Below are positions 1-64,000 of a stretch of 64,000 nt of DNA, piece by piece; the first letter of the stretch is position 1, and each line of letters begins with the position of its first letter. Location: positions 12,504 to 76,503 of the IMG/VR virus record IMGVR_UViG_3300009092_000002; one strand, 5' to 3'. A program made the translations under genes and the position numbers. The notes beneath the pieces are model-generated. The model worked only from the letters and a program-made list of their open reading frames with translations. It searched no databases and was not told the origin of the DNA. The DNA comes from a virus (taxonomy: Duplodnaviria; Caudoviricetes).

Positions 1-194
1 TGGGACGATCACCGGGCATCCACATGCCTGCATCCCGAAACTTGCGAAATTGCGTACAGGGTGGACAGTCGAGATTTGAGCCGGAGATGAACATGTCGCA
101 CATGCGCTGCGATTCAACGTGTTCCATGCAAGCCTCGAACTGTTCTCGCAGAAGCACGGTGACGAGTTCTACATCGCAGTGGGTCAGCGTGTGC

Positions 195-323
195 CTACCT
201 TCGCCTGCATCCTTTGACGACAAGTTCAACGACTGCAATTGGCGCGAGAAATGGAACCATCGCAGCAGAGTACGCGATTGCCACCAGCGTCCCACAAGTC
301 CAACCGGCGATGGCAAAGATCAT
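195..323 (-). CDS. Small hydrophobic/membrane protein
   Basis: ATG overlaps stop of upstream gene (ATGA); single hydrophobic segment, basic C-terminus. Confidence 0.4.
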   Translation of the reverse strand: MIFAIAGWTCGTLVAIAYSAAMVPFLAPIAVVELVVKGCRRR

Positions 324-763
324 TCCGCCGCCAGTGGCGTCCAGACCTTGGTCCTGTGGCCACCGAACCCGGTAATCGCGATCAGGACGCACCGTACGCC
401 GTCCGGGCTGGTCGCTATCGTGCCCAGTTGGACATTGCTTCCCTCGGACTGGTATTCGCCGTACTGATTGCGACTACCAAATTTGATCGTGCCAGGAGGG
501 GGAGTCAACGCCGCATTGTCATCCTTTGGCTTCGGGTCTGGCGGGGCAGTGAATCCGGCCGGTGGAATCGGTCTCGGGAGTGGCGTCAAGCGGGTGTCCC
601 TAATCGTGTTGTTGTCCCACCAGTTCGAGAGGTCGCGTAAGTAGTTCGCAATGAGAGCCGCACGCTGCGCTGCTGCCTTAAGCTTTAAATCGTTTGCAAT
701 CATCGCGTCGATTGTTTCGCTGCGGAAATCAATGCTTGCAAGAATTTCTGAAAGGTCTGCCAT
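320..763 (-). CDS. Hypothetical protein, Pro-rich centre
   Basis: AAGGAG RBS before ATG; same strand as the late operon. Confidence 0.7.
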   Translation of the reverse strand: MADLSEILASIDFRSETIDAMIANDLKLKAAAQRAALIANYLRDLSNWWDNNTIRDTRLTPLPRPIPPAGFTAPPDPKPKDDNAALTPPPGTIKFGSRNQYGEYQSEGSNVQLGTIATSPDGVRCVLIAITGFGGHRTKVWTPLAAE

Positions 764-795
764 ATTCTCCTTTTTCTGATAAACTGTTTTGCTGT

Positions 796-1074
796 ATGCA
801 AGCCACCGACATTCGTGAATATCTGCACAAGGCCGTCATCCTCGAAATCACCGATAGCGGCATCATCGCCATTCGGCGAAGAGGCAAGCCTTCAGAATGG
901 CTCGCCGCTCCGTTCTACAGCGTCGAGACTGAAGCCGAAGCCGCCGCGCTTCTCGCGGAGCTCGCCAGGAAGAGAGACGGGGAGTACGAATATCCCGGCT
1001 TCAGTAGCGGCACCGCCCCCGTTTCGTTTGTGACTGAGCAATTCCATCGCGAGTGGCTTGCTCAAAATACGTAG
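796..1074 (+). CDS. Hypothetical protein on the opposite strand to the late operon
   Basis: Fills the gap between minus-strand genes; protein-like composition; start at ATG 796 preferred over 694. Confidence 0.5.
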   Translation: MQATDIREYLHKAVILEITDSGIIAIRRRGKPSEWLAAPFYSVETEAEAAALLAELARKRDGEYEYPGFSSGTAPVSFVTEQFHREWLAQNT

Positions 1075-4000
1075 CGGTAAGGGTCGCCATTTGCAATCAC
1101 TGCGTTGCTTGAATTCAGGTACGCAATCTGAATCCATGCCCCTGCCATCCGCACGTCGGGAGAGACGGAGCATTGCGAGACGCCTGAACTTGAAGTGGTG
1201 ATCGTAGCTGCTCCGTTTGGTAAGGTTACGGTGCAACGCATTTTGTCGCCCCCTGTTGGAAAGGCTCCGTCGATCAAAAGCGCTTGCGTAACAGGAGCCA
1301 CAACCCCACCCAGGATATCCGCCATCGCGACAGAGGCATTCCCGGCTCCGTCCGACATACCGAGTTGCTTTCCGTAATCGCCATTGAAGTTCCCACCTCC
1401 GCACGGAACTGTGCCGCAGGAAGGCAGAACTTGCGCCAGATTCCCATGCCCGCCATCCGCTCCCTGCCATCCCGGATCGGTGGCGTTGTAGAACATTCCC
1501 GTGCTGGTAGAGCCGGTACCGGCGTATGGAGCGGATAGGGTCAGGCTCGTGTTGCTGGCGCAGGAAGCAACCAGGACGCGCTTCCAGGTTGGATTCAGTG
1601 ATGGATTGCCGGATCGTGAGTAGCTGTCGAAGGTGGCGCTGGTAACGCCATCGGCAACGGTAAGGTAGGTTGTGCCTGGGCAGGTTGAACCGTTTCCAAA
1701 TTGTGACAGGAAGGCGGTCCCGACGCCGCTTACCGCCGTACTGCTGGCGGTAACCGTGATCACGCCAGGAGCGTAGACGCTCGTTCCGGTTGGGGGAGTA
1801 GCAGGGGAGCCCGCGCCAGTCGAGCCGCCTCCAAGCTGCTTGTTCAGGTAGTACTTTGTGATGTCGCACCATGTACTGTTCCCGGTCATACGGCAAAGCC
1901 AGCCCGCCGATCCCGCCGCGTCCGCGCTCAGGTTGCGACCGCCGAAGAAGTCCTCGTTGCAGGTTGTGGAAAGGGACAGTGGACAAGTGGAAGGCGCATC
2001 CCGGTTGATGCCGAATGTGCCGATGCCGCTCCTCGTCGTCCCCGTATAATTACGGTCGAGCGTTAAATTCGTATCATTTGTAACTGTTGTCCGGTAGCAG
2101 CCTCGATTATCGCTGGTGATGTCCCAGATGCAGATGTGCGGGTAGGTGGATGGGAATTGCGTGGTGAAGTGAGTATTCGTTCCTACGACTGCCGTGGAGC
2201 CGCTTGTCACCGCAATTGTGCTGGGGTTGGAGAAACTGGCGCTATTGGTGAGCGTTGATCCGCTGTATCCGGTGCTCAGCGTCATATGGGTGTTGTCGGT
2301 AACCGTTGTCGTTGTGACCGTGACTCCACCGATAAGCGCAGAGCCTCCGTTCCAGAATTGCTTCGTGAAAATTGTGTTGACTCCGGTGACCGCTGTTGCT
2401 CCGTTCGCGACAGATAACGTCTGTCCTGCAAAATGACATCCCGGAGCACCTATCGCTGCGCAGGCTCCCGCCTGGTCACTGTTGTAGTCAAAGTAGGTCG
2501 GGTCCTCTCCGTTCGTGTCATTCGCGTACAGGACCGCCGCCAGAACTCCGCCGTCCGCTCCCCTCCCGAAGTCATAAATAAAGCGCGCCAAGCGGGGAAT
2601 CACCCCAGTACCCAAGCCTCCCGCCGTGTACAATTGTGCGGCGAGCGCTGTGTTATTACAGCCTGAAGCGTTCGCTAAGGCGTCGTATGCAGCGATGAGA
2701 GCGATGGCCGGGAGGCCGTTAGATCGCCAAGGGGAGGTCCCGTAAACTCCATTGATGGGTACGCTGGGGATTGTGATGTTATTGGTAAAAAGGCTCTCTG
2801 GATACATCCCGTAGTCAGTGGACGAGTATCCGGCCGGCGTGGCGATCCCATTGACCCAGATGTTGGTGACTTGATTCGCAAGCCGCGTGCACCATGTTGT
2901 CCCGTTCAGGCCGTGCGCCACACCGACCGAAGCGAGTAGCGCAGTGCCGCGCAGGGCATAGGAAGTCTCGCGCGGGTCGAACGATGTGACCGGAGACGAT
3001 GGGCTGAGCCCTCCGTCGAGGTTGGCCATATTGGTCACTACGCGCTCCATGCCAGCCCAATATCCAGTCGGCGCTGAGTAGGTCGGGTCTGATCCGCAGG
3101 CGATCAGCGCATGGGCCGGGGAGTTTCTCCCAAGCCCGAAAGCGTAACCTGAATCGGTAGACCAACGATACACGTTGTCGCAGAATGAATGGAACTGCGT
3201 TCGGTAGACGGTAAGCCCGGTGCTCGCGGCAAGGCGGCCGATTGCTAGTCCAGCTTCGTAGAATGGCAGGATTTTTGAATCCGCCGCACTCGTATTGTAG
3301 GGGTTGTACGTTGAGTTCATGCGACCCCAAGTCAATCCAGCGGGGAAAGCATTGGTTGGATTCGTAATGAAAAAGCTGGGCAGAACGGCGATCGTGTTGC
3401 CAGACTGCAAGCTGTTCACGTATCCGACGAATCTTCCGCGAAACGAGGCATCACCGTCAGCATCCCAGTTGATGCAAATTCTCGTGCCGACGTCGCCGCC
3501 GGAGAACGTGCCGCCGCTTAACTGGATCGCTACACCGCCATACGTGTTCGCCGTAATTTGCCCGCCGACAACTTGATTGATTCCGGTGCTTGGGATCTCA
3601 ACGGTCCCGGTTCCTGGAGTGCAGACAGGTGGGGTAGTGGAGACGGTGTACAGCCAATCCGATACGGCCGCAGAAGTGGCCGAGTGCCAGGGCCAGGATG
3701 ACGCACCGTTGCGGATGACATTTCCGATAGTTTTGGATTGCTCGTCGGTGCTGTTGATCACCACTCCGTTTGAGTCTGTCGCGACCACACCCACGGTCTG
3801 ATCGACAGAGGCAGTAGTTCCAGTCGCGTCGGAAACGGTGAGACGATAGACGTACTGCCCCCCGAGAGTTGGAGTGATCGTTGAGGTCACGCTCGTGCGG
3901 CTGGAGAATACGCTCTGCGCTGGGCCGGAAATCTGTTGCCAGAAATAGCTGGCAACCTCTCCGGTTCCAGGATATGAAAGCGATGTCGAAGTAGCGCCCG

Positions 4001-4697
4001 AAAATGACTGTCCCGCCATTGCGCGAATTACCATTTTGTAAGCCGTTAATCCCGTGATCGCGGCAGTCGGCGGGTAAAGCGTGCTATCGCTGAACGTCCC
4101 CGTCGCCGCCGTCATCGTGTAGCCGTTGGAGCTTCGGTCAACGAGTGAGTCTGCTTCGAAGATCCAATCGAATACCTGACCAGCCGTGACAGGAGCGTCC
4201 ACGGGGCAGGAGTGGCTAGTGTCAAGGGTATTGAATATTCTAAGAAAGCCAAGAGTTACGGTCGGCCCAAAAACCCAACCGCTCGCGCGGATAAAGTTTC
4301 CCCCACTCGTGATCGTCTTGACCGATATTGCATAATTCGCGCACGCCCCTGTCCATGTCTCAAGCGTATACGTCAGCCCGCTCGCATCCCTCTGCCAGCG
4401 ATACCGGACATCCTGCCCGTTTGTGAATGTCGCCGATGGAAGGCCTCCAGGCGCTCCGTCTGCGCCTTGACGGCAGGTAAGAATGATGCTCGCGTCAAAA
4501 TTGCAGTTGAAGTTTCCAGACAGCGAGTCGTCATTCAGGATATTCTTGGACGCGACGGCAGTAACTCTTCCCTCGACGCGATAGCTTGCAATCGTCGCGC
4601 CGGTGACCGTGGCGGTCGCTCCAGTTCCTCCTACGCTCAGAGAGCGCAGGGATTGGCCGTAGCAACAGGTTGCGGCGAGGATTAGCAGCAATCTCAT
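1062..4697 (-). CDS. 1211-aa multidomain virion-associated or exported protein (signal peptide, LamG/ConA-like, PKD-like, helical aromatic-rich domain, tail-fibre-type repeats)
   Basis: MRLLLILAATCCYGQ leader; PKD-like YFWQQISGP...YVYRLTVSD; three repeats of consensus I/LxVxxGSTAVxGxxTxFxxQF. Confidence 0.7.
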   Translation of the reverse strand: MRLLLILAATCCYGQSLRSLSVGGTGATATVTGATIASYRVEGRVTAVASKNILNDDSLSGNFNCNFDASIILTCRQGADGAPGGLPSATFTNGQDVRYRWQRDASGLTYTLETWTGACANYAISVKTITSGGNFIRASGWVFGPTVTLGFLRIFNTLDTSHSCPVDAPVTAGQVFDWIFEADSLVDRSSNGYTMTAATGTFSDSTLYPPTAAITGLTAYKMVIRAMAGQSFSGATSTSLSYPGTGEVASYFWQQISGPAQSVFSSRTSVTSTITPTLGGQYVYRLTVSDATGTTASVDQTVGVVATDSNGVVINSTDEQSKTIGNVIRNGASSWPWHSATSAAVSDWLYTVSTTPPVCTPGTGTVEIPSTGINQVVGGQITANTYGGVAIQLSGGTFSGGDVGTRICINWDADGDASFRGRFVGYVNSLQSGNTIAVLPSFFITNPTNAFPAGLTWGRMNSTYNPYNTSAADSKILPFYEAGLAIGRLAASTGLTVYRTQFHSFCDNVYRWSTDSGYAFGLGRNSPAHALIACGSDPTYSAPTGYWAGMERVVTNMANLDGGLSPSSPVTSFDPRETSYALRGTALLASVGVAHGLNGTTWCTRLANQVTNIWVNGIATPAGYSSTDYGMYPESLFTNNITIPSVPINGVYGTSPWRSNGLPAIALIAAYDALANASGCNNTALAAQLYTAGGLGTGVIPRLARFIYDFGRGADGGVLAAVLYANDTNGEDPTYFDYNSDQAGACAAIGAPGCHFAGQTLSVANGATAVTGVNTIFTKQFWNGGSALIGGVTVTTTTVTDNTHMTLSTGYSGSTLTNSASFSNPSTIAVTSGSTAVVGTNTHFTTQFPSTYPHICIWDITSDNRGCYRTTVTNDTNLTLDRNYTGTTRSGIGTFGINRDAPSTCPLSLSTTCNEDFFGGRNLSADAAGSAGWLCRMTGNSTWCDITKYYLNKQLGGGSTGAGSPATPPTGTSVYAPGVITVTASSTAVSGVGTAFLSQFGNGSTCPGTTYLTVADGVTSATFDSYSRSGNPSLNPTWKRVLVASCASNTSLTLSAPYAGTGSTSTGMFYNATDPGWQGADGGHGNLAQVLPSCGTVPCGGGNFNGDYGKQLGMSDGAGNASVAMADILGGVVAPVTQALLIDGAFPTGGDKMRCTVTLPNGAATITTSSSGVSQCSVSPDVRMAGAWIQIAYLNSSNAVIANGDPYRYVF

Positions 4698-6659
4698 TTA
4701 CAGGGTGACTCCAGTTTGCAAGTACCCGAATCCGCGCATGAGCATTGTCCGCGCCGATCCGGTGAGAGTCTTTAGCCACCACTGAACATGTTCGTTTTCG
4801 TTGGGCAGGTTAGTTGTAATAGTCTGCTCTGTTTCTCCGTTCACCGAAAAGCGCCAAGTCCCGGCTGTTGTAACCCGAATGCGTATCGTGTAAGTGGTGT
4901 TGGCGGCAACGGTGACCGTGCTGTCCGCCGAGGTACATGTGGATGAGGCGCAGGAGCGGAATTTGAATACCGTATCGCCGTCAGCGGTGTTGAAGGAGAC
5001 CCCTAGGCAATTGGCTGCCCCGTTGATGCAGTTAAGGCTACCATTCACAAAGCCGACATTAAACATGACGCTTGTGATCGTTCCAAGCCGCACAACATAC
5101 TGAACTTCAACGTTAGCTACGGTTGAAGGATTGACCGCCAACAATGTAGTGTTCGCCAGATGTGCGCGTGTAATATCGTTCGTGGTTCCGCCGGTTGTCA
5201 ACGTGACTTGGCAGCCTCCGCCGGTTATATTGCTTGCCGCAAGCGTTCCAGTACCAACGTCGTTTACGCCAGTCCATGAGAGACCACCGAAGTATTGGAG
5301 GTTGCTACCAGCCGCTTGGGCAGCCGTACAAAATGTGTCGCGCAGAATGATACTGGAAAAATCGAACGGATTTTGTGAAACGACAGCACTGGAGACGGAG
5401 ATACCGGAGCCTCCGGTGACTGACGTTCCCGATCCGCCTTGCAAGTTGAAAGCAGTCGCTCCCGAGTTTAGACAAATACGCCTTGATTGATTAGCCGTAA
5501 TGTCGCCAGCGGTCAACGCTCCTCCACTCGGAGACAGAACAGAGAGAGCGCCAAGCGTATCCATATTAATACTGAAGGTCGTCGTGTTGGCAGTGCTGGA
5601 ATTGAGCGTAAAGCAACCTCCTGCCGTATACGTGGTAAGCGTTGGAGTTAGCGTACAGGCACCCACTGTACTTCCATTCGTAGATCGGCAGTAGGTGGCC
5701 GCTCCCGACTGATCGTTAGCCAGCGATTGAATAACGGCGGTATCGGTCGCGACGGACAGTTGGTACTTGCCTGCGGGGTTTGAGCCCGTCAACGCAACGC
5801 CGGTGCCTGCTACGAAATTAGCCGTTCCTTCCGTCGCCGTCGTGGAGCCGGCGGTTTGCCAGATGGTGGTGCCTGCGCCTCCGCAAGATCCCGAGGTACC
5901 GTTCACCTTAACGCAATCCGTCGCTGTTCCCGATACCACCCCAGGCGTACCCGCGCTCCACGTTCCGACGCCGGTCAGCGATGTGAAGTTAATGGAGGCG
6001 TTCGGCCAGGTGTGCGTTTTGAGAGTGGAGGCGGGGCCGGAGATCGCAAAGAATCCGTTGCCGGTGCCACCGACCGCGCCAGTGAGAATACCGGCCGCGA
6101 TTGCCGCTGCGCTCAAAGTTCCGCCACCCGCAGTATTCTGGTGCGTATGGCCAGCTAGGGTGAAATCCGGCACCGTTGGTTGGCCGGTAAAGACCGGAGA
6201 AAGTAGCGGAGCCTTGAGACCAAGAGCGGTATTCAGGTCCGTCTGTGAACTCAGCGTGCCCGTGATGGAGCCCCAGGACCCACCTCCGCCGCCCCCTGCC
6301 GTCCCAAAGCTGTAGTAATTGACCCCATTGCTGCGAATACAGGTTCCCTGCGTGGTTGTGTTCCCAGCCCCGAGAACTAAGGTTGCATGACCGTCGATCG
6401 TACTTGTGGTTGGCGTGATCGTCACGGTTCCTGCCCCGATATTCGACCAGCAGGCCCACCAGCCGTATCCGAATCCGCTAGCAGCCGTAGCTTGCGGCAA
6501 AGTGTCGCTCATTGATCCAGCGTTCGAGCGAACGATTTGTTTCGTCCAGTCTGACGCAACCGCTGTATACGTCGTCCCGGTTTGCAGCTTGACGATGGAG
6601 CGATTTGGGAACTGCGCCGCGAGGGGGAGAGAGATCGCAAGCAGCAGAATGGTTTTCAT
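4698..6659 (-). CDS. Tail fibre/spike-like Gly/Thr-rich protein with signal peptide and ConA-like C-terminus
   Basis: MKTILLLAISLPLAAQ leader; SWGSITGTLSxQTDL tail-fibre motif; beta-rich C-terminal domain. Confidence 0.65.
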   Translation of the reverse strand: MKTILLLAISLPLAAQFPNRSIVKLQTGTTYTAVASDWTKQIVRSNAGSMSDTLPQATAASGFGYGWWACWSNIGAGTVTITPTTSTIDGHATLVLGAGNTTTQGTCIRSNGVNYYSFGTAGGGGGGSWGSITGTLSSQTDLNTALGLKAPLLSPVFTGQPTVPDFTLAGHTHQNTAGGGTLSAAAIAAGILTGAVGGTGNGFFAISGPASTLKTHTWPNASINFTSLTGVGTWSAGTPGVVSGTATDCVKVNGTSGSCGGAGTTIWQTAGSTTATEGTANFVAGTGVALTGSNPAGKYQLSVATDTAVIQSLANDQSGAATYCRSTNGSTVGACTLTPTLTTYTAGGCFTLNSSTANTTTFSINMDTLGALSVLSPSGGALTAGDITANQSRRICLNSGATAFNLQGGSGTSVTGGSGISVSSAVVSQNPFDFSSIILRDTFCTAAQAAGSNLQYFGGLSWTGVNDVGTGTLAASNITGGGCQVTLTTGGTTNDITRAHLANTTLLAVNPSTVANVEVQYVVRLGTITSVMFNVGFVNGSLNCINGAANCLGVSFNTADGDTVFKFRSCASSTCTSADSTVTVAANTTYTIRIRVTTAGTWRFSVNGETEQTITTNLPNENEHVQWWLKTLTGSARTMLMRGFGYLQTGVTL

Positions 6660-6664
6660 TTGAT

Positions 6665-7189
6665 TTACTGGTAATCCAAAGTGGCCCTATCCGCACAGAC
6701 TTGTCCGTAAGGACGACCGCCGACTGCGGTTTGAACGGATTGCAGTAACGCGCTTACAGTTCTGAATTTTTTGACTTTCCAAATGCCCGCCGTGTCGCGC
6801 GGGGCCGTAGTCATTATTCGGAGTGTTGATTCGGTATAGGTGGCGTCAGAAACGCTAGCGCTGGCGTATGTAAATGTCGTCGTGCTGGGAACCGTTAGGA
6901 TGATGAACGTGCCGTTGATGTCGGTGTCCACGGTTCCTCCAGAAACGGTCACCTTGTTGCCAATTTGTAAGCCATGCGCCGTTGATGTGGTAGCGGTGCC
7001 CGTGTTCGACGAGTCAACGATATTCGTTAGCGTGGAATTGTTGCGCGACCAGTAGAAGGCGGGCTGGATTGCCGGCGCTTCGCAGGTATACTCTAGGTCC
7101 GTGCCAGAGTAGAAAAACAATGTTGTAAGAGCGGTCTGTGCTCCGAGAGCAAGCGCAAGGGTGATTACAATCGCGAACACTTTTCTCAT
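6665..7189 (-). CDS. Structural/exported protein with signal peptide and beta-barrel-like segment (ATTSTAHGLQIGNKVTVSG)
   Basis: ORF track; motif common in phage structural proteins. Confidence 0.6.
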   Translation of the reverse strand: MRKVFAIVITLALALGAQTALTTLFFYSGTDLEYTCEAPAIQPAFYWSRNNSTLTNIVDSSNTGTATTSTAHGLQIGNKVTVSGGTVDTDINGTFIILTVPSTTTFTYASASVSDATYTESTLRIMTTAPRDTAGIWKVKKFRTVSALLQSVQTAVGGRPYGQVCADRATLDYQ

Positions 7190-7204
7190 GGTTCTCCTCT
7201 GGAT

Positions 7205-10200
7205 CTACGGCCTAGCGGCGATCTCGGCTTCGATGCCTTCTATTACACTCGGCGTGATGATCTTCTTGTCGATCCAATCCTGAAAGATACGGGATCGCTC
7301 TGCAGGCGGAATGTCCGTTAGCTTCTGAACGATAAATCTGGCGCGAGTTTTCACGGGCGAAGTTCGGATATGCGCTTCGAATCTGGAGAGATCCGAATTC
7401 TGGCGCTCGATGATCTTCTCAATGGCTCCCAACGTCTCATCGTCTAACTTCATTTCGCGTACTCGCTTGCCGCGCTCTGCTGGCGGGATTCCCGAGAGTT
7501 CCGCATACAGCGTCTGCGCTTTCCTGGCTAGCGCTACGTTCTCATCGGTGACGGCGGTCTCGACCTGCTTGAGGTCGTCGAATCGCTGGGTTTCTTGTTC
7601 TCCGCCGTGAGCGCCAGAGAATCGACCCGATATTTGCTTGCCCGCAGTAGATGGGCTGGAGATTTGACGACCCAAACCTCCGAACTGCGTTGCTACGGCG
7701 TTCTGGATCTTCATCGGCGACACCCCAGTAAGTTCCCCTGCCTTTACGAATCCGCTTGGAGTGTCTGCGGTGTACTGGTTCTCCGGAGAAGCCTTTGTTA
7801 GATCACCATAGGGGCCACGTGTCGGAACTATCTCGCGATCGGTGTACAGATTTTTATTGGTGATTCCCTCAACGCCGGCCTTGACTAGCGGGGGAAGAGT
7901 TCCGCTCGCTACGGCGCCACCAGAGAACTTGCCATTCCTCTCGAACGGTACCGGCGATAGGTCGCTGAGTACTTGTGTTGCGAGCACATCGAGAGCCTTT
8001 GGATTGTTTTTGTCGAGGTAGGATAGGAAGTTTTCCAGCGGATTTCCGAATGCCTTGGCGTCGCCTTTGGGAAGCTTGATAACTTGGGTATAGTTGCCTT
8101 TTTCGTCTTTGGCGTCACCGTAGATGATGAGGAAATTGGCGTCCTTCTCGTACTGCGAAATGTCGTCCCACACGTCCTTATGGTTCCGCGTGTTGTTCAG
8201 GTAGGTGGCAACGACCGGAGCGCCGACAATGGCAGCCAAGCCAAGCGCCGCGCGTTTCGGCTGGCCCTTGATCGCTCCCAGCATATTAACCGTGCCCTGC
8301 GTGCGTGCATTGAGGAACGGAACCCACTGGTTGACGATCTTTAAGGTCGTGCCGGATTTAGCAAAGTCCACCGTAGCGTTGCGGGAGTTGAACGCTGCTT
8401 CCGTCTCCGAAAGCCCCTGCCGAAGCGCGCGTTTGTAAACCCCGAGACGCGGAGCCATCTCGATATGCTCCGCCGAGTACCGCAAGAGTTCTACCGGATT
8501 TAGGATCGTCTTGGCCGCCTTCAGGCTGAGCGGCTGCGTCAACTGTCGCGCTGCCGAGGGAAGTGCTTTTTGGCTGCCGAAGTAGCCGCTGAAGGAAGCG
8601 CCACTCTCCATGTAGGATTGAAAATCTTTCCCGTGATTGACGGATTCGGCAAACCCGCGAATCCAGTCCGCTGGCGTGAAACCAACCTTGGAGACGATGG
8701 TGGCAGTCTGGAAGTCACGCACGGCGTTCGCCGGGATGAAGGCCACGTTCAGGGAAGTCGCGCCAGCCCTGAGCGCCGCGGCGCTCTTTGACGCCCATTT
8801 GGTGATGAGATCGGCGCTTTCTGTGGTCATCCCCTTGAGCGCCTTGCCTACATTCTTCGGAACGGCGTACTCGTATTTCACGCCGTTGCGAAGTACGGCC
8901 ATCTTGTCCATGCCAGCCGGGACAAAGCCGCCTTTTCCTACAGGTTCGACGATTCCCTTAAACTGCGGATCGGTTGCCAGCGAAGCCACCTTTTCGGCTA
9001 CCTTATTTCGCTCGATCAGGCTGATTGTTTTGGCTGTGCGCCGGATGATGGATTCAACGGGATCGGCAATTGCCTTCTCGCTGCCGGAAATGGCCTTGAT
9101 GACCTTTTGCGCCGGGACGTTGAATGAGTTCGAGCCGTGCGGCATCTGATCGACCGAATCGGCGAGGTACTCCAGGCGCTCGAATGGGATGTACTTCTGA
9201 TTCTTTGTAAGAATAGACTGGTAGGCTTTTTGTCCGATCAGCCCAGCGTCGGCCGCTTCCTTTAGGATGCCGTTGCTGTAGTCGCGGACGCCTTGCGCCA
9301 AACGTTTTACCTCTGCCACCTTCTGCGGCCCCAGTCGGGCCTCCATCGCCGCGAGTTCTGCTTGGACGTTGGCAACTGTCTTTCCACCGGGGATTTTGTA
9401 GGTCGCCGCAAGATCCGGCCTGGAGCCGAGTTCGACGTGGCGCTCCAATGTCATGTAGTCGGTCGCGTCGCGGAGCAGTCCCGGCCGGCGACCGATAGCC
9501 GACTCCCAGAAGCCGCCCTTGGGTAGAATGTTGGCGAGTTGATCTAGGCGGTTTTGGATCTTTCCGTAATGGCCTGCGTAGTTGCGTGCGGCGACGTAAG
9601 GGTCGGAGTCCACTGTTAGTTTTTTGTCTTTGACTAAATGGCGCAGTGGGGCGAGGCGGTCGAGGAGTTGAGTCTCAAGGTCGATAGCTTTTTCCCGGAT
9701 AGCTTGCGCATTGATGGTGATGGAACCGCGTTCGGGATTTCGGAAGGCTGCATCGAATGCTTCCTTTGGCGTAGACCTGCCGAATATGCTTTCCGTACCG
9801 TTATCGAATCCCTCTGTTGCATACTGCCGAACGGCCTTGGTAAGAGCGGTCGGCGTCATGTCGCGTAGCGCAGTAGCCAATCGAACGGCTTCGTCCGAGA
9901 ATTCAGGTGCGCCACCGAACATGTCTTCCTGCCTAACTGCGTCAGAAATTGTCTTCAATCCGTGAGCACGGGCATACTCCAGAAGATTCAGAGACTCACG
10001 CAACTTGGGAGCTAGGTCCCATTCCGGATTCCCCTTGGTTGTCATCGCCGGAGCCGCGATGCGCTCCAGCTTGTTCCTTAAGGATGGCTCTGCCCTTTGC
10101 ATCTGGTCGCTGTCGGCAAAGAAGTCTCCGAGGAGCATCTTGGAGATTCGCTCTTTCGCGTGCGCCGTCACTGCTCCGGTGCGTGCGTCCACCAGCTTTG

Positions 10201-12100
10201 GCTTTTCCTGGATAGTGAATACGCCTTCTTCGATGAGCCGATTAACTACCTCGTGACCACGGTTGCCGCTCAACACTTCCGAGATGGTAGTATCTGGACC
10301 GGACTGCTCAAGGGCTGAGGCGATGTATTCAGTAGCCCTCGGCGACATGCCACGAGCGTCCGTGGTGGATTGTTCGGCGGGCGTTAGTTCAGCGGTTTCC
10401 CGCTTATTCATGTCCGTGACGGCGCGAGACACATCCGACTTAGATGCCAGCTTCCTAACGAGAACAGGCTGCTTCATACTGGCCACGTGACTCGCATCGA
10501 AGCCAAATTGCCCAGCTTTTTCGGAGAGGGTGTTTCTGTAGGCCGCTGCGCCTTCTGGATTGCCCTGATAGACGCGCTGAAGAGTCATCACGCGACTATT
10601 CCCGCCGTACACGTTTCCATTGGAATCTATTACAGGAGGTCCGTTCGTGGCGGTCGGATTATCGTTAACAAGGAACGCCGGATCAAAGCGCGGGGAACTG
10701 TTTATTAAAATGCGTTCTTGGTTGGACGGATCGGCGTAGTTCCGGTCATTGCGAATCTGGTATTCGGGATTCGCCTGGAAAGTGTGGCCGCTATGCGAGG
10801 GCTGGATATCCGCTAGTTCGCGGAGCTCGTACTCGGTTTGGTATCGGGTGTCTTCGCCGGGGACGCGGACTTCGGTGGCGCGACCAACCCTAGTTTCATT
10901 CCTTGCCGGACGCGATCCGAGAACCGACGCGCCTTCTCCAATTCCTCTTGGTAGTTCTGTTCCATACGGTGGGAGTATATCAGAAACCGGGGTAGGTTGT
11001 GGAGTGGATGGCTCTAAGGCTTGTACTGGAACTACCTCTTCTGGTCGAACTACGATAGGCTCACGTGTAGCCTGAGCGGGGACCTTTGAAGCAACTGGCG
11101 GCTCCGGAGTGGAAATCGGCGTCACTTCTTCAGGCCGTACAACCAGCGGACGGCGGGCACTGGGTGCCGTTCCTACCTGTCGCCGCTGCGCCTTCGGAGG
11201 CCCCGGTGCGGAGCCAGCCTTGCCCTCCGCGATCAGATCGTCAATCGCGATCCGATCCGGATTACTGAGTTCCTCCCATTTCACGCCCAGCCGTTGCGCT
11301 GCCGTCTCCCGCGCTGCCTGTCCTCGCGCTACATTCTCTGGGATGCCCGTCTCCGGAACTACCGGCTTGACTGGCGGCTGGAATACTTCGGCGGACTGGC
11401 GCGCTGTCTGTGGTCGCGGAGTTCCTGCGGCGCGGAATACGGCTGCGGATTCTTCGGCGGATTTGAACGGCGCTGGCTCGATAGGTCCAACAGGCTTCGG
11501 GCCAACAGTTTCCGCAACCTTCGCTTCGACTGGCGATCGATGCCCACGGCTCGCCACCAATCCGCCGCCGGCGATTCCAGCCACGTCCGCAATTGGCGCG
11601 GCGTAATCTGGGTCTACGCCGACCGCTTCCAGGCCCTTCTCCGTCCCGTACTGCGCTGCGGCTCCGGTCGCAAGGGCGCGGGCAGTTCCCATGGTCAGCG
11701 GCAGGGGAATGATTCCAGATGCCGCCTCAAGTCCGCCGCGGATCACATCCGATACCCCACGAGACTTAGCCTTTGCTCCCGGCTGGGTAGCAATCTTCTT
11801 GCCGCCGTAAATCATCCGCATCCCGCCTCCGATCACCGGCCCTAGTCCAAAATCGGGAGAGTCGCGGAGTGTCCGGCCTTCGCGGGCCGCCGTGCTGACG
11901 ACTTCCTGTTGCAATTGATCGGGAGTACGTGGATTGAGGCGGCGCTCCTCGTCTGCGGCCTCCTTGCGTTCGTCCTGGGCCTGCAGGCCATAGGGGACTA
12001 GGCGGCGCGGGAGTCGCGGAGCGGATTGCTGGTCGAGTTCCTCCGGACGCACTACCAGCGGCGCTTGGTCGAGTTCGTCGATTCTGACCGTGATTGGCAT
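7205..12100 (-). CDS. Large DNA-ejection/internal virion polyvalent protein (ddrB-like ParB domain + LPD38-like C-terminus)
   Basis: Y-E-L-R-E-L...PSH...NP...Q.R...GPPVI..NG.V..GNSR motif typical of ParB-like domains in polyvalent proteins; C-terminal EKDANFLI...IKLPK resembles LPD38; position after pilot genes. Confidence 0.7.
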   Translation of the reverse strand: MPITVRIDELDQAPLVVRPEELDQQSAPRLPRRLVPYGLQAQDERKEAADEERRLNPRTPDQLQQEVVSTAAREGRTLRDSPDFGLGPVIGGGMRMIYGGKKIATQPGAKAKSRGVSDVIRGGLEAASGIIPLPLTMGTARALATGAAAQYGTEKGLEAVGVDPDYAAPIADVAGIAGGGLVASRGHRSPVEAKVAETVGPKPVGPIEPAPFKSAEESAAVFRAAGTPRPQTARQSAEVFQPPVKPVVPETGIPENVARGQAARETAAQRLGVKWEELSNPDRIAIDDLIAEGKAGSAPGPPKAQRRQVGTAPSARRPLVVRPEEVTPISTPEPPVASKVPAQATREPIVVRPEEVVPVQALEPSTPQPTPVSDILPPYGTELPRGIGEGASVLGSRPARNETRVGRATEVRVPGEDTRYQTEYELRELADIQPSHSGHTFQANPEYQIRNDRNYADPSNQERILINSSPRFDPAFLVNDNPTATNGPPVIDSNGNVYGGNSRVMTLQRVYQGNPEGAAAYRNTLSEKAGQFGFDASHVASMKQPVLVRKLASKSDVSRAVTDMNKRETAELTPAEQSTTDARGMSPRATEYIASALEQSGPDTTISEVLSGNRGHEVVNRLIEEGVFTIQEKPKLVDARTGAVTAHAKERISKMLLGDFFADSDQMQRAEPSLRNKLERIAAPAMTTKGNPEWDLAPKLRESLNLLEYARAHGLKTISDAVRQEDMFGGAPEFSDEAVRLATALRDMTPTALTKAVRQYATEGFDNGTESIFGRSTPKEAFDAAFRNPERGSITINAQAIREKAIDLETQLLDRLAPLRHLVKDKKLTVDSDPYVAARNYAGHYGKIQNRLDQLANILPKGGFWESAIGRRPGLLRDATDYMTLERHVELGSRPDLAATYKIPGGKTVANVQAELAAMEARLGPQKVAEVKRLAQGVRDYSNGILKEAADAGLIGQKAYQSILTKNQKYIPFERLEYLADSVDQMPHGSNSFNVPAQKVIKAISGSEKAIADPVESIIRRTAKTISLIERNKVAEKVASLATDPQFKGIVEPVGKGGFVPAGMDKMAVLRNGVKYEYAVPKNVGKALKGMTTESADLITKWASKSAAALRAGATSLNVAFIPANAVRDFQTATIVSKVGFTPADWIRGFAESVNHGKDFQSYMESGASFSGYFGSQKALPSAARQLTQPLSLKAAKTILNPVELLRYSAEHIEMAPRLGVYKRALRQGLSETEAAFNSRNATVDFAKSGTTLKIVNQWVPFLNARTQGTVNMLGAIKGQPKRAALGLAAIVGAPVVATYLNNTRNHKDVWDDISQYEKDANFLIIYGDAKDEKGNYTQVIKLPKGDAKAFGNPLENFLSYLDKNNPKALDVLATQVLSDLSPVPFERNGKFSGGAVASGTLPPLVKAGVEGITNKNLYTDREIVPTRGPYGDLTKASPENQYTADTPSGFVKAGELTGVSPMKIQNAVATQFGGLGRQISSPSTAGKQISGRFSGAHGGEQETQRFDDLKQVETAVTDENVALARKAQTLYAELSGIPPAERGKRVREMKLDDETLGAIEKIIERQNSDLSRFEAHIRTSPVKTRARFIVQKLTDIPPAERSRIFQDWIDKKIITPSVIEGIEAEIAARP

Positions 12101-13345
12101 TTAGTTATCGAGAACGAGCGTCCCGTCCGGATTTACGCTTAGAACTTTGTGCGGCTTGCCTTTATAGTTCACAGGGTCGCCTGGTTTGTACTTAGATCCA
12201 CCCGCCGAGGGCGACGGAGACGCGGAACCGCCGCCCAGGAACTTTTCCATCGCTGGAGACAACTTGCTCTTCTTTTTAGGAGAGCGCTGCGTTAGCTGGC
12301 GCTCTACTCCAGCGAAAGCGGCCGGATCGTCCGCCAGGAGGCTCTTAGCTTCGGCGACCGCCGCTTCCAGGTTGTCGCCGTGCTTCATGCGGAGCTGGCC
12401 GACCACCTCGTTTATTTCCCGCGTCAATACTTGGTTGGGCGTGCTGCCGGCCTCGGTCTTAGTTTTTCCGATTCTGCCTAGCGGAAGCTTGCCACCTGGG
12501 GAGCTCGCAACCTCGGTAGGCTTTACAGATACGGCTGTGACGTTCCCTTGGTTGTCCGATTCAAAATGCGTAATGGGCTTCTCAGGGTGAAGTTGGTTAT
12601 ACGTGTCCCTAAGGGAATCCAGTTGCGCCTTCTTCTGCTCCGGTGGTGCGTCACTGCGGAATATTTCCAATGCCTGCCCTTCGATGGTTCTCGCGGGCGC
12701 AGGGGCGTTAGGCTTTCCGGTACGCGCCGTCCTGAAGCCGGTTGGATCGCTAGCGTCGGGCACGATCAGATTCTTAGTAGGGTCATGTTGAATCGGATCA
12801 GGCGGCTTTGGACCCACTGCTGCCAGGGCCCTCGCCCTCACCTCCTGTCCTTCGTAAGCCCCTGCGTGAGCACGCTTGAGCGCTAGGTCGGCTTCCTGAT
12901 CCTCTGCTGCTCGTTGCGACGTTACCTTGTTGCCTTCGATCTGCGCTTGCTGCCCGTATGTATCGAGTCTCCGCTTCCAATCGTCAGTACGTCGCCGGAA
13001 TCCTGCTTCCCCGGTTACGCCTTCGACTGCGGCCTGCGTATCGCGCGGGTCGATGCGCGTCCGTCCGCTGGCATTGATGAATCCAGCCCCACCACCAATA
13101 AGCCCAGCCGCAAGACGCTGCCACCCTGACGGTGCTTGGCGCTCCGGACGCTCTCCTAGCGTCTGCTTTACTTTATCCATCGCGGCGCTGAATTCCGGAC
13201 TGAGCACACGACTGGAACGCGGCACAGTGATCGGTGTGGGCGAAGAGGCAGGCGCTTCCTCGGGATCATTCGGATACGTACGCATGGTGCGCAGTGGGTT
13301 ATCGCGAGGGAGGAGATCGTCCTCTTCTGGATATAAAAAGCTCAT
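12101..13345 (-). CDS. Ejection/internal virion protein
   Basis: Ala/Gly/Pro-rich with GLIGGGAG segment; position in ejection cluster. Confidence 0.55.
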   Translation of the reverse strand: MSFLYPEEDDLLPRDNPLRTMRTYPNDPEEAPASSPTPITVPRSSRVLSPEFSAAMDKVKQTLGERPERQAPSGWQRLAAGLIGGGAGFINASGRTRIDPRDTQAAVEGVTGEAGFRRRTDDWKRRLDTYGQQAQIEGNKVTSQRAAEDQEADLALKRAHAGAYEGQEVRARALAAVGPKPPDPIQHDPTKNLIVPDASDPTGFRTARTGKPNAPAPARTIEGQALEIFRSDAPPEQKKAQLDSLRDTYNQLHPEKPITHFESDNQGNVTAVSVKPTEVASSPGGKLPLGRIGKTKTEAGSTPNQVLTREINEVVGQLRMKHGDNLEAAVAEAKSLLADDPAAFAGVERQLTQRSPKKKSKLSPAMEKFLGGGSASPSPSAGGSKYKPGDPVNYKGKPHKVLSVNPDGTLVLDN

Positions 13346-13351
13346 GCGTCC

Positions 13352-14779
13352 TTACGGCTTTGCTCCAAAATAAGCGCCGACTCCACCCGCAACTGCGCCG
13401 GTCAATTTCTCCCACCACTTGGGCTGATTGTCCTGATTCGCCTGCGCCTGCACAGTGCCTTGCTGCAAACCGCCCTGCGTACCGTACAATCCGATCTGCT
13501 GGCCAGCCGCTGCATTCTCGTTGCCGCTCGCCACATCGCTCTGATGGGTCAGATATCCGCGACCTTCCTGCGCTTCCTTGAGCCGCTGTTGCGCGACCTG
13601 AGCGTTCCTGTTCGACAGCTCTGAATCGACCGCCGCGCCACGGTAGAACTGGTTTTGCTGATTTTCCTGCGACGTCCGCGCCCTCTGCTCGGCAATGATG
13701 CGTTGACGCTCTGCCGCGTCTTTCTCCTGCCCGACGGCAAGTTCCGTTCCGAGCCCTTGGTTGTACTGATCAACGTTGCGCCTCTGCGCGTTGATCTGCT
13801 GCTCTCCGGCGATATCTGCCTGTCCGGAAACCTGCGCAGCGTTCGTATTGCGGTCGCCGATATCGCGCGCTGTATCAAGACGCAGCGCCTCCATGCGGTC
13901 CTGCGCCGTAAGTCTCCGTCCGCCGAGCGCGAGTTCGTTACTGGACCCAATCTCGGCCGCAGTCGTTTCACCGGCGCGCCGGCCCTTTTCGATATCGCTC
14001 TCCCGTCCCGCCGCTGCGTCGCTGGCGTAAATGCGGGCCTTGGTGGCAGCGTCTCCAGCCGCCCCTCCACTCTCGCGCAACAGGCGCTCCTTCATGGCCG
14101 CGATACCACCGGGATCAACTCCAGCCGCTCGACCCTGCCGCTCCAGATCACCCATCGCCGCACGATAGCCGGTTCCCGCCGATATCCCAGCGCCAGTTAC
14201 GATGTCCTGTTTTTCCTGATCGGACATCCGCACGCGGTCGGCATAGCCGGGGTCCTGCCTCAGTCGGTCAGGATCTGCCGCTCCACGTACCCGATCCTCG
14301 GAGGTGTCGAGCGTTTCGTTAACGCCAGGTACGTAGTCTTCCGATAGCCGCAGATCCGGTTCATTTATGGAACTATACAGGCCGGAGCGCAGCCCGCCGC
14401 GCGCCTGCCGCTGGAATACCTCGCTCGTGTTCTGGTTGTCGTTCGAGTAATCCGGGTTGTAGTATTTTTCCCGCTCGTAGCCCTTTCCGGCGATGGCTTC
14501 CTTTTCAGCGTCATTGAAATAGTTGACGTTGTAGGCGGTGTCGCTCGGGAGAATACCCTGTAGTTCCTGTTCGCGGATGATGGCATCGCGCTCTTCGGGA
14601 GAATAGCCGCCCCTGCCCCCAATGAGTGGATCGTACGCCTCGTCGCCGTAGGAACGGTAAAACCTGCCTGCTTGGCTGGCGTTGGTAGCGCGGTCTTGCG
14701 CTTGATTGGCAAGATTGCCGCCTTGTCCATAAATCCATCCTCGATCCTGGGCAATAAAGTCTTTGGCGTTAACTGCCAT
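13352..14779 (-). CDS. DNA-transfer/pilot protein (P22 gp7 / T7 gp14-like position)
   Basis: Gln/Ala/Gly-rich helical sequence with C-terminal KWWEKLTGAVAGGVGAYFG hydrophobic tail. Confidence 0.6.
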   Translation of the reverse strand: MAVNAKDFIAQDRGWIYGQGGNLANQAQDRATNASQAGRFYRSYGDEAYDPLIGGRGGYSPEERDAIIREQELQGILPSDTAYNVNYFNDAEKEAIAGKGYEREKYYNPDYSNDNQNTSEVFQRQARGGLRSGLYSSINEPDLRLSEDYVPGVNETLDTSEDRVRGAADPDRLRQDPGYADRVRMSDQEKQDIVTGAGISAGTGYRAAMGDLERQGRAAGVDPGGIAAMKERLLRESGGAAGDAATKARIYASDAAAGRESDIEKGRRAGETTAAEIGSSNELALGGRRLTAQDRMEALRLDTARDIGDRNTNAAQVSGQADIAGEQQINAQRRNVDQYNQGLGTELAVGQEKDAAERQRIIAEQRARTSQENQQNQFYRGAAVDSELSNRNAQVAQQRLKEAQEGRGYLTHQSDVASGNENAAAGQQIGLYGTQGGLQQGTVQAQANQDNQPKWWEKLTGAVAGGVGAYFGAKP

Positions 14780-14789
14780 GATCCCTCCG

Positions 14790-15089
14790 CTACCTTTTCT
14801 CCGCAGGCTTCTGCCAGGTCATGGTTTTGAAATCAATCACGCAGCCCGAACATTTGGCGTTCTGAATCTGCTCGATTGCCTTCGCTGCAGACTCGCTGGC
14901 ATTCTTGAAGGCTTTCTCTTTTTCGTAGTAAGCCGCAAGCGCCGTCGCCATGTCCGCACGGGCCTCGGAGACCGAGAGCTGAAGTTCGCGAACTGAACGA
15001 ACCTCCGGGTCGGAGAGCTTTTCTGCCTCTGACTTGTCGGCGGAGAAAAGTGACCCGCAGAGGAGCGCTACTAAAATTGTAATTTTCAT
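14790..15089 (-). CDS. Small exported coiled-coil protein with C-terminal CxxC
   Basis: Signal peptide MKITILVALLCGSLFSA; heptads; CSGC...IDFKTMTW. Confidence 0.65.
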   Translation of the reverse strand: MKITILVALLCGSLFSADKSEAEKLSDPEVRSVRELQLSVSEARADMATALAAYYEKEKAFKNASESAAKAIEQIQNAKCSGCVIDFKTMTWQKPAEKR

Positions 15090-15115
15090 AGGATGCGTTC
15101 TAGTACTTCCCTTGG

Positions 15116-15144
15116 TTGCAAGTTACCGCAAATTGCGGTATGCT
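15116..15144 (+). promoter_or_regulatory. sigma70-type promoter with palindromic operator
   Basis: TTGCAA(15116-21)-17 nt-TATGCT(15139-44); perfect inverted repeat TACCGCA-AAT-TGCGGTA at 15124-15140. Confidence 0.7.
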
Positions 15145-15157
15145 TGCGCTTGTGAGT

Positions 15158-15319
15158 ATGGCAAATGACTACAAGTGCTTTAAGGTTGCGACTAGCGTCA
15201 GGTTGACACCGGAAGCCCTGCGCCTCTGGGCGGCGCTCGCGAAAAAACTTGGATTGACGAAAAGCGCCTGCCTGGAACTGGCAATACGAAAAATGGCCGA
15301 ACTCAGCAAAATCGAGTAG
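15158..15319 (+). CDS. Ribbon-helix-helix (CopG/Arc-like) repressor
   Basis: TSVRLTPE...LAKKLGLTKSACLELAIR matches the RHH beta-alpha-alpha pattern. Confidence 0.75.
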   Translation: MANDYKCFKVATSVRLTPEALRLWAALAKKLGLTKSACLELAIRKMAELSKIE

Positions 15320-15326
15320 GTACCCC

Positions 15327-15863
15327 ATGCGGTTGCTGATCTGTTTAACGTTTTGTGTTGCGTCGATCGCCCAAGAGCCCGAAACCGAGATGGATATTCA
15401 CGGAACCTGCACCATCACCGGCATCCGAAACGCGACGGACGGAACAACGGCCACCTGGACGGATCGCTGCAACCTTGAAACCATGACCCCCAAGGCCGGA
15501 TTCAACAACCTGTATAGGATTGTCGTGAAGCTCTCCATGTCAGCGCCCATCGCCACAGACCTTCCGGCGATCCATGATTTTGTGAAGGCGCAGAACACAA
15601 CCGCCGGAAACGTCATCTTTACGTCAATGCTTTGGGGGAAGATCACCGTTTCACCTAACAGCCCGACCCTTCGCGCCGCTCTCGCATCCCGAGCGCCGGC
15701 CTTTGAAGTTCGCCCCCAAGTCCTATATATTTCGATGTTGAACGAATCCACATTGGAAATTCGCGTAGAAGAAAAGTATGAAGACTTCGACGGAAAGACG
15801 CCACTCCTGCCGTGGCAGTTGCGGTACGTTGAATCGTTCCGAAGATTCTCATTTTCCCGCTAG
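15327..15863 (+). CDS. Exported protein of unknown function (moron cargo)
   Basis: Signal peptide MRLLICLTFCVASIAQ; downstream of RHH gene on the anti-late strand. Confidence 0.65.
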   Translation: MRLLICLTFCVASIAQEPETEMDIHGTCTITGIRNATDGTTATWTDRCNLETMTPKAGFNNLYRIVVKLSMSAPIATDLPAIHDFVKAQNTTAGNVIFTSMLWGKITVSPNSPTLRAALASRAPAFEVRPQVLYISMLNESTLEIRVEEKYEDFDGKTPLLPWQLRYVESFRRFSFSR

Positions 15864-17353
15864 CAAGTTGATGCGTATATTACGCCACCATTGATCGAAA
15901 TGGTGCAATCGCTAACCCCACCGCTATCGCGAACAGAAAGGACACCTGTAAAGTTTCCGCTCGAAGTTGTGATTCCGTTTGTGGCGTTGATGATGTCGGC
16001 GTAGACAACAAGGGGTCGGAGGCTGGAACTACCAAGGGTATAAGCGCCCGTTGTACCGGGGAGAAAGTTACCAGAGGTGTCAATTTCCCAGCGCTTCGAC
16101 GCGGACGTAAAGAACGCCAGCGGCAAGTACGTTCCGGAGCCGGTCTTTGAAGATGCGACGGCAACGTAGTTGCTGGCGATGGCCGCGAACGACCCGATGG
16201 AGGCATTTGTTGCGGCGGTCGCCGAGACAAAGGCGTCCTTGCTAATGATCGCGCCAGCGTTATAGGACACGTCGGTGGATGTCAGGTTTCCATACAATCC
16301 GCCATCCACGGTGATGCGAAATCTTTCTGCCGAGTTCGTAAAGATCGCAATCGGCAGATCGGTTCCAGATCCGGTATGGTTCGAGCCGATAGCGACATAG
16401 CTTCCACCTATTGCAGAGAACGATCCAACCGAGGCGTTGGTTGTGGCTGACGCGCTATAGAATCCTTGGCTGGATATAAACGCGCCTGGACTATAGGAAA
16501 CATCCGTCGAAGTTAGGTTTCCCAGTAACCCTCCGGCTGTCGTCATCCTAAAATAAATAGACCCATTCGTATAGAAGGAAATAGGGTTAGCGCCGTTAGT
16601 TCCGATCAGGAATGTGCTAGGCCCCACTACGGCCGATCCGTTAGCGAACCCCACTAGGCCCTTTGAACTCGCTGATGAATCCAAAAATTCAACCGCTGAG
16701 TATCCTGCGGTGTTGCTGTTTTCCACACGCACCACGGAATTTCCAGAAGAGTTCCGGTGGAAGTAACTTAGGCCCGTCACATCCATATCGTGGCCAAAGT
16801 ACTGGTTCCAGCGATGAGTGATGTTTCCGAGCTTCCACGTCACGTCATCGAACGGAACAAAGTCTCGACCTACGCAGGTTCCCGGAGCGCCTGCATCCGT
16901 TCCGCCGATGCACTTGAAGTAGATCGTGTTGTCATTCTTGCGAATCTCAAAGGAGTTCCCAGTAGTAGTGCCTGCTGGATCTCTAATGATGAGACCTGCC
17001 ACGTCAACACGCGGCGTCTCAACAAACACTGAAGCGTTCGCGGCCACGTTTCCGGGCTGCAGTACAATATTGCCGTTACTGGTTCCAGATCCGATAATCG
17101 TTAAAGATTGGCCCAGCCCGTCGCAATTTAGAGGGAACCTGCAAAAGCCATTTGCCGATATAGAGTCCGGTGCCCTTAGTCCGAGATAGTTCACGCCGTT
17201 TACTTGGCGCTCCCTAAAGCGCAGTTCGCCAACCGCAGATCCGTCAGCCAGCGGAAGAATAGTTACCTGAGCGCTCCTTACCTGGCCGGAGGCCGAAGAT
17301 GCCACTAATAGTAGGGCTAGTCCCCAAGGAGCGGAACGGCAACGTTTGACCAT
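15860..17353 (-). CDS. Tail fibre-like protein with N-terminal signal-like segment and ~78-aa internal tandem duplication
   Basis: Likely start MVKRCRSAPWGLALLLVASSASGQ (ATG 17353); repeated GNLTSTDVSY...TNAS.GSF.AI...TGSGT.LP. Confidence 0.65.
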   Translation of the reverse strand: MVKRCRSAPWGLALLLVASSASGQVRSAQVTILPLADGSAVGELRFRERQVNGVNYLGLRAPDSISANGFCRFPLNCDGLGQSLTIIGSGTSNGNIVLQPGNVAANASVFVETPRVDVAGLIIRDPAGTTTGNSFEIRKNDNTIYFKCIGGTDAGAPGTCVGRDFVPFDDVTWKLGNITHRWNQYFGHDMDVTGLSYFHRNSSGNSVVRVENSNTAGYSAVEFLDSSASSKGLVGFANGSAVVGPSTFLIGTNGANPISFYTNGSIYFRMTTAGGLLGNLTSTDVSYSPGAFISSQGFYSASATTNASVGSFSAIGGSYVAIGSNHTGSGTDLPIAIFTNSAERFRITVDGGLYGNLTSTDVSYNAGAIISKDAFVSATAATNASIGSFAAIASNYVAVASSKTGSGTYLPLAFFTSASKRWEIDTSGNFLPGTTGAYTLGSSSLRPLVVYADIINATNGITTSSGNFTGVLSVRDSGGVSDCTISINGGVIYASTC

Positions 17354-17799
17354 AGTAGATTTTGGCGAGCCACAAAAATGAACTTGTTCTGCGCCCCTGG
17401 CGTCGTAGAAATGTCCACCGTTGTCGTTGAGACGAATTCCGCCGACCATGTAATTTGCCTGCCGCCTGTCCCATCCTGAACAACGAAAACTGTTAATATG
17501 TCTCCCTCTTTCGGCGTTGGAAGGCCGGTAGAAATTGCTGTCGTCGGAGCGGTGAGGGTAACAGTGAGAACGCTGCTTTTTGGTAACGCCGCGACCAGTA
17601 CGGCGAGAGCGGCGATGCTCGCATTGATGATTGCCAACAGCGCATCGACATCTTCCACCGAGTAAACGTTGAGCCCTGCCAATGCCCGAGTACTGGCGTC
17701 TAACTGGGCCTGGGCCTCCTCTAGCGCCTCTGCCGTCAGATCCGAATCCCGATTCCGCAGTCCACGGATCTGATTCGCGAGAACGCCTAAATCCGCCAT
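17317..17799 (-). CDS. Tail-associated structural protein
   Basis: N-terminal coiled coil; VVQDGTGGRQITW motif seen in phage fibre proteins. Confidence 0.6.
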   Translation of the reverse strand: MADLGVLANQIRGLRNRDSDLTAEALEEAQAQLDASTRALAGLNVYSVEDVDALLAIINASIAALAVLVAALPKSSVLTVTLTAPTTAISTGLPTPKEGDILTVFVVQDGTGGRQITWSAEFVSTTTVDISTTPGAQNKFIFVARQNLLWSNVAVPLLGD

Positions 17800-19704
17800 T
17801 TACCTGTTCCGCCACATGCCCCGCCAGTACGGTCGAATCTGCGCCAAGTCGAACCACTCGTTAACCGCATTCGTCCGAACGCGCACCGAGAAATTGTCCA
17901 CGTCCTGCAGGTCGAACTGAACATCGGCGTCCTGATCCGGAGCCGCTGCCAACGTCGCGGTGGATGCTGCATTGCGCGTGCGGTCAGGGCTGTACGCGGT
18001 GATCGCCAGCGTTCCTGCGCCCTTCACGCTGAGCTGCAGCCTGCCGACGCGGCTCGACTGCAGGGAGTCTCCCGAGTCCAAAACCTGTCCGGTCTCATAA
18101 ATGCCGTCGATGGCCACTCCCTGGTCGTTGCGTTGATTTTCAACTTCCTTCAAAATCTGGCCAGACGCTGCAGGCCCAACCCACAACACCGATTCGTTAT
18201 TGGTCTCCTGAACCATCCCGAGCGAAGAGAATAGGCCGCTGGCGAACAGGCTTGTACTGTACGTGTAGATCGCAATATCCACGTCGTACGGTGTCATTCC
18301 CTTGGAATAATCGACAACAATGACGTGACTCAGTTCGGTCGCCGAGTCCAGCGGAACGCCGACAAGACAACGCTGCTTAATGAAGTCGTCAACTACCTCG
18401 ACGGCGTAAGCAGCTGACCAGTTGATCCGGTCCCACTCTGCGCACAAATACGTGATCGGCTTCTCTTCGTAGACACCACGGAAAAGAAACAGGCCAGCCT
18501 GCGCTGCAACCCAGCCGTAGTCGCCGGCAGTTCGATCCGTCACGCCCAGCGGGGCAAGGGTTCCAATCGCGCCGGAGATAACCTGAATTGCTCCCCATGT
18601 CGTCGGATACCCACCGCGATCCGACATGCCGTAGGTCCAGGTCGGCCCGATCAGATATAGAATTCCGCGAATCACTAGGGCCGTGATGACCCGCCGCACT
18701 CCGGGCATCTGCCGCTTATGTAGCGCAGTCGTAATTGCCTGGTGGTTGTTCTCGTCGCTGATCCATACATCGGTATCGGCTATATAGACTATGCGCTGCC
18801 CGAACTGCTTCACGAAACCGGGAGAGAACGGCCCTACTCCTGACGAATTCTGCGTATCGTAGTCGAAGTTATCGACCACTTCGGTTCCGCGAGCCGCAAG
18901 GTCCTCGTCTGAAACATTGATATCCCAGAAAAAACTGAATCCAGGCGTCCCGCCCGGCAGCGCTACGGGATCTCCGCCATCGGTTCCCGCTGGAACGAAG
19001 TACCAGATATTTGGATTGTCCTCCCGGGTCATTATCGGATAGGCCAAATCCGCGTCCGTTGGAATATTGGCGACCACAGTAAAGCGCAACTTCTCAGAAC
19101 CCGTGCTTGTGAAGCTGGCTGGCGTGAAAACTGAGCCGACAACCGGGCCGGGACGCCCTGGAAAGCCAGAGCGTGACTGCATGATGAATCCGAGATAGTG
19201 AAGGCCTGCTGTGACGACGCCCGAACCAACAGGCTCACTGCCGGTCGCGGACGTGACGGCCATCGGCGCAGCGAATGCCTTGTCGGCAGGGTAACCAGCT
19301 AGCGTGCTGTTGACAACACGCGCCTCGGATTGTCCTAAACTCGAAGTGTTGAAGACGGCGATGAATGCGCGTGGTCCGCCTTCGGCCACAGCCGCAGCGC
19401 GGATGCTGGCCACCGTGAAAAGGGAGGTGGCTACGCTGGTCGCGATATTGAGGGCCTTTACGGTCGTTCCTTCTGTATAGATGACCTGATTGAGGCCACT
19501 GGTGATCCAGTTGTAGATAGAAGTGACTTTCGCGGAGACGGCAAAGCGGTTTGCAAAGCCGTCCCGCGTGACAACGCGGCCAGGGGGGAATTTGACGTTC
19601 TGGCAAACGAACGCCCGATTTGCCTTGGCCTTAATTAGGTCGAGTTTTGTCCATGCCCCACGAAGCGAAGTGATTAGCTTTGTGGACCATTTGGCGAGGT
19701 ACAT
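17800..19704 (-). CDS. Tail nozzle/stabilisation protein (T7 gp12 / P22 gp10-like)
   Basis: Size, beta-propeller-like composition, C-terminal YETG...RLQL...FSVRV pattern, gene position. Confidence 0.6.
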   Translation of the reverse strand: MYLAKWSTKLITSLRGAWTKLDLIKAKANRAFVCQNVKFPPGRVVTRDGFANRFAVSAKVTSIYNWITSGLNQVIYTEGTTVKALNIATSVATSLFTVASIRAAAVAEGGPRAFIAVFNTSSLGQSEARVVNSTLAGYPADKAFAAPMAVTSATGSEPVGSGVVTAGLHYLGFIMQSRSGFPGRPGPVVGSVFTPASFTSTGSEKLRFTVVANIPTDADLAYPIMTREDNPNIWYFVPAGTDGGDPVALPGGTPGFSFFWDINVSDEDLAARGTEVVDNFDYDTQNSSGVGPFSPGFVKQFGQRIVYIADTDVWISDENNHQAITTALHKRQMPGVRRVITALVIRGILYLIGPTWTYGMSDRGGYPTTWGAIQVISGAIGTLAPLGVTDRTAGDYGWVAAQAGLFLFRGVYEEKPITYLCAEWDRINWSAAYAVEVVDDFIKQRCLVGVPLDSATELSHVIVVDYSKGMTPYDVDIAIYTYSTSLFASGLFSSLGMVQETNNESVLWVGPAASGQILKEVENQRNDQGVAIDGIYETGQVLDSGDSLQSSRVGRLQLSVKGAGTLAITAYSPDRTRNAASTATLAAAPDQDADVQFDLQDVDNFSVRVRTNAVNEWFDLAQIRPYWRGMWRNR

Positions 19705-19710
19705 CTGAAT

Positions 19711-20289
19711 TTACGTTGTGAAGCTGCCGATTGAATACACCGTGTATGCTTCTGCCGCAGCGGTTACATTGGTGAGTACAACCAGGAACCGACGCGAAGC
19801 GTTCTGCGCGATAGTCATCGTTCCGCTGAGCGTTGCCCCAGATCCGGCTGTTACGGTGATGGTTTCCGCTGCGTCTGCTGTATTGGTGATTTGGAACTCG
19901 AACGATTGCCCAACGACAGCGCCGGGAATAGCGGCGACGAGCAACGCGGCGGTCGGCGTCACGTCGGATCGATTCGCGCCGTTCGGATCGCGGAGGAGCA
20001 AGCCTCCGAGAATCTGAGCGGCGGTGTAGGTGGCCGCACCAGCAGTAGTAATTGTCGAGACAGTGCGAGAGGCGAGCGGGATCAGGTTTGGAATCTGAAC
20101 TTTGTCGCCAGCCGTAAGGCGCATAAGTTCGACCACTCCAGTGCCTGCTGCGTTGACTGCAGTGATCGCTTCGTTGTTAAGGGCAATTGGAGGAATGGCG
20201 CGATTGGTGACGCTCTTTCCCCACCAATATGCGTCCATGACGCGAGCCAGAACCGCTTCGATTGCGTAGTTTCCAGTTGGATAGGGCAT
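19711..20289 (-). CDS. Head decoration/minor structural protein
   Basis: TAAQILGGLLLRDP...PTAALLVAAI...ETITVTAG motif typical of phage structural proteins. Confidence 0.55.
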   Translation of the reverse strand: MPYPTGNYAIEAVLARVMDAYWWGKSVTNRAIPPIALNNEAITAVNAAGTGVVELMRLTAGDKVQIPNLIPLASRTVSTITTAGAATYTAAQILGGLLLRDPNGANRSDVTPTAALLVAAIPGAVVGQSFEFQITNTADAAETITVTAGSGATLSGTMTIAQNASRRFLVVLTNVTAAAEAYTVYSIGSFTT

Positions 20290-20319
20290 CGTGTTTTCTC
20301 CTTATATCGATGTCCTCCC

Positions 20320-20694
20320 TTAGCTGGGGGAACCAGGCGAGAAGAAGATCAGGCCGGTGATGGTACCCTGCGTAGTAATCGCGCCATCGGAAAGCTCGGT
20401 AGCTCCATTCCACAGCCTGACCGTCGCGGTCCCGTCCGAAACCAGGGTGATCTGCGCGGCGTAGCCCAGCGAGTTTCTGGCCAGAATATACACGATGTCG
20501 TTGAACTTCACCTGTAATTCGATGCCGACAGAATTGAGCAGTGCCGTAAAGTCGGCAGCGGCAATCGTAATGCCGCCGGTCGCCGTGGCGTAAGTTTCGG
20601 TTGTCACCAGCTTAAAGGGAATCACTCCCACCATCCGGATCACCGGCAGAACCGCGCCTTTCGGGGCGGGGAAGAAAGAAAGTGTATTGGCCAT
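20320..20694 (-). CDS. Minor structural protein
   Basis: YATATGG motif and position after the head genes. Confidence 0.5.
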   Translation of the reverse strand: MANTLSFFPAPKGAVLPVIRMVGVIPFKLVTTETYATATGGITIAAADFTALLNSVGIELQVKFNDIVYILARNSLGYAAQITLVSDGTATVRLWNGATELSDGAITTQGTITGLIFFSPGSPS

Positions 20695-20776
20695 CTCGTT
20701 TGTTCTCCTGTTTACGTCGTCTAGGCTTTCGCGCGCCTCGATTTACAATTCCCCCGCTGGCGCGTCCGGCGAGAGA

Positions 20777-21721
20777 CTAAATTTGTCCGTTGGCTAGAAG
20801 TAGATCGCCCGTGATCGGAATGTACGGCGATAGGAAAGTGATCGTCGATCCGGCTAGCGTGTAGTGGACGTTGGGATATTGCAGGATTCCCCGATTGTGT
20901 AGTTCCAGGTATCTCGGAGTCTGGTCCAACGTATAAACCGCAAGTCCGTCAGTGCCGTCAGTCCCACTCGGAGTTCCAGTGATGATGAACGGAATCATAT
21001 TCTCTGTCGTCCCCGCTACGAAGAACCGAGCACCCAACCTTGCAAGCGTCGGCACGCCGGCACGGAAAGGCCTCGGGGCGACCGGGATGTTCTGCTGCGC
21101 CGTTATCATCGGGCCGATCAAGCGTCTTGCGTCGCCGCCAACAATCCCTTCGTGGAATCTTGGACCTACTGCTTGGGTCATCAGATCCTTGCCAAGCTCG
21201 GGATCTCCCTTGCGGGGGGCCGCAAATGCTGCCGTCAGCTTTGCTAGAAGCAGGCGAACGCCATCGATGCCAACGGACCCAGTAGCGGGAACCGCACCGC
21301 TCGCATAATACGTGATCTGCAGTTGGCGGGCAGTGCTGGCTGCGACGAAATAGAACGTATCGTCGCGCCACTCAAATTCCATGAGGTTGTCGGACGAATC
21401 CCGTTGCCACAGATTGTCAACCTGATTGACCGGCGAATACCTATCGGACGATCCGCTGAGCCGCTCTTCGAGTTGAATAACTTCCCCAAAATCCGCAATT
21501 CCTGCAGTTGCTGGCGTCAGGCTTGCCGTGCTCACCGGCAGCGTATACGTCGTGACTTTTTTGACCTTCTGGATTTCGTAGAGAACAAACAGGTCAGCCA
21601 GCGTGAGATACGCCATACTGAACGCCCACGTTTGGATAGGCGCCGTGAATCTACTTCCCGCCGTGTCATCCAAAAACTCCAGGGCGTCTGCCTTGATCGC
21701 CTCTACAGTGCTGATCGCCAT
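20777..21721 (-). CDS. Head-tail adaptor (T7 gp11-like) with C-terminal Ig-like extension
   Basis: Helical N-terminus (EAIKADALEFLDD), position, C-terminal HYTLAGSTITF...P..GD.L. Confidence 0.55.
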   Translation of the reverse strand: MAISTVEAIKADALEFLDDTAGSRFTAPIQTWAFSMAYLTLADLFVLYEIQKVKKVTTYTLPVSTASLTPATAGIADFGEVIQLEERLSGSSDRYSPVNQVDNLWQRDSSDNLMEFEWRDDTFYFVAASTARQLQITYYASGAVPATGSVGIDGVRLLLAKLTAAFAAPRKGDPELGKDLMTQAVGPRFHEGIVGGDARRLIGPMITAQQNIPVAPRPFRAGVPTLARLGARFFVAGTTENMIPFIITGTPSGTDGTDGLAVYTLDQTPRYLELHNRGILQYPNVHYTLAGSTITFLSPYIPITGDLLLANGQI

Positions 21722-21725
21722 CTAT

Positions 21726-22400
21726 TTAGGCAGCCTGAATCGCCTTCATCGCCGCTTTCTTTTTGGCCTCAAGCGCCGCGAACAGTTCGAAGTTAACGAC
21801 GTTGCCGCAGCCGAAGCATGTAGCCGCATTAACCGGAACATTCTTGCGGCAGTACGGACACTCGGTCACGTCGAGATCGCTTGGAGGATTGAGCCACGCT
21901 GGCTCACGGCCGAGACCCATTGCCGCGACACGCATGAGCCACGTGATTGCCTTGGCGCTCCGTGGATCGGTTGCGAGGCTGTTCGCGAATTCCATGCGAT
22001 CCGCAAAGAACAGGCTCTGCGCCTGACGGCCGGCCGTGATCTCCGCTTCGGTCGCCTTGCCGGGCTCTCCGCCTTGCCCAGGATCGGCGCACATCCACAC
22101 GCCAGGGTGGCATCCGGCGCTCATGCCGGGAGAACCCTGAGTGGCGTGCTTCAGAAAATCCAGGCCAACCTCTTCGGCGCTGAACTTCTCCTTGATCTCC
22201 ATGTGGCTGACCGGCGCTCGGTTGGATTCGTATTGATCCTCGATCACCTTGTAAACAGGATTCTTGACGCGCTCGCGAATTACGTCAGCGGAGCAGTTTG
22301 CGGGAACACCTTCGATCCAGAACTGTCCAGTTGGAATGAATCGCGGGCGGGAGATCCCGACCGTCAGCGGATAAATCGATGCGATTGTTACTTGGCTCAT
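21726..22400 (-). CDS. Hypothetical protein with C-terminal zinc ribbon
   Basis: CPYC...CFGC. Confidence 0.65.
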   Translation of the reverse strand: MSQVTIASIYPLTVGISRPRFIPTGQFWIEGVPANCSADVIRERVKNPVYKVIEDQYESNRAPVSHMEIKEKFSAEEVGLDFLKHATQGSPGMSAGCHPGVWMCADPGQGGEPGKATEAEITAGRQAQSLFFADRMEFANSLATDPRSAKAITWLMRVAAMGLGREPAWLNPPSDLDVTECPYCRKNVPVNAATCFGCGNVVNFELFAALEAKKKAAMKAIQAA

Positions 22401-22406
22401 AAAGTT

Positions 22407-23021
22407 TTAAATTCCTCCAAACGAAACGCTGCCACCGCGCGACGCGCCGAGTTTGTCTTCGAGCGCCTTGCCGTTGTCGAATGCCGGCCAAAAGTCGTCC
22501 ACGATGTCTTTGAATTCCTTCTTTTTGTCGTCAATGGGCTTCTGCGCTTCGCGGCGACACATGTCGAGAACTTCACTCCAGTTCGCCGACTCCTGTGCCC
22601 GGATGCGGGCTATTACCATCTTTGTGTCTTCCTCGTCCGGCTCCTGCTCGGGATCGAACTGCGTATTCTCGATGGCGTAATACTGTCCCTTGTACGGGTA
22701 AGGGAAGTCGAGCCCGATACTGTTCGCCCACTGCTCAGGAGTGAGTGTCGGGGTTTTGAATTGCGCGAGCACCCAGCAGTCTCGCTCGAATTTCTCTGCC
22801 CAAGAGTAGCGACGATAGCGGGGCTCGACTAGGATGAGTCGCGGCCCAGGAAGGAAAAGTCCGCCAGCGCCCCTTGCTTGCGGCTGCAAGACGTTCTTTG
22901 TTCCCTCTTTGACGAAGTAAAACAGCTCTGCGGCGCGCTTCCAGGCGTAGCGGGGCTGGTCGGAGACGAGTCCGAGAGACAGGCCTAGTTGCTTGTTGAG
23001 GTTTGAGATGCGTTTGTTCAT
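22407..23021 (-). CDS. Hypothetical phage head-region protein
   Basis: ORF track; coherent composition. Confidence 0.6.
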   Translation of the reverse strand: MNKRISNLNKQLGLSLGLVSDQPRYAWKRAAELFYFVKEGTKNVLQPQARGAGGLFLPGPRLILVEPRYRRYSWAEKFERDCWVLAQFKTPTLTPEQWANSIGLDFPYPYKGQYYAIENTQFDPEQEPDEEDTKMVIARIRAQESANWSEVLDMCRREAQKPIDDKKKEFKDIVDDFWPAFDNGKALEDKLGASRGGSVSFGGI

Positions 23022-23052
23022 GGGGTCGTGTGGGCCGACCCCGGAGGGGCGG

Positions 23053-23739
23053 CTACTGCTGTGTTCGGGCTAGGCGGCGGCGTTCACGGCGTCTAGCAAG
23101 ATACGCTTCGCGGTTCTCGGATTGATACTTGTCGATAAAGCTTCGCCGACAAATTTTGCAGCCACGGCCAATTCCTGTCTTTGTCTTGTACTCGTAGAGG
23201 TTGTCGCCGGAAAGCGGATGACCATTGATACAATGTGTTTTCTCAGGCAGAGGGTTGGCGGCACGGAATGCCCGATATCGAGCCGCGCAACGAAGTCGAT
23301 CACACTCCCGACAGCCACGATGCCCGTCTTTGTGTATCGTGTTTCCTGGTGTGTACTCGTGACCCTGTGGACAACGGGTAATTGAGCGTTCAATAAACCC
23401 GCGACCGTTCGGCGTAACGTCAACATGTTGGAGCGCAGTGCGTGATTCAAGGTGGTCCGGGTTACAGCAGGCAGGGTTCTCGCATTTGTGATGAATCTGA
23501 TTTCCCTGCGGGATCGGGCCAATTGCAAGCCTATATGCAAGGCAGTGAGTCTGTATTGGACACTTTGATCCTGTGACGATTCGCAAAGACAATCGACCAT
23601 AGCCCTTGCATTTTGACCCCTGCCACTCCCAGCAGTCGGTTTCCTTTTTGAGGCTAAGGCGCGATGAAAATCTGTATAGATCACTAGTCGAGAGTCCGAG
23701 AAGGTTTCGCTGAAAAGACGGGGCATGAAGGTTGTCCAT
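23053..23739 (-). CDS. HNH homing endonuclease with two C-terminal Zn-finger-like repeats
   Basis: DCWEWQG...GYG...H...HHKCENPACCNPDHL; CPQGHEYT...CREC and CINGH...CKIC. Confidence 0.85.
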   Translation of the reverse strand: MDNLHAPSFQRNLLGLSTSDLYRFSSRLSLKKETDCWEWQGSKCKGYGRLSLRIVTGSKCPIQTHCLAYRLAIGPIPQGNQIHHKCENPACCNPDHLESRTALQHVDVTPNGRGFIERSITRCPQGHEYTPGNTIHKDGHRGCRECDRLRCAARYRAFRAANPLPEKTHCINGHPLSGDNLYEYKTKTGIGRGCKICRRSFIDKYQSENREAYLARRRERRRLARTQQ

Positions 23740-23786
23740 GCCCCTATTTTGACTTGTCTATATGTTATAAGTCAAACAAAATAGTA

Positions 23787-25058
23787 CTATTGGTAAAGCG
23801 GCGGCGCGGTAAGTCCGTAAATGAACCCTCCAGCCCCAGGGCGGACGTTGTACGGTTGCTCTTCACAGGTTAGCCCGAACCACACTGCCGCCGCAGGCCC
23901 ACCAGACCCGCCGGACAGTTGGAAGAACCGGGCATCGGCTCCACTCTTGCCGGGCGTCTCGAAGAAGTCCATCTCGCCGAGTCGCGCCCATCCCCACAGT
24001 TCCGGGATGATGTAGTCGATGCGGGTTTCGTCCTGATGGATATCGACCATGTGAGGCATTCCGCACCACATGAACGATTTCTTGCCCTTCAGTTTCGGTA
24101 GCCGGTCCACCGCTTCGGCTTGAGTGGAGCCGAGATCGATGCGTTGGATAGACATCACGTTCATCCAGATCGCTGCCTGTTGCGACGTCGGGCACAGGCC
24201 GACCATATTGTCCGCCTGCTTGCCGAAGCGCTTTAGGTTGCGGTGGTAGAGCGCCATACCGTGCTCGTGGGTGAGTCCACCGGCAGCGTTGACCGAGTTG
24301 GCGATAATCTCGTTCTCGTTGGCGCGGTTGATGCCGAGCGTGGTTCCGGAAGTGGCCGAGTTATTGAAGTATGGAATACCCTGGATTCCAGCCGGAGACG
24401 CGCCGGAGGTTCCCTCGAAGCACATCTTGTCGGTGGCAACGGGGCTGGTAACAAGTCCGCTCAGTAGGATAGTGCGAGCGCCGGGGTCCCACTGCTGGAT
24501 GTAGAGCGTGCTTGAACTTTTAAGTGTGGCGAGCGTGGTGTCGTAGATGTTGAGGAACTGGCCACGGCGCAGACGCATCACGCCAAAGTTTGCGTCCATC
24601 GTGTACTGCGTCTTACTGGAGACGGTAGCGGTTGCAACGGCAGTCGCCAGAACGGCTGTTCCATCGCAATGCAGGAACTTGTCGCGGTAGACCATGAATT
24701 CGGGAACTGCGTCCGCGATCATCGCTTTGAACGGATTCTTGATGGCAATCGTCTTGTTCCGCGTCGCCTTGATCGACAGGTGGTCGATTTCAAAATTTAG
24801 GCGCAGCGGGAAATAGCTGGAGATCATCACGACGCCGCTCGATGCGGTGCCGCGGCCCATGTCGCCGCCTTGCGGGTTGTAGGTTCCGACACGGCCGCCG
24901 TTCGTTACCTGGGCCGGGATACGGAAATCGCGCTCGCCGACTTCGGTGACTTCTCCCTTGTCGATCAGATCCGCCGCCACGTTCCACGGCATGGAAATCC
25001 ATTTGTCGAGCTTTTTGCGGACTACCTCGGACTGTTGATAAAGCTGGGCAGTACTCAT
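23787..25058 (-). CDS. Major capsid protein (HK97 fold)
   Basis: 423 aa after scaffold; RIP...GG, DGT.V.A, GI.YF...GT..GINR motifs. Confidence 0.8.
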   Translation of the reverse strand: MSTAQLYQQSEVVRKKLDKWISMPWNVAADLIDKGEVTEVGERDFRIPAQVTNGGRVGTYNPQGGDMGRGTASSGVVMISSYFPLRLNFEIDHLSIKATRNKTIAIKNPFKAMIADAVPEFMVYRDKFLHCDGTAVLATAVATATVSSKTQYTMDANFGVMRLRRGQFLNIYDTTLATLKSSSTLYIQQWDPGARTILLSGLVTSPVATDKMCFEGTSGASPAGIQGIPYFNNSATSGTTLGINRANENEIIANSVNAAGGLTHEHGMALYHRNLKRFGKQADNMVGLCPTSQQAAIWMNVMSIQRIDLGSTQAEAVDRLPKLKGKKSFMWCGMPHMVDIHQDETRIDYIIPELWGWARLGEMDFFETPGKSGADARFFQLSGGSGGPAAAVWFGLTCEEQPYNVRPGAGGFIYGLTAPPLYQ

Positions 25059-25079
25059 CTTTTCCTCGTTGAGTGCGCG

Positions 25080-26441
25080 CTACCCGAGAAGGGCGTCCAA
25101 TTCCCGGCGAAAACTCTGCTCTCCGTTCCAAGGTCCGGTATCTTTTGCTGGAATGAGAGACGTTTTCGGGGCTGGACCGCCACCGCTGGGCGCTCGCTTG
25201 TTTTGAGCAGCCGCAAGGCGCTCGTGCTTAGAGTCGATGTTCACTTTCAGCGACCTGCCTGCCTCAGATGTGATCGCCGGAAGGTGCTTCTGGACGATCT
25301 GCTGGGCCCTCGATTCGTGCCTACGGACAATTCGCGCCGCAATCTCCTGCCGCTTCTGTTCAGAAGGGGCCATCCGCGCCGACTTGAGCTCGATCATCAT
25401 CAGGCGCTGCCATTCGGCGTCGCCTTTGAGTTCGTTCTGGACAAGGCTATTCAGCCGGTCCTGTATAGCTCCGAAGGTCTCGGAAAGTTGGGCTTTGTCG
25501 TAGTTCGGTTTGATGCCGGCGAGTGAAGTTTCCACTACTTTGTGGACCGCCGATTTGGAGTCTGTGTCTGCTTTTACTCGGAAATCCTGCCATTGCCGAT
25601 CGATCGCCGGCTGGGGCGCTGCGGTTCGCGTGGCCTGGTCTTGTCTCGGCTGGGGCGTGGCCCGCTGCTTGGGAGTTACCTGGACGACCTTTCCCTCATC
25701 GTCGATGTATCGATTGAACAGGCGCTTCTCGATATGCTGCGCCGAGCGAGTCAGGTTTACGTCACCCTCGGCCTTAGCCAGCTCGTAGAGATCCTTGATA
25801 AGGATGTCTGCCGCGCGACCCTGTAATTCTCGATACGCCGCGGGATGCTTCTCAGCGATCGTGTCGAAGAACGTCGCGGCGAACGGAACCATTGGGTCCG
25901 AAGAGACGTCGCCGTTTGTCAAGGCGTCCTGCGCTTGGCCGAGAAAGTGATCGACGATGCCGCGTGGATTGGCTCCGAGGAAATCAAGGCGCATCTCCTG
26001 GTGGCCCAGAAACGCTTTGTCGCGGATATCGATGGCTTCACGAAGAGCCTCTACCGTAGGTGGCTTGCCGTCTTCCGTCAGGGGAACTAGACGCTGTTCC
26101 ATCTCACGGCGAAAATGGTGGCCTTCCTCGAACGTGCGATAGCGCTGTTCGTTGAGACGGAATTCTTTCTTGCCGTCCTTGTCGATGACGCGGACGCCTT
26201 CCGGCAGATCGGGAGCAGCTTCAACTGGTGGCGCTTCCTCTTGGACCGGCGCTTCCTCGGCGACGGCTTCGACCGGAGGGATCTCTTCGACCGTTGACTC
26301 CTCGACTGTCGTGGCTTCTTCGGTCGCAGCCTCAACGGCTTGCTCGGTGGACTCCTCGACGGCCGGAGTCTCTTCCGCGAATGTCGATTCGAGATCGGCG
26401 GCGAAAGAAGGGTTCTCGCCTACAGCTAATTCATCTGCCAT
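25080..26441 (-). CDS. Scaffolding protein
   Basis: Highly acidic disordered N-terminus, helical body, between portal and capsid. Confidence 0.65.
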   Translation of the reverse strand: MADELAVGENPSFAADLESTFAEETPAVEESTEQAVEAATEEATTVEESTVEEIPPVEAVAEEAPVQEEAPPVEAAPDLPEGVRVIDKDGKKEFRLNEQRYRTFEEGHHFRREMEQRLVPLTEDGKPPTVEALREAIDIRDKAFLGHQEMRLDFLGANPRGIVDHFLGQAQDALTNGDVSSDPMVPFAATFFDTIAEKHPAAYRELQGRAADILIKDLYELAKAEGDVNLTRSAQHIEKRLFNRYIDDEGKVVQVTPKQRATPQPRQDQATRTAAPQPAIDRQWQDFRVKADTDSKSAVHKVVETSLAGIKPNYDKAQLSETFGAIQDRLNSLVQNELKGDAEWQRLMMIELKSARMAPSEQKRQEIAARIVRRHESRAQQIVQKHLPAITSEAGRSLKVNIDSKHERLAAAQNKRAPSGGGPAPKTSLIPAKDTGPWNGEQSFRRELDALLG

Positions 26442-26450
26442 GCGTTTTCC

Positions 26451-28670
26451 TTACTGAATTGTTGGTTGGATTGCGATCGATTCTGGATTGATCGGCTCCG
26501 GAGGTAGCGGTTCGGACTGCGCGTCTTTCTTTGGAGGCGCGGAGCCTTTCTCTTCTTCCGGTGGAGGCATCATTGCCATTGCCGCCGCTTGAGCCATCTG
26601 CCGCGCCTGCCGCGCGCGCGCCTTGACGTTCTCGTACCCGGCGGGGGCCTTTAGTTTTACCTTGTCGCCCTCATCGGAATTCATCCAGCGCTGGGCAACG
26701 TTGAGGAAGAACGCCGGATCTTCCTCGATATCGTCGATTGGAATCGAAGGCAGCATCACCGGCTGGCCGGTCATCATGTCAATGTCTTGAACCGGCTCTT
26801 CCCTTGCGCATCGGCCGATGATTCTGACCGCTTTCTTGTAGGCGTCTTCCATCGGAGATTTGAATCCGGCGAGCTGTAACAAGTGGAGGAGTTCGCTAAT
26901 GTTGATGATGTCGGTCAGCGCCAGAGACTGCATAACCTCCGGGGGAAATTCCTTCAGGAGCCCAAGTAGACGGTCGGCCCGCTCGGTAAACGAGAGCGCG
27001 ATCCCCTCGTCAGCCTCACAATGCCAGAGCCCTTCAGTCAGTTCCGACTGATCGACGGTATCGGAGGAGACTCCGAATCCAGTGTCCTGCTGAACCTTGA
27101 TTTCGCCGGAACCGTACTTTGCTCGTAGGCGCGTGCCATTTTCGTAAACTTTTTCCCAGAATCGATTGTGGGCGTTTGAGCAAGGCGCAAGCGTCATCAT
27201 CGCCTGGTCCTTGCGCTGCTTGGCTTCGCGATAGGTACTGGTAGGCTGGCCGCCACCCGCTAGTTCCGGTCGAATGCCGGTCACATCCTGCATGGTCAGG
27301 CGCGACAGATTCAGGAACGGAACAAGTTGGTCGCTGAACCGCGCCATCGGGAGTGCTGCGATACCTTTCGAGATGTCGCCATTGTGATTGCCGATGGTGA
27401 ACAGGATTTCGTTCGGCGTTGGATCGTTCTCGCCAGCCGCTCGCCGGCTTAGGATGGCTTGATCGACGATGGTCTTCGGAATCGCGCGGAGAATGGTTTC
27501 TACCGCGAGACCCCACATGTCGTTCGTGGCCTTCTGGAACGGAATCGCATCATGGATAATGGGATTCTCCATGATGTATTCGCCGCGGCCGACTTTGCAG
27601 ACAGCCCATCCGTCGTTCTTGTTCTCGTCCTCCAGGTTGACCCAAATGTCGTTCACCTTGGTTGCATGGAGACCGTTAGGGAAGTGTTCCTGGAGCAACT
27701 TGCGCTTACCCTCGTCCTCGACTCCCTCGAAAACTTCATAGTCGAGAAACGTCTGGTCGAACAGCCAATGGCTTTTCTTGTGCGCGTTGCCCGATCCGCT
27801 TGGAAGCGCCGTCGCCTCCTGCGCCTCGACCCCTGCGTTCGTGTTCGCATCGGCGCGACCGCCGCGACCGTCATCGTGACGATGTTCTTTGAGGCGGTTC
27901 CGATAAAGCCCGAGTAACGTGTACTTGTCTTCGAGATACCGATAGCGTAGCCACTTGCAGTCCTCCATTCTTTTCTTGCCGAAGGGAACTTCAACCTGAA
28001 GAATATTGCAGTGGCTCAGTTCGACGTCGCCGTTCTCGTAAGATTCCTCGCCGACCTGCTCGGGGATCATGGCGATCAATCCGTCCGGTTGCATCTGCGG
28101 AACGAGTTCCATTTTGGGAACCTTCGTGACTCCGTACTTGCGACCATTAGTAACGTATCGGGTGTAGCCGAAGCTGGGTCCAGTCACGTACTGGTGAAAA
28201 GATAGGTCAGGCTGAATCTCGTCAGCCTGCCACTTGGCGCGAAGGTCGATCACGCTGATGTCGGCTTTCTTCGAGGCGTCGATGGAGTCCTGGCTATCAA
28301 GGTCGTCCGCCTCGCACTTAACGTTTGGGGCGCTCTGTCCGGTCACGGCGACGAACTTCCAGCAATCTCCGGCAACGAGGTTTACTGGATAGCAGAACTT
28401 TTGCTTCGCTCCGTTTTCCTCGGTCGAGCCATCGACGGAAATATAGTCGGCATACGCTTCAGCCCCGTCATCGACCCACGCCGGCGCAAGGAAGTGATCC
28501 CCTTTTACGAACCGCCAGTTGCGCTTTGCCCGGTTGACGGCAATCCGGCGCTCGGAGGCGTACTCGTCGTTGATGACGCTTGAGACGAGCGTGTCGAGGT
28601 CTGCTCCAAGGTAGGCGATCAACTCGCCTACGGTGTCGCGCCCTTCTTCTTTTGCTGAGGATGGAGACAC
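26451..28670 (-). CDS. Portal protein
   Basis: 739 aa between TerL and scaffold; helical; Pro-rich C-tail as in P22-like portals. Confidence 0.8.
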   Translation of the reverse strand: MSPSSAKEEGRDTVGELIAYLGADLDTLVSSVINDEYASERRIAVNRAKRNWRFVKGDHFLAPAWVDDGAEAYADYISVDGSTEENGAKQKFCYPVNLVAGDCWKFVAVTGQSAPNVKCEADDLDSQDSIDASKKADISVIDLRAKWQADEIQPDLSFHQYVTGPSFGYTRYVTNGRKYGVTKVPKMELVPQMQPDGLIAMIPEQVGEESYENGDVELSHCNILQVEVPFGKKRMEDCKWLRYRYLEDKYTLLGLYRNRLKEHRHDDGRGGRADANTNAGVEAQEATALPSGSGNAHKKSHWLFDQTFLDYEVFEGVEDEGKRKLLQEHFPNGLHATKVNDIWVNLEDENKNDGWAVCKVGRGEYIMENPIIHDAIPFQKATNDMWGLAVETILRAIPKTIVDQAILSRRAAGENDPTPNEILFTIGNHNGDISKGIAALPMARFSDQLVPFLNLSRLTMQDVTGIRPELAGGGQPTSTYREAKQRKDQAMMTLAPCSNAHNRFWEKVYENGTRLRAKYGSGEIKVQQDTGFGVSSDTVDQSELTEGLWHCEADEGIALSFTERADRLLGLLKEFPPEVMQSLALTDIINISELLHLLQLAGFKSPMEDAYKKAVRIIGRCAREEPVQDIDMMTGQPVMLPSIPIDDIEEDPAFFLNVAQRWMNSDEGDKVKLKAPAGYENVKARARQARQMAQAAAMAMMPPPEEEKGSAPPKKDAQSEPLPPEPINPESIAIQPTIQ

Positions 28671-28680
28671 TAATTATCCA

Positions 28681-28920
28681 TTAGGTTAAACTGAAAGAGG
28701 TGCCAAGCGAAGATCCACAGACGCCATACGAGAAGATGATTGAGCGCATAAACATGGACTGCAGCATGTATGCCTGCTGGAAGCCGATCCGTGGATTTGT
28801 CGCAGTTGATGCTCCGGGCTGTGGCCGTGGGGATGATGGCGAACTCGGACTCTGCGAGGAGCACGCAATCACTCGTGGGATTCCCGTTAGATGGTTGGAA
28901 TCTTGATGTCCAAGTACCAC
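28681..28920 (-). CDS. Small hypothetical protein
   Basis: GTG overlaps upstream TAG; C-terminal hydrophobic segment. Confidence 0.35.
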   Translation of the reverse strand: MVLGHQDSNHLTGIPRVIACSSQSPSSPSSPRPQPGASTATNPRIGFQQAYMLQSMFMRSIIFSYGVCGSSLGTSFSLT

Positions 28921-29294
28921 TAAGAAGCTTCTTTAAGTCCGAACCGGATCAGCGTTTCTTCGCGGAATCTGTCGTGCTGCGCGATTACCAGTTGGCTACC
29001 CTGCGAGCGCTCGCCGCGCTGGGGAGTATCGTCTGGTTCGTGGACCATACGAGGGGGCAGGTGTGGCGAGTCAGGGAAAGGCGCTGGACGACCAAAGCCC
29101 TGCCACTCCACATTTTTATCCATCTCGAAATAGGTGGTCAGCTTTTGGAGTAGATGCCGGTTATCTTCGCGGAGGCGCTCGCGGTCCTGGTCGGCGCGCT
29201 CCAGGCGGTCCTGCAGAATGGCCTGCTCGCGCTCGCCGCGTTCAAGTTGTGCGAGCAGCGAATGGTTGAAAAAGCGGAGAAGCCGAAGGATCAC
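28920..29294 (-). CDS. Coiled-coil hypothetical protein
   Basis: GTG start 29294 overlaps upstream TGA. Confidence 0.55.
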   Translation of the reverse strand: MILRLLRFFNHSLLAQLERGEREQAILQDRLERADQDRERLREDNRHLLQKLTTYFEMDKNVEWQGFGRPAPFPDSPHLPPRMVHEPDDTPQRGERSQGSQLVIAQHDRFREETLIRFGLKEAS

Positions 29295-29653
29295 GCCGGA
29301 TATTCCTCTTCCTGCCCGCCTTCGGCGACTTCCTCGGTCGGGCCTTCCCGTTCGCCACCGACAGCAAAAGCCTGGCAACCTCCATCTGGAACCACGGGCG
29401 TGGTCGGGTCCAGATCGCACGCCGCGTTGCCGTCGAAGTGCGAACAACCCTGGCATTGCATCTCCGGGCCGCGGTAGCCGAGCATTTGCAGGGTAACTCC
29501 GTTGCCAGCGGGCATCTCTGGTTCCGGCTCCGGCGGTGGCGCTTCAACTGGTGGTTTGGCTTGGCGCGGAGGCGCGGGTCGTCCTTCAATCGGGCCAACC
29601 GGGCCAGGTCCCATCATCGGAGGCTTCTTTTTCTGAAATGGTGATGCGGTCAT
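29291..29653 (-). CDS. Pro-rich protein with CxxC
   Basis: ORF directly after TerL; CQGCSHF...C...C. Confidence 0.6.
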   Translation of the reverse strand: MTASPFQKKKPPMMGPGPVGPIEGRPAPPRQAKPPVEAPPPEPEPEMPAGNGVTLQMLGYRGPEMQCQGCSHFDGNAACDLDPTTPVVPDGGCQAFAVGGEREGPTEEVAEGGQEEEYPA

Positions 29654-29654
29654 A

Positions 29655-31595
29655 TCAATTCATCCTGTGGCGGCTACTTCCGGCGCGAGCGAACGTCATC
29701 CCGCCTTCGCTGTTTCCGTACTCTCGGTCGTACCTCGCTGACTGAGTGGCGTAGATCATCCGAAGCGCGTTAGGATCGTCCGTCTGCTGTCGATATTCCG
29801 CCATCTGCTCGTCAACCCAGTAAGCCTTCGGCATCTCAACCTGAATATCCCGCGCGGCCATGAATCCGTAGCGCACGCCGTCGTAAGTATCGTCGCCATC
29901 CTGCCCGTCATCGGCGTCCACTTTTAACACGTCCTCTTGCTTCGGTGGCTTGGCGTGCTGCAGCATCGGCATACAGCGGATTACGCGCGGGCAGCCGGGT
30001 CCGCCTTCGTGTTGGCGCTGGTGAAACTGCACACGGGGCAGAATTTCCGTTTTTTGCTTCTTGAAACGCCCTAGGTAGTCGGTGTACGCGAGCATTCCCT
30101 TCTCTTCGTACAGCCGCTTGGCGTATTCAAGGTCGGGAACCGCCGCCACTTCCCCCGGCCGCCAACGCAGCAAGTCCCGGATGAACGCCGCCCCCGCTTT
30201 CCGGTCGTGATTCGCCCGCTTCAGAGTGATGCAAGCGCTCCCCGTCTCGTCGGCGCGCCGCTGAGCGAACATGTACTCAGCCGCACTAGGATTTTCCTTC
30301 GCAAGCGCCCGCTCTTCTTCCGTTTTCTTCATCAAAAACGAGGAACCGGGCCCGAGAATCGACAGAATTCCGGCCTGAACCTGCTGCGCGAGGGAATTCC
30401 GCGCGTCGCGGTCGTCGAAGGCGTCCGGCGACATGTGAATTGTGATCTGCTTGTCAGGCAAAAGATCCAGATCCGGCGCCCACCACCGCGCCAAGCGCTG
30501 CCCTAGTTCGTAAGACCCGACGCCCTGCACGTCGAGCTCGTCATAGACGTGAATCCGGCCATCCTGCTGGCTCAGGCAGAATTTATAGAACGAAGCATGG
30601 TGCTTGTAGCCCCAGTCCCCACCTCCCCAGCGAAACCACCATGGCTTGAGTGGTATTGGACGAATGACATGATTCGCCCAAACAGGCTCCCCATCCCGCG
30701 CGCCACCCGCCGAGAGTTGATTGCGCCACTCGCGGAAGAACGTCCCCGCCATCGAGTGCCAGAGACCATGAATCCAGGCGTCCTGTGTCTGCTTGTCCTG
30801 TGACAGCAGCATGCCCATGTAGTTCGGATCGTTCTTCGAGTAGGGATTGTCGGCAACCTTGGCCGGCATGAAGATGCGAGACAGTCCCGTGATCGGGTCT
30901 TTCATCCGCTGACCCCACGGATTCATCCCACCGCCAATAATCGGCACCTCCACAAAGCGATTACACACCCACGCCGAGCCGTCGCCGTCCGGGTTGGTTG
31001 TCGAGAAAATCTGGGGCCGCGCCTTCCCGCCAGAATTGAAGGCGCGCAAGCTGGCAAGCAACTTGAGATAGCCACCAAGCTTGGGGATCAGCGTCAATTC
31101 TTCGATGAGAATCTTCCAAATGTTCCAGCCCTTATACTTCTCGAACGCATCGTCGCTCTCCAGATGGTTCGTATAGATGCGGGCTTTCGATTTGAACTCG
31201 ATAATGGTCGGGTTGCCGGAGCATTTCGCGCCAAGTGGCCCGAATATCCGCTTTGCCTCTTCAACCCATTCCTTCAGATCCGCCGCGTTGCGTCTCAGGA
31301 CGAGTGCTGTGTAGTTCGGATCGTTAATATAGGTCGAGTACAGGGGCTCGCTCGGATCGAGGTCGAAATTACCCAGCAGTAGCCAGATAATCCCGGCGAT
31401 CGTCTTGCCGCCGCCGCGTGCCCCGCCATACAGCACCTCCGTCTCGTTCCGCCAGAGCACCTCGTTCTGGGGCCCCTCGTTCGCCTGGAACAGCACCCTG
31501 CCGTCCGGGTACTGGAGTTTCAGCAGCGGGCGCGGCGGACGCGCCCGCAAAGCTGGGCCTGGGTTCGGGATGTCGGTTTCGGCGGGGGCCGTCAT
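29655..31595 (-). CDS. terL: Terminase large subunit
   Basis: Walker A YGGARGGGKT, Walker B ILIEEL, TTNP coupling motif, RNase H-like nuclease (GGGDWG...DDTYDGVRY). Confidence 0.92.
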   Translation of the reverse strand: MTAPAETDIPNPGPALRARPPRPLLKLQYPDGRVLFQANEGPQNEVLWRNETEVLYGGARGGGKTIAGIIWLLLGNFDLDPSEPLYSTYINDPNYTALVLRRNAADLKEWVEEAKRIFGPLGAKCSGNPTIIEFKSKARIYTNHLESDDAFEKYKGWNIWKILIEELTLIPKLGGYLKLLASLRAFNSGGKARPQIFSTTNPDGDGSAWVCNRFVEVPIIGGGMNPWGQRMKDPITGLSRIFMPAKVADNPYSKNDPNYMGMLLSQDKQTQDAWIHGLWHSMAGTFFREWRNQLSAGGARDGEPVWANHVIRPIPLKPWWFRWGGGDWGYKHHASFYKFCLSQQDGRIHVYDELDVQGVGSYELGQRLARWWAPDLDLLPDKQITIHMSPDAFDDRDARNSLAQQVQAGILSILGPGSSFLMKKTEEERALAKENPSAAEYMFAQRRADETGSACITLKRANHDRKAGAAFIRDLLRWRPGEVAAVPDLEYAKRLYEEKGMLAYTDYLGRFKKQKTEILPRVQFHQRQHEGGPGCPRVIRCMPMLQHAKPPKQEDVLKVDADDGQDGDDTYDGVRYGFMAARDIQVEMPKAYWVDEQMAEYRQQTDDPNALRMIYATQSARYDREYGNSEGGMTFARAGSSRHRMN

Positions 31596-32132
31596 CTACG
31601 GCTTTGGCTTGGGATGAGTCGCTACGGCCGGATGCGCCGGGACTGGCGCAGGGACTACATTGGTGAATCCATCCGCCCTGGCGTCAGACTCTTCAACGGC
31701 ATTGTGCACGAGCCGGTCGGGACGACTGCTCTTCGGATCGGAAAGTAACTTCGGATATCCAGGAACCGATGCGCCGATGACTGGCTTTGATTCCGCAGCC
31801 TTTACCTTGAACGTCTCGGGCTTTTTCGGGTCCGTGGATAATATCGGGTCCGGAGTCGTCTGTGTACTGGCCGGAGCGTCGATCCTATCCAGCATCTCGC
31901 GCGTCTTGATCTCCGCCAATGTCTCGTGTGGGCGAGCCGTCAGTTCAACCTTCTGCTCGTCGGTCAGATTCTCGTAACGAAGCTCGGAACCAACCCCGAG
32001 CCCCAGTTCCGCATCGATCAGCGCATAAGCTTCTTCCGCTTTTCGCTTCCTGTCGATCAGGCTTCCCGTTACCCTTGCTTCCTCGGAAAGCTGATAGATG
32101 ATGTACCGCAACCGCAGAAATTTCTCTTTCAT
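31596..32132 (-). CDS. Hypothetical protein
   Basis: ORF abutting TerL. Confidence 0.55.
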   Translation of the reverse strand: MKEKFLRLRYIIYQLSEEARVTGSLIDRKRKAEEAYALIDAELGLGVGSELRYENLTDEQKVELTARPHETLAEIKTREMLDRIDAPASTQTTPDPILSTDPKKPETFKVKAAESKPVIGASVPGYPKLLSDPKSSRPDRLVHNAVEESDARADGFTNVVPAPVPAHPAVATHPKPKP

Positions 32133-32425
32133 CGCTTTTTCGCCTCTCTAGTCGTCTGAACCAACTTGTAATCGCGCCCCCGCAACATCTGCGTCAGCGC
32201 CGCAGGATCGTACCCAAAATTTTCAGCGCCGCAGGGGCATTTGTTCTCCGGCGTCTCGACGTACGGCTCCGTTGAAGTCTTCTTGCCGCACGCCTGACAG
32301 ATGATGTCGATGGTCATGCCGATAACTGTTCCCCGTGAAACCTTATAACCGCCGCCGCAGAGTTCAACCAACACTCCCGGAACGGCAACTCCGGCCGCAC
32401 GATTAACTTCGGTCGCGCCGGGCAC
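32129..32425 (-). CDS. Small Zn-ribbon protein (start uncertain)
   Basis: CQAC...CPCG. Confidence 0.45.
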   Translation of the reverse strand: MPGATEVNRAAGVAVPGVLVELCGGGYKVSRGTVIGMTIDIICQACGKKTSTEPYVETPENKCPCGAENFGYDPAALTQMLRGRDYKLVQTTREAKKR

Positions 32426-32598
32426 AGGTAGCGAACACGATGCTTCGTCCCATGCGCCTCGTAACCGCGATCCAGGTAGCCCTGAACGTCGGCAATACCA
32501 AGTGTCGCGACCTTAGCCCCCGCTACGTCGCGTAAATAAATGCTTTTGCGCGTGCGTCCAAGCGCAACGGTGATTACAGAGTGATCGAGTGCGGCCAT
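32314..32598 (-). CDS. Hypothetical protein
   Basis: ORF track; overlaps next gene. Confidence 0.35.
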   Translation of the reverse strand: MAALDHSVITVALGRTRKSIYLRDVAGAKVATLGIADVQGYLDRGYEAHGTKHRVRYLCPARPKLIVRPELPFRECWLNSAAAVIRFHGEQLSA

Positions 32599-32789
32599 AG
32601 TGGCGTAGTTGTGGCGGAAAGTAAAGCGTGGGCTTATGGTTTACGCCTCAAGCTCGGCGATTTTGTACACCAAACCCTCGATTGCCGTCGAGAACCTGTG
32701 TATCTTGCTCACAGCGTACAGGTAAACCTAAGTTTTGTCAAACATTTCTGGCGATCTACGGTTTGGGGGAGTATAATTGGGGCGAGAAT

Positions 32790-33398
32790 ATGAGCATCAC
32801 TCGGAGAGGCTGGCTTAAGAGTTTGGCGGTAGCGCCAGTAATTGGCACCGCAATAGCTTCGCTTCTGGAATCTAGGGCGGATGAAAAATGGCGACCGCGC
32901 GATACGAGCCCGCTGCATCCAGACAGCCTCTTCCGCCGACAGCATCTCGCTATCGCGTCAGAATGGCCACTGGTTCTCATCACCGGCGCCCGCGGCACTG
33001 GTAAGTCGTGGGTTCTGCAGCGTATTGCGGAGAAGGAGCAGCGCCGTTTTCGCCAGGTCGGAGTGGCGAGCGGATTACTTCACATGGAACCGTGGTCTTG
33101 CGAACTAGATCCGACCGGCCCCCTGCTAAGCGCCATCAACCCTGGCCCTGATTTGCGCATTGGCTTCCCAAGTCCTGAAGTTTTGCTGGTGGACAATGCC
33201 GAGAACTTTCCCGAGAATGAATTCGGGGATCTCATGTATGCAACCCGCCGCGCGTGTCGCAGCTGGTCTGACATTCCTCGCCGGATTGTTGTTGCATCCG
33301 CGCCCTGCGTTCGCACCCGCGAGATTCTGATTGAATCAGGCATATTCGAAGTCCACCATCTCGGCTCAATGTGGGACAACCCGTACCTGCGCACATGA
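32790..33398 (+). CDS. P-loop NTPase (terminase-ATPase-like) with twin-arginine-like N-terminus
   Basis: MSITRRGWLK leader; LITGARGTGKS Walker A; LLVDNAE Walker B-like. Confidence 0.6.
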   Translation: MSITRRGWLKSLAVAPVIGTAIASLLESRADEKWRPRDTSPLHPDSLFRRQHLAIASEWPLVLITGARGTGKSWVLQRIAEKEQRRFRQVGVASGLLHMEPWSCELDPTGPLLSAINPGPDLRIGFPSPEVLLVDNAENFPENEFGDLMYATRRACRSWSDIPRRIVVASAPCVRTREILIESGIFEVHHLGSMWDNPYLRT

Positions 33399-33829
33399 GT
33401 CTCCTCCACCGCCTCTTCGGCTCCACGTCCGACGCTACTGTGCTCTGCGGGCGCTGTGAGCGCGCCCTCGACGGGCACGACGCCAAGGCCTGCGAACGCC
33501 GCATGTCCCGGCGCTTCTTCTTTGGGGTGTGCGCAGGGGCGGGGGTTGCGGCGGCCACGATACCGGAGGCCGTCAAATACATCGAGTTTGCGAACGGTGG
33601 GAAGATCGCCGTTGGAACGACAAACCCCTTCAAAGACCAATTTGAGCAGGCGTATCGGGAACTATCAGCGGAGATGAATATCCATTTTTGGAAGCACCAC
33701 GCCAACGTCGCGCATTGGCAGGGACGTATTCCAATCCGCATCGACCCCGCCATGCCGCCGACTGAGATCGCTATCGAACAACGTGGCGTCGAGGTGTCGC
33801 GCATCGTGAACCTGGAGCGACGGGGATGA
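33395..33829 (+). CDS. Hypothetical protein: CxxC...H..C knuckle plus internal twin-arginine-like motif
   Basis: ATGA overlap; CGRC...HDAKAC; MSRRFFFG + hydrophobic stretch. Confidence 0.55.
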   Translation: MSLLHRLFGSTSDATVLCGRCERALDGHDAKACERRMSRRFFFGVCAGAGVAAATIPEAVKYIEFANGGKIAVGTTNPFKDQFEQAYRELSAEMNIHFWKHHANVAHWQGRIPIRIDPAMPPTEIAIEQRGVEVSRIVNLERRG

Positions 33830-34032
33830 CCCTCTACATCTCCAAGATCGACTACGAGGCCAAGACGGTCACGCTGGATACGAAGCCACCACAAAATCAG
33901 CACGTCAATCTACAACCACCGAATTATCAGCTAGACGATTTCTTACTAGGAGGCTCCACCCTTCGCCGCGGCGTCGCGCTTTGCGTAGATTGCCCGGATG
34001 GGCCGGCGTATTGCCCGTGGCCGAGGGAGTAG
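33826..34032 (+). CDS. Small Cys-containing protein
   Basis: ATGA overlap. Confidence 0.45.
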   Translation: MTLYISKIDYEAKTVTLDTKPPQNQHVNLQPPNYQLDDFLLGGSTLRRGVALCVDCPDGPAYCPWPRE

Positions 34033-34035
34033 ATT

Positions 34036-34368
34036 ATGAAACTCGATAATAAGACTCGCGACCGAATCCTGGAAATCGTCGCCGTTACAGCTCTTGCCGA
34101 TGAGGAAATGATGCTCGGCATCCCGCAGACGGCCGATAGCGTCCGGGGTCTACGGGGGCGCGCGATTCGACGCTACCACGGTCCAATGCTTCCATCCGAG
34201 GCGTTCGGTATTGGCCAAGTTTTTGCCGACTACCGTTTCACCGCGCGAGTGAAGCGCACCGCTTACATGATATTTGAAGCGATCGAATGCAATGAAGATG
34301 CTGATGCTCAACTACAGGCTTGGCGGGAATTATTTGAAACCGCGCTCGGTTACGTAGGTCCACGATGA
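34036..34368 (+). CDS. Hypothetical protein
   Basis: GGAG RBS; operon context. Confidence 0.55.
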   Translation: MKLDNKTRDRILEIVAVTALADEEMMLGIPQTADSVRGLRGRAIRRYHGPMLPSEAFGIGQVFADYRFTARVKRTAYMIFEAIECNEDADAQLQAWRELFETALGYVGPR

Positions 34369-34766
34369 CCAAATCCGACGCCCAGATCGCGGCTGAGTTC
34401 GACGCCATCGAGGTGTCTCGCATAATCTCACGACTCAAGCTCTGCGGATGCGGCCAACCAGAGATCCCGTTGCGCGTCATCCGCGAAGCGCTTGAGGTTT
34501 TGTGGACCCCACAAGTTAATGAGCCAGGTTTTCACGAAGCACATGAGGGCCGATGGTCCCGTATCGAAACATGGATGGGACCGGAACCTCAAAGTAATCT
34601 GGCCTGGTTCGTTTTTTACGTGCTCGACACCTGGAAATTGACCGATCACGGCGGAAGCTTGCCAGGGTGGCTCACTGACGACGGTCGCAAGTTGCTGAAG
34701 TTCCTGCAAGACACCGACTGCAGCCGTGAGAAATGGGACGATGCGCCGGGGTTTGACCCAGAATAA
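34365..34766 (+). CDS. Hypothetical protein
   Basis: ATGA overlap; TDHGGSLPGWLTDDG motif common in phage proteins. Confidence 0.6.
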   Translation: MTKSDAQIAAEFDAIEVSRIISRLKLCGCGQPEIPLRVIREALEVLWTPQVNEPGFHEAHEGRWSRIETWMGPEPQSNLAWFVFYVLDTWKLTDHGGSLPGWLTDDGRKLLKFLQDTDCSREKWDDAPGFDPE

Positions 34767-34812
34767 TCCACCCCACCGACCACCCGCCGGATGGGACCCT
34801 AGGCTACATCCC

Positions 34813-34843
34813 TACCGAATAATCATTTTTCGGTACCGAATAA
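34813..34843. promoter_or_regulatory. Candidate resolvase binding/res site
   Basis: TACCGAA-9 nt-TTCGGTA inverted repeat overlapping perfect palindrome TTCGGTACCGAA; TACCGAATAA direct repeat; immediately 3' of the resolvase. Confidence 0.35.
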
Positions 34844-34849
34844 ATACCC

Positions 34850-35455
34850 CTACCTCGTCACCTTGTGCACAAACCCTCGCGACACCTTAAACTCCGCCGC
34901 CACCTCCGATATCGAAGCCCCCTCTAAGCGCCGCTCCCGCATCTTCCCACGGTCCACGATTTTTTTTGGGCGTCCGCCAATCCTGCCCTCGCGTCGAGCC
35001 TTCGCCAACCCTGCAAGTGTGCGCTCCGAGATTCGCTGGCGCTCCTGTCGTGCAATCCAGGCCGCGATTGCAATCATCAGCTCCCCGGCTGGCCCCGTCG
35101 TTCGGAAATGCTCCTCCGTGAAACTGACAAACTCCACGCCACTCTCCCGTAGCCGCTTGATATGCAGAAATGTCTCCGGCACGCCCTCGCGCGTCAGCCG
35201 ATCAAGCGCCCAAGCTACCACCAGATCGAACTCCCGACGCGATGCCCCCGCGAACATCTCCCGGAATTCATCACGCTTCGCATTCTTGCCGGTCGCGTGA
35301 TCGACATACTCGCGGACAATCGTCCAGCCTTGCCTCTGACAGAACTCGCGGAGTTGTACGAGTTGATTTTCGGTGTCCTGTCCTTTATCTTTTGTGCTGA
35401 CCCTTGCATATAGGGCTACTCGCATTTGCTTTCCCTCCAAAGATTGGGAATTCAT
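34850..35455 (-). CDS. Small serine recombinase (resolvase/invertase family) with C-terminal HTH
   Basis: ALYARVST catalytic motif, NQL..LR, DRLTR, ERT.AGL..AR..G..GGRP. Confidence 0.92.
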   Translation of the reverse strand: MNSQSLEGKQMRVALYARVSTKDKGQDTENQLVQLREFCQRQGWTIVREYVDHATGKNAKRDEFREMFAGASRREFDLVVAWALDRLTREGVPETFLHIKRLRESGVEFVSFTEEHFRTTGPAGELMIAIAAWIARQERQRISERTLAGLAKARREGRIGGRPKKIVDRGKMRERRLEGASISEVAAEFKVSRGFVHKVTR

Positions 35456-35817
35456 ATTGGGGCTTTAGCCTTTAGGGCCGCGCGAGGGTTCCCTTGACGT
35501 TTTGGGTAGCCGGGTACCCCTCCCATCCGCCTACCGCGCGCCGGCCAAATCACCACCCAAATAGTATCACAAAACGGTCGTACTGTGAACGCTAAATAAA
35601 CACACCTAACCAGTAGACCTGTCAATAAATACATCCCCTATGGCGACCTACCCTTTAGTGAACGCACCATATTTCGCACGAGCGATTCCGGCTGATCGCA
35701 AGTGTAGGTAAAATATGGCGATTCCGCAAAATCAGCACTTTTCAATAGAAATTTTGACAATAGGAAGCCCTAGGACGGGCTGCTGGGGGTCAGGTGATAC
35801 TAGGATATGGCGGAAAA

Positions 35818-36513
35818 CTAGCTTGTTATCGCCTTCACATCGATCGTGTTGCCGTCCTCGATCTGGCCTGGTTCGCTCTGGTTCGAACCAGGTTCGGCAA
35901 TCTGGACTGACTGCGCCATGATGATCACGAAGGGGCGTGCCGTCTCGGGGGTTGCGTCCTTGGATAGCTCACCAGTGGCGTTGCCGAGTAGCTCAGTAAC
36001 CGCCTTTGCTGCGTTGATAGCGGGTGCCATTGCGCCAACGTCGCGGAATTCTCGATACTCTTCGCCGTTGACCATCACGGGAACTTTAATCGGATCGCCG
36101 GCGGAGTCGAACATTGGCCGGCCGTCGGCGTCGAGCACGGCTATCTCGGCAGGATTGCCGTTGATGATGAGTGGTTGCTTGACGGTGACCTTCTGCATCT
36201 TGATGGCCCCGTGAGCGTCTTGAACGTACTGACGACTCTCGGCCATAAGAAATTGAAGACTCTCGCTAAACTGCGATGCGGCCTTATCTTTGAGTTTCGC
36301 GGCAGCCTTGGTAATATGCCGCGATAGGTGATTTGTCTTGTGACGCTGGACGGCAGAATCGTTTAAATTGAATTGCTTCGCTATGCTTCGTGCACTAGAC
36401 GAGGCAGAAGCGAGGCATGCGTCGATAGCCAATCTTTGAGGGTGAGAACAGACAGTACAAGTAATCTCGCGGATAATTTTCTGTCTATCTGCTTTCTTTT
36501 CCTGTACTTGCAC
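35818..36513 (-). CDS. Probable terminase small subunit (Zn-HTH type)
   Basis: CTVCSHP...IDACL...SARSIAKQFNLNDSAVQRHKTNH N-terminal HTH; upstream of TerL on same strand. Confidence 0.6.
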   Translation of the reverse strand: MQVQEKKADRQKIIREITCTVCSHPQRLAIDACLASASSSARSIAKQFNLNDSAVQRHKTNHLSRHITKAAAKLKDKAASQFSESLQFLMAESRQYVQDAHGAIKMQKVTVKQPLIINGNPAEIAVLDADGRPMFDSAGDPIKVPVMVNGEEYREFRDVGAMAPAINAAKAVTELLGNATGELSKDATPETARPFVIIMAQSVQIAEPGSNQSEPGQIEDGNTIDVKAITS

Positions 36514-36559
36514 AACCCAATATTACTACTCTTTCCCTCCCGATGCAAGCGCCGTCTCG

Positions 36560-36850
36560 CCGACACATTGCGTCCAACAAGTGTAGGCTTTTATCTCCTT
36601 TAGAATCAAGTACCTTACACTTCCCGACACATTTACAGGTGTTTTCTATTTACCCCCAGGGTATATCGCGCAACTAAGTTGTTGATTCTATAGTAAGTCA
36701 TTGATAATACATACTTATCAATACTTACATACTATATATATCTCTTTTTAAAATATAAAAAATAAAGTGTAGAAGTGTAGGAAGGTAATAGAATGAACAA
36801 CTTGCAAGTGTCGGCGAAGTGTTGGGAAAGTGTAGGCATCTGTAGGTTGT
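36560..36850. repeat. Origin-like region: AAGTGT(AGG) iterons around an AT-rich core
   Basis: AAGTGT at 36579, 36765, 36773, 36806, 36817, 36828 (last three 11 bp apart); inverted ACACTT at 36617; very AT-rich 36680-36770. Confidence 0.6.
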
Positions 36851-36873
36851 TGATAACAAGCCTACTATAGTTC

Positions 36874-36902
36874 TTGACACTATGTCTATGATCATATAGT
36901 AT
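36874..36902 (+). promoter_or_regulatory. Near-consensus sigma70 early promoter
   Basis: TTGACA(36874-79)-17 nt-TAGTAT(36897-902). Confidence 0.8.
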
Positions 36903-36935
36903 GGTTCTGTCAGGTAGGAAACAGGAGAAAACGAG

Positions 36936-37169
36936 ATGACAGCAGATCAGATACAGGCAGTGAGAAGGATCGGGGTAGCGATACTCGAAACAGTGCGAGA
37001 GTCAGGCGCACTCGGAGCGCCCGGTGGCCATCTTTACGCGGCACTGATGGCTCATGGCTGCACTTTGCATCAGTTCGAGCAGATCATGGGCGGTCTCGAA
37101 CGCGCTGGAATGGTCCGCAAGTCTGGAGACTGCTACCACTACGTACGCGGGCTATCTGTAGCAGCCTAA
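36936..37169 (+). CDS. Early protein, winged-helix-like
   Basis: AGGAG RBS; GAPGGHLYAALM...F..IM..L...G.V. Confidence 0.7.
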   Translation: MTADQIQAVRRIGVAILETVRESGALGAPGGHLYAALMAHGCTLHQFEQIMGGLERAGMVRKSGDCYHYVRGLSVAA

Positions 37170-37250
37170 TCGCAGAGTGGGCCCTGGAAACAGGGCTTAA
37201 TGCGCGGATCTTGGTCACAGCGCCAGATAAGAGCAGAGGAGAAAACGAGA

Positions 37251-37460
37251 ATGATACCGAACGAGAGAACCAAGGAACTGCGACGAGAGATCCGCGATAC
37301 CCGCGCCGAAATGAAGGCCAAAGGGATCAAGCGAACCTCTTGCTTCAATGGCGGTTTAATTGGAGAAGTCTACAGTTTGAATGCTCGCATGTTTCAACTT
37401 GAGACTCACCTGAAAGACGAAGAGCGGCGCAATCTGGCGGCACATGGCATTACAACCTAG
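37251..37460 (+). CDS. Early hypothetical protein
   Basis: AGGAG RBS. Confidence 0.65.
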   Translation: MIPNERTKELRREIRDTRAEMKAKGIKRTSCFNGGLIGEVYSLNARMFQLETHLKDEERRNLAAHGITT

Positions 37461-37514
37461 CATTCCAGGCCCACGTCAAGCCGGAAACTCGACGCGGGCC
37501 CTAAATCCAACACA

Positions 37515-37820
37515 GTGAGGATATTCACCATGCAGGATCTAAAAAACGGTACCACACTCAGCAAGCCGGGCCAGAAGTGGTTACTACCTTACAAGCGCGG
37601 CAAAAAGAATTACGAAGATATCGGATGCTTGCCGTATGTTTTGCTTCATGACCGCGGATTCGGCGGCGACAAGCTCTATCGCGTTGTTCGCAGGATGCCG
37701 GATGGAGGATTCGTTTATATCCTCTGTCAGGACGCCAACGGTGAACAACTCGGCCCGTTCTACAAGCGCCGCGATGCGGTGGCGATTCTCAAACAGAAGT
37801 ATCAGGAGGCTTGCAGATGA
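37515..37820 (+). CDS. Early hypothetical protein
   Basis: Operon context. Confidence 0.55.
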   Translation: MRIFTMQDLKNGTTLSKPGQKWLLPYKRGKKNYEDIGCLPYVLLHDRGFGGDKLYRVVRRMPDGGFVYILCQDANGEQLGPFYKRRDAVAILKQKYQEACR

Positions 37821-38002
37821 TAACAATTTTCAGTGATGGGCGCTGGGCTGTTGTGCTCCGCGTCGTTAACGCCCTATCGGTTGCAGGATTCGAGACCAAG
37901 ACCGACACTAAGGGCACGAACGGGCGCTACAGCGTTGCGGTGGATATGCGCGAGCGCGTTGCAGTTCGGCGGGTTATTGAGGGGCTGGAGATTCAGAAGT
38001 AG
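37817..38002 (+). CDS. Early hypothetical protein
   Basis: GGAGG RBS, ATGA overlap. Confidence 0.55.
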   Translation: MITIFSDGRWAVVLRVVNALSVAGFETKTDTKGTNGRYSVAVDMRERVAVRRVIEGLEIQK

Positions 38003-38074
38003 TAACACCGGGCCCGCCTCGAGGTTCGCGCCTCAATCCGGGCCCTAACAACGCAAATTACAGGAGAATTTACG

Positions 38075-38458
38075 ATGTCTACACAAACGGTAACATACAA
38101 ACCTTTCGCGGTGAACGCCGATTCAGCCGTTCTTTACCGCCTTCAATTTTGGATGACCAATACAGAATGCGCGAAGTGGTTCAAACGCCGTCCCGAATTA
38201 ACTCCCGAACTCATCGCCAACGCTAGGCAGCTTGAGATCGCAGGCAAGATTTACATGGGAGTTCGGTGCTTGACGACCGCAGACGCGCGGCGACTGGTTG
38301 CGGCTGCAAAGTGGGCTGCTGAAATGGCCAACCCGCTAGCGGAATGCAAGCATGAACATCTCGGCACGACTGGCGATCCAGAATCCTACACCTGTATGGA
38401 CTGCTCCGAAACATTACCACGCCGTATTGCCGTACTCGCGCGTATGGAGGTGCTCTAA
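38075..38458 (+). CDS. Early hypothetical protein with CxH...CxxC
   Basis: AGGAG RBS. Confidence 0.6.
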   Translation: MSTQTVTYKPFAVNADSAVLYRLQFWMTNTECAKWFKRRPELTPELIANARQLEIAGKIYMGVRCLTTADARRLVAAAKWAAEMANPLAECKHEHLGTTGDPESYTCMDCSETLPRRIAVLARMEVL

Positions 38459-39226
38459 ATGGCTACCTCATACGACGTGAAAGCAGTTGCCGCGATCATC
38501 CGCGCAACACTGAAGGCCGCATTCCCTAAGACAAAGTTCTCGGTTCGCCTCGATCGCTACTCGGGCGGATATTCCATCGATGCGCGATGGACGGATGGCC
38601 CCACCGATAGCCAGGTTAAGCCGATTCTTGACCGATTTGAGAGCAAGGGATTCGACGGAATGACCGATTGCTCGTATTATTGCGGGAAACGTCGCTACAA
38701 GGGCGAAATCGTCAGTATGAATGGCGGATACGTTCGCGGGACTCGCAACATGTCGAAAGCTGTTCTACTCGCCGTGGCTGATCGTGTCGCTTACGAATGC
38801 GGAACGCAGGCTCCGGAAGTCAAAGAGCACAGCGGGAAAGACGGATATGCTTACCTTGCGGGCGATTACAACCAGCGCGTACCGTTTCAGTGGCACTCAC
38901 ACTGGATCGACTCCGGAAAAGAGCATGACAAGCGCCGGAAGTGGCTAGGAATGGACGATATCACGGGCCCAGGTCACCTACTGGCGCACGATTCGCATGA
39001 AGGCGAGTACCTGACACGCCTGATCGACCGTATCGCCCATCACGTCTCCCTGGAAGAAGCGCAGCCCGTCGAACTGCCCGAATACATAAACGAAACTGCC
39101 ACGGTAGAGACCGGCCGCGCGTCGTTTGAGCCGAAAATGCGGATGTTCCCGCACCTGGAAACGGCGCAGGCTGAAGATAAGGCGATTGCCGAGTTTGAGA
39201 ATGTGAACCTGGAGGTTATCAACTAG
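38459..39226 (+). CDS. LPD29-domain protein
   Basis: A..IR..LK.AFP..KFSVR...YSGG.SI...WTDGP....V......F....FDGMTD matches LPD29. Confidence 0.75.
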   Translation: MATSYDVKAVAAIIRATLKAAFPKTKFSVRLDRYSGGYSIDARWTDGPTDSQVKPILDRFESKGFDGMTDCSYYCGKRRYKGEIVSMNGGYVRGTRNMSKAVLLAVADRVAYECGTQAPEVKEHSGKDGYAYLAGDYNQRVPFQWHSHWIDSGKEHDKRRKWLGMDDITGPGHLLAHDSHEGEYLTRLIDRIAHHVSLEEAQPVELPEYINETATVETGRASFEPKMRMFPHLETAQAEDKAIAEFENVNLEVIN

Positions 39227-39293
39227 CCCCTGCCTCCTATCTAGGGCTTTCTTCGGAGAGCCCCTGATAGGGATTAGGGGCAAAGGAGACAAT

Positions 39294-39599
39294 ATGGGAA
39301 TCGCAGCATACAACCGAGGATCGACCGCACTGTCGCGAGAAATCGACGCGGATCAGCGCCCGGTGGAATTCGAAATCATGGAACGGCTGAACGCTCTGCC
39401 GAAGTATGCGGACGCCGGTAAGCCGTTCGGCCCGATTGATTTTCGCGAGTCGAACGGTATATGGTGGGCGCTCGATCCCGCCGAAGGATTCGCGGGCTTC
39501 GGTTTCTGGTACACGTCACTACATGAAGCGGTTCGACGGTGGCGCGTTCAGATCGTTGCGTTCGACAACGGGGTATGGAAAGCGGAGGTCTCCCGATGA
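39294..39599 (+). CDS. Early hypothetical protein
   Basis: AAGGAG RBS. Confidence 0.6.
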   Translation: MGIAAYNRGSTALSREIDADQRPVEFEIMERLNALPKYADAGKPFGPIDFRESNGIWWALDPAEGFAGFGFWYTSLHEAVRRWRVQIVAFDNGVWKAEVSR

Positions 39600-39826
39600 A
39601 ACACCAACCTAACCTCGCCGAACTGGAGCGCCTCTGTATGAACTGGAACGGAACCTATCCAATTGGAACTGAGGTCGAGTACCACTCGGTTATCGGTTCA
39701 CCAAAGCACATCGTAACGCGCACCCGTACCGGCGCTTATGTTCTGAGCGGACATACCGCCGTGCTGTTTGTTGAGGGCGTCTCTGGCTGCGTAGCATTGG
39801 AAGCGGTTGAGCCGGTGACGAAATAG
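39596..39826 (+). CDS. Early hypothetical protein
   Basis: GGAGG RBS; ATGA overlap; WN..YPIGT.V...TRT.A.VLSGH.AV..V.G..GCVAL motif. Confidence 0.65.
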   Translation: MKHQPNLAELERLCMNWNGTYPIGTEVEYHSVIGSPKHIVTRTRTGAYVLSGHTAVLFVEGVSGCVALEAVEPVTK

Positions 39827-39924
39827 CCCCATACCACAACCCACCCCGTGAGAAAATTGCGTTTTTGCACCCTCACGGGCGGGGCGGATTGGCAATTTAG
39901 TTTAGGGGAAGGAAGGGAGAAGAG

Positions 39925-40410
39925 ATGGCCGAACAAACACTGGTCCACTATAGCAAGCACCCACTTACGGAAATTAGATCGGTTTCTGTAGCCGAACAGG
40001 GTGATCACCACAAACCCAAAGGGCTGTGGGTGTCCGTTCTCGGGGAATGCGACTGGAAATCATGGTGCGAAGGAGAAGGGTTTTCCCTTCCAAATCTATC
40101 CATTGCGCACAGAATTATCCTGTCAGATAAAGCCGATATCCTGCGTCTATCGAACGCTCAAGATATTGACCAATTCACGTTGGAGTTTGCTAGGCCAGAG
40201 CGATACGGCAGTAGATACGAGATTGACTGGCAGAGAGTTGCTAACGGTCGCGACGGAATTATTATAGCGCCGTACGTGTGGGAGCGCCGGTTGAATGGTG
40301 GGGCAGACTGGTATTACCGATGGGATTGCGCAAGCGGGTGTATCTGGAACGCTTCAGCGGTCAAGCAAATCATCCCGATGCAGTCCGAGGCTGCAATCTG
40401 TGCCCACTAG
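39925..40410 (+). CDS. Hypothetical protein
   Basis: KPKGLWVS...W..WC...IDW..VA...DGI.IAPY...WY..WDCASGCIWN motif common in phages. Confidence 0.7.
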   Translation: MAEQTLVHYSKHPLTEIRSVSVAEQGDHHKPKGLWVSVLGECDWKSWCEGEGFSLPNLSIAHRIILSDKADILRLSNAQDIDQFTLEFARPERYGSRYEIDWQRVANGRDGIIIAPYVWERRLNGGADWYYRWDCASGCIWNASAVKQIIPMQSEAAICAH

Positions 40411-40437
40411 CCCCGACTGCCGCGCGCTGGTGCGACC

Positions 40438-40605
40438 ATGAAAACCCTAATCCTGAACTGCCTCCGATGTCAGCACAAGTGGCTGCGCCGGAGTCTGGAG
40501 AGGCTACCAAAACAATGCCCGAATTGCCACTCACCCTACTGGGCTAAACATCGGCGAATCACAGCCAATAGACCCGCTCCACGCACCGAGTCGATTTCCC
40601 ATTAA
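40438..40605 (+). CDS. 55-aa zinc-ribbon protein (below ORF-track cutoff)
   Basis: Hand translation: MKTLILNCLRCQHKWLRRSLERLPKQCPNCHSPYWAKHRRITANRPAPRTESISH. Confidence 0.7.
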   Translation: MKTLILNCLRCQHKWLRRSLERLPKQCPNCHSPYWAKHRRITANRPAPRTESISH

Positions 40606-42214
40606 CGTCGTGTAGCGCGACCTGATAGCCGGCGGATTTGAGCATCTGGGTAATGGCCTTATCGCTGTGCGGCTTACCCAGAAACGGCCGGAACTTCTCC
40701 CGGAATTCCTTCATCGGGATAACATACTCTGGCTTGCCGTTCGATTTGACTTCCTCGCTCTTGCCGCAGCACTCCTCTATAAATCCATTGACGGGATTCT
40801 GCTCAAGCCGGTATTGCGCCACGCGCGCGGTAGATTCGTCGATCACCGTAAACTCGCCGTTGTTGCGTACCAGGCGGTCAGCCCCTTCGACGCTCCAGGC
40901 AAAAATACCCTGAATCTCAGCCTTGAGTTTGTCAAGAATCCCCTTATCCTGTTCACTCTTCAATAATACGTGCCTAAATTGAATCAGTAGTAGACGGTTG
41001 AACGTGGCGCGGCTGAGATCGTTGATGGTCGGCAGGTTGTTACAGCAGATGACGTGCTTACAGAATGGGGTGTAGTCGAAGGGCTGAAGGAATTTCGGAT
41101 CGATCGATATCGGATCTCCTGTCGAGACGAGCTGCTTAAATCCGCCATCGGCGATCATGGCGTCGGATGGCAGCTCAGTCAGCAGGTTAACCATCTTGCC
41201 CACCAGGGGCGCGCGCTTGCGCTCGTCGGCCATCTGGTCGGTAGACAGGGTACATCGGTTGTGCGGACCCACCAGGGCGCTAAGAATGAGCGGAACCTGG
41301 CTTTTGCCGGTGTCCGACTCGCCTTGGAGAAATAAGGCTCGCTTATACAGGGCGTGCGGCAGGAGCACATACCCGAAATACTCCTGCAGTGCGTCGATCT
41401 TGGCGTCGGCGTCCTTATCGCCCCGGAACCATCGCTCCATGGTCGCGAGCCAGATCGGGCAGCGGGCCTGCGGGTCGTAATTGTGCGGGATGACGGTTTC
41501 GAGGTAATCTTCGCGGGCGTGCGCCCGGACTTTGCAGGTATGGACATCAACCACTCCATTAGCGCAGGCGATCTCTGTCGGCCCCAGCGCCCGCCATGGT
41601 ATTTCGGTCTGGTTGGTGGCGTCGAGCACGTACTTGACGGCCTCCGAGCGCCGGGCGTCGGTCGTGTACTGATGGCTGTCGAGCGCCAAAGCATAGCTGC
41701 GGAGTTTGGAATTCGGGATGCGCTCCCAGTACCGCCCGTTGTACTCGCGCACCTGTCCGGAGGATTCGAGCAGAATATCGTGATCGCGCATGATGAGCCG
41801 CGCGAGATCGTTGACGACTACCTTAGCGGCGCTGTCGTTCGGCAGGTATAGCGCCGGCGCGCGGACCCCTGGCGGATGCTCGGAGCCGCGGGAGCCTGAG
41901 CGCTGGTCAGGCCGATGCTTTTCGATTAGCCTGCTGATTTTATGGGCGGGGAAGAACTTCCCCCACTTCTTATGGAACTTCTCGACATACTGCTCTGCCT
42001 CCAACTCCGGCAGCAGCGCGAGCTTCGGCACGAGCGCGAGCACTGCAGGCACGTCGGCCTTGCTCTCCATCAACAGGTCGATAATGTGGAGGTCTATGTC
42101 AGCCCTAAGGCTCTGCGCAGCGGCAGCCTGGTAGGCGGCGCTCTGGTATGGATTGGGGGGATGGGTTATACGGTCGCCTCCGGGGATTGGTTGGTGCGCG
42201 GTAGCCGTACGCAC
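40559..42214 (-). CDS. D5/P4-family SF3 helicase (primase-helicase C-terminal part)
   Basis: D5_N-like IACANGVVD...H..E.Y; Walker A GESDTGKS; motif B; NNLP. Confidence 0.88.
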   Translation of the reverse strand: MRTATAHQPIPGGDRITHPPNPYQSAAYQAAAAQSLRADIDLHIIDLLMESKADVPAVLALVPKLALLPELEAEQYVEKFHKKWGKFFPAHKISRLIEKHRPDQRSGSRGSEHPPGVRAPALYLPNDSAAKVVVNDLARLIMRDHDILLESSGQVREYNGRYWERIPNSKLRSYALALDSHQYTTDARRSEAVKYVLDATNQTEIPWRALGPTEIACANGVVDVHTCKVRAHAREDYLETVIPHNYDPQARCPIWLATMERWFRGDKDADAKIDALQEYFGYVLLPHALYKRALFLQGESDTGKSQVPLILSALVGPHNRCTLSTDQMADERKRAPLVGKMVNLLTELPSDAMIADGGFKQLVSTGDPISIDPKFLQPFDYTPFCKHVICCNNLPTINDLSRATFNRLLLIQFRHVLLKSEQDKGILDKLKAEIQGIFAWSVEGADRLVRNNGEFTVIDESTARVAQYRLEQNPVNGFIEECCGKSEEVKSNGKPEYVIPMKEFREKFRPFLGKPHSDKAITQMLKSAGYQVALHDVNGKSTRCVERVYWL

Positions 42215-42453
42215 GACCTAACATAAGCCCTAACGCGTTCCAGGTCGCGCATTTTATGGTAAGTTCCGTACTCAATAACTCCCGCTATTTCCAGGCCGCG
42301 AACTCGGTATACGTCATGCGGTCCGGTAACATAGGTTGCATCACGAAATGCGCCATACCCAATCCGCTCACCGGCTTGCTTGGGGTTCTCGTTGGCCCAC
42401 TTTACGAACTCCCGATGGCTGCCGCATAGAACGGCTACAATCCTACCCTTCAT
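42166..42453 (-). CDS. Hypothetical protein
   Basis: Overlapping operon context. Confidence 0.45.
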   Translation of the reverse strand: MKGRIVAVLCGSHREFVKWANENPKQAGERIGYGAFRDATYVTGPHDVYRVRGLEIAGVIEYGTYHKMRDLERVRAYVRSCVRLPRTNQSPEATV

Positions 42454-42701
42454 CGCCCCGCCACCTCCAAAATCCCCACGATCTGCCGTGCGATCGCCCG
42501 CGCCTCGGCCTCTTCGCGCTCACGCTGCTCAACGTGCAGCCGGTACAGCCGCCGAAACTCCGGATGCTCGGCCCGGTACTTGATGTAGGCGTCCATAATC
42601 TGCTGCGGTGTCGCCTCCCGGATCGCCCGGTTGCAGGCGTCCCAGCGCGACTGATCGGCGGCGGCAAGGATGCGCCAGGCGGCTGAGGATTTGTGGGTCA
42701 T
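42450..42701 (-). CDS. Hypothetical protein
   Basis: ATGA overlaps. Confidence 0.5.
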   Translation of the reverse strand: MTHKSSAAWRILAAADQSRWDACNRAIREATPQQIMDAYIKYRAEHPEFRRLYRLHVEQREREEAEARAIARQIVGILEVAGR

Positions 42702-43708
42702 GCGACGGACTCCCGTAGCGCGTTTCGTAGAATTGAAACTACTAGTTTTTCTACCGCTGCTCTCTCTGGTTCGTTTGGCAGTTCCGACTTATCTCGCGCC
42801 GCTCGGCACTCCTCGAACAATCCAGTAGAATGCTCTTTGATTTGGGTTAATGTCCACTTGCCTCGCTTAATATCCAGCAATTCGGCGGCGTCGGTTGTTC
42901 GATATACCTGGAGTTCGCCGGTCTGCATGAATTCTTTACACATTCGGAGAAGGCGAATCAGATGCGCGGCATTCTTGGAATCGTAGCCGTGCTCTAAAAC
43001 TAGGCCCTTGCGCTTTTCTCCGAGGTAGCCGATATTCTCGCCCTTCTTCTGATAATGTTTCAGTCGTTGTAGGAGAACGTCCGTACCCCAGTTCGCGGCA
43101 TCGCGACTCTCGCCCGTGTCACGTTTGGGTTCCGGAAATACCTCACCTTTGTGGTTCGGGTGAATACCGCGATGCTTCAATTCTGCGGTGACCGCCATGT
43201 ATTCGCGTAACTCGGCAGGGTCCCGGCTCTCCATCTTTTCAAGCTGGGCATGGGCGTATCCAGCGAATGCGTTGTAGACGTGCTTGCCGATAAATAGATG
43301 GCGGTTTTTGATCAGTTCTTTTGCGGCTCCGCTTTTGAAAAGGTAGTCCTCTTCGCGAAGCCAGAGCGTTCCGAGAATATTCGGGTTGCCCTGAAGGAGA
43401 AGCGACACGGCCTTGCGGAGTTCATAGAATACGCAGTCGTACTGCGCCTCTTTGTATTCCTTCGTGCCGCGCGATCCCCACTCGGACAGTCCTAAATAGC
43501 ACTCCTCCGGCCCGACAACAAACCCCATGAGATCCACGTCGTCAATGGAGTTCGGATCGGTATTCGGAACGTACATGTTGTGCGCAATCGAGCCACGATA
43601 AGCAAGCAGCATCGTGCCACCTGGGATCTTGCACGCGCCGTCTGGATTCTTCAGATTAAATAGCGACCAATCCTTTACCATTCCACCTCCAAATTCCCCC
43701 TCATCCAC
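42698..43708 (-). CDS. DNA polymerase beta-superfamily nucleotidyltransferase (PF10127/RlaP-like)
   Basis: YRGSIAH...D.D..G; NPNILG.LW; Y.AF.GYA..Q; GYDSKNAAHLIRLL; LLDIKRG. Confidence 0.85.
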   Translation of the reverse strand: MDEGEFGGGMVKDWSLFNLKNPDGACKIPGGTMLLAYRGSIAHNMYVPNTDPNSIDDVDLMGFVVGPEECYLGLSEWGSRGTKEYKEAQYDCVFYELRKAVSLLLQGNPNILGTLWLREEDYLFKSGAAKELIKNRHLFIGKHVYNAFAGYAHAQLEKMESRDPAELREYMAVTAELKHRGIHPNHKGEVFPEPKRDTGESRDAANWGTDVLLQRLKHYQKKGENIGYLGEKRKGLVLEHGYDSKNAAHLIRLLRMCKEFMQTGELQVYRTTDAAELLDIKRGKWTLTQIKEHSTGLFEECRAARDKSELPNEPERAAVEKLVVSILRNALRESVA

Positions 43709-44142
43709 TCAAACGCCTCAACCTCAACCGTAGGCAGCATCGCGGCCCTGACGACTGCAGCGTACCCTCCCAGCGATACCCAGTAAGCGCACTCCCCCGC
43801 AAGCCCCTCCGCGATCGCCAACCGCTCCCGATACTCGCGCACGGGCACCGAGTCCAGCGCCACCCCACTGCGCTCCGCGAGCACGCGCACGGCTTCGGGG
43901 AACGACAGCCCGTCGATAGCCCGGAGGAAGGCGATGGCGTCGCCGGATTTGCCACAGCCGAAACACTTGTAGAATCCGCGGTCGGCGTGGACGCGGAAGC
44001 TGGGCGTCTTCTCGATGTGGAAGCAGCACAGCCCGATGTAGTCTTGCGTGCGCCCGATGCGCTTCAGGCGTACACGTTCGGAGATCAGGGCGAGAATGTT
44101 GGCGCTGGCTCTGACTTGGGATAGGGCGCTAGGTGCGAACAT
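43675..44142 (-). CDS. Stand-alone CHC2 zinc-finger (DnaG N-terminal-like) protein
   Basis: GLCCFH.EKTPSF.V......YKCFGCGKSGDAI.FL..IDG..F.EA...LA. Confidence 0.85.
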   Translation of the reverse strand: MFAPSALSQVRASANILALISERVRLKRIGRTQDYIGLCCFHIEKTPSFRVHADRGFYKCFGCGKSGDAIAFLRAIDGLSFPEAVRVLAERSGVALDSVPVREYRERLAIAEGLAGECAYWVSLGGYAAVVRAAMLPTVEVEAFEWMRGNLEVEW

Positions 44143-44234
44143 GGGCCTCCCGCGAAGTGAGCCAAAAGCTTGTCAAGTTATTTATTTTCGCGTTGCAGTC
44201 GCTAGGGTTATAGTGCGCGAAAGGCCCATTTTCA

Positions 44235-44263
44235 TTGGTCCGCGAAAGCCACTGTGATAAAAT
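44235..44263 (+). promoter_or_regulatory. Extended -10 promoter
   Basis: TTGGTC-17 nt-TAAAAT with TG at the extended -10 position; same ATGGTTCT and AGGAGAAAAC downstream as the 36874 promoter. Confidence 0.55.
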
Positions 44264-44299
44264 GGTTCTAGCTCGCAACCAACGAGCAGGAGAAAACAA

Positions 44300-44569
44300 A
44301 TGAAGAAAGTTGATCTGTACTTGGAATCCGCTACGGATTACAGCATCACACAAGTAGATGGCGCAAAACGATCCACCATCACACCGGAACGCGCCCGCGA
44401 ATTGTATGAAGCCGGTCAAGTCCGTGACCGCAATATGGCATTTGATAGACTCGCCGAATACCGCTTTGACGTAGAGGCGGTCAAATCTTACTACACCAGC
44501 ATGAGTGCGCGGCGAACAGGGCAAGCCCGCACCTGGAACCCCAAGTTGGGAATTACTCAAGGGCTCTGA
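44300..44569 (+). CDS. Isolated early-type hypothetical protein
   Basis: AGGAG RBS; own promoter; followed by hairpins. Confidence 0.7.
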   Translation: MKKVDLYLESATDYSITQVDGAKRSTITPERARELYEAGQVRDRNMAFDRLAEYRFDVEAVKSYYTSMSARRTGQARTWNPKLGITQGL

Positions 44570-44876
44570 TCCCCGCCGTGCGCCTCTCCGCGTGCGCGGG
44601 GCGTCTGCCGTGGTAGGCAGGGCCGGTACGAAACCCGGCAAGCCCCTGATCACTCCTCCCCTCCCGGCCGCCGCGCCCGAGACGGATGTACTTCGCCCAG
44701 ATCGCCCATCGGTGAGCGCAGATTGGGCGCCCACACCTGGAAATACCAATCCGGCCATTCTATGCGAACGTCCATCGATTTCCGTTTCTCGCTAGCCGTC
44801 GCCGGAGCCGGTACGTCGCACTCGTGCGGCGAGAACGGGGTGATGTTGCGGCGGCTGCATGGGCCTAGGGGTGGTT

Positions 44877-45161
44877 TCATTGGGTGGCCTCGTTGATTAG
44901 AGGTATCCCAGCAATTGAATTTCGGCGGTAAAATACCGTGTCGTTGATGGTTTTCAGCGGCGAGATATCGTCAGGAGCGTGGACCGATTCGAAGTCAAAT
45001 ATCTGACGATGCAAGTACAGGCCAGCCAGATACCTGCCCTCTCGCCGCAGCTCTCTCTGTGAGCCCTGAATGGTCACGTGAAAATAGATCCACGGATAGT
45101 TGCTCCTTGAGAGCCCACGAATCCTACAGCGAAACCAGCCAGCATGTAATGTCTTGCTCAT
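44877..45161 (-). CDS. Hypothetical protein
   Basis: ATG 45161 overlaps upstream stop. Confidence 0.45.
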   Translation of the reverse strand: MSKTLHAGWFRCRIRGLSRSNYPWIYFHVTIQGSQRELRREGRYLAGLYLHRQIFDFESVHAPDDISPLKTINDTVFYRRNSIAGIPLINEATQ

Positions 45162-45430
45162 TGCGTAATCTCCTCCTGCCCCGTTCCGCCAAGAATCAGC
45201 CGCAGATCCGCCGTACGATCGCGATGCGGGCACACCGCCGTCAGTCCGCACGCTGGACATTTGAACCTGGCTGCGAATCGGGCATGGATATCCCCGAGCG
45301 TGTCTTCCTCGCGCACGGTCTCATGGACTTGCGCTGCGATAAGTTCCCTCATCGACGACACCTGCCCATCCCAGGGCGTGCCGAGCGTTCTCCGCGACTG
45401 CGGGCCGAGTTTGGCGTGGGCGTTGGTCAT
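45158..45430 (-). CDS. Hypothetical protein with CPAC
   Basis: ATGA overlaps. Confidence 0.5.
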   Translation of the reverse strand: MTNAHAKLGPQSRRTLGTPWDGQVSSMRELIAAQVHETVREEDTLGDIHARFAARFKCPACGLTAVCPHRDRTADLRLILGGTGQEEITQ

Positions 45431-45633
45431 AAGGTGGGTTCCTTGGGAACGCAGTGACACGTATTCCCTTTGTCGAGAAAGCGCTGATGCGTCTGCGCCG
45501 CCGTGGTGGTGAAGAATCCCGCGCGACTCGGTTGGTGGTTGTCGTGCGTCCACAGGTTGACGTTGTGGTATTTGCCGCGCTTCTCCGCAACGATGCGCCA
45601 GCCTGCGGATTCAAGCTTCTCTCGGTCGGTCAA
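45427..45633 (-). CDS. Hypothetical protein
   Basis: Overlap coupling. Confidence 0.5.
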   Translation of the reverse strand: MTDREKLESAGWRIVAEKRGKYHNVNLWTHDNHQPSRAGFFTTTAAQTHQRFLDKGNTCHCVPKEPTL

Positions 45634-45917
45634 TCTGTCGCTCCAACGTAAAAGAAGCAGCGCTTAGTATCGAGTCCGACAATTGGAACATTCGGACACG
45701 CCTTGATGAATTCTTCGAGAGTGGCGCGACGGATAATCTGAGCGGCTATCGAGCCATCATCAGAAAGGTAGACGCAACCCGGCGCCATATCCTCAGAGTG
45801 AACGATATAGACATAGGGGCGTCCGTCTATTAGTTCGTCTCCCTTGAAAAAGCAGTCGCCCGACTCCGTAACATGGTCGGCCTTTTGCCGGACAATATCA
45901 CCGCGAGACAGTTTCAT
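45630..45917 (-). CDS. Hypothetical protein
   Basis: RBS; MKLSRGDIV start. Confidence 0.5.
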   Translation of the reverse strand: MKLSRGDIVRQKADHVTESGDCFFKGDELIDGRPYVYIVHSEDMAPGCVYLSDDGSIAAQIIRRATLEEFIKACPNVPIVGLDTKRCFFYVGATD

Positions 45918-46065
45918 TCCTTTTTCCTCTTCTTCCTCTTCTCGACAGCCGCCCGCTCCGTCGCGCGCTTGGCAAGCCACCGCTTGCGCTCCGACTCTGG
46001 GAAGTAGTTAGGGCTGGCGATCTGCGCGCGGAGCCAGGTGGAGTAGGGGAGGGGATGGGGGAGCA

Positions 46066-47211
46066 TCACGCGGAAACCTCCAGTCCATCGAACAAGCCAG
46101 GATGCCGCCTACATGCGGGTGAGAACCAAATGCGCTCCCGTGCCGAGTTCTCGCGCCCAGATCCCGTTCCCTGACTCCCATAACCGCCACGCGCTTTCCA
46201 TGCCAAGCACTCCCAGGAGTCCGGCATCTGGTGTTCACCGTCGTACCCAAAGAGCGCAATCCTTAGGAGCGGATTGTCGCCGTTGGCGATAGCCCATTCG
46301 CGAACCACATGAGCAACAGAGCCGCTGTCAGTGCTGTACAGATCGCCAGTGCGTTCCGCTTCGTCAGCGTAAGGCGGATCTAGGAAGACTCCAGTAATAC
46401 CGAGCTTGACCGTAGGCGAAGGCCCGAGCACGCGGCTCCAATCGCCACAACAGACACGCACGCGCCGCAATCGCTCCGCTAGTCCGCGCATGTAGCCGGT
46501 GAGAAACTCTAAATCCCGCGTTCCCGAGGTGAGGTCGCTTACGCACTCGAACTCTCCCGTTCCCGCGTTCCCGAGGTGAGGTCGCTTACGGTGTACTCCC
46601 GTTCCCGCGTTCCCGAGGTGAGGTAGCTGGCGATTTACCCCTTTTCCCGCGTTCCCGAGGTGAGGTAGCTGGCGAGAGCACCATCCCGAGCCGATCCAAA
46701 TACACTGTCCCCATACCCACCATCCTGCGATCTTGACATCATAAAAATCAGGCTCCGTCTTCATCCGCTCGCGAAATTCTTCCTGATGAACCAGCCATAA
46801 ATGCCGTGCGTGTTGATCCGCTTCGTTAACCGGATTGTCAGCGTGATCGGCAACGCCTTCCGGGTCACGCTGAACTGCTCTCCAGAAGTTTGCGACAAGG
46901 CAATCCAGATCGTTGACTGTTTCGATTCCCGGAGTAGTTGGTCGCCCGAGCAGCACCGCCCCGCTGCCAAAGAAGGGTTCGCAATAGTTCGCAACATCAC
47001 CGAACCGATCCCAGACGATATCCGCGACGCGGGACTTTCCGCCGAACCAAGGGAACGGTGCTCGAAGATCCTGCTGAAGCAAGCGCTTCTCCGTACTCCA
47101 GTCTTTAAGCGCCAACGTCAGGCCGTGAATGTCTGGATTCCCGCTGAGCAACTCTTGCTCGACGGCGGCAATCTCACGGTCGCAGCGCAACAGATCGTCT
47201 TTCACTCGCAC
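46066..47211 (-). CDS. Orphan N6-adenine DNA methyltransferase (D12 class)
   Basis: PFPWFGGKS, YCEPFFGSGAV, NDLD, FLDPPY motifs. Confidence 0.92.
   Translation of the reverse strand: MRVKDDLLRCDREIAAVEQELLSGNPDIHGLTLALKDWSTEKRLLQQDLRAPFPWFGGKSRVADIVWDRFGDVANYCEPFFGSGAVLLGRPTTPGIETVNDLDCLVANFWRAVQRDPEGVADHADNPVNEADQHARHLWLVHQEEFRERMKTEPDFYDVKIAGWWVWGQCIWIGSGWCSRQLPHLGNAGKGVNRQLPHLGNAGTGVHRKRPHLGNAGTGEFECVSDLTSGTRDLEFLTGYMRGLAERLRRVRVCCGDWSRVLGPSPTVKLGITGVFLDPPYADEAERTGDLYSTDSGSVAHVVREWAIANGDNPLLRIALFGYDGEHQMPDSWECLAWKARGGYGSQGTGSGRENSARERIWFSPACRRHPGLFDGLEVSA
46514..46666 (-). repeat. Four copies of a 22-bp repeat inside the MTase gene
   Basis: TCCCGCGTTCCCGAGGTGAGGT (+ strand) at 46514, 46561, 46603, 46645. 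Confidence 0.9.
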
Positions 47212-47414
47212 CCCCTGAACAGCGGCAGATCATCAGGCGGCTCACCAGCCTGTCCGCGCCACTTCCTCGCGCAGGTGCCGATCAGGGAATTCGGGTCGGC
47301 GCTGAGTGCGGGATCGGCCATCAGGATTTCGGCGACCTCCGCGTTGATCTCGTCTGCGGTTTTCTGCCGGCGCTTGACGGTGGGCTCGGGGATGTAGCGG
47401 CGCTTAAAGGACAT
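47202..47414 (-). CDS. Hypothetical protein
   Basis: Overlap coupling. Confidence 0.45.
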   Translation of the reverse strand: MSFKRRYIPEPTVKRRQKTADEINAEVAEILMADPALSADPNSLIGTCARKWRGQAGEPPDDLPLFRGCE

Positions 47415-47958
47415 GGGGCACCACCTTCTCGATGTCGTGCCAAGTTAAAGCGACGGCCAACGCAGCCCACAGATCCCCACTGACGCCGTAAAGCGGTCCA
47501 GGCGTAGCCTTCTTGCCTATCGCCTTCTCCTTGCCTCCAAAGCGGTCCAGGATCGCCTGACGGATATTTCCATCCTTCGCGCGGGAATCGTGGCAAAGGT
47601 GGATTTTCACTTCAAGACGCTTCATGCGACCGACGCGATCCATGCCGTAGGCTTCAGCGAATCGACCAGACCAGAAAACCGTCTCGAACGTGGTTTCCCC
47701 TACTGCCATTCCGTACGATGCGATCTGCTCGATAACAAGCGGAACGATGCGCGGACCATGCCGCCAGGAATACAGTAGGTCGATGATGTCCTGATTTGGC
47801 GCGTACCGCATCAGGTCGATACTTTCGCCGTTCCAGACAACAAGAGCGCTGTATTCGTTGCCGGGATCGATCGCAATGACGGGCCGCTGGGGAAGTGGCT
47901 GGATTGCTAAATCAGATTGCGACCGTATTGTTTCGGTACTTCGTGTTAAAGTTCCCAT
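47404..47958 (-). CDS. RuvC-like Holliday junction resolvase
   Basis: VIAIDPG, VIEQ, AKDGNIRQA, D.WAALAVA. Confidence 0.8.
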   Translation of the reverse strand: MGTLTRSTETIRSQSDLAIQPLPQRPVIAIDPGNEYSALVVWNGESIDLMRYAPNQDIIDLLYSWRHGPRIVPLVIEQIASYGMAVGETTFETVFWSGRFAEAYGMDRVGRMKRLEVKIHLCHDSRAKDGNIRQAILDRFGGKEKAIGKKATPGPLYGVSGDLWAALAVALTWHDIEKVVPHVL

Positions 47959-48053
47959 GTTCGTTAGTCATCCCCTGACTCGGACAACCCAGGCCCTCCC
48001 CATCTCCATGCGTTACCCTTGCCGGGGTAGGCAGATGGCGGGGCCTGGGGAAA

Positions 48054-48626
48054 TTAGTTCGCTTGGTGCGCTCGCAGCACCGACACCTCCACGTCCGTCA
48101 AATCCCAGGCTGCGAGCACCACCCAAGCATCTTTCCCAATGCGCTTCAACAGGTACGGATCGCGCGGAATTGCGGTCCAGTCGGCTTCCCAAAGGATGTG
48201 GTAGTCGCTTAGCTTGTCGGCCGCCGGCCGATACTGCGGTGGAATGCGCGGAAGTTGTGCGCGAAGCGTTTCTCGCGACGAGCCGGGACGATCCTTAGTC
48301 GGCCAAGGAATCTTAAAATGCCAGTCAGCAGCATTTGAGCGGCGCTCGTTTGTAAATACAACTTCGTCCGAATACCACATGTGGCAGCGAACAAACTGCT
48401 GGTCTGCTCGCATAATAGCCAACCTCGGACGCCCACGCCCATCGATCCCGCCCCGCACGATAGCATCCTGAACGCTGATGACTTTCTTGCCCTTAGCGAT
48501 GGCGCGGTAGATGCGCGTGATTTCCTTATCCAGCTTGTCGTGAACCTTCCGATGCTCGTTGTAATCGCGCAAGGCGATCAGTGCATCTTCCGGCGTGATA
48601 GCTTCGTTCAATGGTTGTACGTTCAT
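48054..48626 (-). CDS. Hypothetical protein
   Basis: G.P.LAI.RAD...P.IPP..RP....YHILWEA.W...P.DPYLL motif. Confidence 0.7.
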   Translation of the reverse strand: MNVQPLNEAITPEDALIALRDYNEHRKVHDKLDKEITRIYRAIAKGKKVISVQDAIVRGGIDGRGRPRLAIMRADQQFVRCHMWYSDEVVFTNERRSNAADWHFKIPWPTKDRPGSSRETLRAQLPRIPPQYRPAADKLSDYHILWEADWTAIPRDPYLLKRIGKDAWVVLAAWDLTDVEVSVLRAHQAN

Positions 48627-48647
48627 AGTGCTCCTTTCTTACTACGA

Positions 48648-49049
48648 TCAGCGGTCATCGTGCTCCTCCCCCGCCTGAGGCTTTGCCGCGGCGCTGGTGG
48701 AGAGAGTGTAGGAAGCCCAACCTACTCGCCTCCAAGGGCCAGCCGCTAATCGGTTCACGAGTTTGTAAGACTTGGGAAATCTGGTAACCCAATCTCGTGC
48801 TATTTCTTCGCTGGACTGCTCAATAATTCGATCCGTTTCTTGTCCACCAACGATACTCAAGATTCCCCACTCCAGCCTCCCGCACTCCTGGCAGGGCTCA
48901 GGCTCTTTAGCCGTTGGTCCGCCGCTCACCGCGTCCGCTCTTACCAGCGATCGCGAGGACTCATAGCACGGCTTGCCGTTCCGATAGAATTTGATCCACC
49001 ATTTTTCGCCGCGCTGGTAGACTATGCCCGCACCGCGCCGCTTCAGCAT
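48648..49049 (-). CDS. Chimeric ORF starting with an integrase arm-binding-domain-like fragment
   Basis: RRGAGIVYQRGEKWWIKFYRNGKPCYESS resembles tyrosine-integrase N-termini, then diverges. Confidence 0.5.
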   Translation of the reverse strand: MLKRRGAGIVYQRGEKWWIKFYRNGKPCYESSRSLVRADAVSGGPTAKEPEPCQECGRLEWGILSIVGGQETDRIIEQSSEEIARDWVTRFPKSYKLVNRLAAGPWRRVGWASYTLSTSAAAKPQAGEEHDDR

Positions 49050-49162
49050 GACGCCTCCGCATTTATGGAAATTGAGTGGAAAGAAAAAGCCAGATCAAAT
49101 AATCGACAGGGCGGTTGCCGTTGACAGCAACCTGCATTTCCACAGATTATCTGATTGAATTC

Positions 49163-49207
49163 TGGTGAGCCGGGCGGGACTCGAACCCGCGACCCTTTGA
49201 TTAAAAG
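49163..49207 (-). tRNA. 3' half only of tRNA-Lys(TTT): attP core, not a complete tRNA
   Basis: Minus strand CTTTTAATCAAAGGGTCGCGGGTTCGAGTCCCGCCCGGCTCACCA: anticodon loop, T-arm GGTTCGA, acceptor 3' strand and CCA; no D-arm or 5' acceptor upstream. Confidence 0.88.
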
Positions 49208-49215
49208 ACAAAATG

Positions 49216-49875
49216 TCACTGGGGTACTTCCTCATTAAACTCAATACTTTGCGATTTAAAAATGGAATTCGAGCGGAGCATTGCGTCAGCAGCCCCAGTT
49301 AGAGGGTAAAAGACGTTGGAAACGTCTGCGGCTGAGGCGTACACGATTTCTCGCCCGTCGATCACCACCGCGAGAACATCGAACTTGCCAACGTTTCGAG
49401 ACACGTCGCAGAAGATGGCGCCGGACTGTTCACGGCGACCACTCTTCACCTCAACCTTGACCGTCTTCCAATCGGGGAGAATCACCAGCAGATCGCAGGG
49501 CGCTCCAGGACTCACGGCTTTGTACGGGTGTAGGCCCTTCGCGATCAGATCAGCCGTGACGATCAGCTCGGCAAGAACGCCGCGACTTTGTTTGTCGATG
49601 CTGTTTTCGGTTGCCGCTTTCCACTCCATCGGCACAATAAAATCGACAGCGGAAATCAGCCGCAGGTTGTCGCGGATCGCGCCCTCGCGCCGCATTATGT
49701 CGTCCAGCTTGGCGCGCGCCTCCTCTTCGGTAACCTCATCGATCCGACCGAGCATGACGCTTCGTCTGCCATCTTTCGCGCACTTTCCGGTCGCAGTGAA
49801 AAGTCCACGCCACTGATTGCCCTGCTTTGAAACGCAGCCGGTTCTCTTGCGCCCGCGTTTTTTGCGTGTAATCAA
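49216..49875 (-). CDS. PD-(D/E)XK endonuclease with N-terminal integrase-arm-like domain
   Basis: TTG start with GGAGG; G..AE..V.A.L...G....PCDLLV...KVEVKS; N-terminal RKRTGCVSKQGNQWRG. Confidence 0.7.
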   Translation of the reverse strand: MITRKKRGRKRTGCVSKQGNQWRGLFTATGKCAKDGRRSVMLGRIDEVTEEEARAKLDDIMRREGAIRDNLRLISAVDFIVPMEWKAATENSIDKQSRGVLAELIVTADLIAKGLHPYKAVSPGAPCDLLVILPDWKTVKVEVKSGRREQSGAIFCDVSRNVGKFDVLAVVIDGREIVYASAADVSNVFYPLTGAADAMLRSNSIFKSQSIEFNEEVPQ

Positions 49876-50075
49876 TTCGACCTCCCGGCCCCGTTTGCAA
49901 ATTCGGCCTTGGCCTGTTCGATTGCAAGAAATCCTGGACACATTTCTGCAAGGTCAGCAGTACAGGCGTCGGCGAATGTCCCCAGCTTCGCGTCGCACCT
50001 TTTGCATATCACCGAGTCGCCGAGAGAACGCTCGACAAACGCCCTTTCATCCCGCAAGCGCTGTGACAGTTTCAT
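49872..50075 (-). CDS. Small Cys-rich protein (paralog 1)
   Basis: CKRC...C...C; near-identical copy at 61015-61215. Confidence 0.7.
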   Translation of the reverse strand: MKLSQRLRDERAFVERSLGDSVICKRCDAKLGTFADACTADLAEMCPGFLAIEQAKAEFANGAGRSN

Positions 50076-50323
50076 GCAGCATCCTCTTCGGCATAGGCCG
50101 CGCGTGTTTCTTCTCCATAGTTCGGCGGATCATCGACAGCGCCCAAGTGTCCAGATTTCCACTTGTCGCACCGCTGCCTCTCGGTCACATATTTCCCGGA
50201 GAATGGGCCTCCATCGACAAGACACATGGCCTCCACTGGTCCGCCGCCTCGACACTGCGCCACCATCTCGCTCCAGAAGCGACACCCTGCACAATTCTTT
50301 GTTTCACCGTATGTTCTGCTCAA
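50072..50323 (-). CDS. Small Cys-rich protein
   Basis: CAGCRFWSE...AMCL...CDKW. Confidence 0.6.
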   Translation of the reverse strand: MSRTYGETKNCAGCRFWSEMVAQCRGGGPVEAMCLVDGGPFSGKYVTERQRCDKWKSGHLGAVDDPPNYGEETRAAYAEEDAA

Positions 50324-51462
50324 TTCGGCCTCCCCGTAGCCTTCTCAAGTTGTCCCCGCATTCGCTCTCGACTCGGATGCGTGTACACCGTGCTCATTTC
50401 CGGCCGATGCCCAAGGATGCGCGACTTCTCCTCGACCGTCATCACCTGGTCCATGTTGGTCGATGCCGTGTGCCGCAGGTTATAGAACGTGAGCCACGGC
50501 ATCCCTACAGCCTTCGCCGCCGGCGTCAGGTAGCGCTTGGCGAGGTTCCCAATACGCAGCGGCTTCCCCACACTGGACACAAACACGGGCGAGTCCGGTG
50601 TGTTGAACTTCGACGCCTCGTAGAGTTCAGTAAAGGCCATCCAGGCGTCCACGGTCAAAGGGATTTCCCGGCGATGCACGTCACGCTTGGGTGATGCCTT
50701 CCAATGCCCGTTCGTGAAGCTCTCCGCGATCCTGATGGTGAAGTTCGGACCCACCAGATCAACGTTGCGCCAGCGCAGCCCGCACGCCTCGCCTGGTCGC
50801 ATTCCGGTGAGCGCCAGAACGCGCACGAAACCGCGGTACCGCTCGTCGATCGCAGCGACCAGTAAATCTACCTGGTCTCGCGTGAGCGCCGTTTTCTCGG
50901 GGCGTTTGTACTCGGGGAGTCGGCAGCGTCTTGCGGGATTGCCGGTAGCAAGCCACTCGGCGTCTTCGGCAAGGTGGAAGACGCCAGAAGTAATTGCTTT
51001 AGCGAGATGGGCAGTTCTGAGACCCGCAGCAGTAATCGTTCGTTCCAGCATCCTTTGCACATCGTCCCTCCTGATCTCCGATAATCGCTTGTCGCCCAGC
51101 GCCGGCAGAATGTACCGCTTCAGAATCGACTCGTAGGAATCGCGGGTGTTCTTCTCCTTGCGGTTCAGATGCTCCGGCCGGTACTTGCGCTCGACGAATT
51201 CGGCAAACGTGGCAGCGCTCGACGGCGTGCGGGTGTTCTGATCCAACCGCGAGAGGTAGGTCTCCCAGGCCTTGCGCCGGGCCTCACGGATGCCGTAGCC
51301 GTCCATCTGGCCGTTCTGTTTTGATGGGCAGACCACGACAGGGGCGCTCCAGCCGCGCTTCAGCTTGCCGTCAGCGCCTACCTGATCCACCTTCCATCGA
51401 AGCTTCCACCAGCCATTTTGATTGTACAGATCACCTTTTTGCTGTAAACGTCTTCGAGCCAT
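50320..51462 (-). CDS. int: Tyrosine integrase
   Basis: TGMRPGEACGLRW, YNLRHT, ILGH, YTH; arm-type N-terminus; ~1.1 kb from the att core. Confidence 0.92.
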   Translation of the reverse strand: MARRRLQQKGDLYNQNGWWKLRWKVDQVGADGKLKRGWSAPVVVCPSKQNGQMDGYGIREARRKAWETYLSRLDQNTRTPSSAATFAEFVERKYRPEHLNRKEKNTRDSYESILKRYILPALGDKRLSEIRRDDVQRMLERTITAAGLRTAHLAKAITSGVFHLAEDAEWLATGNPARRCRLPEYKRPEKTALTRDQVDLLVAAIDERYRGFVRVLALTGMRPGEACGLRWRNVDLVGPNFTIRIAESFTNGHWKASPKRDVHRREIPLTVDAWMAFTELYEASKFNTPDSPVFVSSVGKPLRIGNLAKRYLTPAAKAVGMPWLTFYNLRHTASTNMDQVMTVEEKSRILGHRPEMSTVYTHPSRERMRGQLEKATGRPN

Positions 51463-51536
51463 ATCGTTGCAATCGTCTCCAAGGGAGGTTATACCGAATG
51501 CATCGATTACATAGGCCTCGGAATTTGTTTTTGATC

Positions 51537-52061
51537 TCATTCTGTCGCCGACTTCTCTTCAATGGAAAACCGTCCGTGCCATCCACGTTTGCGCTCAGTA
51601 ACGGCAGGCACTGTCAGTGTCTGCTCGACAGTCCATCCTGCCTTCAACCGATCCCGCAATGTCGCGCTGGCAATTCCTAATTCCTCTGACCAGACGACCA
51701 ACGGCTGAGTTTTTCCATGAAAGGTAAGATTGTGATTGCGATTTTCCCAGTTACGGGCTTGCTCTTTTCGTGTCGCCCAACGGCAGTTGCTAGGTTCGTA
51801 GTTTCCACTTGGATTGGGGTATCTGTCGAGGGTGTGTTTAGGGGACAACTTCGGCCCCATGTCCGCAAAGAATTTTTGGAAACTTAACCAGCGAGCGCAA
51901 ACATCAATTCCCTTGCCACCATAATGCTTCCATGTGGGAGAGTTTGGGTTCCTCACCCTTGTAAGCATTGCTGCCCATGACCTGTATTCGCCGGGGTACA
52001 GTTTTTGGGTAGGCCGTTCCTCCCGCCCAGCCCGCGCGGGATTTGAGTGGAGAAGGGTCAT
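51537..52061 (-). CDS. HNH endonuclease-like protein
   Basis: EYRSW..M..R..NP....W..YGG.GI.VC.RW..F..F.ADMG....TLDR....GNYEP.NCRWAT..EQ.RN. Confidence 0.85.
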   Translation of the reverse strand: MTLLHSNPARAGREERPTQKLYPGEYRSWAAMLTRVRNPNSPTWKHYGGKGIDVCARWLSFQKFFADMGPKLSPKHTLDRYPNPSGNYEPSNCRWATRKEQARNWENRNHNLTFHGKTQPLVVWSEELGIASATLRDRLKAGWTVEQTLTVPAVTERKRGWHGRFSIEEKSATE

Positions 52062-52534
52062 GGGATTGGCAAGTCTCGGTATTTTATTCCGGCTTCCTCT
52101 AATAAACATCGAGCAAGCTTCAAATCTTCGTGCCAACGGGAAGGCGTTGGTTTAACCGGATATGAGATGATCTCGGTAATCCCAACCTGGATAATTTCAA
52201 CAGTGCATCGCGTACACGGTGGACCTCCCCACACCAGTCCTGTATCATCCGTAGCTGCCAGATAGAGCGTACATCCCTTGAGGCGCATTCCAGTCCGCGC
52301 CGCCGCTAGTAATGCGTTCATTTCGGCATGAACTACCAACTTGAGTTTTGTATCCCTATCCCTCAAACGCTCTGTTGTGTCTGCAATCCCACGAGGAAAC
52401 CCGTTAAATCCACCGGATAGAATCTCCCGATCAGGACCTACAATTACAGAACCTACCCGAGTCTCTGGATCTTTAGAGAGTCGAGAGTGATACAGCGCCA
52501 TTCCCAGGAAATGCTCGTCCCAGCGTTTGCTCAT
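52058..52534 (-). CDS. dCMP deaminase (ComEB family)
   Basis: SKDP.T.VG, GFNGFPRG, VHAEMNA, PCTRC. Confidence 0.92.
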   Translation of the reverse strand: MSKRWDEHFLGMALYHSRLSKDPETRVGSVIVGPDREILSGGFNGFPRGIADTTERLRDRDTKLKLVVHAEMNALLAAARTGMRLKGCTLYLAATDDTGLVWGGPPCTRCTVEIIQVGITEIISYPVKPTPSRWHEDLKLARCLLEEAGIKYRDLPIP

Positions 52535-52586
52535 CTCGCTTCCGCCCCCTCGTGCGGGTTAGTTGGATTGGGGTTGGTGGTCATGA

Positions 52587-53381
52587 TCATTTCCGCACGC
52601 TCTTTAAAACTGGGCTCCAGAGTTTTGCGATAGCTATAGCCTGTGGGGTTGGAGTCAAACGCTTTCCTAGATAGGATTCATTCATCAGTTGGTCGCCTTC
52701 AATATGAGGAACGCCAAGCAGATGTCCAAGTTCGTGCATGAAAATTGTCCTATAATCGATTGCGGCATCATCGCGAATTCCGTCCAAGACAATATCCCCC
52801 TTCGTTGCGCACGCTATCGGGGTACCAGTTCCCGAGCAGGAGCCTTTCTCCCCGGAAAGTAGACGCGGGCGGCGAATACTCAGACGCTCAACGCCCAGCG
52901 CCTTTCTCCACGCGACAATGGCCGACGTAAGGGCCGAATTGAGGACTGGCGATACTACTGCAGAGTGCGCGGAGGTGATCGTTTTCTCAAAATTGGTGAC
53001 CATGACTGCTTTCTTGTCGCGCTCCTGTTGCTGTGCCTTCACGGACTCCAACCATACCCTCACAATACGAAGAATTACTTGCTCGGGAGTAAACTCCGGG
53101 GCTATTTTCAATTCGCCACCATTCTCCACGTCACGGATGGAGGCCATCCACTTGGAGCCTGCGTTTTCGCAAGAATGTGTAAAAACCAGGTTCCCCGGAA
53201 TGCGCGCCCTTCTTTCGGCTTCCGTGGATCGTTCGCACTCCTCCTGCGCTTCCTTGGTGCTTCCCGAGTACAGTTCAATAAAGGTGTGGCCCATGCCGTC
53301 CATTGCCGTAAAAATGCCTTGGGCTTGACCGCTGGCCGCAAAAATAAACATCAGATACAGCGAAAAATATCTTGTTTTCAC
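52587..53381 (-). CDS. Exported M10/matrixin-like zinc metallopeptidase
   Basis: Signal peptide; HELGHLLGVPH plus Met-turn LMN. Confidence 0.8.
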   Translation of the reverse strand: MKTRYFSLYLMFIFAASGQAQGIFTAMDGMGHTFIELYSGSTKEAQEECERSTEAERRARIPGNLVFTHSCENAGSKWMASIRDVENGGELKIAPEFTPEQVILRIVRVWLESVKAQQQERDKKAVMVTNFEKTITSAHSAVVSPVLNSALTSAIVAWRKALGVERLSIRRPRLLSGEKGSCSGTGTPIACATKGDIVLDGIRDDAAIDYRTIFMHELGHLLGVPHIEGDQLMNESYLGKRLTPTPQAIAIAKLWSPVLKSVRK

Positions 53382-53581
53382 CGCCCCACCTCCACCACGA
53401 CCACGCGATTCCGCTTGCACCAGGAGCGCCAGGATTCAGGAAAGCAAGCGCCCTGTCGCTTACCGCTAATCCAAGTCAGCCTAAGCGGGTCACGGAACAC
53501 TTTGCCTACCCGCCGTTCCCGCCCATCCTCCGTCCGCACCACGTCGCCGGGCTGGGGGTCAGATAGTGGACTACGAGTCAT
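53378..53581 (-). CDS. Hypothetical protein
   Basis: Overlap coupling; P..DPQPGDVV motif. Confidence 0.6.
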   Translation of the reverse strand: MTRSPLSDPQPGDVVRTEDGRERRVGKVFRDPLRLTWISGKRQGACFPESWRSWCKRNRVVVVEVGR

Positions 53582-53886
53582 GACGCGACTCCAGGATCAA
53601 TTCCGAGCGCCCGTAGTCCCGGTATCTCGACATGTACGAGAAGCTTTGGCCTGCCGCCCCGCTCCGGAGTAGCCTCACCGTTCCGTGTCGTGATCATGTA
53701 CTCAGTTTCTAAGCGTTCCAATGCTAGATAAATGTGTCCTAGCGATACAACACGCCTGGTTTTGCGCATTGCATCGTAGATTGTCAGACCGTAGGCCCGA
53801 TCCCCGAGTTCGTGAGCCGCTGTCAGCACGGCAAGATCAAAATTCGTCAAACCGCCCGCCTGGGGATTAGAAATTGGACTTCTCAT
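53578..53886 (-). CDS. PadR-family winged-helix regulator
   Basis: AYG..I...........SLGHIY.AL.RLE.........TPERGGRPK. Confidence 0.8.
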   Translation of the reverse strand: MRSPISNPQAGGLTNFDLAVLTAAHELGDRAYGLTIYDAMRKTRRVVSLGHIYLALERLETEYMITTRNGEATPERGGRPKLLVHVEIPGLRALGIDPGVAS

Positions 53887-54143
53887 AGCTTGGTCGATCC
53901 CTCCGCTGATTTTGGCTTCCAGCTCCAATTTGTCGTCCAGTTATGCGCCCAGGTTTGAACGTAGTCGCAATTTGGATGCAGGCAAATGAGTCCCCGCCTA
54001 TCTGGCAGTAGGTCACCATGGCCACTCGCGCCGCACGTGTACGAATGCCATCCACGATATGCCTGAAATTCTTTTAGCGAGGCAACCTGATCGTCAGTAA
54101 ATACGGGCTGGGGAGTTTTTGTTGCGTCGGTTTTCTTCGCCAT
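53883..54143 (-). CDS. Small Zn-binding protein
   Basis: HSYTC...GH....LIC....CDYVQTWAH. Confidence 0.6.
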   Translation of the reverse strand: MAKKTDATKTPQPVFTDDQVASLKEFQAYRGWHSYTCGASGHGDLLPDRRGLICLHPNCDYVQTWAHNWTTNWSWKPKSAEGSTKL

Positions 54144-54144
54144 A

Positions 54145-54315
54145 CTATGCCGCCCTCCTGCCACTCCACTTCCTGCCTTCCAGTTCTTGCTCAATAGCGA
54201 TCAGTCGCGAATCTGAATCCGCTCGCCGCTCGCCGAGCGCCAGCCGCTTCATTTCCGCCATAAGAGCAGAAGTGCTCCACGTGGCGTAGCGGGTGGGGAA
54301 CACGGTAATCGTCAT
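54145..54315 (-). CDS. Small hypothetical protein
   Basis: GGAG RBS. Confidence 0.45.
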   Translation of the reverse strand: MTITVFPTRYATWSTSALMAEMKRLALGERRADSDSRLIAIEQELEGRKWSGRRAA

Positions 54316-54430
54316 TTTTTCTCCAGATAACAAATGCACGGACACCGCTTGCATCCAACGGGAGCCTTCAGGTTGTGTTCACCTTTCGCGTGGCCGCAGC
54401 GACAAGGTTGGCTGGGCTTTCCCTTATTGC

Positions 54431-54634
54431 TCACGCCACCACCTCCACCGTCACACCCCGCCGCGATTCCGCTTCGGCTCGAATCTCAGGGCCGATACGC
54501 ATTTCGGTCCAGGAATAGGCGAATTCTCTGCCGCAGTCCAAGCACGCAACATACGGGCGACGGCTGCGCTTTGTCGTCAGCGGGAACGTAATCCGCTGGT
54601 GGGTACAGATTCCGAAGATGGATAAAAGCGTCAT
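54431..54634 (-). CDS. Small CxH...CxxC protein of a family typical of Acidobacteriota
   Basis: FGICTHQRITFP...YVACLDCGREFAYSW..MR. Confidence 0.65.
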   Translation of the reverse strand: MTLLSIFGICTHQRITFPLTTKRSRRPYVACLDCGREFAYSWTEMRIGPEIRAEAESRRGVTVEVVA

Positions 54635-54645
54635 CCAATTAAACT

Positions 54646-54698
54646 TCCTTGCGTTGAGTCGCCATGCCACGCTAAGAGATGCGCTGCCCGGTCATGCC
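54646..54698 (-). ncRNA. 5-nt-register array, unit 6 (10 pentamers), downstream of the Cas7-like gene
   Basis: GGC at GAC cg GGC ag CGC at CTC tt AGC gt GGC at GGC ga CTC aa CGC aa GGA. Confidence 0.65.
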
Positions 54699-54701
54699 TG
54701 G

Positions 54702-55292
54702 CTATTTCCATGTCACCTTTTCCACTTTGAAGCGCCCGTAGAAGCCGTTGTTTCGGGGCCGAAATCTGCCGACTCCGATGAAGTTCCCAGCTTCCCGCAA
54801 GTGATACTCGAAGGCGGTAACTTCTTCGTCTGAGTCCGGTACGCTCACCTTTTGCATGAGCGTCTCGTCGAGTACGTAAAAGGTAACATCACCCTCCCAG
54901 TTCTGGATGACTGGGAAGCATTTCTCGACACGTGATCCACCGCCGCGTTTTCCATCTGAAGGGACAAACAGCCACTCGCCGGGAACCTGATCCTTCTTGA
55001 TCGGAAGAACGAGTGCTTCCATCACCAGTACACCAGCTTCGAAGTGCTTCGTGTAAGTCGCTTTCCCCTTGCCAGGGATTTGCATGCTGAGGAACTTGGC
55101 GGCCTCAGACAGGCAGTTTTTAAACGCCATCGGCGGCAAAAACACCGTACCGTCTTCGAGCGAGTGCATCCGATCCCGCCACGTTCTGGCCTCATAGTCT
55201 CTGTGGTTCTCGCCCTTCTTTTTCTCGGTCGTGTAATGTCGCGACTGAGAGTACGGGCTAATCGATTTCAGTGTTACCGTTGCTGTCTTCAT
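54702..55292 (-). CDS. Stand-alone Cas7/RAMP-like protein (Vipr-like RNA-guided effector candidate)
   Basis: N-terminal beta strand TVTLKSISPY; VFLPPMAFKNCL at the RAMP IPGSSxKG position; C-terminal Gly-rich loop AGNFIGVGRFRPRNNGFYGRF; no other cas genes. Confidence 0.78.
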   Translation of the reverse strand: MKTATVTLKSISPYSQSRHYTTEKKKGENHRDYEARTWRDRMHSLEDGTVFLPPMAFKNCLSEAAKFLSMQIPGKGKATYTKHFEAGVLVMEALVLPIKKDQVPGEWLFVPSDGKRGGGSRVEKCFPVIQNWEGDVTFYVLDETLMQKVSVPDSDEEVTAFEYHLREAGNFIGVGRFRPRNNGFYGRFKVEKVTWK

Positions 55293-55296
55293 AAAC

Positions 55297-55672
55297 TCCT
55301 TGCGTTACCTCGCAATGGCCGACCAAGCCCCGCCCGGCTAAGTCAAGCTGAGCCCAACGATGCCGTGCCGAGCGCTGAGATGACATGCTCAGCCCAACCA
55401 AAGATATGAGTGCGAGAATTCCCTGTCTTGCGATACAAAGCCTGATCCCGTCGCGCCTAACCAAGCAGCGCCGCGCCCAGCCACAGCAAAATATGAGTGC
55501 GTCCTTGCCTTGCGCTGGCTTGCCGTGCCGCACGATGCCGAGCCCGGTTAAGTCAGACGAAGCGCTGTCGTGTATCGATCCTCTTCTGATCGGGGCCTTA
55601 CCTTGCCTTGCGCTGCGACGCCACGGCGAGTCGGGCGCAGCCAAGCCGTGACTAATGTTGCCAAGTCGCGTC
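55297..55672 (-). ncRNA. Four tandem 5-nt-register arrays (15, 13, 12 and 20 pentamers): candidate multi-guide RNA
   Basis: GGY-like triplets every 5 nt with variable dinucleotides; units 55595-55672, 55502-55569, 55420-55482, 55297-55399; two CGCACTCATAT linkers and one hairpin linker. Confidence 0.8.
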
Positions 55673-55687
55673 TTGAGAAAAGGTGTG

Positions 55688-55733
55688 CCGGGGTTGCCTA
55701 CCCGGTCCTCGGTCCACCGTAATGGCCGAGAGG
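55688..55733 (-). ncRNA. Two hairpins (UACG and GCAA loops) 5' of the array
   Basis: CCTCTCGGCCAT-TACG-GTGGACCGAGG and CCGGGTAG-GCAA-CCCCGG on the minus strand. Confidence 0.5.
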
Positions 55734-55819
55734 CTAATCCCTGTTCGCTCGCCTGCGTTATGGCAAGAAAGGTCGAAATGACCGAGAAGCCAGTATTAGG
55801 CGTTGAACCAGGGGATAGA

Positions 55820-56314
55820 TCAATCACTAAAAGCCTCCAATGTCTTTGCCAGTGGCAAGCTGGCCTTTGCTTCCGCCACTCGCCCTTCGAGCTTTTTCAT
55901 TCGCGCCGCCGTCGTCGCCATTGAGAGAGCACCGAGCACCGAGGCGTAAGTGTTGTGTCGAATCTTAGAATCGTTTGGCAGGGCGTCAAAATCTCGCACA
56001 GCCGTAATGGTCCGAAAGCCGCGAGTCGAGGCGCGCCGAATTCTCGTCACAGTGTCTTCGCCAGTCGCTACAATCTCAACATCGGAAAGCCGTTTCAATC
56101 CAATATTGCGAACCACGCCGAAGACGATGTAATCCTCACGAAGAGCCTTACGCCGTGCTGTCTGGATTGATCCGCGTCCACCGTTCTGCGTGTCCCTTCC
56201 GATCATCTTCGAGAGTTCCGCATAACTAACGATTTCCTCTACAGCCGATTTCTTCAGTCGGTCGTAGATCATCTTTGAATCAAGAGAGAGCGCTTGGATT
56301 ACTTTGTTCTGCAT
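55820..56314 (-). CDS. Winged-helix-like protein embedded between the arrays
   Basis: IVSYAELSKMIG...I..ARR.......VF..VRNIGLKRL; GAGGA RBS. Confidence 0.7.
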   Translation of the reverse strand: MQNKVIQALSLDSKMIYDRLKKSAVEEIVSYAELSKMIGRDTQNGGRGSIQTARRKALREDYIVFGVVRNIGLKRLSDVEIVATGEDTVTRIRRASTRGFRTITAVRDFDALPNDSKIRHNTYASVLGALSMATTAARMKKLEGRVAEAKASLPLAKTLEAFSD

Positions 56315-56321
56315 ATTAAAT

Positions 56322-56389
56322 TCCTCGCCTTACCGTGCCCAGCCAAGCTTTGCCTCGCCAGGCCCCACGTTGCCGTGACTGACGACGCC
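56322..56389 (-). ncRNA. 5-nt-register array, unit 1 (13 pentamers)
   Basis: GGC gt CGT ca GTC ac GGC aa CGT gg GGC ct GGC ga GGC aa AGC tt GGC tg GGC ac GGT aa GGC ga GGA. Confidence 0.75.
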
Positions 56390-56395
56390 ACTAAA

Positions 56396-56499
56396 GCAAC
56401 CCAGGAAACGTAAAAAGGACCGGGCTTGCGTTCCCGTGCGGCATTACCCGCTACGCCTCCTGGGCTGCTTAAGTCGGGCGGAATCTTGCGACCCCGCCC
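56396..56499 (-). ncRNA. Structured RNA leader (multibranch stem plus GNRA hairpins)
   Basis: GGGCGGGGTC-GCAA-GATTCCGCCC (56476-99); 11-bp stem 56458-68 with 56396-406 enclosing two hairpins. Confidence 0.55.
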
Positions 56500-56527
56500 T
56501 GTGCTAACCGTTGCCCTCCCCCTCCTT

Positions 56528-56812
56528 TTAGCGCCGGCGGCCCTCCGGTTGCGGATTGGGATTCGGATTGTTCGCTGCGACCGCATCGGCGATTACCGTG
56601 TTCTGCGCCTGGAATCTCGCAGCCACATCGTCGATAGCGGTCTGCACTACGGCATTTGTTGCATCGTCAGCGCCCTGATGGGCGGCAATTGCCGCTTCTA
56701 CGGCGGCCTTGATTTCGTCAGCTTGCCCTTTGAGGGCGGCTGCTACCGAAGGGGCGATACCCTCCAGTTCGGTTATCCGAGCAAGAAGCGCGGAAAGATC
56801 AATTGCTGGCAT
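56528..56812 (-). CDS. Ala-rich helical hypothetical protein
   Basis: AAGGAG RBS. Confidence 0.65.
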   Translation of the reverse strand: MPAIDLSALLARITELEGIAPSVAAALKGQADEIKAAVEAAIAAHQGADDATNAVVQTAIDDVAARFQAQNTVIADAVAANNPNPNPQPEGRRR

Positions 56813-56816
56813 TCGG

Positions 56817-56993
56817 TTATTCTCCTTTCTCGATACTGCTCTTCAGACTGGTATTTACTTGGGACACCCGATCTGTTGCCAAATCAACTTCCTGCTGCTG
56901 ACCACCATCGGCCTGCGATTCGAAGAAGTCAGTAAGCCTATTCACCGCCTTGGTGAGTTCGCGTATACCCGGTACTATTTCAATCAAAGCCAT
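56817..56993 (-). CDS. 58-aa helical protein (below ORF cutoff)
   Basis: Hand translation MALIEIVPGIRELTKAVNRLTDFFESQ...KGE; stop 4 nt before the next ATG. Confidence 0.5.
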   Translation of the reverse strand: MALIEIVPGIRELTKAVNRLTDFFESQADGGQQQEVDLATDRVSQVNTSLKSSIEKGE

Positions 56994-57283
56994 AACCTAC
57001 GTTGGCCCTCCTTTCATCCCCACGGCAATTTCCGGGACCGTGGATACTGCGCGCGCCGGAACGCGGATGTCTGATGCTGGCGTCTCCGACTTGAACGGAG
57101 CGAACATCGTCGTGCATAAACGCGGATCGTATGCCTATCCTCATGAGTCTCGGCTCCCACCACGCCAGGGGACCGACCGAACCGCCAGCAAATCTTTTTT
57201 GCGATGCCAACCCAACCCGGATGCGGACCTTGCGGCCATGCAATTCCAGGAGCGCTGGCATCGCGAAAAACCCTATCGCTAGG

Positions 57284-57324
57284 GAAAAACGGGACGGCCC
57301 CGTTTAGACGAAAAGAGCCGTCCC
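57284..57324 (-). terminator. Rho-independent terminator
   Basis: GGGACGGC...GCCGTCCC stem followed by GTTTTT on the minus strand. Confidence 0.6.
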
Positions 57325-57345
57325 AGTACAGGCACTACCGAGGCT

Positions 57346-57558
57346 CTACCCGGCCCCTTGATCCCCTACGGCAGCGGAGGCCGATGCTGGCTTGCTCTTT
57401 GCCGGCGGTCGTCCCCGCTTGGGCTTATCGACCGCAGGGCTACCGAACCTTGCTGTTACGATGTGGCGTCCGGTCTCCAGCAGCGTTGCGATATCTGCCT
57501 GCGGAGCGGAATGGAAATAACTGAGACATCGATCACGTTCGGTCATTTGTTTAGCCAT
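57346..57558 (-). CDS. Small protein with AT-hook-like KPKRGRP
   Basis: TGATG overlap. Confidence 0.6.
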   Translation of the reverse strand: MAKQMTERDRCLSYFHSAPQADIATLLETGRHIVTARFGSPAVDKPKRGRPPAKSKPASASAAVGDQGAG

Positions 57559-58847
57559 CAGGCAACCTCCACACGAAGCGGCCCAGGCTCTACCCGAGTC
57601 GCTACAATCTGAAATCCCGATTCCTTGGCTCCGTCAACGAACGCCTTCCATGTGGTATCCGACTCCAGGGCTTCACATCGATCCGCGATCATCAGCCCCA
57701 GGTCGCCGCACTTCAATGCGGCCACCGAGAACGCCGTCAAGTACTGCCGCGCCGTATTCAGTTCATCGAACGGAATTCCGTCCACGAATACCTCGCCATC
57801 GCGCAATTCAATTCCTTCCAGCGGCTGCTCTGCCAGCTTCTTTTTCTTGAGCTCTTCGAGCGCTCGCAGGGATTTGTCGAACTTGTCCGACTTCTGGAAG
57901 TACTCGCGCACCTTTGCGCGGGCAGCTTCGATAGACGCTCGCGTTGCCTTGTCGCGAGACTGCGCCTTGACCTTTTCTTGCGCGACGGCGAGTTCGCCAG
58001 CGATTCGCTCGCGTTCCGGCTTGGCAGCGTCCTCGTTGTGCTTCAGGGCTTCCGCTTCCCGCGCCTTGATGCTGGCCACCCGCGTAGCCCGCTCTTCCGC
58101 CAACTTCGATATCTTTTCGTTGATCTCGTTGATGACGGCGTGCTCTTCCTTGGTCGCAGAAGCGATGATTGCTTTCTCGGCGTCGGCCAACTGACAATCA
58201 ACCGTGGCCCGTTCCGCCTGCAGGTCCCGCAGTTCGCTTTCCCAGTCCTTCGTTTCACCCTCTTGCGTACCGAGCGCAGCCTGCAAGGTTTTGACAGTGC
58301 CCTCGGTGTCGCGCTGGATAACGTTGGCAGCTTTGCGTTTCTCGTAGATCCCCTTGTGTAGATCGCTTAGCCCGTCAAGATCCAGAACGCCGCCTTTGTA
58401 TTCTGGATCGGCCGCCGCGATTTCTGTCGGCGTGAATGTTACTGGCATTGACTCCAGGATGAATGCCGCCCGGTCCTTTGGTTTTGCTTGGATCAACCCC
58501 AATGGGTCAAAGCTGAACCCAGTCGCAAGGCGCTCGACAAAAGCCTTAGGGGTAGCGTCTGGCAATTCCTGCCCTTCGGCGTCGGTCACAGTGAGCGTTG
58601 ACGTCTTGGCCGTGACCGTCTTCGTGATGACGATGCCGGTGTCGAGCGTAAGAATAATCTCGGCTTTGCGCTCCCCCTTGCGAACGTTGCTCGGATGGTG
58701 ACCACCGTCAAAGATGGTTCGCAGCGCTTCGATCAGGCTGGTCTTGCCGGAACCATTCGTTCCCGAGACGATGGTCATAGCGCCCGGCTTGACCAAAATG
58801 TGCTCAATGCCGCGAAAGTTGTTAACTTCAAAAGTCGCTAGTTTCAT
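57558..58847 (-). CDS. SMC/Rad50-like ABC-ATPase with coiled coil
   Basis: NFRGI, SGTNGSGKTSLIEAL, long coiled coil, LNTARQ signature, IADRCE Walker B-like. Confidence 0.8.
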   Translation of the reverse strand: MKLATFEVNNFRGIEHILVKPGAMTIVSGTNGSGKTSLIEALRTIFDGGHHPSNVRKGERKAEIILTLDTGIVITKTVTAKTSTLTVTDAEGQELPDATPKAFVERLATGFSFDPLGLIQAKPKDRAAFILESMPVTFTPTEIAAADPEYKGGVLDLDGLSDLHKGIYEKRKAANVIQRDTEGTVKTLQAALGTQEGETKDWESELRDLQAERATVDCQLADAEKAIIASATKEEHAVINEINEKISKLAEERATRVASIKAREAEALKHNEDAAKPERERIAGELAVAQEKVKAQSRDKATRASIEAARAKVREYFQKSDKFDKSLRALEELKKKKLAEQPLEGIELRDGEVFVDGIPFDELNTARQYLTAFSVAALKCGDLGLMIADRCEALESDTTWKAFVDGAKESGFQIVATRVEPGPLRVEVA

Positions 58848-60205
58848 TTCCGCCTCATCTTGAACGCTTTCGAACCAGGGTCCATATCCGGCACGTTCTG
58901 GGCTTCTCTCGCCTTCGCTGCCGCAAGTTGCTCCTGGCTTTGGCGCTCCAGTCTCGCGTCGTGCTCTTCTGGAGTTTCTGGGCCATCGTCGCGTCGCGCC
59001 GGGATTACTCCCGCCTCTTCCAGCTTGCGTGCGGCCACCGCTTGCGCCGCTTCCACGCTGCCAGTTGCTTGCGATGTCTCGATGTCGCCCTCGTCATCCT
59101 CAGCGTCCAGCGGAATTTCGCCGGGCTGAAATTCGGCGGTAAAGGCCGCAGCTTGCTCTACCTCTGTCTGTTCCGGCTCCTCGCCCTCTGGCACAGACGC
59201 CGCGATCTGTCGCACTGGAGGTGCCTCGGGTAGTTCGGCAGTCATGACGGCGCGGAACTCGGAACCGTAGGCCAGAATCTTCTTGCGAATTCCCTCAATG
59301 CCTTGCGCTCGAAATTCCAGTGAAACGCAGTAGGCTTTCCCGGATTGCATTGTCCCGCTGGCCGTCTTATGTGCCGTCTTGAAAGGCCGCAGGATCATTC
59401 GCAGCGGGATTCCAGCGATAAAGCCGCACTCGGGATCGCCGCCACCCGTAAACCGCTTCAGCGCTAGGATGCTCGAATACAGGTTATTGATGCTCCGAAA
59501 GCTGGTCGTGTCGAACACGGCCTTTCCGCCCAGCCTGATATCGTTGACGAGTTGAAATGCCAACCGCGCATGAGGCTTGCAAGCAGCGGGGTATTCCTTG
59601 TTGCCCTTCATGGTCGGATTCCGGTACTCGCAGCCGCAGGCCGCGCATCCGTTGACGATTGGAAACGTCTTGCCGTCGAACGATATGTTCTGTTTGGACG
59701 GGTCCATGCTCAGACTACGAAGCGCCGTCACGCCGTCACCTTTGCAATTCAACCCGCCGGCCGACCACATCTCGAATGCTTGCGTCAGTGGCTCATCATC
59801 GGCGAATACAACATCAAGCTCGGTAGGCGTGGGACCGTGGCGCATGATGGCGTCGAAGTCTGGCTCTAGCCCACCATCCGGCGCAACCCGCGAGAACGTA
59901 AAGTACGGCAGCTTGGTCGGAAATCCGCGATCCGGCGCGCCAGCCTTTTCCTTGCGGTAGAAAAGCCGCGCCTGCTCCATCGTGTCGAAGGCAGTATTGT
60001 TCTTGCCGACGCGGACAATCCATTTCCCGTCACTGCCGCGGATGGCCACATGCACGTCTTTCCCCGCCAGTTCTCCGATGCCAACCTTGAGCGTGCGTGG
60101 CGTGCGGTCGATGGAAAGGCCGGTGTGGGGATCGTGAGTAATCCCGTACATTTTCGAAAAGTCAGGCCGAATGACCGGCGCTGGTGTAACTGTTTGTGTG
60201 CTCAT
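58844..60205 (-). CDS. Phage gp3/RDF-like recombination protein
   Basis: LPYF.F, PTELDV.F, CKGDG..A, C...GC, CKPHARL.F, TTSF.S..NL. Confidence 0.65.
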   Translation of the reverse strand: MSTQTVTPAPVIRPDFSKMYGITHDPHTGLSIDRTPRTLKVGIGELAGKDVHVAIRGSDGKWIVRVGKNNTAFDTMEQARLFYRKEKAGAPDRGFPTKLPYFTFSRVAPDGGLEPDFDAIMRHGPTPTELDVVFADDEPLTQAFEMWSAGGLNCKGDGVTALRSLSMDPSKQNISFDGKTFPIVNGCAACGCEYRNPTMKGNKEYPAACKPHARLAFQLVNDIRLGGKAVFDTTSFRSINNLYSSILALKRFTGGGDPECGFIAGIPLRMILRPFKTAHKTASGTMQSGKAYCVSLEFRAQGIEGIRKKILAYGSEFRAVMTAELPEAPPVRQIAASVPEGEEPEQTEVEQAAAFTAEFQPGEIPLDAEDDEGDIETSQATGSVEAAQAVAARKLEEAGVIPARRDDGPETPEEHDARLERQSQEQLAAAKAREAQNVPDMDPGSKAFKMRRK

Positions 60206-60211
60206 AAACTT

Positions 60212-61024
60212 TTAAAATGGCAAATCCGTTCCCTCGGGATGCGTAACCGTGCGGGTGTTTGCCTCAACCCGACAAAGCCGATCAATCTCGTCGCGCAACG
60301 CTTCTTGTGTTGAACCTGGAAATGAGGCCCTATTCAGCATCCACGATGCATATGATTCGTCATCGCGCACCTTAACGCCTCTATTTTTCCCAAACGCATA
60401 GCAGGCGTCCCCATCTTTGTCCCTGTATAACTTCCCGGCAACGTCGATAAACTCGTACTCGCCAACCCTGGAGAAGGTCGCCAGATCCGCCGCTGTCATC
60501 GCGTCCAGATCCGGGTACGCCTTCATCTGTCCCAACAGGACGTCAAGAGTTGCTTCGTTGTCGGCAGCGGCCCCATGTGCGCCCTCGTGAGCGCGGCCAC
60601 AATATTTCCGCACCGCATCAGATAGTGAGCGCGGTTCCTTCTTCGAGAACACGCCATACGCATCGATCACGCAAACGCCGGTCAGGTCGAGCTTCAGGCC
60701 AACGCGCCGCAGCTCTTCGTCAAGCATCGGCAGATCAAAGCGCCGCAGATTGTAGCCCGCCAGATCGCAGCCCTTCAGGCGCTTCAGAATGGAGCGCCCT
60801 ACTTCGTTCGAGAACGGTGGTTCGTTGGCAACGTCGGCTTCCGTGATGCCGTGAATGGCGGTTGCCTCTGCGGGTATCGACATTCCCGGATTGAAGCGCC
60901 GACAGCTATTCGAGACGACCGTGCCGTCCCAGACTAGAATCGCCAGTTCGATGATGCGGTCGTTCTGGATGTCTAGGCCGCTTGCTTCGAGATCCAAAAA
61001 TGCTAGTGGTCGATTTAGCTGCAC
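60212..61024 (-). CDS. DEDDh 3'-5' exonuclease (DnaQ/PolIII-epsilon-like)
   Basis: LDLEASG, AGYNLRRFDLPML, HGAAADNEAT; C-terminal FGKNRG. Confidence 0.9.
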   Translation of the reverse strand: MQLNRPLAFLDLEASGLDIQNDRIIELAILVWDGTVVSNSCRRFNPGMSIPAEATAIHGITEADVANEPPFSNEVGRSILKRLKGCDLAGYNLRRFDLPMLDEELRRVGLKLDLTGVCVIDAYGVFSKKEPRSLSDAVRKYCGRAHEGAHGAAADNEATLDVLLGQMKAYPDLDAMTAADLATFSRVGEYEFIDVAGKLYRDKDGDACYAFGKNRGVKVRDDESYASWMLNRASFPGSTQEALRDEIDRLCRVEANTRTVTHPEGTDLPF

Positions 61025-61215
61025 TGCCTTGCCTCTCTGAACTCCTTCTTAGCCCGTTCAATTGCAAGAAACCCAGGACACGGTTCCGCAAGGTCAGCCG
61101 TACAGTCATCGGCAAACGTTCCCAATGTTGCGCTGCATCTTTTGCATATCACCGAGTCCCCGAGTGATCGCTCTACGAACGCCCTTTCGGCCTGTAATCT
61201 CTTCGATAGATTCAT
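61015..61215 (-). CDS. Small Cys-rich protein (paralog 2)
   Basis: Near-identical to 49872-50075. Confidence 0.7.
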   Translation of the reverse strand: MNLSKRLQAERAFVERSLGDSVICKRCSATLGTFADDCTADLAEPCPGFLAIERAKKEFREARQCS

Positions 61216-61388
61216 ACCTTTTCCCTCCGCCTCTTCATCCTGGCCAGTTCACTCTTCCGCTTCGCCTCCTGGCAGGGGCGGCGCTCGCAGTACTTGCGGT
61301 TCGGATTCACCGACACTCCCGGCGTGTGGCAGTTGACGCACAGATAGGAACGCAGGCCGGTGATGTGGGTGAAGGGGGCGGTGGTCAT
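61212..61388 (-). CDS. Small Zn-finger protein
   Basis: CVNC...YCERRPC. Confidence 0.5.
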   Translation of the reverse strand: MTTAPFTHITGLRSYLCVNCHTPGVSVNPNRKYCERRPCQEAKRKSELARMKRRREKV

Positions 61389-61546
61389 GAAACCTTCCAG
61401 TTCGCAACGATTCCCCAGATCAACAAGGCGCATCCAAAGACCTCGCCGGCTGCTTGCTGCGGCGTTATCGGCTGCCTAGGTTCCCCGATGCGCAATACGT
61501 AACCAACCGCATCCAAGATGAATACGCAGATAATAATCGTTCGCAT
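61385..61546 (-). CDS. Small two-TM membrane protein
   Basis: Hand translation MRTIIICVFILDAVGYVLRIGEPRQPITPQQAAGEVFGCALLIWGIVANWKVS. Confidence 0.55.
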   Translation of the reverse strand: MRTIIICVFILDAVGYVLRIGEPRQPITPQQAAGEVFGCALLIWGIVANWKVS

Positions 61547-61548
61547 AA

Positions 61549-62154
61549 TCATGCCGCCTCGCCCCCTTCCGGCTCCATCGCCCGCAGTTGCGCAATCACC
61601 GCAGCGCGCGATTCACGGCTAGGAAGGTTCACGCCAGCCTTGTGCGCCCAGTGAATCCAGCCGAGTGACCCCATCGCGCAAGCAGCGGTGTAGTCCACTC
61701 CGTTGCGCTTCAGGACCGCCGCTAGCTTTGCCACCTTGACGGCGCGAGCAGCCTCAGCGTACGGATTCTGGCGCACCGGATTATCGCCCGTACCGCGTTC
61801 ACTTACCGCTTCGCGAGGGCTCGATTCCAACCGCTCCAGGTGGTACGGATCTGGGGTACGAACTTGCCCGCTAACAGGGGAATTTCCAGTCGTGGCTCCC
61901 CGATGCGCCAGAAACTCTTCTCCCGAACCTAGGCGGCGAACGCCGGGGATTTCACGCTCGGGTCCACCGCAGTCATGACCTGCATTGGTGTCTATCCCTG
62001 CGCGTTCGCCTGTCTTCGTCGGTTGGGTTATCTCTGCACTTTCGCAATCCGCATCTGCCGGATCTCCCAGCAGCCCCAGGATGTCCCAGCGTTCGTGGTA
62101 CGCGGCGATCTCGTCGGCGTCTTTCTGTAGCTCGCGGGCGCGGGTGGCTCTCAT
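61549..62154 (-). CDS. Hypothetical protein
   Basis: ATGA overlap; C-terminal W...A..AGV..PS..SRA.V...L. Confidence 0.5.
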   Translation of the reverse strand: MRATRARELQKDADEIAAYHERWDILGLLGDPADADCESAEITQPTKTGERAGIDTNAGHDCGGPEREIPGVRRLGSGEEFLAHRGATTGNSPVSGQVRTPDPYHLERLESSPREAVSERGTGDNPVRQNPYAEAARAVKVAKLAAVLKRNGVDYTAACAMGSLGWIHWAHKAGVNLPSRESRAAVIAQLRAMEPEGGEAA

Positions 62155-62450
62155 GCGGTCACCTTGGCGTTGCGCGCTCGGTCTATCATCGCGACCCATT
62201 CGGCATCATCGGCCCGCTCGCGACTGGTCGAAAAGCCCTCAACGTAGGCTTCCGTGAAATCGCCGAACATATCCCAGCAGTTCATAACGCTGATCATGAA
62301 TTGAAGCCGTTCCCTATCCGCCAGCGCCGCTTTGAGCGCGTCCTCCGCAGTTTCCAGTTCGTCCTGCAACCATTCCTGATACGTCTTGTTGGCTGGATTG
62401 ACGTATTCGTACCAGCGTTGTAGCAGCTCCGATTTTTTATCGGCCGTCAT
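62151..62450 (-). CDS. Hypothetical protein
   Basis: Overlap coupling. Confidence 0.55.
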   Translation of the reverse strand: MTADKKSELLQRWYEYVNPANKTYQEWLQDELETAEDALKAALADRERLQFMISVMNCWDMFGDFTEAYVEGFSTSRERADDAEWVAMIDRARNAKVTA

Positions 62451-62629
62451 GCCGTCCTCATCTCGACCACGACCCCCACCTGAAACTTAACCTCCGACAC
62501 CGGATCGTTCCGCAGTACATTGATCCCCGTGACAACCATGCTCGTGTTCTTTTCGTAGAACTCGATCGCTGCCCTGATCATGTTCTCCAGCGTCTTGTGA
62601 TGGTCGGGGGTGGGGGTCACTTGGCGCAC
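62447..62629 (-). CDS. Hypothetical protein
   Basis: Overlap coupling. Confidence 0.45.
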   Translation of the reverse strand: MRQVTPTPDHHKTLENMIRAAIEFYEKNTSMVVTGINVLRNDPVSEVKFQVGVVVEMRTA

Positions 62630-62877
62630 CTCTTAGAGCAATACAGATCAACGTTATCGCCATTGATCTGAACGATAAACCGAGCCTCCCTAGCTATATC
62701 TGCCACTGTCTGCGCAGCCAATTTCGCGGGATCAGCGCCACACAATGAGACTTGAGCTTTCTTTTCCCGACCGCACATCGCACAAGAAAGAATTACTTCC
62801 ATGCTCATTCTTCTTCTCCCAACCCGAGCGGCTCCCCATCGCCATTGGCCATCGCTATCAGACAGGCGATCGAACAC
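62617..62877 (-). CDS. Small Cys-rich protein (start probably internal)
   Basis: CAMCG...YCSKRC. Confidence 0.45.
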   Translation of the reverse strand: MFDRLSDSDGQWRWGAARVGRRRMSMEVILSCAMCGREKKAQVSLCGADPAKLAAQTVADIAREARFIVQINGDNVDLYCSKRCAK

Positions 62878-62992
62878 CGATACTCATCAGCCACGAGCGC
62901 CAGAGAGTCGAGGTCGTCCACAGTGCGGATGTTGAACCGGCCACCCAGGGTCACCGTCGCGCGGGATGCGATTACTAGGGCTAGGGGGTTGG

Positions 62993-63622
62993 TCACGCGA
63001 TCTCCGCGAGCCTTTTCATGTCAGCCAGGGCAGTATCGTTGTCATCGTAAAAACGCGCCGGGTTGATCGGGTAACCGCTCTCACGATAAATCAGCATCGC
63101 CGCTAATTCACTATTAAAGTAAGCTTCCAGTTCGCGGCCAGCTTGACCTGCAAGTGTGATCGCCCATCCTGCCCTGCAATGGGTCTTCTCGCATGTATGA
63201 AAGGCGCCCATTTCCAGAGATCCAGGCTGAGACGCGGCGGCGTAGATCGCTTTATGGATATCCGGAATAGCGGGAATCGCGCGCTTGGATGGCGGTTCGG
63301 TCGATGGCGCTGGCTTGTGGTTAATCAAGTCCGAGCAGTCCGAGCAGTCCGAGCAGCCCGAGCAGTCCGAGCAGCCCGAGCAGCCCGAGCAGCCCGAGCA
63401 GCCCGAGCAGCGCGAGCAGTCCGAGCAGTCCGAGCAGCCCGAGCAGCCCGAGCAGCGCGAGCAGCCCGAGCAGCCCGAGCAGCCCGAGCAGCCCGAGCAG
63501 CCCGAGCAATTGATACAGTTGTCGCAATTCTTCAGGCTATCGAGCGCCTTTTGCGCTGCTACCTCCGTACCGAAATACTCAACTGAGCACTTATTTCCGT
63601 TTGCATCCGTTAGCCAAGTCAT
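62993..63622 (-). CDS. Protein with (CSx)20 repeat and conserved C-terminal H.C...HCRAGW domain
   Basis: GGAG RBS before ATG 63622; C-terminal LEM..FHTCE.THCRAGWA. Confidence 0.75.
   Translation of the reverse strand: MTWLTDANGNKCSVEYFGTEVAAQKALDSLKNCDNCINCSGCSGCSGCSGCSGCSRCSGCSGCSDCSDCSRCSGCSGCSGCSGCSDCSGCSDCSDCSDLINHKPAPSTEPPSKRAIPAIPDIHKAIYAAASQPGSLEMGAFHTCEKTHCRAGWAITLAGQAGRELEAYFNSELAAMLIYRESGYPINPARFYDDNDTALADMKRLAEIA
63329..63508 (-). repeat. 20 x 9-bp tandem repeat (TGCTCGGGC/GAC/CGC)
   Basis: Direct count; encodes CSG/CSD/CSR. Confidence 0.95.
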
Positions 63623-63755
63623 AGCTCTTCTCCAAACACGCGCCACTCATGCCGATGCTTCAGTTCCCCACTTGACTGGTAGCTCTCGATAAACCGCACC
63701 GCCGCGAGCGCACAGTAGCAGATGAACCAGCCGGCGATGAGGAGGGCTAGGGTGG

Positions 63756-63980
63756 TCATGGCTTTACCGCTGAGCTGCGACATTCAAACTGTCCCCAACC
63801 GTTCTCGGCCGGGATGCCGCCTTTGTCTGTGCACGCCTTGTATTGCAAAAGCTTTCGCTCATTGAATCCGCGCTGCGCTTCTACCGCATCGGCGCACCCC
63901 ACCAGGATCGCCACCAGCAACACGAACCAGGCACGAGTCACGCCTTCACCTCCACCGCCCGCCGTTCCTCTTCCACCCAA
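63756..63980 (-). CDS. Small lipoprotein-like protein (start uncertain)
   Basis: Lipobox-like LVGC after a hydrophobic stretch. Confidence 0.45.
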   Translation of the reverse strand: MGGRGTAGGGGEGVTRAWFVLLVAILVGCADAVEAQRGFNERKLLQYKACTDKGGIPAENGWGQFECRSSAVKP

Positions 63981-64000
63981 TGCCGCAGCGTCGGGTACTC

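What the first reader, a model, noticed from the sequence alone, without database searches (positions are those of the whole stretch)
55297..55672. Multi-guide cassette: four arrays delimited by conserved linkers; NN codes read out
Minus strand 5'->3'. Unit A (55672-55595) NN = GC TT AA TA AC TT TG CC TC GT GT AG AA AA AA, then hairpin CGATC-AGAAGAG-GATCG. Unit B (55569-55502) NN = AG TT CT TT CG TC AT GC AC AA AG AA AA. Linker CGCACTCATAT (55491-55501). Unit C (55482-55420) NN = TG GC GC TT TA GC GG CA TT AT AA AG. Same linker (55404-55414). Unit D (55399-55297) NN = TG TG AT AT AG TC AC AT TG TC TT TT CG GG TT CG AT GA AA AA. Flanking unit 56389-56322 NN = GT CA AC AA GG CT GA AA TT TG AC AA GA; unit 54698-54646 NN = AT CG AG AT TT GT AT GA AA AA. 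All six have A-rich NN near the 3' end and five end in GGA, like a conserved 3' handle; the central NN differ, as expected for independent guides. The repeated linker suggests processing into separate RNAs.
Basis: partly seen in the sequence, partly recalled or inferred. Interest (0 to 1): 0.9.

Follow-up and report, generated by a model that had tools for sequence, protein, structure and literature searches.

The report
Phage VIPR guide-RNA cassette
The four five-base-periodic tracts are guide-RNA genes of a phage VIPR system, a CRISPR-like RNA-guided DNA silencer first described in 2026, so the kind is known; the new point is that several guides here seem aimed at the transposase genes of insertion sequences.

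Summary
The reading as a multi-guide cassette is supported. The gene just downstream (54702-55292, minus strand) has a Cas7/RAMP fold, and its best match by sequence among solved structures is the SUSP1 Vipr protein. In 91 of 96 related loci its homologue has same-strand pentamer arrays beside it. A 164-aa winged-helix-like gene (55820-56314) accompanies it in 67 of 96. Arrays in relatives end in the same C-AA-xxC-AA-GG handle. Two loci with 99% identical vipr genes keep every triplet but share only 19% of NN bases. Under the published one-base-skip rule, guide F1 matches an IS1595 transposase motif (22/22) and guide A an IS1-like transposase motif (23/24). Guides C and D match suggestively, guide B matches at chance level, and F2 is too short to search. 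There is no self-target. This is therefore a new member of a known kind (VIPR, 2026 preprints). This scan has found VIPR loci before on other DNA. Expression and processing at the linkers are untested. Transposases are not named as targets in the three VIPR preprints I word-searched.

The parts
56396..56500 (-). Strongly structured leader directly 5' of the first array (two stem-loop domains); role unknown, possibly the 5' end or a stabiliser of the transcript
   Evidence: RNA fold -62.1 kcal/mol, z = -6.3, 0 of 200 shuffles fold as well. No Rfam family matches.
56322..56389 (-). vrRNA unit F1: 14 triplets, 11 informative NN plus an AA-GA handle ending in GGA, which also serves as the ribosome-binding site of the vap-like gene
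   Evidence: NN string confirmed. At one-base skip it matches IS1595 transposase genes at 21-22 of 22 positions.
55820..56314 (-). vap-like accessory gene: 164 aa, N-terminal winged-helix-like domain plus a helical C-terminal part
   Evidence: A homologue lies on the same strand next to vipr in 67 of 96 related loci. AF2 pLDDT 87.6. Foldseek gives only weak matches, to winged-helix regulators (E 0.03-0.4). No Pfam or NCBIfam family matches.
55595..55672 (-). vrRNA unit A: 16 triplets, 12 informative NN plus three AA handle units
   Evidence: Matches an IS1-like DDE transposase gene at 23 of 24 positions, antisense and wobble-phased; the AA units do not match.
55576..55592 (-). Short hairpin (5-bp stem, 7-nt loop) closing unit A
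   Evidence: It is not more stable than shuffled sequence (z = -1.15).
55502..55569 (-). vrRNA unit B: 14 triplets, 11 informative NN plus an AA-AA handle ending in GGA
   Evidence: The best hits in the viral collection (20 of 22) are at chance level and not wobble-phased.
55491..55501 (-). Linker copy 1 (CGCACTCATAT), followed by a T-rich stretch; candidate inter-unit spacer or processing site
   Evidence: One of exactly two copies in the window. Predicted unstructured (z = +1.2).
   Evidence: Ten consecutive NN, including the added GT, match a DDE_Tnp_1 transposase gene, antisense and wobble-phased.
55404..55414 (-). Linker copy 2 (CGCACTCATAT)
   Evidence: Predicted unstructured (z = +1.0).
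55297..55399 (-). vrRNA unit D: 21 triplets; its handle AT-GA-AA-AA and final GGAG overlap the ribosome-binding site of vipr
   Evidence: Thirteen consecutive NN match a ParB-domain N6/N4 DNA methyltransferase gene at 25 of 26 positions, antisense and wobble-phased.
54702..55292 (-). vipr gene: 196-aa minimal RAMP/Cas7-like protein
   Evidence: 3596 homologues. AF2 pLDDT 87.7. Top Foldseek matches are Cas7 of type VII, Csm3 and Cas7-11 (E down to 8e-7). The family profile's best hit in the PDB is 36pp_D, 'SUSP1 Vipr protein' (E 4.6e-4), with aligned G-loops.
54646..54703 (-). vrRNA unit F2: 11-12 triplets with the same AT-GA-AA-AA-GGA ending as unit D
   Evidence: Only 7-9 NN are informative, too few for a collection search.
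54431..54634 (-). 67-aa ORF after F2; unlikely to be part of the system
   Evidence: No homologue in any of the 96 related loci. No family match.

Best explanation
Window 54646-56500 (minus strand) is a complete VIPR locus of a temperate phage. It holds a Vipr protein gene, a winged-helix-like accessory (vap) gene and six vrRNA genes, four of them forming the cassette 55297-55672. By analogy with the published system (inferred here, not shown), each RNA is coated by one Vipr protomer per pentamer. The protein sequesters the GGY-like triplet and presents the two variable bases. The filament then pairs with double-stranded DNA reading two bases and skipping one, and blocks transcription. Each unit consists of a variable guide part, a conserved 3' handle (C-AA-xxC-AA-GG, often followed by T-rich sequence) and a short linker that is repeated within the locus. 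The linker probably separates, or is cut between, the RNAs. The guides are not directed at the phage itself. The best-supported targets are conserved, codon-phased motifs in transposase genes of insertion sequences (IS1595; IS1-like; probably a DDE_Tnp_1 family) and a ParB-methyltransferase gene of other mobile elements.
For: Observation: exact, and far above chance. Protein: Cas7/RAMP fold, and the best solved-structure sequence hit is the SUSP1 Vipr protein, with G-loop GVGRFRPR aligned to SUSP1 GVGDWRPR. The SUSP1 residues W178 and R179 that hold G2 and Y3 (paper 10.64898/2026.04.26.720927) correspond to F177 and R178 here. Linkage: 91 of 96 related loci have same-strand arrays next to vipr, and 67 of 96 also have the 164-aa gene. 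Handle: conserved across loci that use GGC, GAC, CGC or GTC as the constant triplet. NN turnover: in L048 versus L049, vipr is 99.1% identical, triplets 100% and NN 19%. Linkers: repeated within a locus in other multi-unit cassettes as well. Targets at one-base skip: F1 22/22 and 21/22 in about 30 sequence variants that encode (V/I)HTNGLENFW, with variable skip bases; A 23/24; D 25/26 over 13 NN; C 20/20 over 10 NN. All four are phased so that the skipped base is the wobble base, as published. Seed-extension test: A p = 0.0065, F1 p = 0.0058, Fisher over five guides p = 0.0013. No self-target in the 76.5-kb contig, as in the paper. A guide from an unrelated locus of the same Vipr clade (L045) reads a second conserved motif of the same IS1595 genes.
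Against: There is no RNA evidence, so expression, RNA ends and processing are unknown. Similarity to SUSP1 Vipr is remote (E 4.6e-4 over the C-terminal half), and SUSP1 D177 is R176 here. The triplets are more degenerate than published GGY: only the third base is near-invariant. No pseudoknot-like tail is predicted, and the linkers fold no better than shuffles. The handles of three units overlap ribosome-binding sites, which is not mentioned where I searched the first preprint. Target statistics are modest when counted over the whole collection: expected chance sites are F1 0.002-0.04, A 0.009-0.2, D 0.004-0.1, C 0.06-1.1 and B at chance. Guide D reaches only 75% of its informative NN, below the published 80% cut-off.
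Confidence: 0.9

Rival explanations
1. The arrays are cis-acting operators rather than trans-acting guides. The RAMP protein coats the triplet repeats in the 5' leaders of vap, vipr and the next ORF and so controls their translation, as TRAP does on (G/U)AG-NN repeats.
For: Three arrays end in the ribosome-binding sites of downstream ORFs. In relatives the array upstream of vipr ends 5-45 nt before the start codon. This was my own first reading.
Against: It does not explain hypervariable NN beside fixed triplets. It does not explain units A-C, which have no downstream gene, or cassettes of up to ten units in relatives. It does not explain the codon-phased matches to foreign genes. Autoregulation may exist in addition to guide function, not instead of it.
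Confidence: 0.05
2. The locus is a decayed or decoy VIPR array. The RNAs are made but no longer direct silencing, or they serve to titrate Vipr proteins of rival elements, as reported for solo vrRNAs.
For: The triplets are degenerate: 34 of 91 are GGC and the rest are variants. Guide B has no target above chance. Solo and decoy vrRNAs exist (paper 10.64898/2026.10.15.759431).
Against: vipr and vap are intact and conserved. The third triplet base is a pyrimidine in 95% of pentamers. Two guides have near-perfect in-frame matches.
Confidence: 0.04
3. The tracts are coding sequence (ORF 55258-55827) or a meaningless simple repeat.
For: An open frame of 189 codons spans the cassette.
Against: The periodicity is 5, not 3. 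No family matches any ORF over the tracts. GC content is flat across codon positions. The arrays are tightly linked to vipr homologues in 91 of 96 loci.
Confidence: 0.01

Closest known systems
VIPR systems (Vipr + vrRNA + Vap); type II examples are Escherichia phage SUSP1 and a Pseudomonas fulva prophage (bioRxiv 10.64898/2026.04.26.720920, .720927 and 10.64898/2026.10.15.759431; PDB 36pp)
   Same: A small single-RRM RAMP gene of about 200 aa. A second small gene for a predicted DNA-binding protein. Flanking same-strand arrays of pentamers with a constant triplet ending in a pyrimidine and two hypervariable bases. A conserved 3' end on each unit. Phage or prophage location. No self-targets. 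Candidate targets in other mobile elements, read two bases on and one off, with the skipped base at the wobble position and the footprint on conserved enzyme motifs.
   Different: The Vipr protein is only remotely similar to SUSP1 Vipr, and tblastn finds no homologue in 50,697 GenBank phage records. Triplet positions 1-2 are relaxed here, and in relatives they are replaced wholesale (GAC, CGC, GTC). The 3' end is a short AA-AA-GG handle with a U-rich or unstructured linker, not a pseudoknot tail. Units have 12-21 repeats. The gene order here is array-vap-arrays-vipr-array. The handle overlaps ribosome-binding sites. The predicted targets are IS transposases rather than satellites or prophage regulators. 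I could not assign the type (I-VII) because the paper's tables are not held.
Class 1 CRISPR Cas7-crRNA backbone (type III Csm3/Cmr4, type VII Cas7, Cas7-11)
   Same: The fold of the 196-aa protein (Foldseek E 8e-7 to 1e-3). A protein filament on a guide RNA with periodic base flipping.
   Different: There is no CRISPR repeat-spacer array, no cas genes and no second RRM. The period is 5 nt with only 2 read bases, instead of 6 nt with 5 read bases.
TRAP (trp RNA-binding attenuation protein) binding sites: (G/U)AG triplets separated by 2-3 nt
   Same: Triplet-plus-spacer periodicity in 5' leaders that reach the ribosome-binding site.
   Different: The protein fold is unrelated, and the spacers here carry information. 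This is a resemblance in form only, recalled from my own knowledge.

Membership tests
VIPR system | Vipr protein: minimal RAMP with an RRM core, a glycine-rich loop and a thumb | tested here: met
   AF2 model with pLDDT 87.7. Foldseek top hits are all Cas7-type RAMPs. The family profile's best PDB hit is SUSP1 Vipr, E 4.6e-4, aligned through the G-loop. Individual thumb contacts were not checked.
VIPR system | vrRNA genes: tandem pentamers with a constant GGY-like triplet and two variable bases, next to vipr on the same strand | tested here: met
   Six arrays of 12-21 pentamers; the third base is a pyrimidine in 95%. Present in 91 of 96 related loci. Positions 1-2 are less strict than published; the paper also lists related consensus forms.
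VIPR system | NN hypervariable while the triplets are conserved among close relatives | tested here: met
   L048 versus L049: vipr 99.1% identical, triplets 100%, NN 19%. L020 versus L025: vipr 91%, upstream array replaced. No close relative of this very locus could be fetched.
VIPR system | Invariable structured 3' tail after the repeats (a pseudoknot in type II) | tested here: inconclusive
   A conserved handle, C-AA-xxC-AA-GG plus T-rich sequence, is present in all units and in relatives. No stable structure is predicted for the linkers and no Rfam family matches.
VIPR system | Targets obey the one-base-skip rule, lie in foreign mobile elements, and none lies in the element itself | tested here: met
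   F1 22/22 and A 23/24, with D and C suggestive and all four wobble-phased. No self-target at skip 0-2. Other skip rules were not tested on the collections.
VIPR system | Accessory vap gene beside vipr | tested here: met
   The 164-aa gene is conserved beside vipr in 67 of 96 loci. Its model has a winged-helix-like N-terminal domain, with weak matches only. Homology to a published vap1-6 was not testable.
VIPR system | vrRNAs are expressed, bound by Vipr, and silence matching DNA | not testable with these tools
   No RNA run holds the locus, and the laid contigs are uninformative.
CRISPR-Cas | Repeat-spacer array and cas1/cas2 or effector cas genes | tested here: not met
   No direct-repeat array and no cas families among the neighbouring genes. 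Only the Cas7-like fold is shared.

The most novel reading that the evidence does not exclude
This Vipr clade is widespread in metagenomes and in Burkholderia prophages but has no tblastn match in the GenBank phage records searched. It may use its guides largely to silence the transposases of insertion sequences. Guides F1, A and probably C each read a conserved motif of a different transposase family: IS1595 around the catalytic E, IS1-like around the TDG motif, and DDE_Tnp_1. An unrelated locus of the clade (L045) carries a guide against a second motif of the same IS1595 genes. The phage would thereby keep insertion sequences from hopping into it or its lysogen, which would be RNA-guided control of transposons by a virus.
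Probability: 0.45. Interest if true: 0.65.

Novelty: new member of a known kind. Interest (0 to 1): 0.4.

Why it matters
VIPR was described only in 2026, and experiments cover the SUSP1 and P. fulva (type II) systems. This locus adds a distant, very large Vipr clade: 3596 homologues, none found by tblastn in the GenBank phage records searched. It has a clear multi-guide cassette, a different 3' end (a short AA-AA-GG handle and repeated linkers instead of a pseudoknot) and relaxed or swapped constant triplets. All of these bear on how Vipr recognises its RNA and how arrays are cut into units. If the predicted targets hold, they extend VIPR's known prey from satellites and prophages to insertion-sequence transposases. 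The logic is the same as published: read the codon-determining bases of a catalytic motif so that escape mutations break the enzyme. The predicted target sites give ready-made, testable guide-target pairs.

Tried and rejected
My first reading, a TRAP-like leader operator, was dropped once the protein proved to be a Vipr-type RAMP.

Tools and data that gave nothing usable:
The closest relatives (88% Vipr identity, 82% for the 164-aa protein, both on short contigs) could not be fetched, so NN turnover was shown in other branches of the family.
- Rfam gave no family at gathering or E-value thresholds, and no hammerhead. No tRNA was found.
- The promoter/terminator scan showed nothing above shuffles.
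- No RNA holder is listed among sequencing runs. The laid contigs of X2 cover only short pieces of the vipr and vap genes and say nothing about the arrays.
- NCBIfam gave nothing above threshold for the three proteins. The profile of the 164-aa protein gave no relevant PDB sequence hit.
- No complex prediction was run.

Target searches that failed or were weak:
- Guide B 18-nt seed: 0 hits. Its 16-nt seed gave hits at chance level, not codon-phased.
- Guide D 5' seed in metagenomes: 7 hits extending only 1-7 of 20 positions, that is chance. This is useful as a picture of what chance hits look like.
- F1 pattern with up to 3 mismatches in 301 genomes of the phylum of G001: 2 hits against 1 for the reversed control.
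- Other guides do not converge on the short contigs that carry the D target.
- There were no cross-hits of any guide in 1.5 Mb of unrelated loci at any skip.
- Target-bearing contigs are not relatives of this phage, and the phage has no ParB-methyltransferase homologue.

A search for Vipr residues that co-vary with the constant triplet gave only one weak, phylogeny-confounded lead (E106).

Full report
**What is there**

On the minus strand, window 54646-56389 holds six tracts built from five-base units: a GGC-like triplet followed by two variable bases. It also found the two copies of CGCACTCATAT (55501-55491 and 55414-55404, the only two in the window) and the short hairpin after unit A.

A period-5 score peaks more than 6 SD above the window mean, only on this strand and only at these tracts. 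Over 91 pentamers the third base is a pyrimidine in 95%. Bases 1 and 2 are G in 68% and 76%. Bases 4-5 are mixed. No ORF drawn across the tracts matches a protein family, and no Rfam family matches.

The window is part of a 76.5-kb virus record. It carries an integrase, an HNH nuclease, a terminase and a D5-type primase. It was assembled from a rhizosphere metagenome.

**The lead**

My first guess was a TRAP-like operator. Earlier notes of this scan on other genomes pointed to VIPR systems and gave two preprint identifiers. I read those papers and a third and tested the defining features here.

**The protein**

The gene that follows unit D (54702-55292) encodes 196 aa with 3596 homologues. Its AlphaFold model is confident (pLDDT 87.7). 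Its best structural matches are all Cas7-type RAMPs: type VII Cas7, Csm3 and Cas7-11, with E down to 8e-7.

A profile of the family finds, as its best hit among all PDB sequences, chain 36pp_D, named 'SUSP1 Vipr protein' (E 4.6e-4). The alignment runs through the glycine-rich loop, GVGRFRPR here against GVGDWRPR in SUSP1. The aromatic residue and the arginine that hold G2 and the pyrimidine in SUSP1 are kept as F177 and R178. The aspartate that reads G1 is an arginine here. That fits the looser first base of the triplets, but this link is an inference.

**Linkage and family traits**

I fetched 96 loci encoding relatives at 48-72% identity. Of these, 91 have same-strand pentamer arrays directly before and/or after the gene.

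The 164-aa gene between F1 and the cassette has a homologue beside vipr in 67 of the 96, usually downstream and sometimes upstream as here. Its model has a winged-helix-like N-terminal domain, with only weak matches. This agrees with the DNA-binding Vap proteins described for some VIPR types.

The constant triplet differs by locus: GGC in 52 loci, GAC in 14, CGC in 12 and GTC in 2. Yet arrays end alike, with two units whose NN is AA, then GG, then usually T-rich sequence.

In other multi-unit cassettes each unit is again followed by a short linker that repeats within that locus. The repeated linker here is therefore a family trait. The linkers are predicted to be unstructured, unlike the pseudoknot tail of type II.

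**NN turnover**

L048 and L049 have vipr genes that are 99.1% identical. Their upstream arrays keep every GAC triplet and the tail but share 19% of NN bases, which is chance level. L020 and L025 (vipr 91% identical) share the downstream array but have different upstream guides.

**Targets: method**

Following the published rule (NN joined by one free base, either strand), I found no site in the phage's own contig above shuffled guides. I then scanned IMG/VR with 16-base seeds (8 NN) and extended the hits locally.

**Targets: results by guide**

- **F1.** 58 seed hits, about 33 of them in IS1595 transposase genes (PF12762). These match at 21/22, and once at 22/22. They are on the sense strand, with NN at codon positions 1-2, over the motif (V/I)HTNGLENFW. 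The skipped bases vary freely among 30 distinct variants.
- **A.** 23/24 in three contigs and 21/24 in three more. The match is antisense to an IS1-like DDE transposase at QLTTDGHKVYLN and is wobble-phased. The three terminal AA units do not match.
- **C.** The match is antisense to a DDE_Tnp_1 transposase at QNWPAYNAAQ.
- **D.** Thirteen consecutive NN match at 25/26, antisense to a ParB-domain DNA methyltransferase at RNPRKNDHIVD. This is only 75% of all informative NN.
- **B.** Chance level.
- **F2.** Too short to search.

**Targets: statistics**

Seed-extension p-values, corrected for the number of hit families, are 0.0058 for F1, 0.0065 for A, 0.09 for D and 0.39 for each of C and B. Fisher's combined p is 0.0013. 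Counted over the whole collection, expected chance sites are 0.002-0.04 for F1, 0.009-0.2 for A, 0.004-0.1 for the D run and 0.06-1.1 for the C run. Chance hits from a metagenome scan extended only 1-7 of 20 positions.

Two independent checks help.
- Of the 120 nearest homologues of one target transposase, found by protein similarity alone, 72 encode a peptide that the first ten NN of F1 can read.
- I scanned 1,899 ten-NN windows from the relatives' arrays against the target loci. The only non-trivial hit (19/20, about 0.2 expected by chance) is a guide of L045. It reads a second conserved motif (VKVGTIFED) of the same IS1595 genes, in frame.

**How it most likely works**

Shown here: the anatomy, the family linkage, the turnover and the target matches.

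Inferred from the published type II work: Vipr protomers coat each vrRNA one per pentamer, hide the triplet and present the NN. The filament binds double-stranded DNA with one base skipped per two read, and silences transcription. The Vap protein assists.

The third paper shows VIPR immobilising a satellite by reading catalytic-site codons of its recombinase, wobble-aligned. The transposase matches here follow the same logic. However, neither the first nor the third preprint mentions transposases as targets where I word-searched them. I read only the Results of the second preprint and did not search it for these terms.

**Open points**

- There are no RNA data, so the unit ends and the role of the linkers are untested.
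- The VIPR type could not be assigned, because no supplement is held.
- No scrambled-guide or other-skip controls could be run on the collections.
- The host is unknown. The few named homologues of the F1 target are from Verrucomicrobiota, not Acidobacteriota. This is a hint only.

**Verdict**

This is a real, correctly read VIPR multi-guide cassette. It is a new member of a known kind, and this scan has found VIPR loci before on other DNA.

Noticed in passing
window 56396-56500 (-): A 105-nt leader directly 5' of array F1 folds into two very stable stem-loop domains (-62 kcal/mol, z = -6.3). No Rfam family matches. Its role in the VIPR transcript is unknown.
   Followed up: partly
window 56322-56330, 55293-55302, 54635-54650 (-): The GGA(G/A) at the end of the handles of units F1, D and F2 lies 3-11 nt before the start codons of vap, vipr and a 67-aa ORF. 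Vipr bound to its own guide RNA could therefore occlude these ribosome-binding sites. In relatives the array ends 5-45 nt upstream and a separate AGGAG is usual.
   Followed up: partly
L001-L096 (related loci): The constant triplet is locus-specific (GGC 52, GAC 14, CGC 12, GTC 2) while the AA-AA-GG handle is kept. The invariant E106 of the GEW motif is replaced by L or N in about half of the GAC-type loci. This is a weak, phylogeny-confounded lead to a specificity residue.
   Followed up: partly
L045:4260-4330 (+) against L144, L146, L166: A guide of a different VIPR locus of the same Vipr clade matches the IS1595 transposase genes that window guide F1 also hits. The match is 19/20, in frame, at a second conserved motif (VKVGTIFED).
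   Followed up: yes
window 54702-55292 (-): This Vipr clade has 3596 homologues in genomes and metagenomes, including many Burkholderia pseudomallei records. tblastn nevertheless finds no match in 50,697 GenBank phage records.
   Followed up: partly
L136:2374-3369 (+) and its homologues P0141-P0260: The few homologues of the F1 target transposase that carry organism names are all Verrucomicrobiota (Chthoniobacter, Limisphaerales).
   Followed up: no
window 55865-56037: A wastewater run labelled as RNA-Seq holds a 175-nt contig with only 2 differences from the vap-like gene. A close relative of this locus therefore exists outside the source sample. It may be DNA carry-over.
   Followed up: no
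L020-L025 (Burkholderia-type prophage loci), upstream of vipr: Units in these cassettes are separated by a GNRA-capped hairpin plus a conserved GGTGCGAATAGC box. This is a different kind of inter-unit linker from the one in the window.
   Followed up: no
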